Positions 1-64,000 of a DNA stretch of 64,000 nt are shown here, piece by piece. The position numbers and the translations under genes are program-made. Source of the stretch: Candidatus Omnitrophica bacterium UBA6249. GTDB lineage: Bacteria > Omnitrophota > Gorgyraeia > Gygaellales > Profunditerraquicolaceae. Location of the stretch: contig DJVT01000009.1 of assembly GCA_002441305.1 (NCBI GenBank), positions 76,839 to 140,838 on the forward strand. The letters are read 5' to 3'. The notes below the pieces were generated by a model that worked only from the letters and a program-made list of their open reading frames with translations, did not search any database and had not been told where the DNA came from. Numbering within the stretch: position 1 is the stretch's first letter; each line of letters begins with the position of its first letter.

Positions 1-170
1 AAATAGTAGCAGAAGCAGGGGTTCCTATTCCCGTTTGGCGTCATGGTATTCCGGATGTTTTTACCGAAAGCGGGACACCGGAAGATTTGGAACTTAAATA
101 TAATCTAGATTCTGTTAGCATAGCCAAAAAAGTGCGGGAATGTTTATCTTTACTACCAAAAAGAGTCTAA
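1..170 (+). CDS. 3' end of a transketolase C-terminal-subunit-like (or DXS-like) protein, partial
   Basis: Frame 3 reads ...GIPDVFTESGTPEDLELKYNLDSVSIAKKVRE... to TAA at 168-170. The pattern resembles the C-terminus of the split transketolase subunit at 22156-23073. Confidence 0.4.
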   Translation, partial: IVAEAGVPIPVWRHGIPDVFTESGTPEDLELKYNLDSVSIAKKVRECLSLLPKRV

Positions 171-188
171 AAGTGTTGGAATAATTCA

Positions 189-998
189 ATGAAAATTAAT
201 AATAAAACAGAGATCTGTATTTCGATTGCTCAACATCCTAGTAATTTTGGTGTGACGGTACATAATACAGCCTATGAAAAAATGGGTTTAAATTTTATTT
301 ACAAACCCTTTAAAATAACAGATTTAAGAGGTGCTATCAGGGCTATTAGGGTATTAGGCATTCGTGGCTGTAGCGTAACTATGCCATTTAAGGAAAAAGT
401 TATTAAATATTTAGATAAGCTAGATGTAACTGCATCAGGTGTGGGGGCAGTGAATACAATAGTTAATAATAAAGGGAAGTTGATCGGTTATAACACCGAT
501 GTCTATGGGGCCTTTAGAGTGCTACAAGAATTACGGATTCCTACTAGTAATAGGATTTTAGTGTTGGGGGGAGGTGGTGTAGCAAAGGCAATTTCTTACG
601 CATTGTACAAATTAAATTTCCACAATGTTTTTATGTCCAATCGGACCATAAGAAAAGTTAAGACTATTGCGGAAAAGTTCGGTTATGAAGTGTTGCCTTG
701 GGGTAGACGTAATGATCTTGCGGCGGATATGCTTATAAATGCCACTTCTATTGGGATGGTTTCCCAGGAAAATATGATGCCGGTGTCGAATTCTGCATTA
801 AGAAAATATCATATGGTCATGGATGTTGTTGTTACACCTATACACAGTAGACTGATTAATAAAGCTAAGATGCTAAGAAAAAAGGTTATACCGGGTTATA
901 AAATGAGCTTATATCAGGCTGCAGCCCAATTTGAGTTATATTCTAGGAAAAAGGCTCCTTTGGCAATAATGCAGAAAGCGATATTATCTATGCTTTAG
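189..998 (+). CDS. shikimate 5-dehydrogenase family protein
   Basis: 269 aa. SVTMPFK, GAVNT, GYNTD and VLGGGGVAKA (Rossmann) motifs are typical of the AroE family. Confidence 0.7.
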   Translation: MKINNKTEICISIAQHPSNFGVTVHNTAYEKMGLNFIYKPFKITDLRGAIRAIRVLGIRGCSVTMPFKEKVIKYLDKLDVTASGVGAVNTIVNNKGKLIGYNTDVYGAFRVLQELRIPTSNRILVLGGGGVAKAISYALYKLNFHNVFMSNRTIRKVKTIAEKFGYEVLPWGRRNDLAADMLINATSIGMVSQENMMPVSNSALRKYHMVMDVVVTPIHSRLINKAKMLRKKVIPGYKMSLYQAAAQFELYSRKKAPLAIMQKAILSML

Positions 999-1056
999 AA
1001 TGTCGCTATGTTTTTTTGAGGACTAACTTGTACATTATTCCATTAAACTCCAATAC

Positions 1057-2196
1057 ATGAATATGAAGGTTTCATATACAGAAAGAAAAAATAGTATTAT
1101 CACAGATAAAGGAAACATAGAACGTCTTTACGAATTCAATAATTTTCCTGTATTTATAGGATGTACTGATAAAGATTATAAAGATGATTTATATGCTGAT
1201 ATGATATGGGATATTTGTGTTGATAGCGGCATGATACAATTACATAATCTGTTGTCTGCGGATATTGTCTATTCATCCTATCATTCTGAAGCAGTTGGGG
1301 GAATATGGAAAGAACACCATAATGAATTTAGCAGATTTATTTATAATTTTCATCCAAAGGATGTTCTGGAAATAGGCGGGTCGAATGGCAATCTGGCAAT
1401 TAATTATCTGGAGATACAGAATAATATTAGATCGTGGACTATTATTGAGCCGAATCCCTCCATTAAAAGTAATAAGAAAATAAAGGTTTTAAAAGGATTC
1501 TTCGGCAAGGATACTGTTGTTAATGGTATAGACACAATTGTTATTTCCCATGTACTAGAGCATATTTATGACCCCAATTCTTTCCTGCAAAACATTAATA
1601 GACATATAGAGATAGGTCAGTATCTTATTTTGAGCATCCCTAATTTGCATGTCTATTTACAAAAGAAATTTTCAAATTCTATTAATTTTGAACATACCTA
1701 TTTTTTAACAGAGTATTTCTGTAATTTTTTGTTACTAAAACATGGTTTTGAAATAGAGAAAAAAAGTTATTTTAGGGACCATAGTATTTTTCTTGCAGCC
1801 AAGAAGACAAATATAGAGCAAACACCCGAAACTGTTAATCATTATATAGAAAATAAAAGAATGTATTTAGGAATGGTTAATTATTATACTGAAGAAACTA
1901 AAAGGCTTAATTCGTTGATAGACCAATTTCCCGGGAAAATTTTTTTGTTTGGGGCGCATATTTTTTCTCAATTTTTAATTTATTTAGGACTTAACAGCAG
2001 AAAAATCAGCAACATAATAGATAACTCAGAATTAAAAAATGGCAAGCGCCTTTACGGTACGGAGCTTTATGTAAGAAAACCAGATGTTATAAATATGCAT
2101 GATTCGGTAGCTGTAATTCTAAAAGCTGGACAATATCAGAAGGAAGTTAAAAATCAATTATCTCTTTTAAAAAAAGATGTAGTTATTTGGGAGTAG
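1057..2196 (+). CDS. class I SAM-dependent methyltransferase with C-methyltransferase-type C-terminal domain
   Basis: LEIGGSNGNLA is a SAM motif. The C-terminal segment FLFGAHIFSQFL...DNSELKNGKRLYGTELYV resembles the C-terminal domain of sugar C-methyltransferases. There is no N-terminal Zn ribbon. Confidence 0.55.
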   Translation: MNMKVSYTERKNSIITDKGNIERLYEFNNFPVFIGCTDKDYKDDLYADMIWDICVDSGMIQLHNLLSADIVYSSYHSEAVGGIWKEHHNEFSRFIYNFHPKDVLEIGGSNGNLAINYLEIQNNIRSWTIIEPNPSIKSNKKIKVLKGFFGKDTVVNGIDTIVISHVLEHIYDPNSFLQNINRHIEIGQYLILSIPNLHVYLQKKFSNSINFEHTYFLTEYFCNFLLLKHGFEIEKKSYFRDHSIFLAAKKTNIEQTPETVNHYIENKRMYLGMVNYYTEETKRLNSLIDQFPGKIFLFGAHIFSQFLIYLGLNSRKISNIIDNSELKNGKRLYGTELYVRKPDVINMHDSVAVILKAGQYQKEVKNQLSLLKKDVVIWE

Positions 2197-3506
2197 CCGT
2201 GACTATCTTTTTACACAATCCCCAAAAAATAAATTTTTGGGGCAAGACTGTTCAGGATTGGGTTACGGGTGGTAAGGTAGCTTCTAAATTAGGTTACTTT
2301 CGCGATATTATAAAAAAATATAAAATTTTCATATACTGTGATAATTATGGGTCATCGTTTCCTTTTAACAATTTTGTAAAATCACGCATGTTTTCTAGTT
2401 TGGTGAAATATGTAGAAATATACTTGTGGTTGATTATAAATAACCTTAATCCATTCAGAGTGAAAGTAGTTTTTAATAGACATAGGATCAGGCGATCTGA
2501 TATTCTATTGTCAATTACCCACACTTATTTAGATACTAGGGGAGAAGCTGCAAATGCTTTGCTGGAATTAGATTGTAAGAAACTTCTTTATTTATCTCAT
2601 TACATGTTCTTTCCCTCAGTTATTGCGGAGAATATTATTAGAGGAGATAAATCAATTAAGCTTTTTGCTGAAAATAACCTAAGCAAGAACAGCCTGTTTT
2701 TTAAGAAATATTTTCCTGCCTATAAAGAGGATGTTTATACGCTCCCATTTTTATATCAAGAAAGATTTAAAAAAAATGTTCCATTTTCAAGCAGGAATAA
2801 TAAATGTTTAGCTATAGGCAGTTATCAGACTATAGATATTTACGCAAGCGCTTTTCGGAATATGTATGAATATTTCAAAGTAGATACTTTTCATCCAATG
2901 AGAAAATCTATATACGTTAATAAAGATAAAATAAAAAGATATATAGACTGCTATATTTCATACATTAATGATGATGTTAGAAATGTTTTATCGATGGTAA
3001 AGAGCCCTTCTAAAAATGTATTTAGTAAGGCGTATATAAAAGTTCATAATTATTTTATTCGTAATGTTATGGGTAGCTACACGCGACGTGCTTACTATAA
3101 CTTTGATATTACAAGACTGTATAATCAATATAAGATGATTGTTGTTCCCGAAGAAGTTGTGGATTTACCAGGAATTAGCTTCGTAGAAAGTATGGCGTGC
3201 GGATGTGCTTATTTTGGAATTAAAAGTAATATGTACAAGGATATTGGTTTAATTGATGGAGTGCATTATATTGCGTATGATAATAATTTGGACAGTCTTT
3301 TAGATCTTATTAAATATTATCAAGAGCATAATGACAAGTTAGAGAGAATTGCTGAAAACGGATATGATTTTGTAACGAAGAACTTTTCCAAGAATACAGT
3401 CTCAGAACGGTTTGTAGCCGACCTAAAAAATTTCCAGAACGCACTTATTAAAAACGAGAATAAGGCTGATGAGATTGTATTTGAATCATCATTTTGGTAT
3501 AGATAA
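2187..3506 (+). CDS. glycosyltransferase-like protein (GT1-like C-terminal half)
   Basis: The C-terminal FVESMACGCAYFG...DGVHYIAYD...AENGYDFVTKNFS resembles the GT4/GT1 donor-binding region. The N-terminal half is unrecognised. Start codon is uncertain (TTG). Confidence 0.4.
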   Translation: MGVAVTIFLHNPQKINFWGKTVQDWVTGGKVASKLGYFRDIIKKYKIFIYCDNYGSSFPFNNFVKSRMFSSLVKYVEIYLWLIINNLNPFRVKVVFNRHRIRRSDILLSITHTYLDTRGEAANALLELDCKKLLYLSHYMFFPSVIAENIIRGDKSIKLFAENNLSKNSLFFKKYFPAYKEDVYTLPFLYQERFKKNVPFSSRNNKCLAIGSYQTIDIYASAFRNMYEYFKVDTFHPMRKSIYVNKDKIKRYIDCYISYINDDVRNVLSMVKSPSKNVFSKAYIKVHNYFIRNVMGSYTRRAYYNFDITRLYNQYKMIVVPEEVVDLPGISFVESMACGCAYFGIKSNMYKDIGLIDGVHYIAYDNNLDSLLDLIKYYQEHNDKLERIAENGYDFVTKNFSKNTVSERFVADLKNFQNALIKNENKADEIVFESSFWYR

Positions 3507-4888
3507 TGAGAAAAATAGTAAAGTTATTCTCGTCGATAGGTTTCGATAAGGTTGTATCAGCTAATGTATTCTGCCAAGTAGTTATTTTAGTAACAAGTCC
3601 GGTTACGCTTTATTTCATCGGTACTTCTTTTTCGAGAGAAGCGCAAGGATATTATTATACATTTGCCAGTGTTTTAGGCTTACAAAATTTTTTGGAGCTT
3701 GGTTTTTCTCAGTGTATAGTCAATTTTTCTAGTCATGAATTTGCTAATCTTGAGATTAGAAAAGACGGTGCGCTTAGTGGAGATGGTCGTTCCAAGTCTC
3801 GTTTGATATCTATTATACGTCTTTCTTTGAAATGGTATTCTGCCATAGCAGTGTTTATCATGTTTTTCGTTTGTTTAGGGGGGTATTTTTTCTTTCATTT
3901 TCAAAAAGATTATGGAATTGTTTGGGTAATACCGTGGGTTTGTCTTTGTTTTATTACCGCTGTCAGTATTATATTATTACCGATCGGATCGATCCTTGAA
4001 GGGTGCAATCAATATCTCTGGTTAGCAAACTCCAGAATGTGGACTAAATTGTTTGGTTCCATTGCCCTTTGGATTGCCCTTATTAATGGATTAGGACTTT
4101 ATTCAGCGAGTATTTCTTTAATTGTATCTACGACATTATTTATAATAGCATTTGTTAGGAAGTGGAAGGGTTTAATATTCCAAGTTCTCCATAGCAATAT
4201 AACTCATAGTATATCTTGGATAGACGAAATTTGGCCATTTCAATGGAAGGTAGCTGTAGGTTGGATATGTGGTTTTTTTATTTTTAGCTTGTTTAATCCT
4301 GTTTTATTTGCTTTCCAGGGAGCAATAGTGGCTGGGCAAATGGGGATGACGTGGGCTATAACTTCCAGCTTAAACGGCATGGCAAACATATGGACAAACA
4401 CCAAAGCTTCTAAATTCGGAATATATGTTGCAAAAAGAAATAACAAAGACTTAGATTCTCTTTGGTTGAAGTCTACTATTCAATCTGTTTTAATCTGTTT
4501 GATAGGTTCTGTCGTAGTAATTTTGATAATAATGTTTATCAAAAAACACTATCTTATCGGGGAACGATTTCTTGGAATTAGCGAAATCTTAATTTTATGT
4601 TTTGCTAGTGTTGTGAATCAAGTGATTTTTTCTGAGAATTTGTATCTGCGTGCACACCAAAGAGAGCCGTTGTTGTTAGTTTTTGTATTTAATGCTTTTT
4701 TTACGGGCTTAGCAGTTTATTTATTCGGAAGATACCTCAATGTATTTGCAGTCTGTGCATCTTACGCGTTTTTCTTAACTTTAAGCGCATTTTTTTCCAC
4801 GATTATTTTTATTAAGCATAGAAAAAAATGGTCGCAGTCATATTATAAATATTCCCTTTCTAGAAATTATGAATTGTCGTATATGTGA
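3506..4888 (+). CDS. polytopic membrane protein, possible polysaccharide flippase (Wzx/MOP-like)
   Basis: 460 aa with about 12 hydrophobic segments, sitting in a glycan locus. No diagnostic motif recognised. Confidence 0.3.
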   Translation: MRKIVKLFSSIGFDKVVSANVFCQVVILVTSPVTLYFIGTSFSREAQGYYYTFASVLGLQNFLELGFSQCIVNFSSHEFANLEIRKDGALSGDGRSKSRLISIIRLSLKWYSAIAVFIMFFVCLGGYFFFHFQKDYGIVWVIPWVCLCFITAVSIILLPIGSILEGCNQYLWLANSRMWTKLFGSIALWIALINGLGLYSASISLIVSTTLFIIAFVRKWKGLIFQVLHSNITHSISWIDEIWPFQWKVAVGWICGFFIFSLFNPVLFAFQGAIVAGQMGMTWAITSSLNGMANIWTNTKASKFGIYVAKRNNKDLDSLWLKSTIQSVLICLIGSVVVILIIMFIKKHYLIGERFLGISEILILCFASVVNQVIFSENLYLRAHQREPLLLVFVFNAFFTGLAVYLFGRYLNVFAVCASYAFFLTLSAFFSTIIFIKHRKKWSQSYYKYSLSRNYELSYM

Positions 4889-6071
4889 TTCTCAAAATCT
4901 GGAACTCGCCGTTGATTTAGGTAAACACCCATGGGCGAATAATTTTCTATCTAAAGAACAGCTGGGAAAGGAAATCTTCTATCCTCTGCGAGTAATGTAT
5001 TGCCGCGATTGCCATACCGCGCAGCTTGATTATACCGTTCCCAAAGAGACAATGTTCGGGGATCATACGTATCTTTCAGGAATTACGAGGTCACTTAGCG
5101 AGCATTTTAGGGCTGTCTCCGAAGATGCGGATAACCGTTTCTTTAAGGAAGCCGATGGGAAGAGTGTTCTTGATATAGGTTCTAATGATGGAACTCAACT
5201 TAAGCATTATAAAGCCCTTGGCTATTACGTTTTGGGGGTGGAGTCTTCTAAGACGGTTGCCAAGATTGCCAATGATTCCGGGATAGACACACTTAACAAA
5301 TTCTTTAATTTCGAATTGGCAAGATCCTTAGGGAGAAAATTTGACATCATTAACGCTTCCGGCGTGTTTTTCCATTTGGAGGAACTGCATTCAGTAACTG
5401 AAGGGATAAGGGAGGCTTTAAAAGAAGATGGTGTATTTATCGTGCAGTTCCTGTATATGAAAAAGATTGTGGAAAATCTCGCTTTTGACCAGATCTATCA
5501 TGAGCATTTGCTTTATTACAATTTGAATACGATTGAAATATTATTGAACAAGCACGGATTGGCGATGTTTGATGCCTATATTTCCCCTATACACGGCGGC
5601 TCGGTAGTCGGATTCGTGTCTCATCGAGGCAAGAGGGGTGTTTCCCAGAGGTTGCGTGCTTTAAGAGAGGATGAAGAGAAGGATGGTGTGAATAGTTTAA
5701 AGGCTTATTTGGATTTTTCTGAACGAATGAAAAAGAAGAAAGAAGATAATCTTGCCTTTTTTGAAACAGCTAAGAAACAAGGGAAGCGGATATTCGGATT
5801 CGGGGCTCCGGTCAAAGGGAATACATTGCTGAATTATTTTGAGATAGGCACCGATCATATTGAATGTTTGGTGGAGAAGAATGAACTGCGCCGCGGTTTA
5901 TATTCTCCCGGCATGCATATCCCTATTGTTATCGAACGGGAATTAAAGGAAATGCCGGATATTTATTATGTTTTAGCGTGGAATTTCAGGAATGAAATAT
6001 TGGCTAATAATAAGAAGTTAATTGACAGGGGGGTTGAGTTTTATTTTCCGGTTAACCCTAAGGAGAATTAG
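4869..6071 (+). CDS. NDP-hexose C-methyltransferase family protein (Zn-ribbon + SAM MTase + C-terminal domain)
   Basis: The N-terminal CRIC...CRDC zinc ribbon, the DIGSNDG SAM motif and the C-terminal FGFGAPVKGNTLLNYF...SPGMHIPIV give the architecture of TylCIII-type sugar C-methyltransferases. Confidence 0.7.
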   Translation: MNCRICDSQNLELAVDLGKHPWANNFLSKEQLGKEIFYPLRVMYCRDCHTAQLDYTVPKETMFGDHTYLSGITRSLSEHFRAVSEDADNRFFKEADGKSVLDIGSNDGTQLKHYKALGYYVLGVESSKTVAKIANDSGIDTLNKFFNFELARSLGRKFDIINASGVFFHLEELHSVTEGIREALKEDGVFIVQFLYMKKIVENLAFDQIYHEHLLYYNLNTIEILLNKHGLAMFDAYISPIHGGSVVGFVSHRGKRGVSQRLRALREDEEKDGVNSLKAYLDFSERMKKKKEDNLAFFETAKKQGKRIFGFGAPVKGNTLLNYFEIGTDHIECLVEKNELRRGLYSPGMHIPIVIERELKEMPDIYYVLAWNFRNEILANNKKLIDRGVEFYFPVNPKEN

Positions 6072-6074
6072 ATA

Positions 6075-6992
6075 ATGGATATATTGATTACAGGGGCGTC
6101 CGGTTTCCTTGGAACGGCATTATGTCGAAAACTTCGTGCGGATGGCCATTCTTTGACAGAGTTGAATTCCGGGAATTGCGACCTGACCAGAGACAATTCA
6201 TTGTCCGGGTTTAACAATAAAAAATATGACCAGATATATCATCTTGCGGCCTGGACGCAGGCGGGTGATTTTTGCCTCCATCATCCAGGCGAACAGTGGG
6301 TTATTAACCAGAAGATTAACACCAATGTTTTAAGCTGGTGGAAAGAGAGCCAGCCGCAGGCAAAGGTGATTTGCATGGGGACAAGCTGTGCTTATGACCC
6401 TGCGCTTCCCTTAAAAGAGGATAATTATTTAAAAGGTAAGCCCATAGATAGTTTATTCGCTTATGCGATGACCAAAAGAATGCTTTATGCGGGGTTGGTG
6501 GCGTTAAATAGGCAATTTGGGCTGAAATACCTTTGCCTTGTCCCATCTACTCTTTACGGGCCGGGTTATCATACTGACGGGCGTCAGATGCACTTTATAT
6601 TTGACCTTATCCGGAAGATACTGCGGGGAAGGGATAAGGGAGAGGAAGTGGTTCTTTGGGGGAGCGGGCATCAAAAAAGAGAGATAGTCTATATCGATGA
6701 TTTTATAGAGGTTATGTTGAGATTGAATAAGATATACGAAAATAAGCTTATCAATGTGGGAGCTGGAAGGGAATTTGCTATTCGCTATTTCGCTAAGACT
6801 ATCTGCGAAATGACCGGTTTCAGCTTTAATAAGATTAAGTTCGACAGGGAAAAATACACTGGCGCTAAATCCAAGTGTCTGAATATAGAAACTTTGAGGA
6901 AAAGGCTTCCAGATTTCAAAATGATTCCTTTAAAGGATGGCATCCAAAAAACAATCAGTTGGTTTGAGGCAAACGAGGGATTGATAAAATGA
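6075..6992 (+). CDS. NAD(P)-dependent sugar epimerase/reductase (GDP-L-fucose-synthase-like SDR)
   Basis: ITGASGFLG is a Rossmann motif and YAMTKRM is the YxxxK catalytic motif. 305 aa, with RBS aggagaa upstream. Confidence 0.65.
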   Translation: MDILITGASGFLGTALCRKLRADGHSLTELNSGNCDLTRDNSLSGFNNKKYDQIYHLAAWTQAGDFCLHHPGEQWVINQKINTNVLSWWKESQPQAKVICMGTSCAYDPALPLKEDNYLKGKPIDSLFAYAMTKRMLYAGLVALNRQFGLKYLCLVPSTLYGPGYHTDGRQMHFIFDLIRKILRGRDKGEEVVLWGSGHQKREIVYIDDFIEVMLRLNKIYENKLINVGAGREFAIRYFAKTICEMTGFSFNKIKFDREKYTGAKSKCLNIETLRKRLPDFKMIPLKDGIQKTISWFEANEGLIK

Positions 6993-7542
6993 AAGACAAA
7001 CCTTTTTCAAGATTGAGCAAGTTATTGTCCAGTATTAAAACTACTACTTCCGGAAGAAAAGAAATTAATTTCCAAGACGCGGTAGAAAGCATATCAAAAT
7101 TAATTTTAAAAACCAAGAAATCAGGCGGGAAGATAATGATAATCGGTAACGGTGGAAGTGCTTCTATAGCGAGCCATATCGCTCTGATTTATTGAAAAAT
7201 TATGAAATTCCAGCAATGGCTTTCAATGATTCCAGTTTGCTTACTTGTTTAAGCAATGATTTAGGGTATGAGTATGTGTTTTCTGTTCCTATAGGGAAAT
7301 TAGCAAAAAAGAAGGATGTTGTATTTGCCATAAGTAGCTCTGGTAAGTCTAAAAATATATTAAACGCAGTCAGCAAGGCGAAAGAAAAAGGATGCATTTT
7401 AATTTCTTTATCGGGTTTTTCACAGTCAAATCCGCTAAGGGACATGGGAAAGAATAATTTTTATGTGCCAAGTTTTTCTTATGGAGATGTAGAAATTGCC
7501 CATCTTGCGATTTGCCATGCGATAGCAGATTCAATGATTTAA
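6989..7542 (+). pseudogene. SIS-domain phosphoheptose isomerase (GmhA-like), interrupted by a frameshift
   Basis: ORF 6989-7195 ends ...IIGNGGSASIASHIALIY*. A second frame continues DLLKNYEIPAMAFNDSSLLTCLSNDLGYEYVF...ISSSGKSKN...ISLSG. The two frames join as HIAL-DLLKNY if one base is restored near 7184-7186. Confidence 0.6.
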
Positions 7543-7615
7543 TATTATTTTAAAGCACGGTAGATACCATCTCGTTTTGTTTCAAGAAAGAATTTTAGAT
7601 CTATACTTATGAAAT

Positions 7616-8278
7616 ATGTTTAAGTTGATTCTTGCGTTATTGTTGAAATCACGGGGAAAGGTTAGTTTTTTAGCTTCAGTGTCTAAAAATGCAAGAATCT
7701 TAGATGTAGGCTGTGGTAATAATTCTCCATTCAAGACTAAAATTCAACGGCCGGATATTTTTTATGTTGGTTTAGATGTGGGCAACTATAATCAGAAGAT
7801 AAACCCTATTATATACGCTGATGAGTATATGGTGGTTTGCCCGGAAGATTTTGTTCCAAAGATTAATTCTTTTAAAGAATCTTTTGATGCAGTTATCAGC
7901 TCCCATAATTTGGAACACTGCGGGGATCAAAAAGATGTTTTGTCCGCAATGTTAAAATCATTGAAGAGTAAAGGTAGGATATTCCTTTCTTTCCCTTGCG
8001 AAGGAAGCATAAATTTTCCTTCTAGAAGGGGTGCCTTAAATTTCTATGATGACCCGACTCACAAAAATGTTCCTGATTTTGATAATACATTAGAGCAAAT
8101 CCGCCTTGGTGGTTTTAATATTGATTTTGCCGCAAGAAGATACCGGCCATTTACATTGGCCGCTGCCGGTTTTATTTTAAATCCTTGTTCCGCTATGCTT
8201 AGATGCAATATTCCTTTTGGTTTAACTTGGGCATATTATGGTTTTGAAAGTATAATCTGGGCTTCCAAGATACACTAA
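7616..8278 (+). CDS. class I SAM-dependent methyltransferase
   Basis: ILDVGCGNN is the SAM motif, and VISSHNLEHC...KGRIFLSFP follows it. Confidence 0.6.
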   Translation: MFKLILALLLKSRGKVSFLASVSKNARILDVGCGNNSPFKTKIQRPDIFYVGLDVGNYNQKINPIIYADEYMVVCPEDFVPKINSFKESFDAVISSHNLEHCGDQKDVLSAMLKSLKSKGRIFLSFPCEGSINFPSRRGALNFYDDPTHKNVPDFDNTLEQIRLGGFNIDFAARRYRPFTLAAAGFILNPCSAMLRCNIPFGLTWAYYGFESIIWASKIH

Positions 8279-8284
8279 TTTATT

Positions 8285-9340
8285 GTGATGAAAAAAATAT
8301 TATTATTAGAACTTTGGGGGATAGGTGACGTTGTCCTTGCCAGCGGAGTGTTAAAACAGCTAAAAAGAAGCCTCCCAAAGGCAGAAATCGTACTCTTGGC
8401 CAAGGAGCATTCTAAGGAGGTGTTATTTTATAATAGTGGTATTGACAGAATTATAGCCTATGATTTTCCCTGGACTAAATTTAGCGGTAAATATTTGTTA
8501 TGGAGATGGGATTGGATTAGTTTGTTTATGTTGATTAGGCGGCTGCGATCTGAGAAGTTTGACTTGATTCTTGATGCAAGGGGGGATGTTAGAAACAATT
8601 TCCTTTCATTTTTAATTGGAGCAAAACGGAGAATCGGTTACGATTGGACTGGCGGTGGGTGTTTTCTAACAGATGTCGTAAGATCTGATCGGGAGAAGAT
8701 GCACCGGGTAGATGCATGGGGAAATTTATTAAAATATATCGGGATAGAAAATTGTAATATTAATCCTGCTATTGCAGTTTCTGAAGAATATGAGAGGTGG
8801 GCAGAGAAATTTTTGCAAGATAGGAGAGTTGATAGAAATAAAATTATAGCAGGCATACATCCTGGAGCCAGAATAAAAACGCGATGTTGGCCTCTTGATA
8901 GGTTTTCTGTAGTAGCAGATTACTTGAGGAAGAAAGATTGTGAAGTATTTATTTTTATTGAACCTGGAGGGTACGGGGAAGATATTCGTGTTCCTGATGG
9001 CTGCCATAAGGTTAAACTTAATCTTCATGAACTTATTGCACTTACTAAAAGATTAGATTTTTTAATCTGTAACGATAGCGGGATCATGCATATATCTACT
9101 GCCGTAGGGACACCGGTCGTAGCTATCTTTGGCCCTATGAAACCTGAATGGTTTGGCCCATATGGGGGAGACAATCTGGTTATTATTAAAGAAGATATTT
9201 CGTGCCGGCCTTGTTTTGATTATTGCAAATATGATGAGGCTCGTTGCTTAACCGCTATCCATAAGGACGAGGTAATTGATAAAGTGGAAGGGGTGATTAA
9301 TAAGCTTGCTGTGTTAAAAAATAATCATGCTAAATTATAG
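8285..9340 (+). CDS. glycosyltransferase family 9 (heptosyltransferase-like)
   Basis: The N-terminal LWGIGDVVLASGVLKQLK and the C-terminal ICNDSGIMHISTAVGTPVVAIFGP are typical of GT9. Confidence 0.75.
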   Translation: MMKKILLLELWGIGDVVLASGVLKQLKRSLPKAEIVLLAKEHSKEVLFYNSGIDRIIAYDFPWTKFSGKYLLWRWDWISLFMLIRRLRSEKFDLILDARGDVRNNFLSFLIGAKRRIGYDWTGGGCFLTDVVRSDREKMHRVDAWGNLLKYIGIENCNINPAIAVSEEYERWAEKFLQDRRVDRNKIIAGIHPGARIKTRCWPLDRFSVVADYLRKKDCEVFIFIEPGGYGEDIRVPDGCHKVKLNLHELIALTKRLDFLICNDSGIMHISTAVGTPVVAIFGPMKPEWFGPYGGDNLVIIKEDISCRPCFDYCKYDEARCLTAIHKDEVIDKVEGVINKLAVLKNNHAKL

Positions 9341-10724
9341 TTTTTTTAATAAATATATTTCTTTTATTAAGATATTATTTTTTGTTTTTTTGTTGGGTGT
9401 TCTATCTTTTGGAAGAGCCTTTTCTATAGTTAATCTAAAAATAGAATCCACCCCTCTTTTTGTTACAGAAATATTCTTATTATGTTCAGCGCCTTTAATA
9501 GCAGCCAAAATTAAAAAGATAATTAAGATTGCTCCTTTGTTTTCTGGTTTAATGTTTGCCTATGTTATATTAGGACTATTGCATCTTATTTATAGTTTTC
9601 CTGCCGCTGGATTTTTTGCTCTTCGGGATTTTACTTTTTTATGTGCCTATTCATTATTTTTGCCAGTAGTAGTGGTTTGTATTGATAATTTGAAGGCTTT
9701 AAAGGCCTCCGTTTATATTATTGTTTTTGCCAACATCATTGCAATCGGAATAGGAAGTTTGTTGATTTTTGGAGGCCCTAAAGTAGAAGCCTATGGTTTT
9801 GTTTCTAATGCCAAGAGTTTTCAGATCGGTATGGTTTATGGAATAAGTTCTATTTTTTTGCTAACTTTGTATAATTTCTTTGATAGGAAATTTCTTAGGT
9901 TATTAATCCTATGTTTGGTTTCTTTAAATTTATATATGATTGTAATTTTAAGTGTGAGGAGTCTGTGGTTAGCTGTAATTTTATCAGCCATTTTCTTAAT
10001 GTTCTTAAATGGTTTTAAATCTACGATTAGGGTTTATTTAAAGCTTTTAATTTCTTTTTTGATGATTGGTTCTTTGTTGTTCTGTTTTTGTATGCTAACT
10101 TCCAAAACACGTTATTTAGATAATTTTATTAATAAAGGGAAGAGCCTATTTTATGTTCTTGATATTGTTTCGGGAAATTCTTCTAACTTAAATAGGGGCT
10201 CTTTATCAGAAACAGGGCAGGTAGGATACGATAATATTGTTTGGAGGGAGAAAATTTGGAAGCAAACTCTAAATTTTGCAGGCGATTCATTTTTATTTGG
10301 CAAGGGTTTTGGAAATTACCCGGAATATGATATATGGGGGGTAGGTAAACGTCCTTGTAATCCCTTTACAGACAGTAAGATTACTCCAACCCATAACTAT
10401 CTACTCACAGTTTTTTATAAAACAGGCATTGTTGGGCTTACCCTATTTTTTTCTATTAATCTTTTTGTTTTTTATTATGCACTAAAGCATCTAAAAACTT
10501 GTAAAAATGTTTTTGTAGCGATTATTGTAAAGAGTTCGTTAAGTGTATTGTTGCTGTGGTATGTTATGGCTCTATTTTTTGATGTGATAGACTCCCCGCC
10601 TACGAGCATTCTTTTATGGATTTTTATTGGGTTAATATTCGCGGCAGTTAAGGTAGATCATCCTGAAACAAGCTTAGGACATAAAAGTTCCCAACCGAAA
10701 GTGCATATAAAAAATGAGGATTAG
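9327..10724 (+). CDS. O-antigen ligase/polymerase-like (Wzy_C-type) membrane protein
   Basis: Polytopic, 465 aa. It has a large loop with GFGNYPEY and THNYLLTVFYKTGIVGL, resembling the Wzy_C signature. Confidence 0.5.
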   Translation: MLNYSFFNKYISFIKILFFVFLLGVLSFGRAFSIVNLKIESTPLFVTEIFLLCSAPLIAAKIKKIIKIAPLFSGLMFAYVILGLLHLIYSFPAAGFFALRDFTFLCAYSLFLPVVVVCIDNLKALKASVYIIVFANIIAIGIGSLLIFGGPKVEAYGFVSNAKSFQIGMVYGISSIFLLTLYNFFDRKFLRLLILCLVSLNLYMIVILSVRSLWLAVILSAIFLMFLNGFKSTIRVYLKLLISFLMIGSLLFCFCMLTSKTRYLDNFINKGKSLFYVLDIVSGNSSNLNRGSLSETGQVGYDNIVWREKIWKQTLNFAGDSFLFGKGFGNYPEYDIWGVGKRPCNPFTDSKITPTHNYLLTVFYKTGIVGLTLFFSINLFVFYYALKHLKTCKNVFVAIIVKSSLSVLLLWYVMALFFDVIDSPPTSILLWIFIGLIFAAVKVDHPETSLGHKSSQPKVHIKNED

Positions 10725-12201
10725 AAAATATCTGCCTATTTTTTGCTTCTTATTATTTGTCTTTTTATTGATAGGTGTTACTATTTTTTATGCTCCTTCC
10801 TGGGGGTTAATGGATGATGCACATATGCTTCTTACCGTTAATGCCATATGGTCCAATAGCAACTTTGCAAGTGAGGCTTTAAGGAATATTTTTGATTTTA
10901 GTTGGTATTTTAGACCTTTGACGGCAGGTTATTTCCTGTTGGTTTATCATTTTCTTAAGGGTTACCCCTTATTGCTGTATATTTTAATAATAATTGTTAA
11001 TATGACCGCTATGTTGTTTTGGGGGGTTCTATTTAATTATATTTTTAGAAACGAAAGGGATAATTCGGGAATCTTTATAAATGTTTTTATCTTTCCCCTC
11101 TTCTTTTTTATATTCACTCCATTCTGGAATATGTTTCAATATATATCGTTAGCGGAGAAGTTCATATTTTTCTTTAGCCCTATTGCTATTTATTCTATGA
11201 AACGATACCTTGATACAGAAAAGATAAAGTTTTTCTTGTTTTCATTCTTCTCCCTTTTATTTTTGATATGTAGTAAGCCTTCAGGGGTTTATCTTGTACT
11301 TTGTTTTCTGGTTTATTCTGTGCTTGCGATGATAGTAAACAGGGATAAAAGGGGAGTTAATTTCTTGATTTTTATTGTAAACATTCTTCTGCTATTAGCC
11401 TATTATTTCTTTACTCTTAAATACCAGTCATATGGGTATGCTTCTAAATATAATTTGAATTTATTGTCACTGGCGCATAATTTTCTTAATGCCTCTTTTA
11501 TAATTAAATTACTATTTGTTATCGCAGTTCTAATCGTGTTTAATCAAATTTGGGTTAAGAAAAGGATTTCTTTTTCCGCGGTTATCCCCTTGGGGTTCTT
11601 ATGTTATATAGCTATATTGTTACCGTGGGGAAGCGAAGCGCTCGTTGCTTATCATATCAGCCCGACGACTCCGTATATTATGGGGATGTTTTTCCCACTT
11701 TATTCTTATTTCAATGAGAAATCGCGACAGGTTAGTCCTATAGTAAACTGTTTATTGCTGTTTCTTGTTTTCTCTGCATTTTTTTACGTTATAAGTCCGC
11801 GGATATCAAAAATGGCAGATATCAAGAAAACCGTAAATTTTTTAAAATCCTCTTCCAAAAGTTATCCAGAACCAGAGTTTTTCCTCCCGCCTCCTTTTAT
11901 GGAGTCGGCGCATTCTTTAACTATTTTGAGCGGGATGAAGGTGAATTATATAGACAGCGGAATCCTGTCTTTTTCTTTATTAGGGAATGGGAATAATTTT
12001 CTTATATTAAATGATCAGGCTCCATCTGTGGTTCTGTCAGATATTGGTCTTGGGGATATAATATATCAAAACAATTCTTGGAGGATATATAGGATTAATA
12101 GGGGGGAGGCACCGCAAGAAAAATTTACTACGGAGTTTAGGAGGAATTTTGTAGATGATTTAAAGGATTTGTTAAAAAAACCGCTGTTGATAAAGAATTA
12201 A
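10714..12201 (+). CDS. polytopic membrane protein, unknown function (possible GT-C-type glycosyltransferase)
   Basis: 495 aa with many TM segments and a soluble C-terminal part of about 130 aa. No motif recognised. Confidence 0.3.
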   Translation: MRIRKYLPIFCFLLFVFLLIGVTIFYAPSWGLMDDAHMLLTVNAIWSNSNFASEALRNIFDFSWYFRPLTAGYFLLVYHFLKGYPLLLYILIIIVNMTAMLFWGVLFNYIFRNERDNSGIFINVFIFPLFFFIFTPFWNMFQYISLAEKFIFFFSPIAIYSMKRYLDTEKIKFFLFSFFSLLFLICSKPSGVYLVLCFLVYSVLAMIVNRDKRGVNFLIFIVNILLLLAYYFFTLKYQSYGYASKYNLNLLSLAHNFLNASFIIKLLFVIAVLIVFNQIWVKKRISFSAVIPLGFLCYIAILLPWGSEALVAYHISPTTPYIMGMFFPLYSYFNEKSRQVSPIVNCLLLFLVFSAFFYVISPRISKMADIKKTVNFLKSSSKSYPEPEFFLPPPFMESAHSLTILSGMKVNYIDSGILSFSLLGNGNNFLILNDQAPSVVLSDIGLGDIIYQNNSWRIYRINRGEAPQEKFTTEFRRNFVDDLKDLLKKPLLIKN

Positions 12202-12254
12202 TGTTCTAAGACTTAATTTTAGTACTATGTTTTATAGCTGAGGGTAGGGACTGT

Positions 12255-13043
12255 ATGAATTGTATTCTTAAGTTAAAAGAAAAGTTTATTGTTTTGGGCA
12301 TAAAGATAGATTTAGTACAGATTTTAGAGGTAGTCAGATGCATTTCAGAATGGATCATTAAAAAAGAGTATGGTAATTATATTGTGATCGCTAATGCTAA
12401 TGATGCGCTTTTTGCCAGGAAAAATCCTTTAGTCAGAGAAAGTATGAATCTTAGCTCCTTGACTGTGGCCGACGGGGTCTCTTTGGTTATATTGGCCAGG
12501 CTTAAGGGATATACCTTAAAAAGAAGAGTATATGGTCCGGATCTGATGGCGGAATTTCTGAAGTTTTCCGAAGGAAAAGGGTATTCCCATTTTTTCTATG
12601 GCGCTACGGAAAATACTTTGAAATTGTTGATAAGTAATTTACAGTCTCGATTCTCTTTTTTAAAAGTGGCCGGGAGCTATGCCCCGCCTTTTAAGCCTTT
12701 GAATAAGGAAGAAGATGAAGCTGTGGTCGATATGATTAATAAGGTAAATCCGGATGTAGTTTGGGTCGGGCTGGGATGTCCAAAACAGCAAGTGTGGATG
12801 TATGAACATAAGGATAAATTAAAGGTTCCTGTTATGATAGGGGTAGGGGCAGCTTTTGATTTCTTTGCAGGGACTAAACCACAGGCTCCTCGGTGGCTTA
12901 GAGATTACGGTTTTGAGTGGTTGTTTAGGTTAGTTACTGAACCCAGGCGTCTTTGGCGAAGGTATTTGGTAGATTATCCACTTTTTATTTATTTTATTAT
13001 ATTGGATTTAATTAAAAGACGGATAAAGCTCTGTAAAAAATAG
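12255..13043 (+). CDS. WecB/TagA/CpsF family glycosyltransferase (GT26)
   Basis: TVADGVSLV, YGPDLM, VGLGCPKQQVWM, GVGAAFDFFAG and EWLFRL..EPRRLWRRY are characteristic GT26 blocks. Confidence 0.8.
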   Translation: MNCILKLKEKFIVLGIKIDLVQILEVVRCISEWIIKKEYGNYIVIANANDALFARKNPLVRESMNLSSLTVADGVSLVILARLKGYTLKRRVYGPDLMAEFLKFSEGKGYSHFFYGATENTLKLLISNLQSRFSFLKVAGSYAPPFKPLNKEEDEAVVDMINKVNPDVVWVGLGCPKQQVWMYEHKDKLKVPVMIGVGAAFDFFAGTKPQAPRWLRDYGFEWLFRLVTEPRRLWRRYLVDYPLFIYFIILDLIKRRIKLCKK

Positions 13044-13060
13044 ACTGTCTATGGTATCAT
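13032..13060 (+). promoter_or_regulatory. possible promoter, leaderless geometry (initiating sugar transferase)
   Basis: TGTAAA, 17-nt spacer, TATCAT, then 8 nt to the ATG at 13069. Weak hexamers in AT-rich DNA. Confidence 0.3.
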
Positions 13061-13068
13061 AATTAATT

Positions 13069-14463
13069 ATGTTACATACCGGGAAGTTTGTACATTTTGC
13101 TTATCTTATTATGGATTTGTTTTTGATAAGCATTAGCTTTGTTATCTCCTTCTCTATAAATAAATCAGTTGTCCCGATAGGCCCTGAAGCAAATCAGTTA
13201 TACCTTTCTTTATTTGTCATCTGGGGGTTGTCTCTTATATATGTGCTGAATAAGTTTAATCTCTATAAGACTTCACGAAATATAGGCCTCATAAGCGAAT
13301 TCTTATTGGTCGGGAAAGCTGTCTGTTATGCTTCTATAGCGGCGGCACTTTTTATATTCATACTAAAAATACATGTATTCTCAAGGATAGTTTTCCTGGA
13401 ATCGGTAATTTTCCTGTTTTTATTTCTTAGTTCTTGGCGATTTACCAAGAGGTTATTCGTAAGGAGTCTGATTGCAAGAGGATATTTGAATTATAATGTT
13501 TTAGTGGTAGGTGCAGACAAGGAGACGGAATTATTATTTCAAGAGCTCGCGGATAACCCTTTTTTAGGAGTGAGGGTAGTAGGAATACTTGACGATAAGA
13601 AAGCCGGTGTTTTTTCCGGGTTTAAGGTATTGGGAGGGACAGATAGGCTTGAATATGCGGCAAAGAAATTATTTGTTGACGATATATTTATATCAAAACA
13701 TGCCTGTGGGGTGCATACGCAGGATTTGATTGATAGGTGTATAAAGCTGGATAAAACCGTGAGGCTTCTGGTGGATGATTTTGGTTTGTCGGCCAGGAAA
13801 CTAGAGTTAAGCTATTTAGGGCCCTTACCATTGGTTAGTTACTTTAGTAAGAGTTCCTTAGGGTTCTATAGTGGTTTTAAGCGTATTATAGATATTTGCA
13901 TTTCGGGGATTTTGTTACTTTTATTGTTGCCAATTTTTATCATCATAGTAGCTCTGATTAAGACGATAAGCAGGGGGCCGGTATTCTATATATCTAAAAG
14001 AAGCGGCAAGAAGGGCAAAGTATTTAATTGCTATAAATTTTGCTCTATGGTTAGTAATGCAGATATCTTAAAATCATCTTTAAAACATAAATCAGAGGTT
14101 GATGGGCCGATCTTTAAGATAAAAGACGACCCGCGTATTACTTTGATTGGAAGGTTTCTTAGGAAGTATAGCTTGGATGAGCTGCCGCAATTATTGAATG
14201 TTTTAAAAGGAGATATGAGCCTTGTGGGTCCAAGGCCTTTCCCGGTTGAGGAAAGCGACAGGATAGAGTATAGGCATATCCCTCGGTTAAATATCAGGCC
14301 CGGGATTACCGGGCTTGCTCAGATAAAAGGCAGATCTGATTTGAAGTTTAATAACTGGATGCGTTGGGATATCTGGTATGCTAATAATTTGTCTTTTGGT
14401 CTGGATATGAAGATACTTCTTTGGACTATTCCTGCCGTAATAAGAGCCAGGGGGGCATATTAA
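13069..14463 (+). CDS. polyprenyl-phosphate glycosyl-1-phosphate transferase (initiating sugar transferase, WbaP/EpsL-like)
   Basis: The C-terminal domain reads KRIIDICISG...RGPVFY...KFCSM...DELPQLLNVLKGDMSLVGPRP. The N-terminal part has TM segments plus a Rossmann-like domain. Confidence 0.85.
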   Translation: MLHTGKFVHFAYLIMDLFLISISFVISFSINKSVVPIGPEANQLYLSLFVIWGLSLIYVLNKFNLYKTSRNIGLISEFLLVGKAVCYASIAAALFIFILKIHVFSRIVFLESVIFLFLFLSSWRFTKRLFVRSLIARGYLNYNVLVVGADKETELLFQELADNPFLGVRVVGILDDKKAGVFSGFKVLGGTDRLEYAAKKLFVDDIFISKHACGVHTQDLIDRCIKLDKTVRLLVDDFGLSARKLELSYLGPLPLVSYFSKSSLGFYSGFKRIIDICISGILLLLLLPIFIIIVALIKTISRGPVFYISKRSGKKGKVFNCYKFCSMVSNADILKSSLKHKSEVDGPIFKIKDDPRITLIGRFLRKYSLDELPQLLNVLKGDMSLVGPRPFPVEESDRIEYRHIPRLNIRPGITGLAQIKGRSDLKFNNWMRWDIWYANNLSFGLDMKILLWTIPAVIRARGAY

Positions 14464-14464
14464 G

Positions 14465-15712
14465 TTGAGAGATAAGATATATAATTTCTTTAAGTATTCC
14501 GGTGAATTTGCCTTATATGGGTTGTTGTTTTTTCTCCCTATATCTAACGCTTTAATTGAAACATTTTTCGGTATTGCTTTATTTTCTTTTATCGTAAGAA
14601 AGACCATTAAACCTGACTTTAGTAGTTTTAAATTCTGGCCGAATTTTATCCTTTTCCTCTTTTTTATTTTCATCGGTTTATCTTTGTTGAATAGCGGAGA
14701 ATATTTTCAGAAGAGCCTTTGGGCTTGGTTTGCCAAATGGGGTCAATATCTCGGGATTTGTTTTATAGTCCAGGACACTATTTGGGATAAAAAGATTTTA
14801 AAACGTATTGCGATAGTCTTTTTAGCAAGTGCGGCTTTAGTCGTAGCCTCAGGATTTACTCAACATCTTTTTGGCATCGAGTTCTTGCGGGGAAGGGGGG
14901 TAATGCATATTGGAGATAAATTTCGCGCAATCACCTCTTCTTTTAGTCACTATAATTCTCTTGGTGTGTATATGGTTGTTGTAATCCCTTTGCTTGTGTC
15001 TTTATTCATTTATGCTTTGAAAAAGAAAAACAGTATCGCTTATTTATTGGGTTTATTTTTATTTTTCTCATTTACTGCCGATATTCTTACTTTTTCACGT
15101 GGAAGTTGGGCAGGGCTAACTTTTTTCTTTATATTTCTATTGTTATTATCCAGGGACTGGGCTGATCGCCGGATCGTCATTTTTATAGTTGCATCTTTCG
15201 GTATTTATTTTGTTTCGATTTCCTATTTTGCCCAGTATATTTCTTCTCAGTCCGTACACAGCATCACTGCTTTTCTTCCGACAGAGAGGCTCTTTTTTAC
15301 TTTTCAGCCTGGGGGAGATTCCGATAGATTCAAATATTGGCATGTCGCCTTCAAGATGATCCAGGAGAATCCCTATTTTGGTAAAGGGGTTGGGACTTTC
15401 ATGGATTATTTTTCCAAGTATCTTCCTGGTGTTAAAGTGTCTTATGCACATAATTGCTACTTGCAGATATTCGCAGAGACAGGAGTTTTTAGTTTAGCAA
15501 GTTTCCTATTTTATATAATCACTATTTTATTTTTAGGAGTAAAAAGTTTTTTAGCTAAAAATGATTATATTATTTTGGGTATTTTAGGAGGATGCTTTGC
15601 ATATTTAGTGCACGCTTTTTTTGATACTTCGCTTTATTCTTTGCCGCTTGCGTTCTTATTCTGGATGTGGGTGGGGTGCTTGGCTGCATTAATTAGATTG
15701 AATAGGGGTTAG
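14465..15712 (+). CDS. O-antigen ligase/polymerase-like membrane protein
   Basis: Polytopic. TFSRGSWAGL and AHNCYLQIFAETGVFSL are Wzy_C-like. TTG start. Confidence 0.55.
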   Translation: MRDKIYNFFKYSGEFALYGLLFFLPISNALIETFFGIALFSFIVRKTIKPDFSSFKFWPNFILFLFFIFIGLSLLNSGEYFQKSLWAWFAKWGQYLGICFIVQDTIWDKKILKRIAIVFLASAALVVASGFTQHLFGIEFLRGRGVMHIGDKFRAITSSFSHYNSLGVYMVVVIPLLVSLFIYALKKKNSIAYLLGLFLFFSFTADILTFSRGSWAGLTFFFIFLLLLSRDWADRRIVIFIVASFGIYFVSISYFAQYISSQSVHSITAFLPTERLFFTFQPGGDSDRFKYWHVAFKMIQENPYFGKGVGTFMDYFSKYLPGVKVSYAHNCYLQIFAETGVFSLASFLFYIITILFLGVKSFLAKNDYIILGILGGCFAYLVHAFFDTSLYSLPLAFLFWMWVGCLAALIRLNRG

Positions 15713-15720
15713 GAGGTAAG

Positions 15721-16494
15721 ATGAAAGTAGTTATTTTAGCCGGTGGGAAGGGTACGAGAATCAGTGAAGAGACTGAGGTCTTGCCGAAACCGATGGTAGA
15801 AATTGGAGGTAAACCCATTCTTTGGCATATTATGAAGATTTATTCTGCCTATGGATTTAATGAATTTATAATTTGTTTGGGGTATAAGGGCTATCTTGTA
15901 AAGGAATACTTTTCTCATTATTTTATGCATATGAGTGATATTACCATTGATTTATCGAAAAATAATACAAAAATACATACTACTGCTTCTGAGCCGTGGA
16001 AGATAACTCTTGTAGATACAGGTATGGATACTATGACTGGTGGCAGACTAAAGAGGGTGCAGAAATATATAGATAACGGACCTTTTATGTTGACTTATGG
16101 TGATGGTCTATCGGATGTTAATATTAAGGAACTAATTGATTTTCATAAAATGAGTAAGAATTTGGCTACTTTAACTGCTATACAGAATACAGGGAGATTC
16201 GGAGTGCTCGATTTAGATTCCAAGTCAAAGGTTTCTTCTTTTCTTGAGAAACCAAAGGATGAGGGGGCCTGGATTAGCGGCGGTTTCTTTGTACTTGAAC
16301 CGGAGGTTTTCGATTTTATTAATAAAGGCGATTTGGAGGTTTGGGAGAGAGGCCCCTTGGAGAGTTTAGCAGAAGAGGATAAGTTGGGGGCATATAAGCA
16401 TGCAGGCTTCTGGAGCTGTATGGATACTTTGAGAGATAAGCTTGAACTTGAACGTATTTGGCAATCAGGTAAGGCTCCTTGGAAAGTTTGGTGA
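15721..16494 (+). CDS. rfbF: glucose-1-phosphate cytidylyltransferase
   Basis: MKVVILAGGKGTRISEET..PKPMVEIGGKPILWHIMKIYS..GFNEFIICLGYKGY is characteristic. 257 aa, with a strong RBS aggaggt. Confidence 0.9.
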   Translation: MKVVILAGGKGTRISEETEVLPKPMVEIGGKPILWHIMKIYSAYGFNEFIICLGYKGYLVKEYFSHYFMHMSDITIDLSKNNTKIHTTASEPWKITLVDTGMDTMTGGRLKRVQKYIDNGPFMLTYGDGLSDVNIKELIDFHKMSKNLATLTAIQNTGRFGVLDLDSKSKVSSFLEKPKDEGAWISGGFFVLEPEVFDFINKGDLEVWERGPLESLAEEDKLGAYKHAGFWSCMDTLRDKLELERIWQSGKAPWKVW

Positions 16495-16500
16495 TAGTCT

Positions 16501-17484
16501 ATGACTGTGCATGGTAGATTTTGGGACAGAAAAAATGTCCTTGTGACAGGGTTTGAAGGGTTTCTGGGATCCAATTTGACACGGATTCTGGTTTCTTATG
16601 GGGCGCTGGTAACCGGTTTAGACATAAAAGTCAACCGCAAGCAGACAATTTTATCCTCCGATGACTATCAAAAAATAAGAGTTATTAAAGGCAGTGTCGT
16701 AAATTATAGGTTACTGAATAAGGTTATAAAGAAAAACAATATTCAGATAGTCTTTCATCTTGCCGCAGAAGCCTTGGTGGGGAGAGGTTATTCTTCTCCT
16801 CTTAAGGCGTTTAAAAGTAACATATGCGGAACTTGGAATATCCTTGAAGAGTGTCGTTTGACGGGTAATTTGGAAGCTATAGTGGTTGCTTCTAGCGATA
16901 AGGCTTATGGTTCACATGACAAATTGCCCTATAGAGAAAACTATGCTTTAAAGGGAAACCATCCTTATGATGTTTCTAAGAGTTGTGCCGACCTCCTAGT
17001 GAATACTTATTTTAATACGTATGGTTTACCTGTTGCAGTGACTCGCTGCGGGAATATCTATGGCCCCGGGGATTTTAATTTTAGCAGGCTTATACCTGAT
17101 GCGATGAGATGTATGGTAAAAGGAGATATTTTGCAAATACGCAGCAATGGCAAGTTTGTCCGTGACTATGTTTATGTAGAAGATATCGTGAATGGATATA
17201 TTAAAATTGCAGAGTTATTTAAAAAACGTAATTTAGCAGGCGAGTCTTTTAATTTCAGCAATGAGCACCCGTTAACAGTTATGGAAATGATTAAGGTTAT
17301 GTCAAATCTTTCCGCAAAGGGATTAAAATACAAAGTATTGAATTCTGCCAAGTATGAAATTAGAAAACAGTATCTCTCATCGTTGAAAGCCAGGAAAATA
17401 TTAGGGTGGAAGCCAGGGTATGGGGTTAAAGAAGGGCTTAAAAGGACCTATACCTGGTATAGCAAATATTTTATTAAAGAATAG
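16501..17484 (+). CDS. rfbG: CDP-glucose 4,6-dehydratase
   Basis: FWDRKNVLVTGFEGFLGSNL is the N-terminal block and YDVSK is the catalytic motif. It lies directly downstream of rfbF. Confidence 0.8.
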   Translation: MTVHGRFWDRKNVLVTGFEGFLGSNLTRILVSYGALVTGLDIKVNRKQTILSSDDYQKIRVIKGSVVNYRLLNKVIKKNNIQIVFHLAAEALVGRGYSSPLKAFKSNICGTWNILEECRLTGNLEAIVVASSDKAYGSHDKLPYRENYALKGNHPYDVSKSCADLLVNTYFNTYGLPVAVTRCGNIYGPGDFNFSRLIPDAMRCMVKGDILQIRSNGKFVRDYVYVEDIVNGYIKIAELFKKRNLAGESFNFSNEHPLTVMEMIKVMSNLSAKGLKYKVLNSAKYEIRKQYLSSLKARKILGWKPGYGVKEGLKRTYTWYSKYFIKE

Positions 17485-17486
17485 AG

Positions 17487-18227
17487 ATGAAAATTTATTT
17501 TTTAGGTACGAATGGTTGGTATGATACTAAATTAGGCAATACCCTTTGTGTTTTAGTTGAATCTAGCAAAGCTTATGTAATTTTTGATGCGGGGAATGGG
17601 CTGTATAAAATAGATAAATATATCAGGGACAGCCGCCCGATTTATTTATTCTTAAGTCATTTTCATTTGGATCATATTATTGGGTTGCATGTTCTTAATA
17701 AGTTTAATTTTTCTCAGGGGGTTAATGTCTTTGGGCCTAAAGGTGTTAAAGAGATGTTTAAGCTTATAATTAATACGCCATATTCAATGCCGGTTTCTCG
17801 GCTTAAGACAAAAATTAAGATAGCTGAAATCAATAAGAATTCAAGATTTCCGTTTGAAATAAGCTTTAAGAATCTTTTGCATACTACTAAATGCTATGGT
17901 TATTGTTTAAAAGTTGATGGAAAAACAGTAACATTTTGTACTGACACCGGTCCTTGTAGTAGTATTAACGATCTATCTAAGGGGGCTGACCTTTTAATAG
18001 CAGAGTCTTCTTTGCCTCCCGGTAAAACCGATAAGAGTTGGCCGCATCTTAACCCGCAGCAGGCTGCCAGGATAGCCAGGGATGAAAAGGTTAAGAAACT
18101 GGCGTTGGTTCATTTCGATGCTGAGGCGTATAAAAATAATGTAGATAAAGATATCGCTGAGAGAGAGGCAAAAAAAATCTTTAAGGATACTGTATCAATA
18201 AAAGATAACACTTGTTTAAGGATATAG
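17487..18227 (+). CDS. MBL-fold metallo-hydrolase (RNase Z-like)
   Basis: HFHLDHIIGL is the HxHxDH motif, and the C-terminal ALVHFD is also present. Confidence 0.7.
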   Translation: MKIYFLGTNGWYDTKLGNTLCVLVESSKAYVIFDAGNGLYKIDKYIRDSRPIYLFLSHFHLDHIIGLHVLNKFNFSQGVNVFGPKGVKEMFKLIINTPYSMPVSRLKTKIKIAEINKNSRFPFEISFKNLLHTTKCYGYCLKVDGKTVTFCTDTGPCSSINDLSKGADLLIAESSLPPGKTDKSWPHLNPQQAARIARDEKVKKLALVHFDAEAYKNNVDKDIAEREAKKIFKDTVSIKDNTCLRI

Positions 18228-18237
18228 GGGTAGAATT

Positions 18238-19578
18238 TTGAGCAAAATAAAATATGCAATTAAAATTAAGAAAGATATTTTAAAGAAAGTTAAGGAATAT
18301 TATAACTGTATTCATAATAACCCCGCAGAATTCTTCCCGGGTAAGACCCATATTCATTACTCGGGAAGAGTTTTTAATGAAAAAGAGTTACAATATTTAG
18401 TTGATGCTGCATTAGAATTTTGGCTTACCTTTGGAAAGTATTCAGAGGAATTCGAAAAACGTTTTTCCCGGTATTTGGGTGTTCGTTGGGCACTATTGGT
18501 TAATTCCGGATCTTCCGCTAATTTACTAGCTTTTATGGCGTTAACATCTCCTTTGTTAAGACAGCGTCAGATTAAACGGGGTGATGAGGTAATTACAGTT
18601 GCAGCAGGATTTCCTACTACTGTCTCCCCTATTATCCAATATGGCGCAAAGCCGGTTTTTATCGATGTAGATCTGGAAACATTTAACGTTGATGTGAGAA
18701 AATTGGAGAAAGCTCGTTCTTTAAAAACAAAGGCTGTCGTTTTAGCGCATACTTTGGGTAATCCTTTTGATATCAGTGCAGTGAAAAAGTTTTGTATTAA
18801 ACATAAACTTTGGTTAATTGAGGATAATTGTGATGCCTTAGGTTCAAAATACGATGGAAAATTAACAGGAGTTTTTGGTGACATCGGCACAAGTAGTTTT
18901 TATCCACCTCATCATATGACTATGGGGGAAGGCGGGGCAGTTTATACAAATAATGCAGTTTTGCATAAAATACTATTGTCTTTGCGGGATTGGGGCAGGG
19001 ATTGTTGGTGCGGGAGCGGTAAAGATAATACTTGCGGGAAACGTTTTTCCAAACAATTTGGTTCATTGCCTTTTGGTTATGATCATAAATATGTGTATAG
19101 TAATTTTGGCTATAATTTGAGAGCTACAGATTTGCAGGCAGCTATTGGTTGCGCGCAACTTGATAAATTAGACAAATTCGTTAATAGACGCAAACGAAAT
19201 TTTAGGCATATTTATAGCAGGTTATCTTTTTTCGATAAAGTTTTTATTTTACCTAAGAAAACGAATGGCAGTGATCCTTCTTGGTTTGGTTTTTTACTTA
19301 CCTTAAAAGACGGAGTACCCTTTTCAAGAAATGATTTGGTGAAATTTCTGGAATCCAAAAGAATCCAAACCCGTAATTTGTTTGCTGGTAATTTAACCCG
19401 ACATCCCTGTTTCGATTCGCTTGTTAAGGGGAAAGATTATCGTATTGTAGGAAATTTAAAGAATACCGATAAGCTTATGAAGGACAGCTTTTGGTTTGGA
19501 GTCTATCCAGGGTTGAGTTTTGGGCAGATTGAGTATATTGTTGACAACATAAGGAGATTTTTAGTTGAGAGAGTTTGA
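18238..19578 (+). CDS. rfbH: CDP-6-deoxy-4-hexulose 3-dehydrase (E1; RfbH/DdhC/AscC type, PMP and [2Fe-2S] dependent)
   Basis: DegT-fold protein. PPHHMTMGEGG carries His where aminotransferases have the Schiff-base Lys. The Cys pattern is C-X57-C-X1-C-X7-C (NC...DCWCGSGKDNTC). Confidence 0.85.
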   Translation: MSKIKYAIKIKKDILKKVKEYYNCIHNNPAEFFPGKTHIHYSGRVFNEKELQYLVDAALEFWLTFGKYSEEFEKRFSRYLGVRWALLVNSGSSANLLAFMALTSPLLRQRQIKRGDEVITVAAGFPTTVSPIIQYGAKPVFIDVDLETFNVDVRKLEKARSLKTKAVVLAHTLGNPFDISAVKKFCIKHKLWLIEDNCDALGSKYDGKLTGVFGDIGTSSFYPPHHMTMGEGGAVYTNNAVLHKILLSLRDWGRDCWCGSGKDNTCGKRFSKQFGSLPFGYDHKYVYSNFGYNLRATDLQAAIGCAQLDKLDKFVNRRKRNFRHIYSRLSFFDKVFILPKKTNGSDPSWFGFLLTLKDGVPFSRNDLVKFLESKRIQTRNLFAGNLTRHPCFDSLVKGKDYRIVGNLKNTDKLMKDSFWFGVYPGLSFGQIEYIVDNIRRFLVERV

Positions 19579-21343
19579 TGTAAGAGATATTTTTCTTAAG
19601 AGTATTGAAAGTGAATTTGAATTCTTAAAGCAAGAAGCGTCTTTTTCTGGTGCTGTTGCCAAAAGCATAATCTTGCCTAAATCCCTTGGAGTTTTGCTGC
19701 CGATTAACTATGCCCATTCTCAGGATGATTACCTGATTTCTTTACTGGCAAGGTGGCGTGAGGAGAATTATTTTGCTTATCCTACAAGATTTGAAGTAAC
19801 ATTTGATGGTACTAGAAAATGGTTAAATGAACAGGTTTTAGATAATCCTTCCAGGCTATTATTCTTAGTTGTTGATCAACAGGGAAAATGGATTGGGCAT
19901 GTTGGCTTAGCTAACTGTCTGAATGACGATAGATTCATTATGTTGGATAATATTGTAAGAGGGGATAGGGAGCATTCTCCAGGAATTATGAGCGAAGCAG
20001 TTTTAGAATTAACGGAATGGGTCAGAAGGGCATTTATGCCGGGAAAGATTTATTTAAAAGTCCTTGATACTAATAGCCATGCAATTAATTTCTATGAGAG
20101 ATTGGGATTTGTAGAAAATCATCGTATTCCGCTTAAACGCCAGGAAAGAAAAGATGGTTATTCTTATATAGAGAGTACCAGTTCTGCGATAGATTGTTAT
20201 TTTATTGAGATGGTTTTTCCAGAGAATGCTGGATACATCCCGAAAGAAACTATTTTGACAGCAGGTCCGTTTATTTCTTCTCGCGAAGCATCGTATGCAA
20301 ATGATGCAGTACATTTTGGGTGGAATAAGCAATGGAATAAATATCTTTCATCTTTTGAAGAAAAATTTGCGGATTATGTTGGAGTAAAACATGCTATAGC
20401 TACATCTTCGGGGACAGGCGCTTTGCATATAGCTTTGTTGTCCTTGGGGATTGGGCCGGGAGACGAAGTTATTGTTCCAGATTTAACCTGGGTTGCTACA
20501 GGGCAGGTGGTTAATTATGTAGGAGCCATCCCAATTTTTGCTGACGTTCAGAGAGAATCTTGGTGTTTGGACCCGCTTTCTTTTAAAAAAATGATTAGTA
20601 AGCGTACAAAAGCGGTTATTCCTGTTCATTTATATGGGCATCCAGCTAAAATGGACGAAATTATGGAGATTGCCAGGGATAATAAATTATTTGTTATTGA
20701 AGATGCCGCGCCTTCTATTGGTGCGGAATTTGAAGGCAAGCGAACTGGGAGTTTTGGAGATTTTGCAATGTTTAGCTTCCAGGGTGCCAAACTTGTAGTA
20801 ACTGGAGAAGGCGGCATATTGTTGACTGATAATGATAAACTTTATGAACGTGCTCATAAAATATGGGATCAGGGTCGACGTCCGGGAACTTTTTGGATTG
20901 ATGAGGTTGGCTGGAAGTACAAAATGTCAAATATTCAGGCAGCTTTAGGATTGGGTCAACTTGACCATGTTGATCAGTTGGTTATTGCAAAAAGAAAAAT
21001 ATTTGAATGGTACCAAGAATTCCTGGAAGGCTGTGATAAGATTACTTTATTCAAGGAAGCGGCTTGGGCAAAAAGTATATACTGGATGACTAGTATTCTG
21101 CTTAATCCAGGGGTTAAGCTTACTCGTGACGATTTCATTAATGAATTAAAGAAGAAAAAAATTGATACGAGGCCGGTTTTTCCTGCTATTAGCCAGTATG
21201 TATTTTGGCCTAAGAAACAAAAACCGCAGAAAAACGCTTTTGATATTGGAAATTGTGGAATTAATTTACCCAGTGGGGTTTGTTTAAGACGTGAAGAAGT
21301 TAAATATGTGTCTGAAGTTATTAAGAATATTTTGTCAAAGTAA
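19565..21343 (+). CDS. fusion protein: N-terminal GNAT N-acetyltransferase + C-terminal DegT/DnrJ/EryC1-type sugar aminotransferase
   Basis: The N-terminal ~220 aa hold a GNAT core (WIGHVGL...GIMSEAV..HAINFYERLGF). The C-terminal ~365 aa read ATSSGTGALHIAL...FSFQGAKLVVTGEGG, with the Lys present. TTG start overlaps the end of rfbH. Confidence 0.7.
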   Translation: MREFDVRDIFLKSIESEFEFLKQEASFSGAVAKSIILPKSLGVLLPINYAHSQDDYLISLLARWREENYFAYPTRFEVTFDGTRKWLNEQVLDNPSRLLFLVVDQQGKWIGHVGLANCLNDDRFIMLDNIVRGDREHSPGIMSEAVLELTEWVRRAFMPGKIYLKVLDTNSHAINFYERLGFVENHRIPLKRQERKDGYSYIESTSSAIDCYFIEMVFPENAGYIPKETILTAGPFISSREASYANDAVHFGWNKQWNKYLSSFEEKFADYVGVKHAIATSSGTGALHIALLSLGIGPGDEVIVPDLTWVATGQVVNYVGAIPIFADVQRESWCLDPLSFKKMISKRTKAVIPVHLYGHPAKMDEIMEIARDNKLFVIEDAAPSIGAEFEGKRTGSFGDFAMFSFQGAKLVVTGEGGILLTDNDKLYERAHKIWDQGRRPGTFWIDEVGWKYKMSNIQAALGLGQLDHVDQLVIAKRKIFEWYQEFLEGCDKITLFKEAAWAKSIYWMTSILLNPGVKLTRDDFINELKKKKIDTRPVFPAISQYVFWPKKQKPQKNAFDIGNCGINLPSGVCLRREEVKYVSEVIKNILSK

Positions 21344-22159
21344 ATGATTAAATTTAATAATTTAGTAAAATATGCTCAATCTGTTCGAATCAAGGCTCTA
21401 AATTGCGTATATAAAAGCAAGGCCAGCCATATAGGCAGCGGTTTTTCATGTGTGGAATTATTGGTTTATTTATATTCCAGATGGCTTAATGTTTCTCCTA
21501 GTTTAGCAAGGGATCCGAATAGGGATAGGTTTATTTTGAGCAAAGGGCATGCGGCTGCAGTTTATTATGCCATGCTTGCCGAATTTAGCTTTTTTCCAAA
21601 TGAGTGGTTAGATAGATATTGTGAGATTGGCTCTCTTTTGGGCGGACATGTCCAACACAATGTTCCGGGCGTAGAAATTAGCACTGGTTCATTGGGGCAT
21701 GGCTTGCCGATTGCTGTAGGAATGGCTATAGCGGCAAAACGTGCCCAAAAGAAATATCGTATTGCTGTATTGTTATCTGACGGGGAAATGGAATGCGGTT
21801 CTAATTGGGAAGCTTTAAATATGGCAAGTGCTCAGAAATTAGATAATTTAACAGTTATAGTTGATCGTAATGGCTTACAGGCTATGGGATTTACCGAAGA
21901 CATTCTCCCTATGGATAATCTGGAGCAACGAGTAGCTGCTTTTGGCTGTGCGTATAAGTTAATCGATGGGCATAATTTTCAAGACATAGAGTCGGTTTTT
22001 AAACGTACCCCTTTTACTATGGGGAAGCCTTCTGTTATTATAGCAAAAACAATTAAAGGACGGGGAGTAAGTTTTATGGAAAACAAATTGGAATGGCATT
22101 ATCGCTCCCCGGATACTGTTCAGTATGAAGCAGCTATGAAAGAATTAAAGAATATATGA
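21344..22159 (+). CDS. transketolase, N-terminal (PP-binding) subunit
   Basis: SHIGSGFSCVELL, DRFILSKGHAA, TGSLGHGLPIAVGMA and LSDGEMECGSNWEAL..LDNLTVIVDRNG are the ThDP-binding blocks. Confidence 0.85.
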   Translation: MIKFNNLVKYAQSVRIKALNCVYKSKASHIGSGFSCVELLVYLYSRWLNVSPSLARDPNRDRFILSKGHAAAVYYAMLAEFSFFPNEWLDRYCEIGSLLGGHVQHNVPGVEISTGSLGHGLPIAVGMAIAAKRAQKKYRIAVLLSDGEMECGSNWEALNMASAQKLDNLTVIVDRNGLQAMGFTEDILPMDNLEQRVAAFGCAYKLIDGHNFQDIESVFKRTPFTMGKPSVIIAKTIKGRGVSFMENKLEWHYRSPDTVQYEAAMKELKNI

Positions 22160-23073
22160 GGACGGCATTTTTAAAGCGGTTGGTTAATTTAGCGCGTCGA
22201 GATAAACGTATTTGTTTAGTCGTAGGCGATCTTGGTTTTTCCGTTGTTGAGCCATTCATGAATGAGTTTCCCGACAGATTCTTGAACGCCGGGGTTGCAG
22301 AACAATCAATGACTAGTATTGCAACCGGATGGAGCCTTGCAGAAAATAAAACTGTTTTTACTTATAGCCTGGCGAATTTCCCAACTTTACGTTGTCTCGA
22401 ACAGATCCGGAACGATTGTTGTGGGCATAACGCAAATGTGAAGATTATCTCATTGGGGAGTGGAATTACTTATGGGCAGTCGGGCTATTCTCATTTTGCA
22501 GTCGAAGATCTGGCTGTGATGGGGGCGATGCCGAACATGACCATTTTTACTCCCGGAGATCCTTATGAGGCCGAAAAGATAGCAGATTTAGCGTTACAAA
22601 CTCCCGGGCCGGCCTATATCCGCTTAGCGAAGAACGGCGAACGGCGTTTAAGCGATAAAAAATACTCTTTTGGCATTGGAGAGCTCATAGAATACAAAAG
22701 CGGTAAAGATGTTTGTTTGATTGGGATAGGAAGCATTCTATCGGAATGTATGGAAGCTTCAAGATTGATAGAAGGGGATATCTCTCTTGCGGTTTTTGGT
22801 CTACCGGTTTTTAAGCCTGTAAATGAAAACTTAGCGGTAGAAGTTATTCGTAAATTCCCCTATATCGCTACGGTTGAAGAACATTCTTCTTATGGAGGGT
22901 TAGCCAGCGTTGTCGGGGAAATTATGTCCCGAAATAGATTGAATAGCAAGCTTCTGAAATTTGCCTTACCCGAAGGTTTTGATAAGATTGGCAGCCAGCC
23001 AGAATTACGCAGTTCTTGTGGTTTGACTGCAGGACAAATTGCTGAAACGATAAAAAGGGCTATAGATGCCTAA
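22156..23073 (+). CDS. transketolase, C-terminal (pyrimidine-binding) subunit
   Basis: GDLGFSV...FPDRFLNAGVAEQSM, HFAVEDLAVMGAMPNMTIFTPGD. The start overlaps the upstream subunit by 4 nt. Confidence 0.85.
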   Translation: MRTAFLKRLVNLARRDKRICLVVGDLGFSVVEPFMNEFPDRFLNAGVAEQSMTSIATGWSLAENKTVFTYSLANFPTLRCLEQIRNDCCGHNANVKIISLGSGITYGQSGYSHFAVEDLAVMGAMPNMTIFTPGDPYEAEKIADLALQTPGPAYIRLAKNGERRLSDKKYSFGIGELIEYKSGKDVCLIGIGSILSECMEASRLIEGDISLAVFGLPVFKPVNENLAVEVIRKFPYIATVEEHSSYGGLASVVGEIMSRNRLNSKLLKFALPEGFDKIGSQPELRSSCGLTAGQIAETIKRAIDA

Positions 23074-23890
23074 TAAGATCTGTTTAATAGTCGGGACTAA
23101 AAATGAAGCAAACGCTTTACATGCCTTTCTTGAAAAGCATGTTTGGGCTGATGAAATTCTTGTAACGGATTCTTTTAGTACAGATGATACTGCTGAAGTT
23201 TGCCGTGAATATAACAGAACTTATTTTCAGGCACACTTGTCAGGCAATGCGAATGCCCGGCATAATATTGCCATTAAACAATGTATAAGTGATTGGGTTC
23301 TTTTAATCGATCCTGATGAGCTTATTTCAGAAGAGCTAAAAAAAGAAATATTATTTGTTCTAAATAATCAAAAATGTGAATTTTCCGCATTTGAATTTCT
23401 CAGGGTTAATTATTTTATGAATAGGCCATTAAGGCATGGGGGGTGGAGCGGGTATTCATTAAAGATGTTCCGTAAGGGGTGTGTAGAATTTAAAGGTGAT
23501 TCTTATCATGAAAATCCGGTTGTAAATGGGAAAGTCGGTCGCCTTAGAGGAGAAGTTTTACATTATCCTAATCCAAATATACATTGGATAATGGAAAAGT
23601 TTAATTACATCAGTGAATTTGATTTGCAGGGGTACTCCAATCGTTACGGCGTTTTAAGCCCGGGAAGATTCAAGTGGCTATTATTGACAAGGCCTTTGAA
23701 AAATTTCTGGAAATGTTATTTTAAGAAGAAAGGTTATAAAGACGGATTGCATGGTTTTATCTACGCTATGCTTATTTGGGCGCAGGATGTAATCAGGATA
23801 TGTAAATACGGAGAGAAATTTATTATCAAGAACCCTAATCTAGTGCCTCAGGAGAAATTGCCTGATCCCTGGGAGTGTAGGAAAAAATGA
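23066..23890 (+). CDS. glycosyltransferase family 2
   Basis: ILVTDSFSTDDT and LLIDPDE are DxD-type blocks, with WaaE/KdtX-like overall features. Confidence 0.65.
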   Translation: MPNKICLIVGTKNEANALHAFLEKHVWADEILVTDSFSTDDTAEVCREYNRTYFQAHLSGNANARHNIAIKQCISDWVLLIDPDELISEELKKEILFVLNNQKCEFSAFEFLRVNYFMNRPLRHGGWSGYSLKMFRKGCVEFKGDSYHENPVVNGKVGRLRGEVLHYPNPNIHWIMEKFNYISEFDLQGYSNRYGVLSPGRFKWLLLTRPLKNFWKCYFKKKGYKDGLHGFIYAMLIWAQDVIRICKYGEKFIIKNPNLVPQEKLPDPWECRKK

Positions 23891-24603
23891 CTAAAGAACT
23901 GACAACTGGTAATATAAAAGAAGACTATAACCGTATTTATGAAACAAGCGGTATCAGGACGAATTCCGCGTATTACCGTTGGCTGATTAAATTGTTGAAT
24001 CCGCAAAAGGGTGGCAGCCTGCTGGATGTGTCATGCGGAGAAGGGATTTTCTTGAAGGAATTTGCCAGGAGGATTAAGGGCGCGCGGGTGTATGGGCTGG
24101 ATATCTCGGATAAGGCATTAATCAGGTCCAGGAATAATGTGGATTCAGCCGGTTTGGTTAACGCGGACGGGCAGTTTGTGCCTTTTAAGGATGAAGAATT
24201 CGATTATATTACCTGTTTGGGCAGCCTTGAGCATTATCTGGACCCGGAGAAGGGGATGCGGGAGCTATGCAGGGTGGGCAAAGAGGGTGCAATGTTTTGT
24301 ATAGTCCTGCCCAATTCCGTGAGCGTGGATTTCTTGTTGCATGTGGTAAAATATGGGGCAAAGCCTGTGGATGATTTTCAGATTATCGAACGAACTGCTA
24401 CCAGAGAGGAATGGTCGGCTTTGCTTGAGAAAAATGGGTTTAAGATTGTTAAGGTTTATGGTTCTAATCTTTGGCCGGAGTTGTTCCAGGAGGGTAGTTT
24501 TAAAGTAAAATCTTTAGGGAAGTACTTCAGGCGGAAATTGGTAAAAACCTTTTGTCCGGTGAACCTGGCAAGAGAATTTGTCTTTATCTGCAGGAAGAAA
24601 TAA
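23887..24603 (+). CDS. class I SAM-dependent methyltransferase
   Basis: LLDVSCGEGIF is the SAM motif, followed by ITCLGSLEHY. GC content rises from this gene onward. Confidence 0.7.
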   Translation: MTKELTTGNIKEDYNRIYETSGIRTNSAYYRWLIKLLNPQKGGSLLDVSCGEGIFLKEFARRIKGARVYGLDISDKALIRSRNNVDSAGLVNADGQFVPFKDEEFDYITCLGSLEHYLDPEKGMRELCRVGKEGAMFCIVLPNSVSVDFLLHVVKYGAKPVDDFQIIERTATREEWSALLEKNGFKIVKVYGSNLWPELFQEGSFKVKSLGKYFRRKLVKTFCPVNLAREFVFICRKK

Positions 24604-24615
24604 TCAGGGGAGATT

Positions 24616-26676
24616 ATGTTTCTTTTGTTTTTCGTCAACGCCCTGGTGATATTGAATTCTTTGATTCTTACCAGGTTATTCTTTTATTACCGGTCAGCTT
24701 CCGATTATTTGATTTCGGTATTCTTAATCTTTTATGCTCAAGTCATACTGATTTTGCAGGCCCTTGGTTTATTCGGGCGCCTGCAAGCGGCAAATATAGT
24801 AAGTATTTGTCTGTTTTTGAGCGCTGCCTGTTTGTTGCTTTGGCATTTTGCTCCGGCCGGGATGAAGACAAGGCAGGAGGCGAGCTTCTTTGATAAGCTG
24901 TCGGTGTTCTCAAGGTTTGAGCGTTTCCTTATCTCTCTGCTTATAGGCTTCTTCCTGGTTAAATTCTTTATCGTTCTTTTTAACGCTACTCTGGGCTGGG
25001 ATAACTTGAACTATCATTTTACCTTCCCGGTGGAATGGCTTAAGAGCGGTAAACTTGTGTGCCCGATAAGTATCTTCGGCGACCCGAGCGTATCTTATTA
25101 CCCTCTTAATGGAAGTTTGTTTTATTTTTGGTTTATCTTTCCTTTGAAGAATGTTTTTCTTGCCAACGTAGGCCAATACCCGTTTTTTGTTTTTGCTTTC
25201 CTTGCGGTTTATTCCCTTGCCAGGAAGCTTGATCTTTCCCCGCGTTATGCATTTATTGCTGCATGTCTTTTCTGCCTCATCCCGAATTATTTCAAACAGC
25301 TTAAGATCGCCTATATCGATATTATGGATGCGGCTCTGTTTATGTTTACTCTCAATTTCCTTTTTGAGGCCAGGAAAAGCCTGTCTTTGAAATCCTTGTT
25401 TCTTGCGGCATTGTCCTGCGGACTGTTGTTTGGAACCAAGACAACCGTTATTCCTCTTGTGCTGTTGTTATTGTTGGGAATGGGGTTGGTTTGTTTCTTG
25501 AGCCTGCGGCAGAGGATTTGGCCGGCTCTGGCAATTTGTGCCGGCGCATTGTTTGTGTTTGGCGGGTATGCGTATATTCATAATTTTATAACTACCGGGA
25601 ATCCCTTGTATCCTTTGAACTTTGAGGTATTTGGTTTTACTGTTTTTAAAGGGGTGATTGATAGCTCGGTATATAAGACCGGCATATTTCCCGGTGATTT
25701 CGGTTTGAGAAAACTGCTTTTTTCTGAGGGGTTAGGGGTGCAGACTGTTTTGTTTGTTTTCCCGGTTGTTTTACTGAGCCCTGTGTTGTCATTTTGGAAG
25801 ATAGGGAAAAAGGGGGCAGTTGATTATTTTAAGAGATATTTGTTTATTTTGCCTGTTTTGATCTATTTGGTATTCCGGTTTGTATACCCCATGGCTAATG
25901 TGAGGTATGTTTATTGTCTCTTTGCGGTGAGTTTAATTATTGCTTTTTATGTACTTGAAAGGTTTCCGAAGATACGCTGGTTTGTGTTGGCCGTATCCTG
26001 CATATGCGCTTTAGCTTCTTTGGCAGAGATTGCCAAGAGGCGCGAGTTAGTCCTTGCGCTTTTTGTTGTTTTGGCAGTTTATTTTACGCTTCCGCTTGCG
26101 GCCGGTTTCTTTAAAAGGATTACGCGCCTCAAGGTAATTGTACTGTTTGCCGTAACGGTGTTGTTCTTGGTGTTTGCGCAGAATGTCTTTGTCAAGAACG
26201 AATACTCAAGCTATGTGAACATGACGCGTTATTCCGGTTTTTGGCCGGATGCTGCCGAGGCCTGGAAGTGGGTGAATGAGAATACTAAGGGTGAGAATAT
26301 TGCCTACACTGGTAGGCCGACACCGTTTCCTCTGTACGGCGAGGGGTTTAAGAACAATGTTTTGTATATATCGGTAAACGGTGTTGAGCCGGCAATGCTG
26401 CAGTATTTCCCCAAATCTAATTATACTTGGGGGTATAAAGACGGAATTTGGATAACTGATTTTGAATCGGAGAATAATTACCGCGGCAGGGCGGATTACG
26501 ATACATGGATGAAGAACCTGCGTAATTCGGATATCGGTATGCTCTTTGTCTATTCGGGGTTAAGCGAGCAAGGGGTAGTTTATCCTCTGGAGGACCAGTG
26601 GGCGCTTGTCCATCCTGATAAGTTCAAGCCGGTTTTTTCAAACAACACGATACGTATTTACAGGGTGGTAAAGTGA
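24616..26676 (+). CDS. large polytopic membrane protein, GT-C (ArnT/PMT-like) glycosyltransferase candidate
   Basis: 686 aa with more than 12 TM segments and a soluble C-terminal domain of about 170 aa. It is followed by two Dpm1-like GT2 genes. Confidence 0.4.
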   Translation: MFLLFFVNALVILNSLILTRLFFYYRSASDYLISVFLIFYAQVILILQALGLFGRLQAANIVSICLFLSAACLLLWHFAPAGMKTRQEASFFDKLSVFSRFERFLISLLIGFFLVKFFIVLFNATLGWDNLNYHFTFPVEWLKSGKLVCPISIFGDPSVSYYPLNGSLFYFWFIFPLKNVFLANVGQYPFFVFAFLAVYSLARKLDLSPRYAFIAACLFCLIPNYFKQLKIAYIDIMDAALFMFTLNFLFEARKSLSLKSLFLAALSCGLLFGTKTTVIPLVLLLLLGMGLVCFLSLRQRIWPALAICAGALFVFGGYAYIHNFITTGNPLYPLNFEVFGFTVFKGVIDSSVYKTGIFPGDFGLRKLLFSEGLGVQTVLFVFPVVLLSPVLSFWKIGKKGAVDYFKRYLFILPVLIYLVFRFVYPMANVRYVYCLFAVSLIIAFYVLERFPKIRWFVLAVSCICALASLAEIAKRRELVLALFVVLAVYFTLPLAAGFFKRITRLKVIVLFAVTVLFLVFAQNVFVKNEYSSYVNMTRYSGFWPDAAEAWKWVNENTKGENIAYTGRPTPFPLYGEGFKNNVLYISVNGVEPAMLQYFPKSNYTWGYKDGIWITDFESENNYRGRADYDTWMKNLRNSDIGMLFVYSGLSEQGVVYPLEDQWALVHPDKFKPVFSNNTIRIYRVVK

Positions 26677-27407
26677 AGCTTTCTATAGTAATTCCCGCGC
26701 ATAATGAAGAAGAGAATATCTCTCAGGTAATCGAGCAGGTCGAGGAGAAGATTAAGTTTCTTTTTGATTTGATTGTGGTAAACGATCATTCCTCGGATAG
26801 GACAGCGGAAATCGTCTCCGGGCTTACCAAAAGATATGGCAACCTGATTATGATAGAAAACAGGTTAAAGTCCGGGTTTGCCAATGCGATAAAAACCGGC
26901 CTGCTCAGCGCGCGCACCGAAGTGGCCGTGCCGGTTATGGGGGATTTGTGCGATGATTTGGACAGTGTGCCGTTGATGTTCAAGAAGATTGTTGAAGAGG
27001 GGTTTGATGTTGTTTGCGGGTCGCGTTACATAAAAGGGGGTGCGCGTCTAGGAGGATCCAGAGTGAAAGGATTCTTTTCATATTTTGTGGGCAGGACTAT
27101 GGCTATGTTTACGGGTATCCCCACGCATGATGTTGCCAATGCCTTTAAGATGTACCGCAGGGAGATTATGGATAGCGTAAATATCGAATCTACGGGTTTT
27201 GAGGTATCCATGGAGATTGCGCTTAAGGCGTATTTTAAAGGTTTTAAGGTTACGGAGATACCCACGGTTTGGAAGGAGAGGGAGAGGGGGAAATCTACTT
27301 TTAAAATGCTGAACCTGACGCCGAATTATTTCAGGTGGTATTGGTGGGCGGCGAGGAAAGGGTTGGGAAGATTGTTTTGTTCCTTCCGGGCTCGCAATGA
27401 TAAATAG
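26673..27407 (+). CDS. GT2 polyprenol-phosphate glycosyltransferase (Dpm1-like)
   Basis: LSIVIPAHNEEENI, VVNDHSSDRT, PVMGDLCDD and GSRY are the recognised blocks. GTG start overlaps the upstream stop. Confidence 0.75.
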   Translation: MKLSIVIPAHNEEENISQVIEQVEEKIKFLFDLIVVNDHSSDRTAEIVSGLTKRYGNLIMIENRLKSGFANAIKTGLLSARTEVAVPVMGDLCDDLDSVPLMFKKIVEEGFDVVCGSRYIKGGARLGGSRVKGFFSYFVGRTMAMFTGIPTHDVANAFKMYRREIMDSVNIESTGFEVSMEIALKAYFKGFKVTEIPTVWKERERGKSTFKMLNLTPNYFRWYWWAARKGLGRLFCSFRARNDK

Positions 27408-27416
27408 GAGAAAGAG

Positions 27417-28088
27417 ATGGCACTTTCTATAATTATACCGGTTTATAATGAAGTAAGGGCAATAAGGCAGGTGATCGAGAAGGTAAATGCCGTGCCCCTG
27501 GAAAAGGAGATTATTGTTATCGATGACGGCTCTACGGATGGGACGGATAAGGTGCTCAGGGAGATGTGCCTTGATAACCTGAAGATTATCTATCACGGTT
27601 CCAACCGCGGCAAGGGCGCTGCGGTGCTTACCGGGCTGATGCAGGCTTTGGGGGATTACGTGATTGTGCAGGACGCCGACTTCGAATATGATCCGATGGA
27701 CTATCTTAAGCTTATGGAGGCGATGAAGAACGGTGCCGGGGATATGGTGCTCGGGGCGCGTTTTACAAAAGGTTACCACGGGATGGTTATCCCCCGGGCG
27801 GGAAACAGGTTTTTGACCGGGTTGCTCAATGTTTTATTCGGGGTAAGATTGAACGATTGTTTTACGTGTTATAAGCTCACGCGCAGGTCCGATATTCTTG
27901 CCCTTTCGCTGGGCTCGGGGAGTTTTGATATAGAAGTGGAGATACTCGCCAAGGCAATCAAGAAGCGGATGCGCATAGCGGAAGTCCCTATATCCTATAA
28001 TCCGCGCACCTACCATGACGGCAAGAAGATCCGGGTTAAAGACGGGTTGTGGGCGGCTTTGCGCATAGTAAAATTCAGGTTTAAATAG
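27417..28088 (+). CDS. GT2 glycosyltransferase (Dpm1-like)
   Basis: LSIIIPVYNE, IVIDDGSTDGT, IVQDADFEYDP and GARF are the recognised blocks. Confidence 0.75.
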   Translation: MALSIIIPVYNEVRAIRQVIEKVNAVPLEKEIIVIDDGSTDGTDKVLREMCLDNLKIIYHGSNRGKGAAVLTGLMQALGDYVIVQDADFEYDPMDYLKLMEAMKNGAGDMVLGARFTKGYHGMVIPRAGNRFLTGLLNVLFGVRLNDCFTCYKLTRRSDILALSLGSGSFDIEVEILAKAIKKRMRIAEVPISYNPRTYHDGKKIRVKDGLWAALRIVKFRFK

Positions 28089-28099
28089 AGAGGGGAAAT

Positions 28100-29335
28100 A
28101 TGATAAAAGTATTCGATTCTGTTCTTTATTGGTCGATAGTCCTTTTGCCGTTTACGGTGGCGATATCCACCGGGTTGTCCAATACCTGCCTTGGGGTTAT
28201 CGCCGCTTTTTATTTCCTGAAGAAGATATTTTTACGCAAGAGGCCGTTCGTGAATACCGCCCTGACGCTTCCTTTTTTGCTTTTTCTGGCCGTGTCGATT
28301 ATTTCGATGAAGAATTCCATTTGCCTGGATAACAGTTTGCACGGAGTGGTAAAATTGTTGAAATACGGGTTGATTTTTATGATCTGCGCGGAGGAGATCC
28401 AGGGGCTCGGTCATCTGAAGAGAATAATCTTTTCCATGGCCTGCGGCGCTTTGCTTACTACAATAGACGGGTTTTGGCAGTTAAAATTCGGATGGGATTT
28501 TGTAAGAGGAGAGGCGGTGCAGTCATGCCTGATAAATCTGCCCAGGCCCACCGGGCCGTTCCCCAACCCGAACGTGATGGGGATATATCTCAGCCTGATT
28601 GCCCCGTTGGTTATCGGGCTTAGTCTGTATTATTACAAGGGGAAGAAACTGGTTTTTTGGTGGGTAGTTTCCCTGGCCGCCGCCGCGGGGGTTTATATAA
28701 CTTTTTCACGGGGGAGCGGGCTGGGCCTATTTTTCGGAGTGCTTTTCTTAGGGGCTGCGCGCAGGCATAAGGCGGTGATCGCCGTTTTACTTGCGGCCCT
28801 TTTGTTGTTCCCGTTGGTTATGCCCAAGAACATAAAGAAGTGGGAGAAGATGTCGGGGTATAACCCCATGGTTTTTCTTCTGAACCAGGATAGGATAAGC
28901 ATGTATATGAACACCTTTAATATGATCGGCAGGCATCCTCTTATCGGGGTGGGGGTGAATACCTATTCAAAGAATTACGGAAGATATAAACTGCAGGAGT
29001 GGGAGGATTATGCGCATACGGAGGAGGCGGCGTACGCGCAGAGTAATTTCTTCCAGATGGCCGGGGAGACAGGGCTTATTGGACTGGGGGCTTTTGTCTG
29101 GTTGCTGTGGGCGTTGTTTGCCTCCCTGGCGCGCTGTTATAGAAAGATGAGGCAGGAGTATGCGGGGATTGTCGCTTTATCGCTCATCGGTTGTTTTATC
29201 GCTTTTTTAGTTAACGGACTTACGGAGTCGAGCCTGTATTATTCCCGGGTAGCGGTGATGTTCTGGTTTTTCGCAGGGATTGCTATGTTTATTGCCAGGC
29301 TCAAGCCTGGGGCAGGCAGCGGGGAGAGAAGATGA
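28100..29335 (+). CDS. O-antigen ligase family (Wzy_C) membrane protein
   Basis: Polytopic. TFSRGSGLGL and HPLIGVGVNTY...AQSNFFQMAGETGLIGL give the signature. Confidence 0.65.
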   Translation: MIKVFDSVLYWSIVLLPFTVAISTGLSNTCLGVIAAFYFLKKIFLRKRPFVNTALTLPFLLFLAVSIISMKNSICLDNSLHGVVKLLKYGLIFMICAEEIQGLGHLKRIIFSMACGALLTTIDGFWQLKFGWDFVRGEAVQSCLINLPRPTGPFPNPNVMGIYLSLIAPLVIGLSLYYYKGKKLVFWWVVSLAAAAGVYITFSRGSGLGLFFGVLFLGAARRHKAVIAVLLAALLLFPLVMPKNIKKWEKMSGYNPMVFLLNQDRISMYMNTFNMIGRHPLIGVGVNTYSKNYGRYKLQEWEDYAHTEEAAYAQSNFFQMAGETGLIGLGAFVWLLWALFASLARCYRKMRQEYAGIVALSLIGCFIAFLVNGLTESSLYYSRVAVMFWFFAGIAMFIARLKPGAGSGERR

Positions 29336-30270
29336 GGCGCAGCCTTAAGCCGGAGGAATTCAAGAGGATTTTGATTGTGCGTACGGATCGTTTTGGTGAA
29401 TTCCTGTTGAATATCCCGGCGATAGAGTCGGTGAGAAAGATTTGCGATAAAGCAAAAGTTACTTTAGCGGTAGCTTCTCCGGTTAAAGAATTGGCTGAGA
29501 GCTTTGCATGCGCAGATGAGATTGTGGCTTGGGATAAGGGTTTTCTCAAGGGGATGCGCAAGAGAAGATTCGATGCCTGCCTTGTGTTAAACCCTGCCAA
29601 GGAGGCGCACTGGGCGGCTTTTTGGGCCGGGATCCCGGTGCGCGCCGGTTATGACAGGAAGTGGGGATTTTTGCTTACGCATAAAATCAAGGATGAGAAA
29701 CACCTGGGGCTGAAGCATGAAGTGGAGTATAATTTGGAGTTGGCGGGGTTGCTTTTGCCTGAGCGGGCCAAGATCGGTTCATCTGCCTGCGGCAGTATTG
29801 CAACTATGGAAACAAAGGGGTTTGCAATGGCAAAAGGGGCGATCGCCATACATCCTTTTACCAGTGATCCTGTGAAGCAGTGGCCCCTGGAGAGGTTTAT
29901 GGAGTTGGCGGGGAGGATTTCCCGCGAGCTGGGGGTCAAGGTTGTGTTTGTGGGCAAGACGCAGGATGGCCGGGGGATAGAGAGGAATAATGATAATCTG
30001 GAGGCGTTGGATTTAGTTAATAAAACGAGCCTGGTTGAACTTGCCTGTGTGCTTAAACAGTGCAGGCTGCTTGTTACAGGCGACAGCGGGCCGATGCACC
30101 TTGCTGCAGCGGCGGGAGTGCCGGTGGTGGCGCTGTTCAGGAATGACCTGCCGGGAAAGACCGCCAGGAGGTGGGGGCCGGTGGGAAGCGGGCATATGGT
30201 TATAGAAAAGCCGCGTTTGGAAGATATAAGCGTCGAGGAAGTCCTTCTCTATTGTAGACAGTTTATGTAA
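29332..30270 (+). CDS. glycosyltransferase family 9 (heptosyltransferase-like)
   Basis: ILIVRTDRFGEFLLNIPAI and LVTGDSGPMHLAAAAGVPVVALF are GT9 blocks. The last 5 codons and the stop lie inside an inverted copy of the box 2 repeat. Confidence 0.75.
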   Translation: MRRSLKPEEFKRILIVRTDRFGEFLLNIPAIESVRKICDKAKVTLAVASPVKELAESFACADEIVAWDKGFLKGMRKRRFDACLVLNPAKEAHWAAFWAGIPVRAGYDRKWGFLLTHKIKDEKHLGLKHEVEYNLELAGLLLPERAKIGSSACGSIATMETKGFAMAKGAIAIHPFTSDPVKQWPLERFMELAGRISRELGVKVVFVGKTQDGRGIERNNDNLEALDLVNKTSLVELACVLKQCRLLVTGDSGPMHLAAAAGVPVVALFRNDLPGKTARRWGPVGSGHMVIEKPRLEDISVEEVLLYCRQFM

Positions 30271-30372
30271 GTTCTTTATTTTGATAGGATTATGTAAGAA
30301 ATATGCATAAAGCAATAAAGAGTATTTCTTTTGTAACTATATTTATTACAGGCAGTTACATAAACTGTCTAC
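30254..30372. repeat. bipartite intergenic element, head-to-head inverted doublet A (upstream of manC)
   Basis: Reverse arm: gtagacagtttatgtaag (30254-30271), N18, ttatgtaagaaatat (30290-30304). Forward arm: gtatttcttttgtaa (30322-30336), N18, gttacataaactgtctac (30355-30372). The ATG lies 7 nt downstream. Confidence 0.85.
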
Positions 30373-30379
30373 AAAGATT

Positions 30380-31771
30380 ATGACGTATGCGGTGATATTG
30401 GCAGGAGGCGTGGGGAGCAGGTTCTGGCCTTTCTCGAGGGAGCTTGAGCCGAAGCAGTTCATGAGTATCGTCGGCGAAGAAAGCCTGCTCCAGGCGACTG
30501 CGCGCAGGTTAAAGGGCTTGATTGAGCCGGAGAATGTTTACGTAGTTACGAATAGTGTCTATTTTTATGAGGTCAGGGCGCAGTTGGGAGGTTTCGGGAT
30601 CCCGGAGAAGAATATAATCCTTGAGCCGCAGGGCAAGAATACCGCGCCTGCGATCGGCCTTTGCGCGAGGTTGATCGGGCGCAGAGACAAAGACGCTGTG
30701 CTTGTAGTCCTGCCGGCAGACCATTATATAAAGAATGATGTGAATTTCAGGAGCACGCTTAAGAAGGCTATTGCTTGCGCAAGGCAGGATTTCTTGGTGA
30801 CTGTGGGCATAAGGCCGTCTGCTCCTTCTACCGGATATGGATATATAAGGTCAGGAGAGAAGAAGAGCGGTTATATAGAAGCCAGGGAGTTTTTGGAAAA
30901 GCCGGATCTTGCCCGCGCGCGCAGGTATTTTAAAGACAAGCGTTTCTTCTGGAACAGCGGGATATTTATCTGGAAGGCATCGGTATTTATGGATGAGGTG
31001 AAGAAATACCTGCCGGGGCTGTATTCTAAGCTGCGCATTGTTGAGTCGGTTAGGGATATTCCCCGCATCTGGCCCGGGATAAAGCCGATTTCCGTTGACT
31101 ACGGGATAATGGAGCATTCGAAAAAGGTTGCGCTTATCCCCGCCTTTTTTTATTGGACGGATTTGGGAAGCTGGGATGCTTTGGCGGAAGTGTCCCCTAA
31201 AGATAGAGAGGGGAATATCTCAGGAGAGGACACTTTGAACCTGAACAGCCGGGGGGTGTGTGTTTTTTCCCGGGGAAACAGGCTGGTGTCTACCATAGGC
31301 GTAAATGATCTGATAATCGCGGATACGCCCGATGCTCTTTTGGTCTGCGACAGAAACCGCACGCAGGATGTTAAACATCTGGTGGACAAACTTAAGACTT
31401 TGCGGCGCAAGGAGCACCAGGTGCATTTGACTGAGCGCAGGCCGTGGGGCTCGTTCACTGTTTTGCAGAAAGGGCCAGGGTTTAAGATAAAGCTTATAGA
31501 GCTGGCCCCTAAAAAAAGGATCAGCCTGCAGAGGCATAAACTGCGTGCCGAGCATTGGGTGGTTATTTCAGGCACGGCCAAGGTAACCGGTTCGGGAAAA
31601 AGTTACACGGTACGCAGTAACGAGAGTGTCTATATTCCCAAGGGCAGAAAACACCGCCTGGAGAATCCTGCGTCTGCGCCGCTTAAGATCGTTGAGGTGC
31701 AGACCGGGGGTTATCTTGAAGAGGATGATATAGAAAGATTCGACGATGATTTTAAGAGGATGCAAGAGTAG
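30380..31771 (+). CDS. manC: mannose-1-phosphate guanylyltransferase / mannose-6-phosphate isomerase (type II PMI)
   Basis: The N-terminal ILAGGVGSRFWPFSR is an NTP-transferase block. The C-terminal cupin reads RPWGSF...QRHKLRAEHWVVISG...HRLENP. Confidence 0.9.
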   Translation: MTYAVILAGGVGSRFWPFSRELEPKQFMSIVGEESLLQATARRLKGLIEPENVYVVTNSVYFYEVRAQLGGFGIPEKNIILEPQGKNTAPAIGLCARLIGRRDKDAVLVVLPADHYIKNDVNFRSTLKKAIACARQDFLVTVGIRPSAPSTGYGYIRSGEKKSGYIEAREFLEKPDLARARRYFKDKRFFWNSGIFIWKASVFMDEVKKYLPGLYSKLRIVESVRDIPRIWPGIKPISVDYGIMEHSKKVALIPAFFYWTDLGSWDALAEVSPKDREGNISGEDTLNLNSRGVCVFSRGNRLVSTIGVNDLIIADTPDALLVCDRNRTQDVKHLVDKLKTLRRKEHQVHLTERRPWGSFTVLQKGPGFKIKLIELAPKKRISLQRHKLRAEHWVVISGTAKVTGSGKSYTVRSNESVYIPKGRKHRLENPASAPLKIVEVQTGGYLEEDDIERFDDDFKRMQE

Positions 31772-31888
31772 ACAGTTTATGTAATTGCATGCGCTACAAT
31801 ATGTTGCAAAAGAAATATTTAATTTTGAGGTGGGTTCGTATTTGTTTCATAAGCCCAGTTATGAGATGAGGTTATGTAAACTGTCTAC
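31768..31888. repeat. bipartite intergenic element, inverted doublet B (upstream of GT9 gene)
   Basis: Reverse arm: gtagacagtttatgtaat (31768-31785), N18, ttgcaaaagaaatat (31804-31818). Forward arm: gtatttgtttcataa (31838-31852), N18, gttatgtaaactgtctac (31871-31888). Confidence 0.85.
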
Positions 31889-31921
31889 AAAACTTTTTGG
31901 TGTTTGGGGAGAGTCTAACTG

Positions 31922-32995
31922 ATGAAAAGGGTATTAATCATTAGCCCTTTCGGTATCGGCGATGTTCTTTTTACTATGCCGGTTATCCGATCAATCAAGG
32001 AAGCCTGGCCGGAGAGCTTTATCGGTTACTGGTGTAATACCCGGGTTAGTCCGCTTTTGGAAGGGAATCGGAGTATTGACCGGGTGTTTGGGCTTGCGCG
32101 CGGAGACATTAAAAAACTCTTCCGGGAGTCTTTTTTTAAAGGTATGCAAGCGGCGATTAAACTGGTCTGGGAGATAAAGAAAGAGCGTTTCGATATTTGC
32201 CTTGATTTTTCCCTGGAGTATCGTTATAGTCTATTTGCCAAATTTGCCGGAATAGGCAGGCGCGTCGGATTTAATTATAAGGGCAGGGGAAGATTCCTTA
32301 CCGATAAGATAGATGTAGACGGATATTCCGGCAAACATGCGGTGGAATGCGCTAAGGAACTGCTTAAGTTTTTAGAGATTCCGCCTTGCGCGGGAGGGTT
32401 TAGGCTGGATGTCTCTGCCGAGGTTGAGTCGAAGGCTGGGGCGATGCTTCGCGCGGCGGGTATCAATCCGGGTGATTTATTGATCGGGATCGCCCCGGGG
32501 GCAGGAGGGAGCTGGGGCAAGGATGCTGCATATAAACATTGGCCCGCGGTGAAGTTTGCTGAGGTGGCCGGCAGATTGATGGAGAAGCTGAAAGCGAAGG
32601 TTGTTATCCTCGGTGATGAGCAGGAGCGTAAGATCGCCGAGGTTATATTGCATACAATGCGTAGTAAACCGGTGGATTTTACGGGAAGGGTAAAGCTGGA
32701 GGTTCTGCCGGGTATAATCAAAAGATGTTCTTTGTTTATAAGCAATGATGGAGGCCCGTTGCATATGGCTGTGGCGCTTGGCGTAAAGACAGTTTCGGTT
32801 TTTGGCCCGGTGAGCGAGATTGTGTATGGGCCGTATCCTTCGGGGGACCCGAACCATGAGGTGGTAAAACATGATATGCCTTGCCGCCCGTGTTATAATA
32901 GATTCAGGCTGCCGGCTTGCGACAGGGACAAGGAATGTCTTAAGGCTATTGGCGCTGACGAAGTATTTGCGGCGGCGGAGAGGATACTTAGGTAA
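31922..32995 (+). CDS. glycosyltransferase family 9 (heptosyltransferase-like)
   Basis: ISPFGIGDVLFTMPVIRSIK and ISNDGGPLHMAVALGVKTVSVFGP are GT9 blocks. Confidence 0.8.
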   Translation: MKRVLIISPFGIGDVLFTMPVIRSIKEAWPESFIGYWCNTRVSPLLEGNRSIDRVFGLARGDIKKLFRESFFKGMQAAIKLVWEIKKERFDICLDFSLEYRYSLFAKFAGIGRRVGFNYKGRGRFLTDKIDVDGYSGKHAVECAKELLKFLEIPPCAGGFRLDVSAEVESKAGAMLRAAGINPGDLLIGIAPGAGGSWGKDAAYKHWPAVKFAEVAGRLMEKLKAKVVILGDEQERKIAEVILHTMRSKPVDFTGRVKLEVLPGIIKRCSLFISNDGGPLHMAVALGVKTVSVFGPVSEIVYGPYPSGDPNHEVVKHDMPCRPCYNRFRLPACDRDKECLKAIGADEVFAAAERILR

Positions 32996-33045
32996 TATTT
33001 CTTTTGTAATCTTAAGGAGGGCAGGCAGTTGCGTAAACTGTCTAC
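32995..33045 (+). repeat. bipartite intergenic element, single copy D (upstream of degT-like gene)
   Basis: atatttcttttgtaa (32995-33009), N18, gttgcgtaaactgtctac (33028-33045). The ATG lies 7 nt downstream. Confidence 0.85.
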
Positions 33046-33052
33046 AGAGAGG

Positions 33053-34165
33053 ATGAGAGTAGCGGCATTGGATTTGAAGAGGCAGATCAAGCCTATACGC
33101 CGGCAGATAGACGCGGCTATAAAAAAGGCTGTCGATAATACTAGTTTTATACTGGGCGCAGGGGTATCTGAGTTTGAGCGGAATGTTAAGGAGTATTCCG
33201 GGGCCAGGTATGCCGTCGGTGTCTCCAATGGCACGGATGCTATTTCTCTTGCCTTGCTTGCGCTCGGCATAAAACACGGGGACGAGGTGGTTTGCCCTGC
33301 GTTTACTTATTTTGCTACGGCAGGGGCGGTGGCGGCTGTCGGCGCAACGCCGGTATTTGCGGATATAGACAAGGATACTTATAATATTTCCTTGCAGAGC
33401 CTTAAGGATATTCTTTCCAGGAGAAAGAATATCAAGGCGGTCATACCCGTGCATCTTTACGGACAATGCGCGGATATGGGCCAGGTGCTGTCTCTGGCGC
33501 GCAAGTACGGTATTAAGGTAATAGAAGATGCGGCCCAGGCTTTCGGCGCCGAGTATATGGGCAGGAAGGCCGGAACCATAGGGGACTGCGGGGCGGTAAG
33601 TTTTTATCCGGGGAAGAATATCGGGGCATTCGGGGATGCCGGTATGGTGCTTACTAACAATAAAGCAGTTGCGGAAAGACTTTTTATCTTGCGCAACCAG
33701 GGGAACAAGGATAAGTATTACCATTCCCTCCTGGGGCGTAACAACCGTCTGGATGCCATACAAGCGGTTGTGCTTGATGTAAAGCTTAAATATCTCGATG
33801 ACTGGAATAAGGGGCGGGGGGAGGTTGCCTGTTACTATGACCGGTATTTTTCTTCCTGCGCGGTGCAGATTCCTTTCAGGGCCGCCTATAGTACGCATAT
33901 TTACCACCAGTACACTTTAAGGGGAAAGGGTTCGGGAAGGAAAATCGTCGAGCGCCTGCATGAGAGAGGTATCGACGCGCGCGTGTTTTATCCTGTTCCT
34001 TTGCATTTGCAGGAGTGTTTCAAGTGCCTGGGGTATAAGGCGGGGGATTTTCCCGAGGCGGAGGCGGCGGCAAGACATGTGTTCAGTATCCCCGTTTTTC
34101 CGGAGTTAAAGCGGGATGAGAGGGAGTATGTGGCTTCACAGGTGAAGGACGTTTTGGAATCATAG
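33053..34165 (+). CDS. DegT/DnrJ/EryC1/StrS family sugar aminotransferase
   Basis: Recognised blocks: LDLKRQ, VSNGTDAISLAL, EDAAQAFGA. I moved the start from the track's TTG at 33029, which lies inside the repeat box, to the in-frame ATG at 33053. That ATG has a GAGAGG RBS. Confidence 0.85.
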   Translation: MRVAALDLKRQIKPIRRQIDAAIKKAVDNTSFILGAGVSEFERNVKEYSGARYAVGVSNGTDAISLALLALGIKHGDEVVCPAFTYFATAGAVAAVGATPVFADIDKDTYNISLQSLKDILSRRKNIKAVIPVHLYGQCADMGQVLSLARKYGIKVIEDAAQAFGAEYMGRKAGTIGDCGAVSFYPGKNIGAFGDAGMVLTNNKAVAERLFILRNQGNKDKYYHSLLGRNNRLDAIQAVVLDVKLKYLDDWNKGRGEVACYYDRYFSSCAVQIPFRAAYSTHIYHQYTLRGKGSGRKIVERLHERGIDARVFYPVPLHLQECFKCLGYKAGDFPEAEAAARHVFSIPVFPELKRDEREYVASQVKDVLES

Positions 34166-34178
34166 GAAAGGGGCTTGC

Positions 34179-34943
34179 ATGGATAAGATAAACTTAACGG
34201 TAGTAGTGTTGACCAAGAACAGCTCGAAGATAATAGAGGACTGCCTGAAGAGCGTCCATGGCTGGGTGTCGGAGATAGTGGTGGTGGATGATATGAGCTC
34301 CGACGGGACGCTGGATATCGTCAGGAAATATACAGATAAGGTGCATACCAGAAAATGGGACAGGGAGGGCGCGCACAGGAATTTCGCTTATTCCCTGGCA
34401 AAGTGCGATTATATATTGAGCCTTGATTCGGATGAACGGGTGACCCCGGAGTTGAGGGATGAGATTATAAATTTGTTCAAGGAGGGTCCGAAGTTCGCCG
34501 GGTATAATATCCCGCACAGGAATTTTATCGGGGATTACTGGATAAAATACGGGGGATGGTATCCGAATGCCAAATTGAAGATGTATGCCAGGAAGGAATT
34601 CCACTATGAAGAAGAGGCGGAGTATCACCCCCGGGCGTTCTTGAACGGGCAGAGTTATACTCTAAAGTCGGATATAATCCATTATGCCTACAGGGATTTC
34701 CAGAATCTTTTCTCAAAATTAAACCACCAGACGGATTTTGAAGCGAAAAAATGGCTGCGCGACCAGAGGAAGATGAGCTTCGGAAGGTGCATGTTCAAGG
34801 CAGTGACCAGGTTTATCAAGTTTTATTTCGTCAAGAAGGGCAGGAAAGACGGTTATATCGGTTTTATGATGGCGCTTGCCTCCAGCGCCTACCAGTTGAT
34901 GACGTACGCCAAATACTGGGAAGCGAAGAATAAAAATAAATGA
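34179..34943 (+). CDS. glycosyltransferase family 2
   Basis: LTVVVLTKN, VVVDDMSSDGT and LSLDSDE are the recognised blocks. Confidence 0.7.
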   Translation: MDKINLTVVVLTKNSSKIIEDCLKSVHGWVSEIVVVDDMSSDGTLDIVRKYTDKVHTRKWDREGAHRNFAYSLAKCDYILSLDSDERVTPELRDEIINLFKEGPKFAGYNIPHRNFIGDYWIKYGGWYPNAKLKMYARKEFHYEEEAEYHPRAFLNGQSYTLKSDIIHYAYRDFQNLFSKLNHQTDFEAKKWLRDQRKMSFGRCMFKAVTRFIKFYFVKKGRKDGYIGFMMALASSAYQLMTYAKYWEAKNKNK

Positions 34944-35494
34944 AGGCTGTTTTTCTGGACAGGGATGGGGTGATAAATAAGTATCCCGGGGACAGGATGT
35001 ATGTTACCTCCCTTAAAAAGTTTAAGTTTCTCCCCCGGGCGAAAAAGGCCGTTGCCCTGTTGACCGGGAAAGGTTACAGGATCTTTATCGCTTCTAACCA
35101 GGCCGGGGTAGGCAGGGGTATTTACGCGCAGAGCACCCTGGATAAGATTACTTTGCGTATGACCGAAGCCCTCGAAAAGGAGGGCGGCAGGATTACGCGG
35201 GCTTATTACTGTACCCACCGTAAGGATGCCGGATGCGCCTGCCGTAAGCCCAAGCCCGGCTTGCTCAAGAAGGCTGCCAGAGAGTACGGGTTAGATCTTG
35301 AGAAGGCGTTTTTTGTGGGGGATACTATCCGCGATGTGCTTACCGCAAAAGCGGCAGGGTGTAAATCCATTCTCGTCCTCACCGGCAAGGAAAAACTGAA
35401 AAACCGGCAACGTTGGGAGGCGGAGCCGGATTTCGTATTCAAGGATCTTTTGTCCGCGGCGGAATTCTTGTGTAAACCAATAAGGAACAGGTAG
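34940..35494 (+). CDS. gmhB: D-glycero-D-manno-heptose 1,7-bisphosphate phosphatase (HAD-IIIA)
   Basis: FLDRDGVIN, SNQAGVGRG, the Zn motif CTHRKDAGCACRKPKPG, and GDTIRD. Confidence 0.8.
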   Translation: MKAVFLDRDGVINKYPGDRMYVTSLKKFKFLPRAKKAVALLTGKGYRIFIASNQAGVGRGIYAQSTLDKITLRMTEALEKEGGRITRAYYCTHRKDAGCACRKPKPGLLKKAAREYGLDLEKAFFVGDTIRDVLTAKAAGCKSILVLTGKEKLKNRQRWEAEPDFVFKDLLSAAEFLCKPIRNR

Positions 35495-35511
35495 TTACAT
35501 AAACTGTCTAC
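35461..35511 (+). repeat. bipartite intergenic element, single copy E (upstream of MGDG-synthase-like gene)
   Basis: ggaattcttgtgtaa (35461-35475, inside the end of gmhB), N18, gttacataaactgtctac (35494-35511). The ATG lies 6 nt downstream. Confidence 0.8.
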
Positions 35512-35517
35512 ATAAAT

Positions 35518-36609
35518 ATGAGGGTGCTGGTTACGTATGCTTCGGCGGGAGCCGGGCACCGCAGGGTAGCCGAGGCTATATACGCGTATTTGAAAGAGAG
35601 CCGCGGGGAGGTCGATGCCGTATTGTCCGACATCCTGCCTTTTACCGGCAAGCTTTTCCGTTTTTCCTACAGCGCGGGCTATCCTTTTTTAATCAATCAT
35701 GCCCCCTGGCTGTGGGGGTTCTTTTTTTGGCTTACCGGTCCGAGCATTTTCCGCAGGCCTGTCCGCGCATTGGCCAGGATGGCGAATTATTTAGGGTGCA
35801 TGCGGTTTGCCGCTTACCTGCGCAGGGAAAGATTCGATTTTATCATCTCCACACATTTTTTGAACTCCGAGATCGCCGCGGGATTGAAGTCTAAAGGCAG
35901 GATATCTTCCAGGCTGATTACGGTGATTACCGATTTCGGCGTGCATCCTTTTTGGGTTTCCCCGGGGATCGATATTTACGCAGTTGCCTCAGAGGCGACA
36001 AGGGAGAAGCTTAAGGAGATGGGGGTTGCGGATAAACAGGCGATGGTTTCCGGTATCCCCTGCGGCGCGCCTTTTCTGAAAAAAGCAGACCGGGGCAGCC
36101 TGTGTTCGAAGCTTGGTATAGAACAGGGTAAATTTACGGTTTTGCTTATGACCGGTTCTTTCGGTTTCGGCCCGCTTGGGGAGATTGCTGAAGCTGTCAG
36201 CGAGGCAGCGCAGGTTCTGGTTGTCTGCGCAAGGAATAACAGGCTGCTGGAAAGAATGTCGAAGAAAAAGCCGGTGAATATAAAGGCGTTCGGTTTTGTC
36301 GGCAACATAGAGGAGCTTATGGGCGCAAGCGATATTATAATTACCAAGCCAGGAGGATCGAGCATTGCCGAGCTTCTTGCCATGGGGTTGTTTCCTGTTT
36401 TTATATCCGCCATACCCGGGCAGGAGCAGGAAAACGTAAAGGTGCTCTCTTCATGCGGCGTCGGCTATTCATGCGATAATGTCAGGAAGGTAAAGGATTT
36501 TGTTTCCAGGCTCAGGGACAACCCCGCAGAGCTTGAAAGATTGAGAGGTAATGTCTTGAAAATATCCAGGCCCTTTGCCTGCCGGGAGATATGCGATGCT
36601 ATACGCTAA
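35518..36609 (+). CDS. MGDG-synthase-like / processive diacylglycerol glycosyltransferase (GT28)
   Basis: The N-terminal ASAGAGHRRVAEAI and the C-terminal ITKPGGSSIAELLA are typical of the MGDG synthase/UgtP family. Confidence 0.7.
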   Translation: MRVLVTYASAGAGHRRVAEAIYAYLKESRGEVDAVLSDILPFTGKLFRFSYSAGYPFLINHAPWLWGFFFWLTGPSIFRRPVRALARMANYLGCMRFAAYLRRERFDFIISTHFLNSEIAAGLKSKGRISSRLITVITDFGVHPFWVSPGIDIYAVASEATREKLKEMGVADKQAMVSGIPCGAPFLKKADRGSLCSKLGIEQGKFTVLLMTGSFGFGPLGEIAEAVSEAAQVLVVCARNNRLLERMSKKKPVNIKAFGFVGNIEELMGASDIIITKPGGSSIAELLAMGLFPVFISAIPGQEQENVKVLSSCGVGYSCDNVRKVKDFVSRLRDNPAELERLRGNVLKISRPFACREICDAIR

Positions 36610-38455
36610 GGTTGTCCTAGGCCTGCCTGTAGACGGGCCGTTCGATTATCTTGTGCCGGCCGGCCTGGAGGGCAAGATGCGTATCGGCGCCAGGGTATGG
36701 GTGAATTTCCGCAACAAGAAAGAGGTCGCTTATGTCACCGGCCTTACCGCCAGGACGAAGATTAAAAATATAAAAGAGATTTCTTCTTTGATCGACATTA
36801 TCCCCGCCATCGATGATGGGATGATGTCTTTGTGTTCCGGCCTTGCGGAGTATTACTGCTGTTCTTTGGGTGAGGCGATCGAGACCGCGCTTCCTGAGGG
36901 GCTGAGGAAAGGGAAGGAGGTTTTGTCCCCGGTCGCTTCGGCTTCCGGCGGCAGCCTCGCAATGACAAAAACGAATGATCCGGCAGTGGCGGGGGGGATG
37001 CCGGTTTTTGTCCGGGGCCAGGACAGGATGCCTGTTTATTTGAAGTATATAAAGGAAGCTTTGGCCTCCGGGCGTTCGGCGATAATCCTGTTCAGCGATA
37101 TACGCGAGGCCGAAGAGGCCAGGGGGAGGATTGCCAGGGATTCGGGGGCGGAGGTGTTTTCGGTCTTCCGCAAACAGCCGGGGGAGCTTGAGATCTGGCA
37201 GTCGATCAGGGGCTTGTCCAGTTGCGTTGTCGTGGGCACCCGTTCCGGCATCTTTGCCCCGGTAAATAACCTGGGCCTTGTAATAATCGACCGTGAACAG
37301 GACCAGGTTTATAAACAGGAGCAGGCGCCCCATTACCACGCCAGGCAGGCGGCTTTGATGCGCAGCAGGATATGCGGGGCAAAACTTGTTTTAGGCGGGA
37401 CAGTCCCCTCTTTGGAAAGTTTTTTTCTCTTCCGCGAGGGCAAGCTTCAAGTCGAGGACTTGCCTTCGCAAAGCCTTTATCCTGCGGTGCAGGTTATCGA
37501 CAACAGGAGGCTGGCTTACGCGGACAGGAAATCCAAGCCCGTGATTTCGAAGTTCCTGTCGGATGCAATCTTTAAGGTCCTTTCGGATAAAGGGAAGGTG
37601 CTGGTATTTATCGAGCGCAAGGGGTTTGCCACGAGCGCGTTCTGTCATAATTGCGGGGCGCCTTTAAAATGCCCGCGATGCAGTATAAACCTGGTTTTTC
37701 ATTTCGACGAAGACAAGTTAAGGTGCCACCATTGCAATTTCAAGATGGATGTGCCGAAGATCTGCCCGAGCTGCAACTCCGGATATATTAAATATTCCGG
37801 ACTCGGCACGGAAAAACTGGAAAGCGAGCTTGCCAGGATGTTCCCTCAGGCGCGCATAGGGATAATAGGGGAAGGGGATGCCGAACTTGGCAGCGCGGAT
37901 ATTTTTGTTTCTACCAGCGTGGTGCTCAAACACCGTAATTTGAAGTTTGACCTGACGGGGGTAATCTCTATAGATAATTCCCTGAACCGGGTTGATTTCC
38001 GCGCGGCAGAGAAGGCATTTTCCCTGCTCACCGAACTGGCGGGCCGGAGCGCTAGGATGGTCATACAGAGCGCCAACGCCGGGCATTATTGTTTTAGGGC
38101 GCTGGTAAAGAATGACCAGGGGTTATTCCTGCAGGAGGAGCTGCGTCAGCGTAAACAGTTGAATTTTCCCCCGTATAAGCATATGATATTGCTTAAGCTC
38201 AGGTCGGCAAGCCTGAGCAAGGTAAAAGATGCCTCGGCGGGCCTTTTCGAGAAGCTGGGCAGCATTAAAAGCGCGAGCGTAAAATTGCTTTCGCTCAATC
38301 CGTCTCAGCCGGCCAAGTTAAGGGGGAACTTTTATTACCAGATACTGATGCGCGCCTCGCGGGCGGAGAAGGCGGCGCGTTTTTTAAGGCCGTATCTGAA
38401 GGACGGCAGTTTTTCGGGCGTAATCGTGACAGTGGATGTGGATCCGGTGATATGA
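36596..38455 (+). CDS. priA: primosomal protein N' (PriA) with degenerate helicase motifs
   Basis: The N-terminal VLGLPVDGPFDYLVP..G.RVWVNF and the Cys4 x2 zinc region (CHNCGAPLKCPRC...CHHCNF...CPSCNS) are PriA-like. However motif I reads GQDRM and motif II reads DREQ. The ATG at 36596 is preferred over the TTG at 36575. Confidence 0.8.
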   Translation: MLYAKVVLGLPVDGPFDYLVPAGLEGKMRIGARVWVNFRNKKEVAYVTGLTARTKIKNIKEISSLIDIIPAIDDGMMSLCSGLAEYYCCSLGEAIETALPEGLRKGKEVLSPVASASGGSLAMTKTNDPAVAGGMPVFVRGQDRMPVYLKYIKEALASGRSAIILFSDIREAEEARGRIARDSGAEVFSVFRKQPGELEIWQSIRGLSSCVVVGTRSGIFAPVNNLGLVIIDREQDQVYKQEQAPHYHARQAALMRSRICGAKLVLGGTVPSLESFFLFREGKLQVEDLPSQSLYPAVQVIDNRRLAYADRKSKPVISKFLSDAIFKVLSDKGKVLVFIERKGFATSAFCHNCGAPLKCPRCSINLVFHFDEDKLRCHHCNFKMDVPKICPSCNSGYIKYSGLGTEKLESELARMFPQARIGIIGEGDAELGSADIFVSTSVVLKHRNLKFDLTGVISIDNSLNRVDFRAAEKAFSLLTELAGRSARMVIQSANAGHYCFRALVKNDQGLFLQEELRQRKQLNFPPYKHMILLKLRSASLSKVKDASAGLFEKLGSIKSASVKLLSLNPSQPAKLRGNFYYQILMRASRAEKAARFLRPYLKDGSFSGVIVTVDVDPVI

Positions 38456-39423
38456 AGATAATATTTTTTGGAAGCGCACATTTTGCAGTTCCTTCCCTTA
38501 AGGCCTTGATCAAAAGCGGCCATGAGGTATCCTGCGTGGTTACCCAGCCGGATAAGAAAAAAGGCAGGCATATGCATTTATCCGGCACGGACGTAAAGAC
38601 TACCGCGGAGAAAGCGGGCCTTGAGATTTTTCAGCCGGGGGATATCAAAAGTAAGGAGAGCGTGGAATTCCTCAGGGGCTTTAAGGCGGATATTTTTGTT
38701 ATCGTGGCTTACGGCCAAATCCTTTCCCAGGAGGTGCTGGATATACCTAAAATCATGCCGCTTAATATACATGCTTCGCTGCTGCCGCGTTACCGCGGGG
38801 CCGCCCCGATAAATTGGGCGATCATCAATGCGGATAAGAAGACAGGGGTAAGCATCATGTATGTGAGCCTGAAGATGGATTCCGGGCCGGTAATCATGCA
38901 GAAGGAGATCGGCATAGATAAGCAGGATACGGCGGTAAGCCTGGAGGAGAAGCTGCGCCTTTTAGGGGCGGAGCTGCTTATGGATGCGCTCAAGGCGATA
39001 GAGGAAAGGGACTACAGGCTTATCGAGCAGGATGAAGAGAAGGTGATTATTGCCCCTAAGCTCAAGAAAGAGGACGGGTTGATCGACTGGAGCGCGCATG
39101 CTCCGGATATCCATAACCAGGTCAGGGGCGTACTGCCGTGGCCGGGGGCCTTTACCGTTTACCGCGGCAAGATGCTTAAAATTTTTAATACGGAGACAAT
39201 AGCGGCGTTCCCCGGCCATAAGCCTGTCCCGGGAGAGATTGTCAGGGCGGATAAGCATGAGATAGTGGTTGCCTGCGGAAGAGGTTTTTTGAGCATACGG
39301 GAACTGCAGATTGAAGCGGGCAGGCGTATGTGCGCGCATTCTTTTGTCGTAGGCCACAGGCTTAAGGCCGGTGAGGTCTTGGGGAGTTCTCATATTCGTC
39401 ATTCCCGCAATGACACAAAATAG
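38452..39423 (+). CDS. fmt: methionyl-tRNA formyltransferase
   Basis: MKIIFFGSAHFAVPSL and HASLLPRYRGAAPINWAI are characteristic. ATGA overlap with priA. Confidence 0.9.
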   Translation: MKIIFFGSAHFAVPSLKALIKSGHEVSCVVTQPDKKKGRHMHLSGTDVKTTAEKAGLEIFQPGDIKSKESVEFLRGFKADIFVIVAYGQILSQEVLDIPKIMPLNIHASLLPRYRGAAPINWAIINADKKTGVSIMYVSLKMDSGPVIMQKEIGIDKQDTAVSLEEKLRLLGAELLMDALKAIEERDYRLIEQDEEKVIIAPKLKKEDGLIDWSAHAPDIHNQVRGVLPWPGAFTVYRGKMLKIFNTETIAAFPGHKPVPGEIVRADKHEIVVACGRGFLSIRELQIEAGRRMCAHSFVVGHRLKAGEVLGSSHIRHSRNDTK

Positions 39424-39451
39424 TTGCAAGTTAGGGCAGTTCTGTTATAAT
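39424..39451 (+). promoter_or_regulatory. sigma70-type promoter, leaderless geometry (galT-like operon)
   Basis: TTGCAA (39424-39429), 16-nt spacer, TATAAT (39446-39451), then 8 nt to the ATG at 39460. No RBS. Confidence 0.7.
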
Positions 39452-39459
39452 TAAAATCT

Positions 39460-40482
39460 ATGCCAGAGTTAAGGAAAGATCCGATTATAGGTAGATGGGT
39501 AATTATTGCCACTGAGCGCGCGCGCAGGCCCGACCAGTTTTCCGGCCATAAGGAGCACGACGAACAGGGGGAGTGCCCTTTTTGCGAAGGGAGAGAATCC
39601 AATACGCCCCCTGAGATTTATGCCATTCGCCCGCGTAACCCCGCCCGCAATCAGCCGGGATGGGATTTGCGGGTAGTCCCGAGCAAATTTCCTTTTTTAA
39701 AGATAGAGGGTGACCTTGACCGCCGCGGAAACGGCATCTATGACGTGATGAACGGCCTCGGAGCCCATGAGGTAGTGATCGAGACCAACCAGCATATCGC
39801 CAATATGGCGGATTTGAGCGAGGAGCAGATTACCAGGGTGCTCAATTGTTACTCCGACAGGATAACCGACCTGGAAAAGGATCTCAGGCTTAAATATGTG
39901 CTGGTGTTTAAGAATTACGGTAAAGGCTCCGGAGGGGGAGCGATAAGGCATTCCCGCTCGCAGTTGATCGCCACTCCCGTCAACCCCAAGCGGGTAAAAG
40001 AGGAGCTCGCCGGGGCAAGGCGTTATTATGAATACCATGAGCGTTGTGTTTTCTGCGACTTGATCAAACAGGAGCTTGAGCAGAAGGAGCGCGTGATCGC
40101 CGAGTTCGACGGCTTTGTGGCGGTTGCGCCGTTTGCGGCGAGATTTCCCTTCGAGACCTGGATTTTGCCGAAGAACCACTGCTGCGATTATACTTGTATG
40201 GACCCGGATTCGAGGAGGCATCTTGCCCGGGTGCTCAAGAGCGTGCTTCTTAAGCTGAAGGTGGGGTTGAACGATCCGGATTACAATTACGTTATCCATA
40301 CCGCACCGTTCCGCAGGCAGAAGACCGGCTACTGGAAGACAATCGACCACGATTACCATTGGCATATCGAGATTATGCCGCGCCTGACAAGGGTGGCGGG
40401 TTTTGAATGGGGGACGGGTTTCTATATCTGTCCGCTTCCTCCTGAGGAGACAGCGAAGTTTTTAAGAGAGGTGGAGATTTAA
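39460..40482 (+). CDS. GalT-family (HIT superfamily, galactose-1-P uridylyltransferase/ADP-glucose phosphorylase-like) protein, atypical active site
   Basis: CPFCEG, GAHEVVIE and YHWHIEIMP are conserved, but the HPHxQ motif is replaced by HSRSQ. Confidence 0.75.
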   Translation: MPELRKDPIIGRWVIIATERARRPDQFSGHKEHDEQGECPFCEGRESNTPPEIYAIRPRNPARNQPGWDLRVVPSKFPFLKIEGDLDRRGNGIYDVMNGLGAHEVVIETNQHIANMADLSEEQITRVLNCYSDRITDLEKDLRLKYVLVFKNYGKGSGGGAIRHSRSQLIATPVNPKRVKEELAGARRYYEYHERCVFCDLIKQELEQKERVIAEFDGFVAVAPFAARFPFETWILPKNHCCDYTCMDPDSRRHLARVLKSVLLKLKVGLNDPDYNYVIHTAPFRRQKTGYWKTIDHDYHWHIEIMPRLTRVAGFEWGTGFYICPLPPEETAKFLREVEI

Positions 40483-40483
40483 G

Positions 40484-41485
40484 ATGCCAGAGCTGAGGAG
40501 AGATCCGGTTGTGGGCAGATGGGTGATTGTGGATACAGACCATCCTAACAAGCCGGAGGATTTCGAATACGAGCGTTATGTGCCGGCAGGCGGGCTGTGC
40601 CCGTTTTGTTACGGCAACGAGTTTATGACTCCTCCGGAGATAAGCTGTTTCCGCGATCCTTCCACTGCGCCGAACAGCCCCGGCTGGCAGGTGCGCGTGG
40701 TGGCGAACAAGTTTCCCGCATTGCAGATAGAAGGTGATCTTGACCGCAGGGGCATAGGCATCTACGACATGTCAAACGGCGTGGGCGCACATGAAGTGCT
40801 CATCGAGACCCCTTACCATAATAAGGATATTCCCGAGCTCCTGCCGCATGAGATAGAAAGTTACCTGAGGATGTGCTGTGTGCGCGCCGCAGACCTGAAG
40901 AGGGACAGCCGTTTTAAATACATTATGATCTTCCGTAATTACGGGTCGGCCGCCGGAGCATCGCTGGAGCATCCGCATACCCAGCTTATCGCGCTGCCCA
41001 TGGTCCCGAAGAATGCGCTGGAGGAGATACACGGAGCGCAGAATTACTATAACTACCGGGAGCGCTGTATTTACTGCGACATAATCCGCCAGGAGCTGCA
41101 GGATAAGGTCAGGCTGATTACGGAGAACAAGAGCTTCATTTCTTTTTGCCCGTTTGTCTCAAGGTTCCCGTTCGAGATTATGATTATGCCCAGGCAGCAC
41201 AGCGGGTATTTTTGCCATATGAACGACGGCCAGCTTTCCGACCTGGCGGCGATATTGAGAGAAACGCTGGCGAAATTAAAAAAAGTATTTGAAAATTTGT
41301 CATATAATTATATAATTCATTCTGCGCCTATTAACGGTGATTCTGACGTAGAATATTATCATTGGCATCTTGAAATCATGCCTAAGCTGACGCAAGTAGC
41401 AGGTTTTGAATGGGGGACTGGTTTCTACCTTGATCAAACCTCGCCTGAATTAGCCGCGCAGTATTTAAAAGCCGTAAAAGAATAA
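40484..41485 (+). CDS. galT: GalT-family nucleotidyltransferase (canonical HPHTQ active site)
   Basis: CPFCYG, GAHEVLIE, EHPHTQLIALP and YHWHLEIMP are all present. The start is 1 nt after the stop of its paralogue. Confidence 0.8.
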   Translation: MPELRRDPVVGRWVIVDTDHPNKPEDFEYERYVPAGGLCPFCYGNEFMTPPEISCFRDPSTAPNSPGWQVRVVANKFPALQIEGDLDRRGIGIYDMSNGVGAHEVLIETPYHNKDIPELLPHEIESYLRMCCVRAADLKRDSRFKYIMIFRNYGSAAGASLEHPHTQLIALPMVPKNALEEIHGAQNYYNYRERCIYCDIIRQELQDKVRLITENKSFISFCPFVSRFPFEIMIMPRQHSGYFCHMNDGQLSDLAAILRETLAKLKKVFENLSYNYIIHSAPINGDSDVEYYHWHLEIMPKLTQVAGFEWGTGFYLDQTSPELAAQYLKAVKE

Positions 41486-41552
41486 TCCCCTACAAAGCAG
41501 TAGGTAAGATATCGTGATAATTTATCAATAATATCAAGTAAGGAGGAGAGAA

Positions 41553-42605
41553 ATGGCTGTTAAGGTTGGTATAAATGGTTTTGGAAGGATAGGCCGCTTG
41601 GTGGCCCGGGCGATTATGGAAAAGAATTCCAAGGATATCGAGCTGGTGGCAATCAATGATTTGACCGACGCCAAGAGCAACGCTTATCTTTTTAAATACG
41701 ATTCCGTGCACGGGCGTTTCGACGGAGAGGTCAAGGCGACGAGCGAGGATGTGATCTCGGTCAACGGCAAGGATATCAAGGTTTTGAGCAAGAGGGACCC
41801 CGCCGAACTCCCCTGGAAGGACCTGGGCGTTGAGATAGTCGTGGAATCGACCGGTTTGTTCACAATCAAGAAAGACGGCATCAATAAAAAAGGCAAGCAG
41901 GTAAAAGGCGCGGAGAACCATATAACCAAGGGCGGCGCCAAGAAAGTTATCATTTCCGCCCCTGCCCAGGATGAGGATATAACTATTGTTATGGGCGTGA
42001 ACGAGTCGAAATACGACCCGAAGAACCATAATGTGATCTCCAACGCTTCCTGCACTACCAACTGCCTTGCTCCTATTTCGAAGGTAATGAATGATAAATG
42101 GGGCATTGTCAAAGGGCTGATGACTACGATACATTCTTATACCAATGACCAGAAGGTGCAGGATATGGCGCATTCGGATTTGCGCCGCGCCCGCGCCGCA
42201 GCGGTTTCCATGATCCCTACTTCTACGGGGGCAGCCAAGGCAATATCCCTGGTTATCCCGGAGTTAAAAGGGAAGCTGGACGGGTTTGCCATACGCGTGC
42301 CCACGCCGAATGTCTCGGTAGTCGATCTGACCGTTACTCTTGGCAAAAAGGCGAGCGTAGAAGAGTTGAACGCCGCTTTCAAGGAGGCTTCCGAAGGGGC
42401 AATGAAGGGTATTCTCGGGTATACCGAGGACCCGGTGGTATCGGTTGATTTCAACCATTGCAAGTTAAGCTCCATACTCGATGCAAAAAGCACCAAGGTT
42501 ATCCAGGATGATTTTGTCAAAGTGCTCTCCTGGTATGACAATGAATGGGGTTATTCCAACCGCGTAGTTGACCTGTGTGAGTATATCGTAAATAAAGGGT
42601 TATAA
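41553..42605 (+). CDS. gap: glyceraldehyde-3-phosphate dehydrogenase (type I)
   Basis: INGFGRIGR and [12 protein letters not shown] are diagnostic. RBS aaggagga. Confidence 0.95.
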
Positions 42606-42625
42606 GAGCGGGAGGAAACAAGAAA

Positions 42626-43813
42626 ATGGCAAAACTGACCTTGAAGGATGTCGATTTAAACGGTAAGACGGTGCTGGTGCGCGCGGATTTCAATGTCCCG
42701 CAGGACGCCAGTTTGAATATTACGGATGATACCCGTATCAGGGCGACTATCCCGACCTTGAAGTATATCCTTGAGCATGGCGCAAAGAAGCTTGTGCTGA
42801 TGAGCCATTTGGGCAGGCCGGACGGAAAGGCCGTGCCTAAATACAGCCTTAAGCAGGTGGCGATCCGCCTGAAGGAGCTTCTGGGTACGGATGTCCTTTT
42901 CCTCGGCGATTGCGTGGGGGAGGGTATCAAGCCGGATATCGATAAATCGAACGAGAAGGTGGTTTTGCTGGAGAACCTGCGTTACCATTCCGAAGAGGAG
43001 GGTAATGATGCGGATTTTGCCAAACAGCTGTCCTCTCTGGCGGATGTTTTTGTCAATGACGCTTTCGGTACCGCCCACCGGGCGCACGCTTCTACCGAAG
43101 GAGTAACGCATTATCTAAAGTCATGCGCCGGGCTGCTCCTGGAGAAGGAGATAAAATACCTGGGTGATTCTCTTAAGAATCCCGAGAAGCCTTTCGTGGT
43201 GATCCTGGGAGGGGCAAAGGTATCGGATAAGATAGGGGTTATCGAAAACCTCCTGCCTAAGTGCGAAGCGATAATCGTGGGCGGGGGCATGGCCTATACT
43301 TTTCTCAAGGCGCAGGGAAAACAAATCGGCAATTCCAAACTGGAGAAGGACAAACTGGACCTGGCTAAATCCATATTGGATAAAGCCAAGGAATTAAACA
43401 AAGAGATCCTGCTTCCTGTGGATAATGTAGTGGTCGACAATATAGACACTGCGGCAAAGAGCGAGGTCTGCGGGGAAGACGTCCCTGAAGGTAAGATTGC
43501 AGTGGATATCGGGCCGAAGACGGTCAAGCTGTTTGAGGACAAGCTAAAGACGGCGAAGACAATCGTTTGGAACGGGCCGATGGGTATATTCGAGATGGAT
43601 GCCTTCAGTAACGGCACTCGGGAATTGGCCGGTTATATCGCCGCCCTGCCAGGCTGCATTTCGATTATCGGAGGAGGAGATACCGCTGCGGCGGTGGCTA
43701 AGTTTAAACTGGAAGACAGGATGACGCATATATCAACCGGCGGAGGCGCGAGCCTGGAGTTCCTGGAAGGCAAGGAACTGCCGGGAATTAAGGCGCTTAC
43801 AGATAAGGAATAA
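42626..43813 (+). CDS. pgk: phosphoglycerate kinase
   Basis: [15 protein letters not shown] and [13 protein letters not shown] are diagnostic. Confidence 0.95.
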
Positions 43814-43814
43814 G

Positions 43815-44582
43815 ATGAGAAAAACGATTATCGCGGGAAACTGGAAGATGTACAAGACAATTAAAGAGGGGCAGGTTTTGGTTGCCGCTTTGAAAAGAGA
43901 ATTGTATAAGATAGAGAATACGGATATTGTGGTATGCCCGCCTTTTACCGCGTTGGCTTACCTGGCCGACGACTTGAAGGAGAGCAATATTTCCGTAGGG
44001 GCCCAGGATATCTATTGGCAGGAGGAGGGGGCTTTTACCGGAGAGGTTTCCCCGGCGATGCTCAAGGATGCGGGGTGCCAGTATGTGATTATCGGGCATT
44101 CCGAGCGCAGGCAGTATTTCGGGGAGACTAACGAGACGGTGAACAAGAAGATCAAGGCTACTCTCAAGGCCGGGCTTTTTCCGATCATGTGCGTAGGAGA
44201 AAACCTGCAGGAGAGAGAGGCCGGCAAGGCATTCGAGGTGATCGAGGACCATGTCGCCAACGGGCTGTCTGAAATAAGCGCAGAGGAAGTATTGAAGATG
44301 GTAGTTGCTTATGAGCCGGTTTGGGCGATAGGAACAGGCAAGACCGCCACTCCCGAACAGGCCCAGGAGGTTCACGCCTTCATCCGCGGGCTGCTCAAGA
44401 AAAAATATGGGCAGGAGGTTGCCGGGAACATCAGGATCCAGTACGGCGGAAGCGTCAAGCCGGAGAATATCACGGAGCTGATGAATAAATCGGATGTGGA
44501 CGGCGCCTTGGTCGGCGGGGCAAGTTTGAAAGCGGATTCTTTCAGCGCCATAGTTTCCAGGGCAAGCGAGGTTACGAAATGA
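43815..44582 (+). CDS. tpiA: triose-phosphate isomerase
   Basis: [14 protein letters not shown] and [11 protein letters not shown] are diagnostic. Confidence 0.95.
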
Positions 44583-44959
44583 TGACTTTTATAATCATAA
44601 TTCATGTGATTGCCTGCGCGGTATTAATTACTTTGGTTTTGATACAGCGCGGCAGAGGCGGTGGGCTGGTTGAGAGTTTCGCGGGGGTGGAGTCGATGTT
44701 CGGGACAAAGACGAGCAGCTTCCTTACGCGTACCACCACGATTATGTCGATAGTTTTCTTTTTTACTTGTTTGAGCCTTGCGGTGCTTTCCGTCAAGCAG
44801 AGTAAGTCATTGATGCGCGCGGTGAAGACTGAAACAAAACAGCAGTCCGTCAAACAGGAGCCTTCCAAGGCAGATGCCGTTAAAACGGAGACGGTAAAAT
44901 CGGAACCGGCAAAAGCAGATGCGGGACAAGCCCCTGTTGCACAAGAGAAGAGTAAGTAA
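44579..44959 (+). CDS. secG: preprotein translocase subunit SecG with Lys/Glu/Thr-rich C-terminal extension
   Basis: LIQRGRGGGL...FG...FLTR is the SecG core, in the gap-pgk-tpiA-secG order. The C-terminal ~45 aa contain two VKTET...EP(S/A)KADA repeats. Confidence 0.8.
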   Translation: MMTFIIIIHVIACAVLITLVLIQRGRGGGLVESFAGVESMFGTKTSSFLTRTTTIMSIVFFFTCLSLAVLSVKQSKSLMRAVKTETKQQSVKQEPSKADAVKTETVKSEPAKADAGQAPVAQEKSK

Positions 44960-44982
44960 CAATAAACAATCTTACATAATTT

Positions 44983-45013
44983 AAGGCTACCAGATTACCT
45001 GGTAGCCTTTCTT
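44983..45013 (+). terminator. rho-independent terminator after secG
   Basis: An 11-bp stem, AAGGCTACCAG (44983-44993) pairing with CTGGTAGCCTT (44999-45009), with a 5-nt loop, followed by TTTCTT. Confidence 0.65.
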
Positions 45014-45015
45014 AT

Positions 45016-45137
45016 GTAGACAGTTTATATAACTGTCTGATTTTATTTAAGTTACAAAACAAATACGCGAGGTTGAAAAAAAGGGAGTATTTCTTTTGTA
45101 AACTTATATATCGCAATTAATTGCGTAAACTGTCTAT
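45016..45137. repeat. bipartite intergenic element, inverted doublet C (upstream of transporter gene)
   Basis: Reverse arm: gtagacagtttatataac (45016-45033), N18, ttacaaaacaaatac (45052-45066). Forward arm: gtatttcttttgtaa (45087-45101), N18, attgcgtaaactgtctat (45120-45137). The ATG at 45136 overlaps the box end. Confidence 0.85.
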
Positions 45138-46287
45138 GAAACCAAAATTGTTGTGGGTATTTGTTTTAAGCGGGGCGGTATATTTTACGCAGGGGATAGA
45201 AAGCCTGCCCAGCCAGGGGTTATTTTACTATTTAAAGGAAACCCTTGGGTTCGGAGCGGAAAAGATAATGTTTTTGACCAGCCTGATCAGTTTTGCCTGG
45301 TTGGTCAAGCCTTTGATCGGTTATCTCATAGACCACTTTTTAAGCAAGCGCTCCTGGATATTTATTTCTTTGGCGCTGGATATTGTCTTTGCTGTGTTTC
45401 TTGGGATGATGCACCTGCCTCTTTTTCTCTTGGTGGCCTTATTGGTGATAAACTCCGGGAATGCCGCATTCCGCGATGTAGCGGTTGACGGGGTTATGTG
45501 CGTGGAGGGCAAGAAGTATCAGGCTACCGGCAGGATCCAAAGTATCCAGTGGATATCTATTCTGCTCGCCGGATTAATTTCAGGGGTGGGGGGAGGCTAC
45601 ATCGCCGAGTGGTGGGATTACCGGGCGGGATTCCTTTTTTTGATACCGGTGTATATCCTGGTAGGTCTTTCGGCTTTCTTTTACCGGGAGGAAAAAAGAG
45701 GGGAGGGCGGATTCTCTGCCCCAGGGCTTTTGAACGATTTAAAGAAGCTTTTTGCCGACCGGAGGCTGATCCTTATCGGCTTGTTCATTTTCCTGTATAA
45801 ATATTCTCCTTCTTTCGGTACGCCGCTTACTTTTATCCAGCGTGATATTTTCAAATGGGATAAGGTATGGATCGGCACGCTTTGGTCGATAAGTACGCTA
45901 TTCGGAGTGGCCGGGGCCCTGTTGTATTACCGTTTCAGCCAGAGAATAAACATCAAAAAGTGGCTGTATTATTCTGTATTCCTGGGAGCCTTGACGACAT
46001 TGAGTTATCTTCATTACACCCAGTTTACGGCGGTGTTTTACAATGTCGTCTACAGCGTGCTGGGGATGTTTATTTTCCTGATGATCATGGATTTCATGGC
46101 CAGGCATTCGGTAAAGGGGCTGGAGGCGACATCTTTTGCCCTGCTCTGCAGCATCAATAACCTGGCGGACATATTGAGCAATTTGTCCGGGGCTTATCTT
46201 TTGCCCTGGGTGGGCCTAAAGTGGCTGATTATCCTTTCCGCGCTCACCAGTTTTTTATGCCTTCCCTTGATTCGCAGGATTGAATAA
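45136..46287 (+). CDS. MFS-type transporter, folate-biopterin (BT1)-like
   Basis: 12-TM protein. I moved the start from the TTG at 45121, inside repeat box 2, to the in-frame ATG at 45136. Family assignment is tentative. Confidence 0.55.
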   Translation: MKPKLLWVFVLSGAVYFTQGIESLPSQGLFYYLKETLGFGAEKIMFLTSLISFAWLVKPLIGYLIDHFLSKRSWIFISLALDIVFAVFLGMMHLPLFLLVALLVINSGNAAFRDVAVDGVMCVEGKKYQATGRIQSIQWISILLAGLISGVGGGYIAEWWDYRAGFLFLIPVYILVGLSAFFYREEKRGEGGFSAPGLLNDLKKLFADRRLILIGLFIFLYKYSPSFGTPLTFIQRDIFKWDKVWIGTLWSISTLFGVAGALLYYRFSQRINIKKWLYYSVFLGALTTLSYLHYTQFTAVFYNVVYSVLGMFIFLMIMDFMARHSVKGLEATSFALLCSINNLADILSNLSGAYLLPWVGLKWLIILSALTSFLCLPLIRRIE

Positions 46288-46326
46288 TGAAGCATCATGC
46301 CGGATGAGAGAAAGCAATTATAATTG

Positions 46327-46354
46327 TTGCATTTGAGGCGCTATTTTATATAAT
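46327..46354 (+). promoter_or_regulatory. sigma70-type promoter, leaderless geometry (marC-glgC operon)
   Basis: TTGCAT (46327-46332), 16-nt spacer, TATAAT (46349-46354), then 6 nt to the ATG at 46361. Confidence 0.7.
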
Positions 46355-46360
46355 ATATTC

Positions 46361-46960
46361 ATGATGGAAGTTCTTAGACCTTATATACTTAGCTTTATCC
46401 CGCTTTTTGTCGCGGTTGACTCCATAGGGAACATCCCGATTTTTATCTCTATGGTAGAAGGGCACTCAAAGCCGCAGAGGCGGAAGATCATTTTTGACGC
46501 TATTGCTACCGCCATGGTCGTGGCGGTAATTTTTATGCTTATAGGCAAATGGATTTTTTCTCTTTTGGGGATAACTATATATGATTTCCAGATAGCAGGA
46601 GGCATATTGTTGTTTGTTATCTCCGTGCGCCTGCTGCTCCCGGGGGCGCAAAAGAACGCGCTCACCGGTTCGCGCGACAAAGATATGGGGGTGTTCCCCC
46701 TGGGGACTCCCCTGATTACCGGCCCGGCGGTGCTTGCTACCACCTTGATGATGATGAACAGTTTCGGTTTTTTCGTGACCCTGGTTTCTTTGGTGTTGAA
46801 TATGTTCCTGGTCTGGGTTACCCTGGTTAAGACCGATACGATCATGAGAGTGATCGGCCATAGCGGGGTTAGGGCGTTTTCCAAGATAATGTACATATTA
46901 CTGGCGGCGATTTCTGTAATGATGATCAGGATAGGAATAACGGGAGTATTGCTAAAATGA
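46361..46960 (+). CDS. MarC family (UPF0056) integral membrane protein
   Basis: 199 aa with 6 TM segments. FIPLFVAVDSIGNIPIF and PLGTPLITGPAVLAT are MarC-like blocks. Confidence 0.75.
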   Translation: MMEVLRPYILSFIPLFVAVDSIGNIPIFISMVEGHSKPQRRKIIFDAIATAMVVAVIFMLIGKWIFSLLGITIYDFQIAGGILLFVISVRLLLPGAQKNALTGSRDKDMGVFPLGTPLITGPAVLATTLMMMNSFGFFVTLVSLVLNMFLVWVTLVKTDTIMRVIGHSGVRAFSKIMYILLAAISVMMIRIGITGVLLK

Positions 46961-48183
46961 TGCGTAAAGTTCTTACTTTTATCATGGCCGGAGGAAAAGG
47001 CGAGCGCCTTCTTCCCCTGACCAAAGACCGCACCAAACCGGCGGTTCCTTTCGGGGGGATTTACCGGATTATAGATTTTACTTTAAGCAATTGTATCAAC
47101 TCCGGGCTGCGCAAGATATACATACTCACGCAGTATAAATCCGCTTCCCTGCAGAGACATATCCGCCTGGGGTGGAATTTTCTTCCTTCAGAGCTCGGGC
47201 AATTTATCGAGCTGCTTCCGGCTCAGCAGAGGATAGGAGACTCATGGTATCTGGGCACGGCGGACGCAATTTTCCAGAATCTCTATACCCTGGAGATGGA
47301 CAAGCCGGATGAGGTGCTTATTCTTGCCGGGGATCATATCTATAAGATGAATTACTATTCTATGATAGACCTTCACCGCGAGAAGAATGCCGATCTTACG
47401 GTAGGGGTGGTGGAGGTAGAAAAAAGCAAATCCAAGCACCTGGGGGTGGTTGAAGTCGATGCAGAAGGGAGAGTTACCGGCTTTTACGAAAAGCCCTCTG
47501 ACCCCAAGACTATTCCCGGGAAACCGAACAGCATATACGGTTCGATGGGCATATACGTATTTAACCACCCGGTATTGATGCGGGAGCTTCTCGATGACTC
47601 CAGGGACCCGAAATCATCGCATGACTTCGGCAAGAATATAATCCCCCAGATGATCAAGAAGGGGATGAAGGTCGTGGCGTATAATTTCAGGAACAAGGAG
47701 AATGATGAAGAGGAGTACTGGCGGGATATCGGTACGATCGACGCTTATTACGAGGCAAACATGGAGTTGATACAGGTCAATCCCGTATTCAACCTTTATG
47801 ACCAGGAGTGGCCGGTGAGAACCTTCCAGGAGCAGTATCCCCCGGTAAAAACCGTGCATTCGGGCGACCGTGAGGCAGGCAGGGTGGGGTTGATGCTGGA
47901 TTCCATAGTTTCCGAAGGCTGCGTAGTCTCCGGAGGCAGGGTTCAGCGTTCGATACTTTCTCCCAATGTCAGGATAAACAGTTTCTCCGAGGTGTATGAT
48001 TCTATCCTTATGGAAGGGGTCAATGTAGGCAGGTACGCCAAAATCAAACGGGCGATCATAGACAAGGACGTGAGTATCCCGCAGGGGATGATTATAGGTT
48101 TTAACCTGGAAGAGGACAAGAAAAGGTTTTTCGTGAGCAACTCGGGCATTGTAGTGGTGGCAAAGCGTACAGAAATTAAATAG
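46957..48183 (+). CDS. glgC: glucose-1-phosphate adenylyltransferase
   Basis: MAGGKGERLLPLTKDRTKPAVPFGGIYRIIDFTLSNCINSG is diagnostic. ATGA overlap with the marC-like gene. Confidence 0.9.
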   Translation: MMRKVLTFIMAGGKGERLLPLTKDRTKPAVPFGGIYRIIDFTLSNCINSGLRKIYILTQYKSASLQRHIRLGWNFLPSELGQFIELLPAQQRIGDSWYLGTADAIFQNLYTLEMDKPDEVLILAGDHIYKMNYYSMIDLHREKNADLTVGVVEVEKSKSKHLGVVEVDAEGRVTGFYEKPSDPKTIPGKPNSIYGSMGIYVFNHPVLMRELLDDSRDPKSSHDFGKNIIPQMIKKGMKVVAYNFRNKENDEEEYWRDIGTIDAYYEANMELIQVNPVFNLYDQEWPVRTFQEQYPPVKTVHSGDREAGRVGLMLDSIVSEGCVVSGGRVQRSILSPNVRINSFSEVYDSILMEGVNVGRYAKIKRAIIDKDVSIPQGMIIGFNLEEDKKRFFVSNSGIVVVAKRTEIK

Positions 48184-48206
48184 CGCAGGGCCTTGCGATA
48201 AGCGAT

Positions 48207-48656
48207 ATGATCAGAAAAGCAAAGATAAAAGATATAAAAAAGATACAGGAAATGATCGCCTTTTTTGCAAAGAGCGACGAGATGCTTCCGCGTTCCCTTA
48301 ATGAGCTTTATGACAACATACGGGATTTTTGGGTTTATGAGGAGAGAGGGAGGCTGTTTGCCTGCGCCGCGCTGCATGTGTCCTGGGACGACCTGGTGGA
48401 AATCAAATCCCTGGCAGTCGTCAAGGGCAGGCAAAAGAAGGGGATAGGCAGGGATCTGGTTACCGCATGCCTTGCGGAAGCCAGGGTAATGGGGGCAAAG
48501 AAGGCCTTTGTGCTCACCTACAAGCCGGGATTCTTTAAGAAATTAGGTTTCAAGAAAATCAACCATTCCAGTTTGCCGCATAAAATATGGGCGGAATGCA
48601 TAAATTGCTGCAAATTTCCCAACTGCCAGGAAACCGCCCTGTTAAAATCCTTGTAA
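48207..48656 (+). CDS. GNAT family N-acetyltransferase (N-acetylglutamate-synthase-like)
   Basis: EIKSLAVVKGRQKKGIGRDLV is the acetyl-CoA-binding Q/RxxGxG motif. 149 aa. Confidence 0.7.
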   Translation: MIRKAKIKDIKKIQEMIAFFAKSDEMLPRSLNELYDNIRDFWVYEERGRLFACAALHVSWDDLVEIKSLAVVKGRQKKGIGRDLVTACLAEARVMGAKKAFVLTYKPGFFKKLGFKKINHSSLPHKIWAECINCCKFPNCQETALLKSL

Positions 48657-48749
48657 AATCCGGATAATGTGGTAAAATCTTTAAACTTGGCTGTTTTAAA
48701 GGCGTAAAGCGTATTTTTCATGGTTAATCGCCATAAGATAGGAGGAGAA

Positions 48750-49901
48750 ATGGATTATTTGTTGACAGATGAGCAAAAGATGATAAAAGACCTGGCTTAT
48801 AAAATAGCGGAGGAGAAGATCAGGCCGTCCGCAGCCAAATATGATATCAGTGAAGAATACCCCTGGGATGTGCTTAAGGTTATGGCCGAGTCCGATATGT
48901 TCGGCTTGTTTATCCCCGAAGAATACGGCGGGTTAGGGACGAACGTGATGAATCTATGCCTGGCTACGGAACAGTTTTCACGGGCCTGCGGAGGTATCGC
49001 GGTATGCTATGCGGCAAGCGCCTTGGGGACATTTCCTATAGTCCTTTTCGGCAACGAAGAGCAGAAAAAGAAATACCTGCCTGACCTGGCGAAAGGCAAA
49101 AAGGTCGCGGCATTCGCGGTTACCGAGCCTGAGGCCGGTTCCGACGCTTCCGCGATCAAGACTACCGCCAAGAAGGAAGGCGATTATTACGTCTTAAACG
49201 GGTTAAAACATTTTATTACTAACGGAGGGGACGCCGAGACTTACGTGGTTATCGCCATGACCAATAAAGATAAGGGCGCGCGCGGGGCTTCCGCTTTTAT
49301 CGTGGAAAAAGGCACTCCGGGATTTACCTTCGGTAAGAAAGAGGATAAGTTTGGTATCCGCGCATCCAGTACGCGCGAGTTGATTTTTACGGACTGCAAG
49401 GTTCCGGCGAAGAACCTTTTGGCTAAAGAGGGTATGGGTTTTATCGTAACCATGAGGACGTTCGATATGTCGCGTCCGGGGGTTGCTGCTCAGGCACTGG
49501 GGATCGCCCAGGGCGCTTTGGAGCTGGCTGTCAAGTACACGCGCGAAAGGATACAGTTCGGTAAGCCGATATCGAGTTTCCAGGGTATCCAGTGGATGAT
49601 CGCGGACATGGCCACGAAAGTAGAGGCGGCGCGCGGCCTGGTTTATTCTACTGCCAGGATGGTGGATGCCGGATGCAAGGATGTCTCCAAGGAGTCCGCT
49701 ATGGCCAAAATGTACGCTTCCGATGTGGCGATGGAGGTTACGGTTGATGCCCTGCAGTTATTCGGCGGGTATGGTTATATGAAGGATTATCCGATCGAGA
49801 AGTATGTGCGCGATGCCAAGATTACCCAGATCTATGAAGGGACAAACCAGATACAGCGCGGGATTATTGCCTTGCAGATAATCAAGGGGCTGGCTAAGTA
49901 A
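48750..49901 (+). CDS. acyl-CoA dehydrogenase (butyryl-CoA dehydrogenase-like)
   Basis: [12 protein letters not shown] and [11 protein letters not shown] are diagnostic. The ATG at 48750 follows the RBS aggagga; the track start at 48720 is rejected. Confidence 0.9.
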
Positions 49902-49915
49902 AGGTAATTAACTAT

Positions 49916-49945
49916 AAGTAAGTTCAAGTAAGTCTGAGTAAGTAA
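49916..49945 (+). repeat. three tandem decamers in the acyl-CoA dehydrogenase/etfB intergenic region
   Basis: aagtaagttc, aagtaagtct, gagtaagtaa. The related aagtaaaggt overlaps the upstream stop codon. Confidence 0.6.
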
Positions 49946-49962
49946 GATAAAAGGGTGGCTAA

Positions 49963-50745
49963 ATGAATATTATCGTCTGTATAAAACAGGTTCCTGAAAC
50001 AACCGAGGTAAGGATAAACCCCGAGACAAATACTCTTATGCGTGAAGGGGTAAAATCGATCATCAACCCTTTTGATATGTACGCTGTCGAGGAAGCGATA
50101 AGGCTGAAGGAGAAGCTCGGCGGCAAGGTCGCCATTGTTACCATGGGCCCTCCTCAGGCGGAGGCGGCTTTACGCGAGGCGATCTCCATGGGCGCCGATG
50201 AGGGGTACCTGGTTTGCGGCAGGGAATTCGCCGGAAGCGATACCTGGGCGACGAGCTATACTCTGGCCGGGGCGATCAGGAAGATCGGCGGTTTCGACCT
50301 GATTATCTGCGGCAAGCAGGCATCAGACGGCGATACGGCGCAGGTAGGGCCGGGAATATCCACTCATTTGAATATCCCGCAGGTAACTTACGTAAAAAAG
50401 ATAGAAGAGGCGGGGGATAAATCTTTAAAGGTGGAGAGGATGCTCGAAGAAGGTTACGAGGTAATCGAGACTCCGCTTCCTGCGCTTTTGACCGTAGTCA
50501 AGGAGATCAATGAGCCGAGGATACCTTCGCTCAGGGGGATGATGAAGGCAAAGTCAGCCAAGATCACTACGCTTACCCAAAAAGAACTCCAGCTCGATTC
50601 TCAGCAGATCGGTTTGTGCGGTTCGCCGACGCAGGTGGTGAAGATATTCGCCCCTACGCCGAGGGCCGGAGGGCAGATGCTTTCGGGAGAGGCCCCGGAT
50701 GTGGCAAAACAACTGGTTGACTTAATTAAAGACGAGGTTAATTAA
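49963..50745 (+). CDS. etfB: electron transfer flavoprotein subunit beta
   Basis: MNIIVCIKQVPET and DLIICGKQASDGDTAQVG are diagnostic. Confidence 0.9.
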   Translation: MNIIVCIKQVPETTEVRINPETNTLMREGVKSIINPFDMYAVEEAIRLKEKLGGKVAIVTMGPPQAEAALREAISMGADEGYLVCGREFAGSDTWATSYTLAGAIRKIGGFDLIICGKQASDGDTAQVGPGISTHLNIPQVTYVKKIEEAGDKSLKVERMLEEGYEVIETPLPALLTVVKEINEPRIPSLRGMMKAKSAKITTLTQKELQLDSQQIGLCGSPTQVVKIFAPTPRAGGQMLSGEAPDVAKQLVDLIKDEVN

Positions 50746-50746
50746 A

Positions 50747-51949
50747 ATGGCGATTTCGATTATTATTGAGAAGTGTACGGGTTGCAGCCTTTGCGTTAAG
50801 GCGTGCCCTTTTGATGCCATACGCGTAATGGACAAAAAGGCGCAGATAGATTTGAATAAATGTACTCTTTGCGGGGCCTGTAAAGACGCCTGTAAATTCA
50901 AAGCCGTATTATTAGAAAAGACACCGGCAAAATGCGACTTGCCCGATATAGCAGGTTATAAGGGGATATGGGTTTTTATCGAGCAGAAAAACGGGAAAGT
51001 GCAGTCGGTGTCTTATGAACTTTTGGGTAAGGCGCATGAGCTGTCCAAGAAACTGGGTTGCCAGGTGAGCGGTGTTTTGATCGGCAATAAACTGGAGGAC
51101 CAGCTGGACGAGCTGATTTTCTGCGGCGCGGACAATATTTACTTGGTTGAAGACCCGGAGCTGGCCAATTTCCAGGATGAGCCTTATACGAACATTCTGG
51201 TTGAGTTGATAAAAAAACACAAGCCGGAGATTTTTCTGTGCGGTGCGACCAATATCGGCAGGTCATTGATTTCGCGCGTTGCCATAAATATTAAAGCCGG
51301 CTTGACCGCGGACTGCACCGGTTTGGATATCGACCCGGAGAAGAAGATCCTGCTGCAGACCCGTCCGGCATTCGGCGGCAACATCATGGCGACAATCATT
51401 TCGCCTAATTACCGCCCGCAGATGGCGACGGTAAGACATAAGGTATTTGCCCCTATGGCCGCAGACAAGAAGCGCAAGGGTAAAATTATAAAGGAAAGTT
51501 TCGACAGCTCGCTGTATGCTTCGCGTACCAGGCTGCTGGATATAGTCGAGGAGATAGAATCCACGATCAATTTGTCCGAGGCCGATATTATCGTATCCGG
51601 AGGCCGTGGTTTGGGCGGAGCGGAGAACTTTAAGGTGGTTGAAGAATTGGCGCATGTCCTGGGTGCGGCGGTAGGTTCGAGCCGCGCGGCAGTGGACAGT
51701 GGATGGATCCCTTATTCCCATCAGGTAGGGCAGACCGGAAGGACGGTTGCCCCGAAGATTTATATAGCCTGTGGGATAAGCGGGCAAATCCAGCATTTGG
51801 TGGGGATGCAGTCATCGAAGATTATCGTAGCTATCAATAAGGATCCGGAGGCGCCTATATTCAAGGTGGCTACTTATGGCATCGTGGGGGATTTGTTCCA
51901 GGTCGTCCCTGCCTTGACTCAGGCCTTCAAGTCTGCACTGCGCAAATAA
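50747..51949 (+). CDS. etfA: electron transfer flavoprotein subunit alpha with N-terminal 2x[4Fe-4S] ferredoxin domain
   Basis: The N-terminus has CTGCSLCVKACP and CTLCGACKDAC. The EtfA core reads VSGGRGLG...YIACGISGQIQHLVGM. Confidence 0.9.
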   Translation: MAISIIIEKCTGCSLCVKACPFDAIRVMDKKAQIDLNKCTLCGACKDACKFKAVLLEKTPAKCDLPDIAGYKGIWVFIEQKNGKVQSVSYELLGKAHELSKKLGCQVSGVLIGNKLEDQLDELIFCGADNIYLVEDPELANFQDEPYTNILVELIKKHKPEIFLCGATNIGRSLISRVAINIKAGLTADCTGLDIDPEKKILLQTRPAFGGNIMATIISPNYRPQMATVRHKVFAPMAADKKRKGKIIKESFDSSLYASRTRLLDIVEEIESTINLSEADIIVSGGRGLGGAENFKVVEELAHVLGAAVGSSRAAVDSGWIPYSHQVGQTGRTVAPKIYIACGISGQIQHLVGMQSSKIIVAINKDPEAPIFKVATYGIVGDLFQVVPALTQAFKSALRK

Positions 51950-51960
51950 TTATTTGTATA

Positions 51961-52007
51961 TAATAAGAGCAGGTATATCTTGTAAAAGATGGCCTGCTCT
52001 TATTTTT
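51961..52007 (+). terminator. rho-independent terminator after etfA
   Basis: Stem AATAAGAGCAGG (51961-51972) pairs with CCTGCTCTTATT (51992-52003). There is an inner ATCTT/AAGAT stem, and a T-run extends to 52007. Confidence 0.75.
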
Positions 52008-52013
52008 TCTTGG

Positions 52014-52064
52014 AGTATTTCTTTTATAACATCTTGCTATATATAGTGTTACATAAACTGTCTA
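52014..52064 (+). repeat. bipartite intergenic element, single copy F (no gene directly downstream)
   Basis: gtatttcttttataa (52014-52028), N18, gttacataaactgtctac (52047-52064). It starts 7 nt after the etfA terminator. Confidence 0.85.
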
Positions 52065-52141
52065 CTATGTAGAGATATGAATAGGTTTGTATTATTTTAG
52101 GTTACAATGTATCTTTATGTAAAAGAATGTAAACATTTTCC

Positions 52142-52170
52142 TTGACATAAAACGGGTGTTTATTTATAAT
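52142..52170 (+). promoter_or_regulatory. consensus sigma70 promoter, leaderless geometry (HTH-smc)
   Basis: TTGACA (52142-52147), 17-nt spacer, TATAAT (52165-52170), then 6 nt to the ATG at 52177. Confidence 0.75.
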
Positions 52171-52176
52171 ACGCGT

Positions 52177-52359
52177 ATGGTAAACAGCAATCTGATGACG
52201 ATAGAAGACCTGGCGGATTACCTTAAGGTAACGCGCAGGACTATTTATGATTGGCTCAAGCATAATAAAATACCCGCACTTAAGCTTGTCGGGCAATGGC
52301 GTTTTAAGAAAGATAAGATTGATGACTGGCTGGAGCACCAGCAGTCACAACCACATTAA
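52177..52359 (+). CDS. small helix-turn-helix DNA-binding protein (excisionase/MerR-like HTH_17 type)
   Basis: MTIEDLADYLKVTRRTIYDWLKHNKIPALKLVGQWRFKKDKIDDWL. The ATG at 52177 lies 6 nt after a consensus -10. The track's GTG at 52156 falls inside the promoter. Confidence 0.7.
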   Translation: MVNSNLMTIEDLADYLKVTRRTIYDWLKHNKIPALKLVGQWRFKKDKIDDWLEHQQSQPH

Positions 52360-52370
52360 GGGGGATAAAT

Positions 52371-55300
52371 ATGTATTTCAAAAGACTGGAACTTTTGGGT
52401 TTCAAGTCATTTTGCGATAAGACCGTGCTTAATTTCGAGCCGGGGATTACCGCGGTGGTCGGGCCTAACGGATGCGGGAAGTCAAATATTTTTGATTCTA
52501 TCCGCTGGGTACTGGGCGAACAGTCTGCGAAATCCCTGCGCGGCTCGGAGATGCTTGATGTTATCTTCAACGGAGCCGACAATAAGGAGGCTTTGAGTAT
52601 GGCGGAGGTCAGCCTGACTTTCGACAACTCCAGCAGGTTTTTCAACCTGGACCAGCCTGAAGTAATGATTACGCGCAGGCTTTTCAGGAGCGGGGAAAGC
52701 GAATACCTGCTGAATAAGGCGACGGTAAGGCTCAAGGATATTATGGATTTGCTTTTGGGCACGGGCGTAGGGGCGGAGAGTTATTCGATTATCGCCCAGG
52801 GGAAGATCGATTTGGTCCTAAGCAGCCGGCCGGAAGACAGGAGGATGGTTTTCGACGAGGCAAGCGGAATAAGCAAGTATAAGGCTCAGAAAAGGGAGAC
52901 TACCCGCAAGCTGGAAGAGACGGAGCAGAATCTCCTGCGCGTAAACGATATCGTAGCCGAGGTAAAGAGGCAGATAGGCTCGCTTGAACGCCAGGCCAAT
53001 AAGGCGCGCAGGTACAAAGAGGTGTTCGAAGATTTGAAGTTAAAGGAGACCAGCCAGGCTATACTGGATAAAGCGGGCCTCTTAAAGCAGAAGGAAGATA
53101 CTTTGCTGCTGGCCGACGAATTAAGGAAGCAGGAGTCGGCGCTCGTGGAGAAGGTGGGCGAGCTTGAGTCAAGGATAGCTAACAGGCAGTCGGAGCTCAA
53201 GGCGCTGGAGGAGAGCCTGATGTCCAGCCGGAGCCAGATACTTAATTTAGAGAACAGCCTGGTGCGCAATAACGAGCACATCGCCTTCAACCAGCAGCGC
53301 ATTGCCGAGATAGAAGAAAATAAGTCTGTCCTGGAGTCTCAGATAGAGCAGTCGCGGAATAAGCTCATCCAGGATGAGGAGAAGCTGAAGAATGTGCGTC
53401 TTGAGTACGACAACCTCAAGCAGAATATAGACCAGAGGCGTTCTGTCCTTGCGCAGAAAGAAGAGGAGATCGAGAGGTTGAGTTCTGCGATCAAGAAATC
53501 CCTGGAAACTATATCCGATAACAAGAAGCTGATTATCGACCTGGAGACAAGGATATCCTCGACTCATAACGAAGTAAATGATTTCAATTCCAAGCACCAG
53601 GTATTCCTGGCGCGCAAGAAGAGGCTTGAGATAGAGAAGGCCAAGGTGTATGAGGAGAAGGCTATAGCCGAAGATGCCCTGAACAAGGTTACCCAGGAAT
53701 TGGCGAGCACGCGTGAATTGGTGGATAGTTTCAGGCAGAAGATCCTCGGCGTAAAGAGCAACCTTGAGCAGGAGAGCGATAATCTTAACAGCGTGAACCA
53801 GCAGATTACCGCATGCGAGAATGAAAAACTCACTCTGGTTTCGCATAAAGAGTTCCTGGAGAAGCTGAAGAGCAAATATGACAATATCGGAGAATCGCTC
53901 AATGCCGTGATCTACCTGGACAAGACGCCGAAAGAGAGCCTGACCGGGCTGGTAGTCAAGGTGCAGGGGCAGGATGTTTTAAGCGATGAGGATAAGGCCC
54001 GCCTGGGGGGAAATACGCTCAAGATAAGCGGCGAGGCAAAACCCATAGAGCTGGATACCGTGAACATCAGCGAGAAGATAGCCAGGCTTGAAGAGGAGCT
54101 GGGGGAGTTGAGGAGCAGGAAAGTGCTGCGCGAGAGCTGCATATCAGAACTTACCAAGATGTCTTCGAACCTGGAGCAGGAGCTGCGCAGCCATGAGATA
54201 ACCCTGGCGAACAAGGAGTCCAGTTATGAGACTATGTCTGAGCAGTTCAACAAGATAAAGGAAGAAGAGGATATAATCGTGATGGAGCTGGGGGATGTTG
54301 CGCGGGAAATATCCGCAATCGAACAGAACCTGTGCGACGCCCAGGCGAGGCTTTCTGCGCTGAACGAGGAGGAGAGGCAGAGGCAGGATTCAATTGTCCA
54401 GGAAGAGGATAATATTTCTTCCAACAGTAAGGCGCGTGAAGAGGTGCTTGTTTTGCTTACTCAGACAAAGACGGAGATAGAGGCATTGAACAGGCGTTTT
54501 ACGTCCGATGCGGCGACTTTGAAGCTGCTCGATGATACATATGCGCAGGATAAGGCCAATCTCGACAGTGTAGAGAGGCAGATCAGCGAGTCCGGTGAAC
54601 GGCGCAGGATATTCGAGCTTGAAATTGAGGATTGCCGGAATAAGATCTCCCAGGCGGAGTCCGGGATAAAAGAACTTAAGGATTCTCTTTCCGGAGTGGA
54701 GGCCCAGTATAACGAAGTCTCCAGCGGGACCGTGGGCACAGTAAAACAGATAGAGGCCAGCCGCAAAGAATTGGAGCAGGCGAGGAACGGGCTGCATGAG
54801 CTGGAGATGAAGGATAAGGACCTGGACTACCGTTATTCGAGCATCAAAGAGAGAATGTTGTCGGCTTACAAGGTAGATTTGGAATCGCTCGGCGGCCCGG
54901 CAGAGGGGGTCGACCAGGGGGCCCTCTCGATGGAAATCTCCGAGCTGAAGAGAAAACTCGATTCTTACGGTACGGTAAACCTTGTGGCGATAGAGGAGTA
55001 TGACGAGCTTAAGCAAAGATATGATTTTCTCGTGCAGCAGCAGACCGACCTTTTGACGGCCAAGGATTCCCTGCACCAGGCTATACTGAAGATAAACCGC
55101 ACGACCAAGCAGATGTTCGTGGAGACTTTCGAAAAGGTAAAAGTGGAGTTCAAGAATTATTTCCGCCTGCTCTTTAACGGGGGCGACGCGCAGTTATTCC
55201 TTACGGATGAATCCGACCCCCTTGAGTCGGGTATAGAGATTATCTGCCGCCCTCCGGGAAAGAAGCTGCAGAATGTTCTTTTACTTTCCGGCGGGGAGAA

Positions 55301-55604
55301 AAGCATGTCCGCGATCGCCCTGATTTTCGCTATTTTCAAGGTCAAGCCTTCGCCTTTCTGCATACTGGATGAGATCGATGCGGCTTTGGACGAGGCAAAC
55401 GTAGACAGGTTCTCCAGGGCCTTGCAGGAGTTCTCAAAGACTTCGCAGTTTATCGTGATCACTCATAATAAAAAGACTATTGCCAATGCGAATGTGATGT
55501 ACGGGATCACTATGCAGCAGTCGGGTGTTTCGAAGATAGTCTCGGTGAAGCTCTCCCAGAATAAAGAAAAGGAGAACCAGAGGGAGGAGCCGGTTACGGT
55601 TTAA
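52371..55604 (+). CDS. smc: chromosome segregation protein SMC
   Basis: GPNGCGKSNI is the Walker A. Long coiled coils follow, and the C-terminus has LSGGEKSMSAIAL...ILDEIDAALD. Confidence 0.9.
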   Translation: MYFKRLELLGFKSFCDKTVLNFEPGITAVVGPNGCGKSNIFDSIRWVLGEQSAKSLRGSEMLDVIFNGADNKEALSMAEVSLTFDNSSRFFNLDQPEVMITRRLFRSGESEYLLNKATVRLKDIMDLLLGTGVGAESYSIIAQGKIDLVLSSRPEDRRMVFDEASGISKYKAQKRETTRKLEETEQNLLRVNDIVAEVKRQIGSLERQANKARRYKEVFEDLKLKETSQAILDKAGLLKQKEDTLLLADELRKQESALVEKVGELESRIANRQSELKALEESLMSSRSQILNLENSLVRNNEHIAFNQQRIAEIEENKSVLESQIEQSRNKLIQDEEKLKNVRLEYDNLKQNIDQRRSVLAQKEEEIERLSSAIKKSLETISDNKKLIIDLETRISSTHNEVNDFNSKHQVFLARKKRLEIEKAKVYEEKAIAEDALNKVTQELASTRELVDSFRQKILGVKSNLEQESDNLNSVNQQITACENEKLTLVSHKEFLEKLKSKYDNIGESLNAVIYLDKTPKESLTGLVVKVQGQDVLSDEDKARLGGNTLKISGEAKPIELDTVNISEKIARLEEELGELRSRKVLRESCISELTKMSSNLEQELRSHEITLANKESSYETMSEQFNKIKEEEDIIVMELGDVAREISAIEQNLCDAQARLSALNEEERQRQDSIVQEEDNISSNSKAREEVLVLLTQTKTEIEALNRRFTSDAATLKLLDDTYAQDKANLDSVERQISESGERRRIFELEIEDCRNKISQAESGIKELKDSLSGVEAQYNEVSSGTVGTVKQIEASRKELEQARNGLHELEMKDKDLDYRYSSIKERMLSAYKVDLESLGGPAEGVDQGALSMEISELKRKLDSYGTVNLVAIEEYDELKQRYDFLVQQQTDLLTAKDSLHQAILKINRTTKQMFVETFEKVKVEFKNYFRLLFNGGDAQLFLTDESDPLESGIEIICRPPGKKLQNVLLLSGGEKSMSAIALIFAIFKVKPSPFCILDEIDAALDEANVDRFSRALQEFSKTSQFIVITHNKKTIANANVMYGITMQQSGVSKIVSVKLSQNKEKENQREEPVTV

Positions 55605-56770
55605 GAACTGCAGCAGGTGTTGTTTTTACCCTGGTTCTTGGCCTTATACAGGGATTTGTCCGAGGAGGTAATCAGTTCGTCGGGAGTGAGGCCGTTATCG
55701 GGGAAAGTGGCTATTCCCAGGCTCACGGTAAGTTGTTTACCTGGAAAGGTTTCTTCGTTAAAGAAAGGGTATCTTTGGATATCCATCCTCAGCCTTTCGG
55801 CTATCATATAGGCTTCTTTCTGTTCTGTCTGCGGGAGGATAACGGTAAATTCCTCTCCTCCGTAACGGCAGACATAATCCATCTTCCGTGATTGGTTGCG
55901 CAGCAGCCTGGCAAGGTCCCGGAGTATCTTGTCTCCTTCCTGGTGGCCCATAGTATCGTTGTAAATCTTGAAGTTGTCGATATCCAAAGCAATCAGGCTT
56001 AATTTTTCCTTTGCGGCCTTGGCCTTTTCCATTTCCACCTGGAGGAGGTACTGGAAGTATCCGTGGTTCCAGAGGCTCGTAAGATAGTCGGAGTGGGCCC
56101 GTTCAACGGTCAGTTCGAACAGGCGGGAGTTTTCGATAGCCAGGCCTGCCTGGTTAGCAAGCATGGTGAGCATGCGGATATCGTCTTTTGTGATAGGTTC
56201 GTTGGTGATAAAGTTGTCCGCCACGATTATCCCGTTGACGCGGTCCTTGGCTTTAAGCGGGATGAGCAGGAGCTCATTGCCGCCGAATATCTTCAATACC
56301 GGAGAGTTCTTGTATTTCTGCATGGATTGTTTGTCCAGGTGAAGCGGCATCCCTTCCAGCACGGCGAGGGAGAGAGGGTTCTCTTCTTTGTCATACATGG
56401 ATACCTTCAGGTTCTTCACCTGGCGGTTGAAACCGGAATCCAGGACAAAGCTTGAATTCTTGAAGGCGTCGATCAGGTCTTCCAGGTCCATCTTTTCCTG
56501 TTCTATCTTCGTCCAGGCTATATTGGCTTCTTCGCCGTTTTCCGGGCCGATTCCCATCCTGCCTTCGATAATTTTATCCTTTTCGTTGACTAAAAAAAGC
56601 ATGGCGCGGTTGAAACCCAGGCCGGTATGAGCGGTTACGCCGGTAAGAATGATATAGAGGATTTCGTCCAGCTTGAGGGTGGTGCGCATTGCATTGGAGA
56701 TCTCGTAGAGTATGCCCAGCTCGTTTTTGGTGCGTTCAAGTTCGGTTTTAAGCTTGTTCAATTCGTCCAT
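55601..56770 (-). CDS. GAF domain-containing diguanylate cyclase (GGDEF)
   Basis: RYGGEEFTVILP is the GGEEF motif, preceded by a GAF-like region and an N-terminal coiled coil. The start at ATG 56770 (MDELNKL) follows from the promoter geometry. Alternative starts are 56788 (ATG) and 56806 (TTG). Confidence 0.8.
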   Translation of the reverse strand: MDELNKLKTELERTKNELGILYEISNAMRTTLKLDEILYIILTGVTAHTGLGFNRAMLFLVNEKDKIIEGRMGIGPENGEEANIAWTKIEQEKMDLEDLIDAFKNSSFVLDSGFNRQVKNLKVSMYDKEENPLSLAVLEGMPLHLDKQSMQKYKNSPVLKIFGGNELLLIPLKAKDRVNGIIVADNFITNEPITKDDIRMLTMLANQAGLAIENSRLFELTVERAHSDYLTSLWNHGYFQYLLQVEMEKAKAAKEKLSLIALDIDNFKIYNDTMGHQEGDKILRDLARLLRNQSRKMDYVCRYGGEEFTVILPQTEQKEAYMIAERLRMDIQRYPFFNEETFPGKQLTVSLGIATFPDNGLTPDELITSSDKSLYKAKNQGKNNTCCSS

Positions 56771-56778
56771 AATGGTTA

Positions 56779-56806
56779 AGTGTAACATATCTGCGACCAA
56801 TGTCAA
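56779..56806 (-). promoter_or_regulatory. sigma70-type promoter, leaderless geometry (GGDEF gene)
   Basis: On the minus strand: TTGACA (56806-56801), 16-nt spacer, TACACT (56784-56779), then 8 nt to the ATG at 56770. Confidence 0.5.
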
Positions 56807-56833
56807 GGAAGCGGGCGCGGGTTCGTTAAATGA

Positions 56834-56861
56834 TTGACATTTCCCTTCAATCTTATATAAT
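56834..56861 (+). promoter_or_regulatory. sigma70-type promoter (secreted Cys-rich protein gene)
   Basis: TTGACA (56834-56839), 16-nt spacer, TATAAT (56856-56861). The leader carries the AAGGAGGA RBS ahead of the ATG at 56884. Confidence 0.7.
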
Positions 56862-56883
56862 TAAATCAAAATAAGGAGGAGTT

Positions 56884-57378
56884 ATGTTGAAATCCCTAAA
56901 GGCCTTTTTAGCTTTTGTTTTCTTATTCGCCGCCTCGACGGTGGCTGCATTAGCCGAGGACATAACCATCACTACCTATTATCCTTCTCCTTACGGTTCA
57001 TATAACGAACTGCAATTATACCCGCATTCTTCCCCCACAGTCAGCTGCAACTCCTCCAAAAGGGGGACGATGTATTATGATTCCGACGACAATAATATGT
57101 ACGTCTGCAACGGAACGAGCTGGCTGGTTTTAAGCAAGGGATCGGCTTTTACTTACTATTGTTTCTCCAGTTCTTCTTACGGAAGCCCGGTTTGCACGAA
57201 TTACGGAGGCAGCCGGGGCTATTGTCCTTCCGGATACACGCAGCAGGGGTCGTTAGGCGCATGGGGGCGTTGTTATGACAGCTCCGGTAATTATGCTTAT
57301 ATGCGCCCTCCCGGAGGCAGCTGCGGGGGCAGTTATTCCGGCAGTACGGTGGGGAACGCCTACGTCTGTTCCCAGTAA
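56884..57378 (+). CDS. secreted Cys/Gly/Ser/Tyr-rich protein, unknown function
   Basis: The signal peptide is MLKSLKAFLAFVFLFAASTVAALA. The mature protein has 8 Cys, a TTYYPSPYGSY motif and a GTMYYDSDDNNMYVCNGTSW motif. The gene has a strong RBS (aaggagga) and its own promoter. Confidence 0.6.
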   Translation: MLKSLKAFLAFVFLFAASTVAALAEDITITTYYPSPYGSYNELQLYPHSSPTVSCNSSKRGTMYYDSDDNNMYVCNGTSWLVLSKGSAFTYYCFSSSSYGSPVCTNYGGSRGYCPSGYTQQGSLGAWGRCYDSSGNYAYMRPPGGSCGGSYSGSTVGNAYVCSQ

Positions 57379-57506
57379 TTTTCCGGGGATGCCATCCTTT
57401 TTGCATTATTTCCAGAAATCACAAATTTCCGCAATCCATGTTAGATGAGCCTCTTTTTTGCGTCAGTTATGGCAGAAAGGAGGGGTTTTGGCCGGCAGGA
57501 ATGTGG

Positions 57507-57535
57507 TTGACACCCAGTCGGTGGCGGGTTATAAT
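57507..57535 (+). promoter_or_regulatory. consensus sigma70 promoter (recA)
   Basis: TTGACA (57507-57512), 17-nt spacer, TATAAT (57530-57535). A leader of about 27 nt carries the GGAGGGA RBS ahead of the ATG at 57569. Confidence 0.75.
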
Positions 57536-57568
57536 AATCACTTAAATTTATACAGCGGAGGGACTAAG

Positions 57569-58597
57569 ATGGCGGTCGATAAAAGAAAAGAAAAAGAAGA
57601 AGTGAGGGATTTATCCGACAGGCATAAGGCGCTGGAGCTGGCTTTGGCGCAGATAGAAAAACAGTTCGGCAAGGGTTCGATTATGAAGCTCGGAGCCCAC
57701 ACCAAGGTTAACGTCGAGACCATATCTACAGGAGCGCTTACCCTGGATACCGCCCTGGGTGTGGGAGGCTTGCCGCGCGGCAGGGTGGTGGAGATATTCG
57801 GCCCTGAGGCATCAGGAAAAACTACTTTGACTTTGACGGCGATAAGGGAGATACAGAAAAAGGGCGGAGTTGCCGCGTTTATAGACGCTGAACATGCCTT
57901 TGACCCGATCTACGCCAAGCTTATCGGGGTAAATCTTGACGATCTCCTGATTTCACAGCCGGATACGGGCGAGCAGGCGCTGGAGATAGCCGAGACTCTG
58001 GTACGTTCCAATGCGGTTGACCTGGTAGTGGTCGATTCGGTAGCGGCGCTTACTCCCCGCGCTGAGATCGAAGGAGATATGGGGGATTCGCATATGGGGC
58101 TGCAGGCGCGCCTTATGTCGCAGGCCCTGCGCAAGTTAACCGGTTCGATCAGCAAATCTCGCACTACGGTAATTTTTATCAACCAGCTGAGGGAAAAAAT
58201 CGGAGTAATGTTCGGCTCCCCGGAGACGACTCCCGGGGGGAGGGCGCTCAAGTTTTATTCATCGGTCAGGCTGGATGTGCGAAGGATCGCTTATTTGAAA
58301 GAGGGGGATAGGATAGTTGGTAACCATGTAAGGGTCAGGGTGGTCAAGAACAAGGTGGCTCCCCCGTTCCGCGAGGCAGAGTTCGATATTATGCATAATG
58401 AAGGGATTGCCAAGACCGGGTCGGTTATCGATGCAGGCGTGAATCTGGGCGTACTTGCCAAATCCGGCACCTGGATTTCCTTTGAAGACAAAAAGCTGGG
58501 GCAGGGCCGGGATGCGGCGATAAAGTTCCTGAAAGAGACCCCCAAGGTGCAGGAAGATATTGAAAAAGAAGTTCGTAAGAAGATCAGCCTCGAATAG
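57569..58597 (+). CDS. recA: recombinase RecA
   Basis: [12 protein letters not shown] is the Walker A, and [22 protein letters not shown] follows. The ATG at 57569 has RBS ggaggga. The track's upstream extension covers the promoter. Confidence 0.95.
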
Positions 58598-58722
58598 GCC
58601 GCAAGGCCATGGTTTGCTTTCAATTCAGCAAAGCCATAGGCCGCAAGGCCATGGTTTGCTTTCAAGTTGGCAAAGCCATAGGCCGCAAGGCCATGGTTTG
58701 CTTTCAATTCAGCAAAGCCATG
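58597..58722 (+). repeat. 3 x 42-bp perfect-register tandem repeat between recA and recX
   Basis: Units are 58597-58638, 58639-58680 and 58681-58722, with consensus ggccgcaaggccatggtttgctttcaattcagcaaagccata. Unit 2 differs at 3 positions. Each unit contains the hairpin GGCC-GCAA-GGCC. Confidence 0.9.
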
Positions 58723-59213
58723 ATAAAGCCGTAATTCAATCCCGCCGAGACGCAGCTGTAAGCGGCAGTCTGGAAAAGGCAAAAGAATACGCTTTTTTCC
58801 TGCTCAAGTTCCGCCTGCGCAGTGAACATGAGCTGATATCCAGGTTGAGGCAAAAGGGTTTTTCCGAAGAAGCCTGCCGGGAGACGGTAAACTTTCTAAG
58901 AGACAGGCGTTTTATCGATGATCGCGTTTTTGCCAAGGGCTGGGTTGCCAGCAGGCTCAAGCGGCCTTTTGGTTTAAAGAGGATAAAAGGCGAATTGCTT
59001 CAAAAGGGGCTGGCCAAGGAAGTTATAGAAGAGGTTTTTGCCCAGGCCGGGAAAGGGTATGATGAACTTTCCGTTGTAAAAGACCTGGCCGGGCGGAGAT
59101 TCTGCAGGTTGAAAGGCATAGATCCTCTTAAAGCAAGACAAAGGGTGTATGGTTATTTGCTGCGGCGCGGATTTTCTCCCGATTCGATAAAGGCGGCGGT
59201 AAAAGGATTTTGA
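58698..59213 (+). CDS. recX: recombination regulator RecX (start uncertain)
   Basis: AFFLLKFRLRSEHELISRLRQKGFSEEACRETVNFLRDRRFIDDRVFA is RecX-like. There is no in-frame ATG. TTG candidates are 58560, 58614, 58656 and 58698. I chose the last because it gives a typical length of about 171 aa. Confidence 0.65.
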   Translation: MLSIQQSHDKAVIQSRRDAAVSGSLEKAKEYAFFLLKFRLRSEHELISRLRQKGFSEEACRETVNFLRDRRFIDDRVFAKGWVASRLKRPFGLKRIKGELLQKGLAKEVIEEVFAQAGKGYDELSVVKDLAGRRFCRLKGIDPLKARQRVYGYLLRRGFSPDSIKAAVKGF

Positions 59214-59243
59214 TGAGTGAGGGGATAGGTGTATTTTACAGGA

Positions 59244-59294
59244 ATGTTTGTTTTGTAACGTTAGAGAGGATAACAAGTTACATAAACTGTCTAC
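59244..59294 (+). repeat. bipartite intergenic element, single copy G (upstream of alaS)
   Basis: atgtttgttttgtaa (59244-59258), N18, gttacataaactgtctac (59277-59294). The ATG lies 1 nt downstream. Confidence 0.85.
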
Positions 59295-59295
59295 G

Positions 59296-61932
59296 ATGAA
59301 GGCGGAAGAGTTAAGAGAAAAGTTCCTGGATTTTTTCAAGGGCAAGGGGCATAAGGCTGTGGAAAGCGATTCGCTTGTGCCCAAGGAAGACCCCACGGTT
59401 TTGTTTACCCCGGCCGGGATGAACCAGTTCAAGAAAGAGTTTATGGGGTTTGATTCTGGGTTCAGGCGGGCGGCTACCTGCCAGCGCTGCCTGCGTACGG
59501 ATGACCTGGAAAAGGTCGGCAAGACGAGCAGCCACCTTACTTTTTTCGAGATGCTGGGGAATTTTTCTTTCGGGGATTATTTCAAGCAGGAGGCGATCGC
59601 CTGGGCATGGGAATTTTTGACAAAAGAGTTGAAGATCAGCCCGGACAGGCTGTGGGTTTCGGTTTACAAGAATGACGATGAAGCATACTCTATCTGGAAA
59701 AATGAGGTAGGTATTCCGGAAGGAAGAATCGTCAGGCTCGGGGATAAGGACAATTTCTGGCCGGCGGAGGCGAAAGAGAAGGGCCCTAACGGACCTTGTG
59801 GTCCATGCTCGGAGATCTTCTATGATTTTGGCCCAGGGACCGGGTGCCTGAAGAGCACATGCGATCCTTCATGCAGCTGCGGAAGGTTCGTGGAGATATG
59901 GAACCTGGTTTTTACCCAGTTCAACCGTAAGGATGGCGGAGCGCTTGAACCGCTGCCGAATAAGAATATCGATACCGGGATGGGGCTTGAGAGGCTGACT
60001 GCGGTTATGCAGGGCAGGAGGAATAATTTCGAGACGGAGTTGTTCCAGCCGGTGATCGATGAGATACGCAGGCATATGACATGCGAGCCGGAAGAGGCGC
60101 AAAGACTCCTCTACGCATTGGCCGATCATATCCGGGCAGTGGTATTTTCCATATATGACGGGATTACTCCTTCCAACGAGGGCCGCGGTTACATTGTCAG
60201 GAAGATAATCCGCAAGAGCGTAATGCATTTAAGGAGCCTGGGAATAGAGAAACCTTTCCTGAACAGGCTGGTTGGAGAATTGGCGCAGATTATGCATTCT
60301 GCTTACCCGGACCTGAAAGACAGGCAGGAGGATATCGCGCAGGTCATCTTGAATGAAGAAACAAATTTTATCAATACGCTCAAGTTGAGCGGCGCGCTGA
60401 TAGATTCCGAGATAGAAAAAATAAAAGAAGATTTGAATAAAGACCCCAGGGTGGACGGCTTTATTATCGCCAGTGACGGTACCGGGGCTGCTTTAGGAAA
60501 TATTTGTTTTAAATTATATGACACTAATGGCATCCCCCCGGAAATAACAAGAAATGAGCTGAAATCGAGGCTTATCAGCGTAGGCAAAAGTTTCGAAGAG
60601 ACATTCCAGGACAGGCTTAATGAACAGAAGGTTCTTTCAAAATCATCCAGCAAGATGAAAGGGGATGTGTTTAGCGTCCCGAAGCACGCGGTTGAGGGGT
60701 TGAAAAAAACACAATTTCTCGGTTATGACCAATCTGCAGTGAAATCCAAGATTGTCAGGACTATCGAAGACGATGATCACCCTGACCGAGTAGGTATTAT
60801 TTTGGACAAGACGGTTTTTTATGCCGAATCAGGAGGCCAGGTTAGCGATACTGGTATTTTAGCAAGCGGCAGCAATATTTTTCCGGTTGTCGATGTTCAG
60901 AAAATAGATGATGTTTTTATTCATTGGATAAACAAGGCCCAGGATTTTCCTAAGACAGAAGATACTGTAGAAGCCAGGATCGATTCCTCGTATCGCATGA
61001 ATGTGGCGCGTAACCATACCGCCACGCATATACTGCAGGCGGCATTGCGCCAGGTATTGGGCGGGCATGTCCAGCAGCAGGGCTCTCTGGTCAACGCGGA
61101 AAAACTGCGTTTCGACTTTACTCACTTCAAGGGATTGTCTAAAGAGGAGCTCGCCGGAGTGGAGGAAGCGGCTAACGGGTATATATCCGGCAAGCAGGCT
61201 GTGAGGTGCGACCAGATGTCTTTAAAGGATGCCAAAAAGACGGGGGCGCTGGCTTTTTTCGAGGAGAAGTACGGAGAGACCGTGCGCGTTGTTTCTATTG
61301 ACGGGGTCTCGAAAGAATTTTGCGGGGGGACGCACCTGGGGAGCATAGACGAGATCGGGCTGATAAAAATCACCGGGGAAAGTTCCGTGGCCAGCGGAAT
61401 AAGGAGGATCGAAGCGGTAACCGGGGAGGCGGCAAAGAAATTCGTCGAAGAACAGAAAAAGAAGGCCGCCGAAGAATCCAGGAAAAAGGACAGGCTGAAG
61501 GTTTTAAAAGAAGAAGACAAGAAAAAGAGCGCCGAGATGAACAGGCGCCTGCTCGATTTGGCCCCTGCGCTGGCAGGCAAGGCCTTGGAGGCAGGAGGCA
61601 TCAATTTTGTTTCCGCTTTCGAAGTCGGGATGGATATGAGGGATTTGCGCAGCCTGGCGGATAAAGTAAGGGAAGGGTTAAAACACGGGGTTGTTGTTTT
61701 AGGCTCAGGGGAACAGGGAAAAGCGCATTTAGTTGTGGCATTAACGCCCGATCTTTTGGAGCGGGGGCTGGACGCTTCCGTCCTGATACGGCAGGCGGCT
61801 TCGGAGATCGGTGGTTCCGGAGGGGGCAGGCCGGATTTTGCCCAGGCAGGAGGCACGAAACCGGAAAACTTTGCGTTGGCATTTGAGAAATTAAGAGATA
61901 TAATTAAAGGCCTGCCTGCGGAAGGCAGATAA
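59296..61932 (+). CDS. alaS: alanine--tRNA ligase
   Basis: FTPAGMNQFK, WNLVFTQFNR, HTATHILQAAL and CGGTH are diagnostic. The ATG at 59296 lies 1 nt after repeat box 2. Confidence 0.95.
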   Translation: MKAEELREKFLDFFKGKGHKAVESDSLVPKEDPTVLFTPAGMNQFKKEFMGFDSGFRRAATCQRCLRTDDLEKVGKTSSHLTFFEMLGNFSFGDYFKQEAIAWAWEFLTKELKISPDRLWVSVYKNDDEAYSIWKNEVGIPEGRIVRLGDKDNFWPAEAKEKGPNGPCGPCSEIFYDFGPGTGCLKSTCDPSCSCGRFVEIWNLVFTQFNRKDGGALEPLPNKNIDTGMGLERLTAVMQGRRNNFETELFQPVIDEIRRHMTCEPEEAQRLLYALADHIRAVVFSIYDGITPSNEGRGYIVRKIIRKSVMHLRSLGIEKPFLNRLVGELAQIMHSAYPDLKDRQEDIAQVILNEETNFINTLKLSGALIDSEIEKIKEDLNKDPRVDGFIIASDGTGAALGNICFKLYDTNGIPPEITRNELKSRLISVGKSFEETFQDRLNEQKVLSKSSSKMKGDVFSVPKHAVEGLKKTQFLGYDQSAVKSKIVRTIEDDDHPDRVGIILDKTVFYAESGGQVSDTGILASGSNIFPVVDVQKIDDVFIHWINKAQDFPKTEDTVEARIDSSYRMNVARNHTATHILQAALRQVLGGHVQQQGSLVNAEKLRFDFTHFKGLSKEELAGVEEAANGYISGKQAVRCDQMSLKDAKKTGALAFFEEKYGETVRVVSIDGVSKEFCGGTHLGSIDEIGLIKITGESSVASGIRRIEAVTGEAAKKFVEEQKKKAAEESRKKDRLKVLKEEDKKKSAEMNRRLLDLAPALAGKALEAGGINFVSAFEVGMDMRDLRSLADKVREGLKHGVVVLGSGEQGKAHLVVALTPDLLERGLDASVLIRQAASEIGGSGGGRPDFAQAGGTKPENFALAFEKLRDIIKGLPAEGR

Positions 61933-61942
61933 GAGGGAAAAG

Positions 61943-63169
61943 ATGAGGATTATAAAGGCGACGAACAAACAACTCGAAAAGATCTATAGCCGCGATTCGA
62001 TAAGGCAGCCGCGCGTCGAGGAAAAGGTCAGGAAGATTATAGACGATGTCCGCCTTCTCGGAGACGAGGCGTTATTCAAGTATACCAAGAAATTCGATAA
62101 GGTAAAGCTGATGCCGAGGCAGTTAAAAGTTTCCCAGATCGAGATAAGCGGGGCATATGCGAATATAAGCCCTAATTTCGTCAGTTCCCTTAAGCTGGTG
62201 ATCGAGAATGTAAACCGTTTTTACCGCAAGCAGATGCGCAAGTCCTGGAGGATGAAGGGCGTGGAGGGCGCGGTGCTCGGTGAGAATTATACTCCCCTGG
62301 AAAGGGTGGGTATCTATATACCGGCAGGCACGGCTCCTTTGGTTTCTACCGTCTATATGACTGTGCTGCCGGCTAAACTGGCCGGGGTCAAGAAAACCGT
62401 CCTGGTCAGCCCGCCGGATAAGAACGGCTATATAAATCCGCACATCCTGGTTATGTGCGACTTACTGAAGGTGGATGAAATTTACCGGGTAGGTGGCGCA
62501 CAGGCGGTAGCGGCTCTGGCTTACGGAACAAAGACGATCGCCAGGGTGGATAAGATAGTCGGGCCGGGAAACGTCTATGTAAGCGAGGCTAAGCGCCAGG
62601 TATTCGGATTGGTTGATATAGATATGATTGCCGGGCCCACGGAGCTGGTGGTTATAGCCAACCGTTTCAGCGATCCTAAATTCATCGTCGCCGACCTGCG
62701 CGCGCAAGCGGAGCACGCCCGGGGGCTGGCGATATTAATTACCAACTCCAAGGGGTTGGCCAAGGAGGTCAGGTCCCAGTTGGACAAGGAGAACGGTTAT
62801 ATTATTCTGACCAAGAACCTCAAACAGGCCTGCGAGATTTCCAATCGTATTGCCCCGGAACATCTTGAGATACTGGTGCAGAATCCCAACTGTTTGCTGA
62901 AAGACATAAGGAACGCGGGGGCTGTGTTCCTGGGGCCTTACAGTCCCGCTGCGGTGGGGGATTACGTGGCGGGGCCGAGCCATGTCCTGCCGACTTCCGG
63001 CACGGCGAGATTCTTCTCGGGCCTGAGTGTTTTTGATTTTGTGAAGAGCTGTCATGTGATCGGTTACTCCAAGAAGTCCCTCGAGAAGATGCGCGAGCCG
63101 TTGGAAAAAATCGCGGGGATAGAAGGTTTGCAAAAACACGTGGATTCGGTGAAGGCGAGGTTCATTTAA
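61943..63169 (+). CDS. hisD: histidinol dehydrogenase
   Basis: IVGPGNVYVSEAKRQVFG.VDIDMIAGPTE, AEHA and HVLPTSGTARF are diagnostic. Confidence 0.9.
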   Translation: MRIIKATNKQLEKIYSRDSIRQPRVEEKVRKIIDDVRLLGDEALFKYTKKFDKVKLMPRQLKVSQIEISGAYANISPNFVSSLKLVIENVNRFYRKQMRKSWRMKGVEGAVLGENYTPLERVGIYIPAGTAPLVSTVYMTVLPAKLAGVKKTVLVSPPDKNGYINPHILVMCDLLKVDEIYRVGGAQAVAALAYGTKTIARVDKIVGPGNVYVSEAKRQVFGLVDIDMIAGPTELVVIANRFSDPKFIVADLRAQAEHARGLAILITNSKGLAKEVRSQLDKENGYIILTKNLKQACEISNRIAPEHLEILVQNPNCLLKDIRNAGAVFLGPYSPAAVGDYVAGPSHVLPTSGTARFFSGLSVFDFVKSCHVIGYSKKSLEKMREPLEKIAGIEGLQKHVDSVKARFI

Positions 63170-63181
63170 GGGGGCAGGCAA

Positions 63182-63817
63182 ATGGGGATATTGAAGAAGA
63201 TTTTCGGTTCGAAGGGGGCAGGCAAAAGGACGTCCTCAAGAAGCAGGAACACCAAAGAGACCCGCATCAGGCTGGGCTTGACTGTAGACGGTGAAGGCAG
63301 GTCGCAGATAAAAACCGGGATAGGGTTCCTGGACCATATGCTTGAACTTTTTTCCTTCTGGGGGCATTTTGACCTGGAGGTAAAAGCGGAAGGCGATTTG
63401 AAGGTGGACATACATCATACCAACGAGGATATCGGCATTGTCCTCGGCCAGGCCTTCAAGGAGGCCTTGGGCGACAAGAACGGGATAAAGAGGATCGGCT
63501 CGGCATCCGTGCCCATGGAGGCGGTAACTGCCAGCGTGGCTGTCGATATTTGCGGCCGGGGTTCGTTTAAGCTGGATATCCCGGGCGGATTGGCGCAGGA
63601 TGATGAAAATTACCGTATGGCTTACGCGGAGCATTTTTTTGAATCCTTCGCCCAACAGTTGGGGGCGAATGTAAATATCAGGATAGAAAATCCGAGCAGC
63701 GACCTGCATGCGACATTGGAGCCGGCGTTCAAGGCCCTGGGTATCGCTTTGGACCAGGCCACCCAGATTGACCCGCGCAGGAAAGGGATACCTTCCACTA
63801 AAGGCGTGATTGACTGA
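63182..63817 (+). CDS. hisB: imidazoleglycerol-phosphate dehydratase
   Basis: TKETRIRLGLTVDG, DIHHTNEDIGIVLG and HFFESF are diagnostic. Confidence 0.9.
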   Translation: MGILKKIFGSKGAGKRTSSRSRNTKETRIRLGLTVDGEGRSQIKTGIGFLDHMLELFSFWGHFDLEVKAEGDLKVDIHHTNEDIGIVLGQAFKEALGDKNGIKRIGSASVPMEAVTASVAVDICGRGSFKLDIPGGLAQDDENYRMAYAEHFFESFAQQLGANVNIRIENPSSDLHATLEPAFKALGIALDQATQIDPRRKGIPSTKGVID

Positions 63818-64000
63818 TGAAGATAGCGGTTATCGATTACGGGATGGGGAATATCCATAGTGTCTCCAAGGCCGTGGAGGTCTGCGGGGGCAGGGTAGTC
63901 GTGACCGGGAGCAGGGAGCAGATAGAATCCTGCAGCAAGATTATTCTCCCCGGGGTAGGGGCATTTGACGATGCGGTTTGCGAATTGGAGCGCCTGGGGC
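63817..64000 (+). CDS. hisH: imidazole glycerol phosphate synthase, glutamine amidotransferase subunit (5' part, runs off window)
   Basis: MKIAVIDYGMGNIHSVSKA...ILPGVGAFD. The ATG overlaps the hisB stop (TGATG). Confidence 0.85.
   Translation, partial: MKIAVIDYGMGNIHSVSKAVEVCGGRVVVTGSREQIESCSKIILPGVGAFDDAVCELERLG

Follow-up and report, generated by a model that had tools for sequence, protein, structure and literature searches.

Tandem GalT-family paralogues of Omnitrophota as a putative heterodimeric nucleotidyltransferase with a split active site

Two adjacent genes in a 64,000-nt stretch of Candidatus Omnitrophica bacterium UBA6249 (GCA_002441305.1 DJVT01000009.1:76839-140838), hereafter called the window, encode GalT-family paralogues, designated A and B, that appear to have lost complementary parts of an active site shared between two chains. 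From this pattern we consider it probable that A and B would act together as an obligate heterodimeric nucleotidyltransferase of the ADP-glucose phosphorylase branch with one live site, whose pairing, activity and substrate we infer from sequence comparison. An earlier, sequence-only reading of this DNA had already suggested A as a pseudoenzyme partner of B in a heterodimer. The comparative data favour this suggestion, as the Arg that replaces the nucleophile of A is conserved in its orthologues and a partner gene accompanies it in all 74 loci with enough flank. The case turned out to be stronger than first thought, because B is also incomplete and lacks the trans Arg pair that A has kept.

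Family membership of the paired proteins

Both GalT-family open reading frames of the earlier reading were recovered on the plus strand (Table 1). Their products are 47% identical over the full length (BLASTP, E = 2e-117), and each scores above the gathering cut-offs of PF01087 (GalP_UDP_transf; A 33.1 bits, B 40.5 bits, cut-off 22.1) and PF02744 (GalP_UDP_tr_C; A 47.3 bits, B 59.5 bits, cut-off 29.2). The motifs MPELRxDPxxGRWVI, CPFC, GAHEVxIET, YHWHxEIMP and FEWGTGFY, which the reading had described as a common framework, are indeed present in A and B alike. The nearest solved relative of both proteins is Arabidopsis At5g18200 (E = 1.5e-69 over residues 2-339 of A; E = 3.7e-65 over residues 2-331 of B), with 38-42% identity as against about 25% to E. 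coli GalT, to which the matches are weaker (1e-19 for A, 1e-28 for B). At5g18200 has been called an ADP-glucose phosphorylase; like class I GalTs, it forms a homodimer in which the active sites lie between subunits (bioRxiv 10.64898/2026.09.13.751320). The predicted fold of A is settled by its sequence match to 1Z84; AlphaFold2, run with a 44-sequence alignment, predicted A with low confidence (mean pLDDT 55, residues 1-113 below 50). A is a member of the class I GalT family by descent and fold, and not as a catalyst of the HxHxQ mechanism.

Table 1. Positions of the paired genes, their active-site elements and neighbouring features, counted from the first nucleotide of the window
Feature	Position	Strand	Description
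Promoter-like site	39424..39451	+	TTGCAA-16 nt-TATAAT with TG extension; 10/12 matches in the scan
ORF A	39460..40482	+	340 aa; GalT/ADP-glucose-phosphorylase-fold paralogue lacking the nucleophile; proposed non-catalytic subunit donating trans elements
Arg pair in arm of A	39517..39528	+	R20-A-R-R23; aligns with E. coli GalT R28 and R31
Motif RHSRSQ of A	39946..39963	+	R163-H164-S165-R166-S167-Q168; R166 codon CGC at 39955-39957
Shine-Dalgarno-like element for B	40466..40476	+	GAGAGGTGGAG; within the 3' end of A
ORF B	40484..41485	+	333 aa; GalT/ADP-glucose-phosphorylase-fold paralogue with intact HxHxQ; proposed catalytic subunit
Degenerate arm of B	40541..40552	+	H20-P-N-K23; trans Arg pair lost
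Motif EHPHTQ of B	40967..40984	+	E162-H163-P164-H165-T166-Q167; H163 metal ligand, H165 nucleophile, Q167 kept
gap	41553..42605	+	type I glyceraldehyde-3-phosphate dehydrogenase; TIGR01534 463 bits, cut-off 367
pgk, tpi, secG	42626..44959	+	
Terminator-like hairpin	44983..45009	+	11-bp stem followed by a T-rich stretch; 3' of secG
glgC	46957..48183	+	glucose-1-phosphate adenylyltransferase; TIGR02091 480.6 bits, equivalog cut-off 424.9

Complementary losses in the shared active site

The sequence-only reading had pointed to RHSRSQ in the upstream copy and EHPHTQ in the downstream copy, and both motifs were read as such. In an alignment with At5g18200 (HSHSQ), its H186G mutant 2H39 (HSGSQ) and E. 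coli GalT (HPHGQ), R166 of A falls on E. coli H166 and At5g18200 H186, which bears out the claim that Arg has taken the place of the nucleophile, while H164, a metal ligand, and Q168 are kept within the motif. Residues were then counted over loci from one genome per species (n = 78 for A and n = 70 for B). Arg was found in 73 of the 78 A copies, and a lack of conservation among orthologues, which had been named as a possible refutation, was thus not observed. Similarly, the best 120 homologues of A carry Arg (115), Lys (3) or Thr (1) at this position, and one has lost the first His. In the B clade both the nucleophilic His and the Gln of HxHxQ are invariant (70/70 each), so that B fits the class I HxHxQ motif with its nucleophilic second His, whereas A does not.

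The metal sites have been retained in both proteins. All 78 A copies carry the equivalents of E. coli C52, C55, H115 and H164, in agreement with the earlier view that A keeps its metal ligands, and the corresponding positions of B are conserved in 69/70 (Cys) and 70/70 (His) copies. A second Cys2His2 set, in the C-terminal half, shows no exception at any of its four positions among the A (n = 78) or B (n = 70) copies; its ligands in At5g18200 are presumably C216, C219, H255 and H310.

We then compared the residues that a subunit gives to the opposite site. In E. coli GalT, R28 and R31 contact the phosphates of UDP-glucose, the human counterpart of R28 (Arg48) is supplied by the opposite chain, and the hexose-1-phosphate pocket of both enzymes combines residues of the two chains (PMC5081055). 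By analogy with E. coli and human GalT, the equivalents of R28 and R31 would be trans-acting and important in A and B as well. This Arg pair is present in A and missing from B. Thus, position 20 is Arg in 76/78 A copies; at position 23, 71/78 carry Arg and a further 5 carry Lys. Among the 70 B copies, position 20 is occupied by His (31), Asn (11), Arg (5, or 7%), Lys (4) and others, and position 23 by Lys (37), Ala (7), Leu (7), Ser (5) and others, with Arg accounting for 1%.

The cis residues are distributed in the opposite manner. In addition to the nucleophile, A of the window has lost the ribose-binding Asn, replaced by Ser75, and the phosphate-binding Ser, replaced by Gly160; across the A clade, the equivalent of N77 is Ser in 74/78 copies and that of S161 is Gly in 56/78. 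In contrast, B retains Asn in 69/70 and Ser or Thr in 70/70 copies at these positions. The split also emerged from an unbiased scan of the 69 columns with a conservation of 80% or more among His-bearing outgroups, of which A has lost only three (the equivalents of N77, H166 and At5g18200 N334) and B only four (the equivalents of R28, R31, and At5g18200 A241 and N334). Single-copy relatives carry the full signature RRNK[S/T]HHQ in 76 of 78 metagenomic loci. Since A is without the cis residues and B without the trans Arg pair, neither an A:A nor a B:B homodimer would have a full active site, and only the A:B combination would be complete. N334 of At5g18200, a family-invariant Asn within YINP, has been replaced in both proteins of the derived clade, by Cys324 in A and by Asp317 or Val in B, and the specificity of the pair may therefore differ from ADP-glucose.

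The sequence-only reading had offered, as its alternative, that A works as an enzyme by a modified, non-covalent mechanism. In this case, Arg166 would replace the covalent His intermediate by stabilising the direct transfer of a nucleotidyl or phosphoryl group, or a hydrolysis. It is indeed Arg, and no random residue, that prevails at this position; in A it is mostly encoded by CGY, a single step away from CAY for His, and a neighbour-joining (NJ) tree suggests that Arg was acquired there more than once. The strong purifying selection on A (see below) would also suit an active enzyme. However, such an enzyme would have to work without the Asn that binds ribose and the Ser that binds phosphate, and its pocket would no longer receive the trans Arg pair from B. 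Furthermore, the A copies that retain His (L065, L070 and L078) already show the Asn-to-Ser change, and in other lineages the position is taken by Lys, Ile or Ser, or the entire motif is gone along with the CPFC knuckle, with the arm and the C-terminal half still in place. With Asn and Ser lost, and the entire N-terminal half decayed in one lineage, catalysis by A through a non-covalent route is disfavoured, and we regard it as quite improbable.

Even so, other residues of the pocket of A are invariant: Q168 is kept in 77/78 copies and N152 in 78/78, along with G158 and the metal ligands. Arg166 is conserved as well. The putatively dead pocket is thus not simply decaying, and A may do more than donate its arm.

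Conservation and gene organisation of the pair

Both genes are under strong purifying selection (dN/dS 0.057 in A, 0.059 in B). In 64 of 69 genomes, the better conserved copy is A. A decaying pseudogene was thus ruled out for A, whose open reading frame is intact. The excess conservation of A lies in the arm (residues 1-30) and the C-terminal half (229-324), and that of B in residues 31-107 and the catalytic loop (153-168). This regional constraint matches what the heterodimer model would predict.

In the NJ tree, A and B are each monophyletic. The sequence-only reading had asked whether the Arg variant always occurs together with an HPHxQ partner, and a survey of the 74 Omnitrophota loci with at least 600 nt of sequence after A showed that every one carries a second copy, with HxHxQ (74/74). 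A chance or assembly duplication was ruled out by the 47% identity, the monophyletic clades and the independent assemblies from which these loci come. Two divergent pairs (L084 and L087) show the same A/B split as independent replicates. A further candidate for a second type of tandem pair (L171) was rejected as a single gene broken by a stop codon or frameshift. In addition, three relatives (L085, L086 and L088) are solitary and nucleophile-less, with no partner adjacent. Nucleophile-less proteins can thus persist without a neighbouring partner, which may be encoded elsewhere.

The same complementary split occurs in one chain, in the natural A'-B' fusion P0121 (locus L089), known from a single MAG contig and a cluster of one member. 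In its A' part, the RAKRP arm and C-terminal half remain and CPFC and HxHxQ are gone, its B' part has no arm and keeps EHPHTQ, and the fusion is followed by gap-pgk-tpi-secG, as is the A/B pair.

The two genes of the window are closely coupled. The TAA stop codon of A (40480-40482) is separated from the ATG of B by a spacer of 1 nt. The tight coupling holds across loci: the distance from the A stop to the B start lies between -10 and +10 nt in 57 of 72 junctions, with modes at -1, 0 and +1, and AGAGAGGT is conserved at the junction in many of them. Upstream of A, the -10 hexamer of the promoter-like site ends 8 nt ahead of the ATG, and A has no Shine-Dalgarno sequence. A TATAAT-N7-8-ATG architecture recurs in about 35 orthologous loci, whose upstream sequences were read by eye; of the leaderless-type promoter proposed earlier, it is this conserved sequence architecture that stands.

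As had been noticed before, fmt lies upstream of the pair and gap downstream, where the run continues as gap-pgk-tpi-secG. Both neighbours are conserved across the Omnitrophota loci, all of which show A>B>gap where the flank is long enough. The genes pgk, tpi and secG are probably co-transcribed with the pair, and the hairpin after secG is likely to close the transcription unit. Scanning the 64-kb window for Rfam families and tRNAs gave no hits.

These observations also bear on whether A and B work apart, with B as an ordinary homodimeric enzyme and A as a homodimeric sensor, regulator or scaffold in a shared operon. The solitary nucleophile-less relatives, which lack an adjacent partner, would agree with such a role for A, as would the invariance of Q168, N152, G158 and both metal sites with Arg166 conserved, which suggests a ligand in its pocket. 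However, a B homodimer would be without the Arg pair that nearly all single-copy relatives (76/78) have kept. Moreover, the constraint on A is strongest on the elements that a subunit contributes to its partner, namely the arm and the C-terminal half, and the unbroken co-occurrence, the tight junctions and the natural fusion all argue against separate action. We consider it unlikely, and favour the heterodimer.

Substrate context, proposed mechanism and known systems

The sequence-only reading had taken glgC, downstream of the pair, as a hint of ADP-glucose or glycogen chemistry. The gene was confirmed above its equivalog cut-off, and its presence in the window shows that the organism can, as predicted from this gene, make ADP-glucose. 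The hint itself gains support from At5g18200 as the nearest solved relative and from the neighbours and fusions of related proteins. Single-copy relatives adjoin glgA, GH57, glgC or a gene for a sugar nucleotidyltransferase. Of 80 single-copy loci, 22 have GlgA as a neighbour, GH57 and NTP_transf_4 are further neighbours, and one locus (L080) has the order glgC>glgA>GalT-like>GH57. A GlgA-GalT-like fusion (P0151) and GH57-GalT-like fusions (P0168 and P0183) also exist, with GalT-like units that are canonical and His-bearing; these fusions tie the family, as predicted from sequence, to alpha-glucan metabolism. Taken together, the context gives indirect support to ADP-glucose and glycogen chemistry.

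The database names of A and B are galactose-1-phosphate uridylyltransferase or DUF4931 protein, and the two would accordingly be ordinary Leloir isozymes. In line with these names, the TIGR00209 (galT_1) scores of A (106.8 bits) and B (126.4 bits) narrowly exceed the equivalog cut-off of 102.1. However, A has no nucleophile, identity to E. coli GalT is far below that to At5g18200, and relatives sit with glgA, GH57 and glgC. As for genomic association with galK, galE or galM, the products listed for the genes called between about 10 kb upstream of A and the window's 3' end include none of galK or galE type, in keeping with the earlier remark that neither gene is adjacent; the sole epimerase-family genes observed are over 20 kb upstream, inside a polysaccharide cluster. 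The genes of the pair imply no Leloir pathway, and we give the isozyme reading hardly any credence.

We thus propose the following course for the heterodimer. The ancestor would have been a homodimer in which both chains contributed to each of two identical active sites. Its gene would then have been duplicated in tandem, no later than the base of the Omnitrophota sampled, and the copies would have lost complementary pocket halves. B would have kept the cis half (the Asn that binds the nucleotide, Ser/Thr, the His that serves as metal ligand, His165 as nucleophile, and Gln) and lost the N-terminal Arg pair normally given to the partner's site, and A would have kept R20/R23 with the highly constrained N-terminal arm and C-terminal half and lost its own cis residues. 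Each A:B dimer would thereby have one live site, composed of B cis and A trans residues, and a second site, of A cis and B trans residues, that would be catalytically dead. The live site would carry out ping-pong transfer through a nucleotidyl-His165 intermediate, and the likeliest reaction would be ADP-glucose + phosphate -> ADP + glucose-1-phosphate, or its reverse. Such a reaction would connect the metabolism of glucan and ADP-glucose with the glycolytic genes gap-pgk-tpi, apparently co-transcribed with the pair, and the 1-nt stop-start junction with its internal ribosome-binding site would favour one-to-one production of the subunits.

A more speculative extension, which we hold only tentatively, is that the dead pocket of A has become a new ligand-sensing or second-substrate site, and that the substrate or role of the heterodimer is unlike those of characterised GalT-family enzymes. 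Arg166, with the metal knuckle and with Asn152 and Gln168 as contacts of the sugar phosphate, may form a phosphate- or hexose-phosphate-binding pocket for allosteric control of the live site, and A may have repeatedly fixed Arg in place of the nucleophile after B stopped supplying the Arg pair. Since the family Asn has been lost from both subunits and the linkage to gap is invariable, substrate or role may differ. Possible roles may include the coupling of ADP-glucose turnover to glycolytic flux or, together with GlgC, a cycle that turns ATP + Pi into ADP + PPi.

The GalT branch is the textbook example of a symmetric homodimer whose two sites are shared, and in a large part of one phylum it appears to have turned into an asymmetric enzyme/pseudoenzyme pair. 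A and B thus offer a natural experiment on how shared-site homodimers become obligate heterodimers, and they raise the questions of why a non-catalytic subunit can be more constrained than the catalytic one and of what the His-to-Arg change at the nucleophile position is selected for. Because the pair points to no Leloir pathway, metabolic models of Omnitrophota would be misled by its current annotation. Furthermore, many lineages have bacterial ADP-glucose-phosphorylase-like enzymes with glgA, GH57 and glgC as neighbours or fusion partners, and A and B provide a defined protein pair for testing their function. In the literature searched, there was no report of complementary cis/trans loss for the GalT branch of the HIT superfamily. 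Searches on GH57, GalT and glycogen or on pseudoenzyme histidine-triad heterodimers, and on Omnitrophota uridylyltransferases, DUF4931/DUF4921, and ADP-glucose phosphorylase with GalT, found nothing relevant, and a review of alpha-glucan enzymes (PMC11046441) does not mention GalT.

Among known systems, At5g18200 (1Z84, 1ZWJ, 2H39) resembles A and B in belonging to the family with the two-half-barrel HIT fold and in having both Cys2His2 sets, and its HxHxQ motif is retained by B. McCoy et al. reportedly described, in Biochemistry in 2006, its ping-pong mechanism through adenylyl-His186. In contrast to the pair, At5g18200 is a homodimer with two equal sites, in which each subunit has both R41/R44 and the nucleophile, and its invariant N334 is replaced in both A and B. 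Class I GalTs (E. coli 1HXP/1HXQ, human 5IN3) share the Pfam domain pair of A and B, and have a composite site with Cys-Cys-His-His metal ligands and the second His of HPH as the nucleophile (PMC5081055). They are more distant, however, being homodimers from a Leloir context, and their C-terminal sugar-binding motif reads KFxVGYE where A and B read GFEWGTG. Unlike Leloir class I GalT, moreover, A (126.6 bits) and B (135.1 bits) fall far below the NF008724 cut-off of 448. The P0121 fusion differs from the pair of the window in being one chain, whereas the units of the window are separate, tightly coupled genes.

The closest parallel in kind is found in the trypanosomatid DHSc/DHSp and AdoMetDC/prozyme systems, in which, as proposed for A and B, a dead paralogue and an impaired paralogue need a hetero-oligomer for activity. 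As expected for a pair of this type, the putatively dead paralogue A occurs with a competent one in all loci with enough flank and is under purifying selection. The prozymes differ in their unrelated fold and pathway, their eukaryotic origin and their non-adjacent genes, and their activation has been measured (3000-fold), whereas that of A and B is predicted from sequence. An enzyme/pseudoenzyme heterodimer is thus of a known kind, and the putative split-site version in the GalT family is most likely new.

The tandem paralogues and their genomic setting

We compared the two GalT-fold paralogues, ORF A (upstream, RHSRSQ) and ORF B (downstream, EHPHTQ), with each other and with their relatives. 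The tandem pair described in the sequence-only reading was recovered with its coordinates and all of the quoted motifs. The ORFs are separated by one base, share 47% identity over their full length (E = 2e-117), and each carries both Pfam GalT half-domains. The window belongs to a member of Candidatus Omnitrophota, and a protein with 100% identity to ORF A occurs in Omnitrophica MAGs. As had been proposed, Arg replaces the nucleophile in A, with Arg166 aligned to the nucleophilic His of E. coli GalT (HPHGQ) and At5g18200 (HSHSQ), and the metal ligands are kept, with His164 aligned to the metal-ligand His and both Cys2His2 sets invariant in A, in B and in the orthologues of each.

In a 2006 study by McCoy et al., At5g18200 of Arabidopsis reportedly had no GalT activity and moved AMP from ADP-glucose to phosphate via adenylyl-His186. 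This protein (PDB 1Z84) is the nearest solved relative of both A (E = 1.5e-69) and B (3.7e-65), with 38-42% identity, whereas E. coli GalT matched more weakly (1e-19 and 1e-28, respectively; ~25% identity). Furthermore, both paralogues scored ~130 bits on the NF008724 equivalog profile against a cut-off of 448, and a Leloir assignment at the equivalog level would be weak. At5g18200 has been named an ADP-glucose phosphorylase and, like the class I GalTs, is a homodimer with active sites between the two subunits (bioRxiv 10.64898/2026.09.13.751320).

The Arg variant proved to be conserved, occurring in 115/120 of the closest A homologues (≥73% identity) and in 73/78 A-clade copies. A scan with one genome per species gave 80 loci, 79 of which, all Omnitrophota or mislabelled PVC MAGs, contain an A-type copy; a second copy follows A in 74/74 loci having at least 600 nt 3' of A, so that A had a partner wherever this flank was present. 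The order A>B>gap was found in all loci with enough flank, even where more distant genes vary, and the distance from the A stop to the B start lies between -10 and +10 nt in 57/72 loci. The 80th locus (L080, a Chlamydiota-labelled MAG) holds one canonical copy in a glgC>glgA>GalT-like>GH57 string. In a neighbour-joining tree including 135 outgroup representatives, the A and B clades are each monophyletic. The dN/dS ratio is ~0.06 for each, and A is better conserved than B in 64/69 genomes. Most Omnitrophota loci share a syntenic block 5' of the pair (35518-39423 in the window) with a diglucosyl-diacylglycerol-synthase-like GT28 gene, priA and fmt, and gene order over long distances seems unusually stable in the phylum.

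No Shine-Dalgarno sequence precedes the ATG of A. The TATAAT-N7-8-ATG geometry recurs in ~35 orthologous loci, whose upstream sequences were read by eye, while more distant loci show either a Shine-Dalgarno sequence or a -10 hexamer placed further from the start. The putative leaderless-type promoter of the earlier reading thus stands as a conserved sequence architecture in these ~35 loci, rather than one mapped from transcripts. Since the best promoter-like match of the region falls within the 3' end of B, gap-pgk-tpi may possess an internal promoter of their own.

Elsewhere in the window, G+C is 0.32-0.39 at 1-24000, 0.43 at 24-26 kb and 0.47-0.54 from ~26 kb onward. The stretch of low G+C holds a surface-polysaccharide cluster of the O-antigen type, with two Wzy_C genes, glycosyltransferases (GT9, WecG, Bac_transf), DegT-type aminotransferases, epimerases and a split transketolase. 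Its gene content and the G+C step together suggest a cassette exchanged by horizontal transfer. All 2-kb blocks of 1-64000 have a positive GC skew, nearly all long ORFs lie on the + strand, and no tRNA genes or Rfam families were found at threshold in the 64 kb.

Features of the paralogue pair, its surroundings and selected relatives
Feature	Position	Strand	Remark
Promoter-like TTGCAA-16 nt-TATAAT, TG extension	ends 8 nt before ATG of A	+	
ORF A, GalT-fold paralogue	39460-40482	+	340 aa
A Cys324	40429-40431		replaces YINP Asn; Cys in A of derived clade
GAGAGGTGGAG	before B, within 3' end of A	+	
ORF B, GalT-fold paralogue	40484-41485	+	333 aa
Promoter-like TTGAAA-16-TATAAT, 11/12	41289-41316		~240 nt 5' of gap
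B Asp317	41432-41434		replaces YINP Asn; Val in most relatives' B
Strong hairpin, T-rich tail	44983-45009		3' of secG
P0121, A-like/B-like fusion	L089 6001-7800 (GCA_003558915.1, contig PWOP01000182.1)		599 aa; followed by gap-pgk-tpi-secG
L085, solitary GalT-like	369-1409		Ile at nucleophile position; neighbour acetate kinase
L086, solitary GalT-like	5001-6026		Val at nucleophile position; neighbours type III pantothenate kinase, Usp
L088, solitary GalT-like	921-1949		Leu at nucleophile position; PAS/GAF sensor, response regulator, glgC-like gene

Complementary losses in the composite active site

The GalT pocket is composite: Lys334 to Gln346 of one chain form the hexose-1-P site with Gln188 and Asn173 of its partner, Arg48 (E. 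coli R28) is supplied by the opposite chain, and E. coli R28 and R31 touch the UDP-glucose phosphates (PMC5081055). We distinguished residues that a chain gives to its own pocket (cis) from those given to the pocket of its partner (trans) in an alignment of 78 A copies, 70 B copies, the 135 outgroup representatives, At5g18200 and E. coli GalT. The trans Arg pair is kept in A and lost in B, whereas the cis residues are lost in A and kept in B.

Commonest residues at known active-site positions in 78 A and 70 B copies
E. coli position	Role	A	B
R28	trans, phosphate contact	R 76/78	H 31, N 11, R 5 of 70
R31	trans, phosphate contact	R 71, K 5 of 78	K 37, A 7, L 7, S 5 of 70
N77	cis, ribose	S 74/78	N 69/70
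D78 position	cis	I 56/78	K or R 69/70
S161	cis, phosphate	G 56/78	S or T 70/70
H166	cis, nucleophile	R 73/78	H 70/70

An unbiased scan of all 69 columns conserved at ≥80% in His-bearing outgroups returned the same short list, with only three losses in A (equivalents of N77, H166 and At5g18200 N334) and only four in B (R28, R31, At5g18200 A241 and N334). The full signature RRNK[S/T]HHQ is present in 76/78 single-copy metagenomic loci. Site-wise entropy agrees with this picture of complementary loss: A is tighter than B in the N-terminal arm (1-30) and the C-terminal half (229-324), and B is tighter than A in residues 31-107 and the catalytic loop (153-168). Among the regions constrained in A are the arm that bears the trans Arg pair and the C-terminal segment from which, in GalT, the partner's site receives its sugar-contacting residues. 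In the simplest reading, neither an A homodimer nor a B homodimer would have a full site, and an A:B heterodimer would have exactly one, made of the cis residues of B and the trans residues of A. Such a predicted single-site heterodimer mechanism is well supported by the sequences, and the complementary losses favour the earlier interpretation of A as a putative pseudoenzyme partner.

Replicates, solitary members and the pocket of A

The same cis/trans split is seen in two further, divergent tandem pairs: L084, with the priA-fmt-pair-gap synteny of the window and a further degenerated A-type motif, and L087, in a different downstream context. In the fusion P0121, a single-member cluster known from one assembly, the N-terminal (A-like) unit retains both the RAKRP arm and its C-terminal half and has lost CPFC and the whole HxHxQ, and the C-terminal (B-like) unit entirely lacks the arm and has an intact EHPHTQ. 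Within the A clade, the three copies that retain the His (L065, L070 and L078) lie at or close to its base and already show Asn to Ser, with B partners devoid of the Arg pair, while those of L051, L053, L071 and L074 keep the Asn and have Arg for His. The cis residues thus decayed in a lineage-specific order, in line with what a previously disabled second site would lead one to expect. The distance-based neighbour-joining topology is suggestive of at least three separate His-to-Arg replacements, and most of the Arg codons are CGY, a single change away from CAY for His.

Nucleophile loss is also recurrent in the At5g18200-like subfamily, since, of 7,885 relatives found among 1.84 billion cluster representatives, ~16 of the best 142 full-length ones have R, Y, S, V, I, C or L at this position. 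Some of these are deeper A-type partners (L084, L087). L085, L086 and L088 are solitary, with no second GalT-like copy on their contigs, and these cases form the chief reservation about seeing A purely as a partner.

In the pocket of A, Gln168 is found in 77/78 copies, Asn152 and Gly158 each in 78/78, and Arg166 is conserved too. These residues exceed the needs of a scaffold, which leaves room for a ligand-binding role that the pocket may have; the loss of most of the pocket-bearing half in P0121 and L084 counts against a universal one. In addition, the Asn of YINP (At5g18200 N334), present in 93% of outgroups and 76/78 single-copy loci, is lost from both subunits only in a derived Omnitrophota clade, and basal pairs have it in both copies. 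This double loss may reflect a change of specificity.

Substrate context and comparison with known systems

Evidence for NDP-glucose/α-glucan chemistry comes from gene fusions and neighbourhoods, as the substrate is not readable from the sequence itself. P0151 (814 aa; a 19-member cluster, one member named Coprothermobacterota) fuses starch/glycogen synthase (GlgA) to a GalT-like unit, and P0168 and P0183 (~860-875 aa) are GH57 fusions. A euglenid (Eutreptiella) transcript, P0160, has two His-bearing GalT-like units in one chain; the units in all four fusions are canonical. GlgA is a neighbour in 22/80 single-copy metagenomic loci, and others have GH57, GH57 4-α-glucanotransferase, NTP_transf_4 or glgC. 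In the window, the gene noted ~5 kb downstream is a bona fide glgC at 5.5 kb, and the suspected ADP-glucose/glycogen link gains from these associations; ADP-glucose plus phosphate is our reasoned guess for the substrate. In L078 (JABMQJ010000012.1), a deep-branching Omnitrophota MAG, A>B>gap>...>GlgA>pgk forms one gene string, the sole direct glycogen-synthase linkage found for the paired form. The tight partner in Omnitrophota is gap, often with pgk-tpi, and in our reading the enzyme would supply lower glycolysis or be kept in balance with it.

In the literature searched, we found no description of such a heterodimer arrangement in the GalT/HIT family. In the trypanosomatid prozyme systems, the active hetero-oligomer is made of an impaired enzyme together with its dead paralogue (PMC3663545), and the logic of the proposed A:B heterodimer matches theirs.

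Follow-up and report, generated by a model that had tools for sequence, protein, structure and literature searches.

Three tandem copies of a dispersed palindromic element, probably REP/RPE-like, within the recX reading frame downstream of recA in an Omnitrophota genome

The array of 42-bp repeats that follows recA in the 64,000-nucleotide stretch of DNA analysed here (hereafter the window) is best explained as three tandem copies of a dispersed, coding-compatible palindromic element of the REP/RPE kind, tolerated in the disordered tail of RecX. We give this reading a probability of roughly four in five. Copies of the same family were found at many unrelated places in Omnitrophota-type contigs and, when inside genes, mostly in one reading frame.

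Tandem Repeats Finder returned a single array at positions 58594-58721 (period 42, 3.0 copies, 93% matches, score 235), by a wide margin the strongest tandem repeat of the window, which agrees with the three contiguous hairpin units of the original prediction; as a control for this repeat, shuffled sequences were used, and none of 100 gave any match. In codon register the units occupy 58596-58637, 58638-58679 and 58680-58721, on the + strand like every feature of the window described below. Units 1 and 3 are the same in sequence, and unit 2, the top match of the window to R1, the covariance model of the family built in this analysis (60.3 bits), has three clustered base differences, all within the loop of its large hairpin. 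Each unit folds into a small hairpin, GGCC-GCAA-GGCC, followed by a large one with arms AUGGUUUGC and GCAAAGCCAU. In unit 1, GGCC 58597-58600 pairs with GGCC 58605-58608, and 58609-58617 with 58628-58637, with a bulged G. In silico folding, proposed earlier as a check, gave each unit a free energy of about -17 to -18 kcal/mol, with z between about -3 and -4, and the 221-nt array region as a whole also folded better than its shuffles (z = -3.3). The 3′ tag of unit 3 is ATG, not ATA. An ATG at 58720 opens the short ORF that had been noticed (ATG-ATA-AAG-CCG-TAA). Next comes a 51-nt in-frame spacer (DKAVIQSRRDAAVSGSL, 58722-58772), which L201, a relative at 97% identity, has as well; its alignment to the 42-bp unit is poor. 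Possibly it is a fourth unit that has decayed, the whole insert at the recA-recX junction measuring 168 nt, or 4×42. A scan of 56000-60000 against Rfam 15, with E values up to 10, produced three chance-level matches, none of them within the array.

The array had been thought to fill an intergenic junction and to deprive recX of its start. The recX frame indeed has no ATG, and the TTG codons pointed out at 58560, 58614, 58656 and 58698 were all seen in frame, but the first of these, inside recA, has every appearance of the true start. The recA coding sequence (57569-58597 in the ORF list; 79-93% identity to RecA by tblastn, over 70+ Omnitrophota loci) ends with a TAG at 58595-58597 that unit 1 supplies through its 5′ tag (ATAG). 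The TTG at 58560-58562 lies 35 nt 5′ of this stop, in the +1 frame of recA, and a Shine-Dalgarno-like AGGAAG (58551-58556), likewise within recA, precedes it by 3-5 nt. Across 50 related Omnitrophota loci the motif cAGGAaGATA-TTG is near-invariant, and a TTG is found at -38 or -35 from the recA stop whether repeats are present or absent; in repeat-free relatives it is the sole canonical start in the recX frame. Synonymous variation in recA is suppressed at AGGA..TTG, the third-position entropy of recA codons -3 to -1 being 0.26, 0.33 and 0.0 bits, versus about 0.8-1.9 in adjacent codons. Gene callers choose the TTG start as well, recX of L201 (10001-10576) overlapping recA (8929-10038). From this conservation we conclude that recX very probably begins at TTG 58560 and that a start inside recA is the norm for the clade. 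A conserved start downstream of the array in orthologues, which the original prediction had named as a finding that would speak against it, did not turn up: the conserved position is the TTG at -38/-35. Mycobacterial recA and recX are co-transcribed and likewise overlap, the beginning of recX sharing 32-35 bp with the end of recA (PMC3062782). The overlap here is similar, 38 nt (58560-58597), but the phylum is different and the start is a TTG; for mycobacteria, inserted repeats have not been described.

Two other ways of reading the junction were rejected. Several filled junctions (L001, L002, L013) lack the TTGs inside the units, and where repeats are missing no start at all lies 3′ of the recA stop. 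A programmed +1 frameshift yielding a RecA-RecX fusion was discarded in view of the variable pre-stop codons (gaa, gag, gcc, agt, ggt and others), which form no slippery site, and of the conserved Shine-Dalgarno and TTG.

With its start within recA, recX has the array inside its reading frame (58560-59213, 217 aa), and the proposal that the repeats add a tail to RecX is supported. The frame is open through the array and codes, as had been predicted, for RPQGHGLLS(I/S)(Q/W)QSH three times; frame conservation suggests that the array is translated. RecX would thus comprise, in order, a leader of 12 aa encoded where recX overlaps recA, the three units of 14 aa each, a spacer of 17 aa and the conserved core (EKAKEYAFFLLKF..., 58773-59213 with the stop codon). 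NCBIfam RecX models match residues ~68-216 with E ~1e-25, under their equivalog cut-offs, and Pfam RecX_HTH1/2/3 are recorded on homologues. In the AF2 model the core has the three tandem three-helix repeats of RecX, nine helices with pLDDT above 90, the spacer is a helix (pLDDT ~70), and residues 1-50 stay below 50. As modelled, the array only lengthens a disordered N-terminal tail.

The suspicion that copy number varies among relatives proved right: RecX orthologues have 0 to ~5 units, and the window has three versus one in L201, at 97% identity. In all 15 filled recA-recX junctions the insert length is divisible by 3, including the 6 whose inserts are not multiples of 42 (36, 57, 57, 60, 63 and 81). 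The single unit of L201 would suit an assembly artefact, in which one unit was multiplied into three, as would an N-run inside such an array in L056, from which it follows that these repeats are hard to assemble. However, three positions set unit 2 apart from units 1 and 3, many independent assemblies (L002, L007, L087, L089, L106, L140 and L161) carry arrays of 2-3 units, several sources have yielded RecX proteins with 2-5 units, and a 42-bp unit is well inside read length. We therefore hold an artefact to be extremely unlikely.

Within one clade, ~15 of 50 species have a filled junction, and others bear footprints. L010 is filled and L024 empty, with identical flanks, and on the RecX tree close relatives differ, junctions that are filled, empty or marked by a footprint being intermingled. 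Comparison of empty with filled sites is compatible with a TA/ATA duplication, with one mismatch. No further copy was present in the window, nor in 460 kb around recX in 80 genomes, except for two copies in a neighbouring gene in L056, which makes the junction strikingly preferred in those lineages. Its occupancy, ~30-40% of the clade, is far above that of a site in holB (3 of 120 clusters) and could reflect selection instead of neutral tolerance.

The search for other copies of the 42-mer, proposed at the outset, failed within the window but succeeded in metagenomes, with at least 139 matches on at least 120 contigs; only 4 among the matches listed lie near recA/recX. Most copies away from this junction are solitary, although several contigs bear 2-4 separate copies on both strands, up to 4 per 15 kb. 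With frame a denoting the KPQGxGLASxSQSH reading and frame c the one that contains a stop, 48 of the 137 listed copies are deep within long ORFs in frame a, and a further 20 and 9 in the same frame are at N- and C-terminal edges of long ORFs. Frame b accounts for only 6, reverse frames for 13, and frame c inside a gene for none of the 137. One reverse-frame copy, in L159, reads as a stretch that is hydrophobic and membrane-like. The idea that the units are bypassed in translation or excised from the RNA was rejected on the ground that in-gene copies never occupy frame c, the sole frame-c case (L105) being a gene end. In 8 genes (HolB, MetRS, UvrA in two cases, ApbE, AcrB, FtsK and ETF-alpha/Fer4) a Pfam domain extends across the insert, and KPQGNGLASNSQSH is the junction sequence predicted in HolB, UvrA or MetRS. 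HolB orthologues without the unit measure 319 aa (99 clusters) and those with one unit 333 aa, in two lineages and at the same GAT|AAGCC site; L140, assigned to Omnitrophota by its HolB homologues, has two units in HolB. In 7 of the 137 listed copies the tag closes an ORF that is 100 codons long or longer. Between inverted copies 1-1.5 kb apart in L153 and L159 there was no transposase, the intervening genes being a nucleotidyltransferase/HEPN-like pair and membrane proteins. A scan of viral contigs gave one chance match, devoid of the small hairpin.

The family consensus is ATA|RGCC-RSAR-GGC-N-ATGGTTTG-GCY-TCCNAT-RGC-CAAAG-CCAT|AR. When folded, it gives first a hairpin of 3-4 bp and then one of 11 bp, in which a bulged G is conserved. 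The unit can form tandem arrays and nest inside its own loop. The bases 5′ of the unit are ATA in 85 of the 137 listed copies, TTA in 10, GTA in 8 and CTA in 7; ATA/TA at both unit ends, 42 nt apart, may be either a duplication or a target. The GNRA-type loop that had been put forward exists in the window (GCAA) but is not a family trait, the loop consensus being R-S-A-R, often ACAA, AGAG or AGAA. Of the alternative pairings proposed, that within the unit is conserved and that across unit junctions is not, because most copies elsewhere stand alone.

The hairpin itself has been maintained. Stem positions are paired in 93% of cases versus 87.3% in shuffles, none of 500 shuffles reaching as high, and double changes were found at 9 of the 15 stem pairs; slid controls gave 16-49%. 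These data bear on the proposal that selection acts on the protein, the 14-residue His/Gly/Ser-rich peptide being a functional module (for metal binding, for interaction or as a degradation tag) through which RecX and the other host proteins are modulated. The bias towards one frame (48 of the 67 deep intragenic copies among the matches listed) and the conservation of G-x-G-L and Q-S-H in the peptide are what such a module would leave. Yet the paired changes keep the stem while altering residues non-conservatively, with L to S accompanying Q to R in L002 and, across the set, exchanges of Ala with Ser/Cys/Gly and of Pro with Arg/Trp. Moreover, many copies lie between genes or are read in other frames, one being the L159 copy mentioned above, the hosts are functionally unrelated, and the array region is predicted by AF2 to be disordered; selection for the peptide thus seems highly unlikely.

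A selected cis-regulatory RNA device specific to recA-recX, of the kind that the original prediction offered among its possibilities, would have the hairpins protect the recA message or slow recX ribosomes, with copy number setting the RecA:RecX ratio and the dispersed family as a mere source. RecX overproduction is harmful, and in E. coli a hairpin located in the recA-recX intergenic region acts as a terminator and limits recX expression. The filled junctions and footprints of the clade, the lack of other copies in the flanking 460 kb, and the stability of each hairpin pair and of the 221-nt region would all be accounted for by such a device. On the other hand, the unit resides in dozens of unrelated genes and in intergenic sites, junction states are interleaved among close relatives, and the GNRA loop is not conserved. 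As in E. coli, a structured sequence separates the recA end from the recX body, but in the window the recX ORF includes the hairpins, whose family is dispersed. An intrinsic terminator or attenuator would be locus-specific and carry a U-tract; a terminator scan found no + strand terminator-like site and no U-tract in 58594-58721. Occlusion of the start codon is also unlikely, because the TTG and its AGGA are outside the hairpins, 36-45 nt 5′ of the first one. Finally, stem mismatches are G.U (21) and A.C (23) at equal frequency, so there is no sense-strand bias and nothing indicates selection on a sense RNA. On balance we judge a dedicated device unlikely.

We thus return to tandem copies of a tolerated, dispersed palindromic element, for which the following course of events can be proposed. 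Insertion would have occurred at the TA(A/G) of the recA stop, with the element's 5′ tag restoring that stop. The stretch from the recA end to the first RecX helix may be the only one where 14-codon inserts harm neither protein. The unit being stop-free in the recX frame and its peptide hydrophilic (Gly/Ser/Pro/His), each copy would add 14 disordered residues to the N-terminal tail of RecX. Copy number would then shift by slippage or unequal exchange or, alternatively, by re-insertion beside the ATA at the 3′ end of each unit. The hairpin would be retained as a DNA-level palindrome for the mobilising or copying machinery and not for recA-recX regulation; if the array also damps translation of recX or stabilises the recA mRNA, as is possible, that would be a side effect.

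Among known systems, RPEs are dispersed palindromes found in frame in unrelated, often essential genes and read as extra peptide (PMC10969869). The unit found in frame in HolB, MetRS, UvrA, FtsK, ApbE, AcrB and RecX behaves likewise. It is set apart by length and description, 42 bp (14 codons) in Omnitrophota against ~100-150 bp and ten families in Rickettsia, as well as by its tandem arrays, its nesting in its own loop and its ATA(A/G) tag; RPEs end in CGTC (PMC3733652). REPs have a GTAG or CGTC tetranucleotide tag at one end, and some are reported to lie within genes, notably those for replication and repair (PMC3733652). Like REPs, which are 20-40 bp long, the Omnitrophota unit is a short imperfect palindrome in many copies and clusters, with a tag beside the stem from which the preceding gene often takes its TAG stop, as recA does here. 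Unlike them it has two hairpins per unit and is tagged ATA(A/G), GTA being as rare as noted above, and about half of the listed copies or more are intragenic, REPs being typically extragenic. REPs are associated with RAYT genes, which encode IS200/IS605-type Y1 transposases and are flanked by the repeats; among the contigs covered here neither a RAYT nor any other mobilising gene came to light. The small size, non-autonomous look, dispersal and filled or empty orthologous sites recall MITEs, but the unit is much shorter and its ends, AAGCC... and ...GCCAT, are not inverted repeats. A bolder view, to which we give a small but appreciable chance, is that the unit is an undescribed, phylum-wide "translated REP", site-specific (ATA|RGCC), of exactly 14 stop-free hydrophilic codons, self-nesting, array-building and able to colonise essential genes, whose persistent copy at the recA stop has been co-opted for RecX:RecA dosage.

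These observations would settle where recX starts in the clade, at a TTG within recA that makes the two genes overlap by 38 nt, and explain the steps of 14 residues in RecX length. They also serve as a warning that gene callers will mis-start or split unit-bearing genes. RPE-like selfish palindromic DNA, in frame within essential genes and with a unit as short as 14 codons, would thereby extend to an uncultivated, poorly understood phylum. The filled and empty sites being clear, metagenomes alone suffice for studying insertion rules, the tolerance of proteins to insertion and how disordered segments originate, and the covariance model can be used for masking or counting copies.

The family appears to be undescribed so far, a literature search having returned no paper tying Omnitrophota to such repeats. 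Against a word-indexed protein database the consensus peptide had 1 match only. An exhaustive HMMER search with the 42-aa repeat of the window gave 19 matches, six of which were inspected: four were unrelated low-complexity repeats, and two (P0242 and P0249) were genuine.

The recA (57569-58597), recX (58560-59213) and alaS (from 59296) ORFs all lie on the + strand of the window. Tandem Repeats Finder reported a single strong array there, at 58594-58721 (period 42, 3.0 copies, 93% matches, score 235), and no array was matched in shuffled versions of the window. Units 1 and 3 are identical in sequence, and unit 2 differs by three clustered bases. In each unit, GGCC pairs with GGCC in a small 4-bp hairpin, after which AUGGUUUGC pairs with GCAAAGCCAU in a second hairpin that carries a single bulged G; a unit folds with about −17 to −18 kcal/mol on either strand. 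The recX frame has no ATG, and its in-frame TTG codons are at 58560, 58614, 58656 and 58698. Everything that the original prediction had described was present, namely the three units, the hairpins and the recX frame without ATG, and its interpretation was partly supported. Unit 3 is separated from the RecX core by an in-frame spacer of 51 nt (58722-58772) encoding DKAVIQSRRDAAVSGSL, which has a small hairpin of its own and is common to L201, a relative 97% identical to the window. This spacer aligns poorly to the unit; as the insert after the recA stop totals 168 nt (4×42), it may be a decayed fourth unit. Upstream, a perfect match to a sigma-70-type promoter (TTGACA, 17 nt, TATAAT; 12/12) was noted at 57507-57535, 34 nt before the recA ATG. 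Between recA and a GAF-GGDEF gene (55601-56806, − strand) sits a 164-aa ORF (56884-57378) with a signal-peptide-like start and many Cys, Tyr, Ser and Gly residues, also called in L201 and giving no Pfam match.

To position the recX start, the recA stop and the RecX core were located in each of 80 genomic loci. Where no repeat is present, the first core codon lies only 4 or 7 nt after the recA stop, and the recX frame offers just one ATG, GTG or TTG codon, a TTG within recA and in its +1 frame, 38 or 35 nt before that stop. This TTG at −38/−35 is present in 50 loci, with cAGGAaGATA directly 5′ of it. Third-position variation is 0.26, 0.33 and 0.0 bits in the three recA codons before it (neighbouring codons, about 0.8-1.9 bits), and such near-frozen positions are the expected outcome of an overlapping ribosome-binding site and start. 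Judged from this comparison of sequences, the TTG at 58560 is the conserved recX start codon of the relatives; in mycobacteria, recX overlaps the recA 3′ end by 32-35 bp (PMC3062782). With recX starting inside recA, the array, which occupies the recX ORF from codon 13 onward, does not remove the recX start. All 15 unit-bearing junctions are in frame from the TTG to the core, even the 6 whose insert length is not divisible by 42 (36, 57, 57, 60, 63 and 81 nt), which is hard to explain unless the insert is translated. The TTG codons within units, also put forward as starts, were rejected, since several filled junctions (L001, L002, L013) lack them; among the candidate starts, that inside recA stood.

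The best 120 RecX homologues, of which the named ones all come from Candidatus Omnitrophota/Omnitrophica MAGs, share the N-terminus M/L-KKKxV(R/K)xSxS, after which (R/K)P(Q/E)GxGL(A/P)SxSQSH occurs between 0 and about 5 times ahead of the core EKAKEYAFLLLKF. Upstream of this core, the lead is 17 aa long (44 clusters), 22 aa (8 clusters), 31 aa (21 clusters) or 45 aa (10 clusters), with a maximum of 80 aa, and its lengths step by 14 aa. AlphaFold2, run with 36 homologues, gave RecX a nine-helix core with pLDDT above 90, and residues 1-50 (leader and repeats) with pLDDT below 50 and no secondary structure. The units are thus predicted to lengthen a disordered RecX tail, and the proposal that the repeats add a tail to RecX was supported.

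With a covariance model built from the units, the 64-kb window gave no copy beyond these three (next best, 8.4 bits), and 460 kb surrounding recX from 80 genomes gave 17 copies. Fifteen of these are at the recX 5′ end; the other two belong to L056, whose small signal-peptide ORF directly behind recA has units nested and in tandem, with a run of N within the array. In a single clade of the RecX tree, junctions holding 0, 1 or 2 units are intermingled with one another and with junctions that carry a 15-nt footprint (GCCGCAA|AGYCAT, translated as RPQSH), which argues for frequent gains and losses. Copy number, whose check in relatives had been proposed, does vary: L201, syntenic and 97% identical over 2.7 kb, has one unit versus three in the window, a difference of 84 nt. 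That the three copies arose as an assembly artefact is very unlikely given this one-unit state, the three bases that set unit 2 apart and the numerous independent arrays at other places. Two further arrangements were seen. In a distant Omnitrophota set, recA and recX are about 1.5 kb apart (L035, L039, L046, L050, L055-L056, L058-L060, L062-L065, L067-L068, L070, L073-L074, L077 and L079-L080). The recX of L007 (2950-3170) is not preceded by recA; it retains the GGAATATTGAAAAAA start context, behind a promoter-like sequence of its own (TTGTATAATAT), and carries three in-frame units with a GUC/GAC variant of the small stem.

Scanning a metagenome collection with GGCNATGGTTTG-N12-CAAAGCCAT gave at least 139 matches in at least 120 contigs, and only 4 among the matches listed were near recA/recX. 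Several contigs had 2-4 separate copies, on both strands. The logo of 170 distinct copies reads ATA, RGCC-RSAR-GGC-N-ATGGTTTG-GCY-TCCNAT-RGC-CAAAG-CCAT and a second ATA exactly 42 nt past the first, beyond which conservation is at background; the GNRA-type loop of the original prediction is not conserved across this family. Tandem units each sit after the ATA ending the previous one, and in a common compound form one unit is nested in another's loop, after GATA and before GCC. These layouts, together with the recA junctions of close relatives, empty in L024 (GAATAACGCC) and filled in L010 (GAATA[GGCC...GCC]ATGACGCT), lead us to infer insertion at TA/ATA beside a GCC-like sequence.

Coding context was assessed from stop-to-stop ORFs across 137 copies among the matches listed. 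In 48 copies, frame a (KPQGxGLASxSQSH) was the one read, with 40 or more codons of a long ORF on either side; in 20, frame a was read at the N-terminal edge of an ORF of 100 codons or more, as in recX, and in 9 at the C-terminal edge of an ORF of this size. Frame b accounted for 6 copies and the reverse frames for 13; none of the 137 was intragenic in frame c, which contains TAA/TAG. In 7 copies, the TAA/TAG of the tag terminates an ORF of 100 codons or more that lies upstream, as for recA. Pfam matches flanking the insert on both sides confirmed real genes as hosts: DNA polymerase III delta′ (HolB), methionyl-tRNA synthetase, UvrA (two different sites), ApbE, an AcrB-family pump, FtsK and an ETF-alpha/ferredoxin fusion. 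For HolB, whose named homologues are from Omnitrophota, 99 of 120 clusters are 319 aa long without insert; two lineages, 67% identical to each other, have one unit (333 aa) at the same site between D and KPCG (GAT|AAGCC), and L140 has two. The 304-aa homologues (P0135, P0136, P0148 and others), a subset of these Omnitrophota proteins, lack the whole C-x-x-C...C-x-x-C zinc module, the place of unit insertion in other lineages.

Constraint on the hairpins was measured on 81 distinct units. Stem cells were paired in 93% of cases versus 87.3% in column shuffles (0 of 500 as high) and 16-49% with slid pairings. Both sides had changed in 9 of the 15 stem pairs (for example GC 57/CG 19 at 24-35, AU 73/GC 7 at 16-44, UA 40/CG 17 at 26-33). 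Such paired changes are non-conservative in the peptide: in L002, Leu to Ser is coupled to Gln to Arg, and in the protein set Ala varies with Ser, Cys or Gly, and Pro with Arg or Trp. Changes that keep the stem and alter the peptide point to selection on the nucleic acid rather than on the peptide. A protein-level function of the repeat peptide is accordingly very improbable, being in conflict with these compensatory changes and with the copies in other frames. One such copy, in reverse frame (L159, − strand ORF 2224-3663), encodes a hydrophobic segment, ...FWLMALLIGKQTIALWLIGL..., within an apparent membrane-spanning stretch of a 479-aa protein; hydrophobic surroundings may accommodate the reverse frame. 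G.U and A.C mismatches were equally common in the stems (21 vs 23), which, on sequence grounds, does not point to a sense RNA over a DNA palindrome.

Our preferred reading, to which we give a probability of roughly 0.8, takes the array for a passenger: a palindromic, coding-compatible element would have inserted at the recA stop, regenerating this stop with its tag, in what would be the sole short site sparing both RecA and the RecX fold, and would afterwards have multiplied locally. The hairpins might instead have been selected primarily to set the RecA:RecX ratio. In favour of this, units are much more frequent at the junction than at the holB site, and the flanks of the junction hold none; nevertheless the unit is dispersed, empty sites are interleaved with filled ones, the array holds no terminator-like site on the + strand, the start and Shine-Dalgarno sequence are outside the hairpins, and a sense-strand bias is absent, so that we regard this primary function as unlikely. 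A side effect of the array on expression is possible. We consider the case of moderate interest, for the repeat family that it revealed and not for recA-recX regulation.

The closest analogues of this family are the Rickettsia palindromic elements, inserted in frame in many genes (PMC10969869), and the REP elements, whose tag beside the stem often provides the TAG stop of the upstream gene and of which intragenic copies are reported in replication and repair genes (PMC3733652). The unit behaves like both. It fails strict REP membership by its tag, ATA(A/G) instead of GTAG or CGTC, and by its location, about half or more of the listed copies being intragenic; it fails membership of the Rickettsia elements by its length (42 bp versus about 100-150 bp) and phylum. 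No paper describing such repeats in Omnitrophota was found in the open-access literature.

Other hairpin sequences, also in frame, are nested in the 42-bp unit in L018 (2408-2474), L133, L004, L005 and L139, among them CCCCGCC-TAC-GGCGGGG and CCTGCC...GGCAGG (read as ACLPARQGLAS), and a further peptide type, TRPYRSGRYAPLRSSQ, occurs in RecX P0002, P0008, P0014, P0033, P0061 and P0064. These probably represent further dispersed palindrome families. Finally, contig L153 carries a nucleotidyltransferase and HEPN-like gene pair (625-1292) resembling a toxin-antitoxin system, flanked by oppositely oriented unit arrays 1 kb apart.
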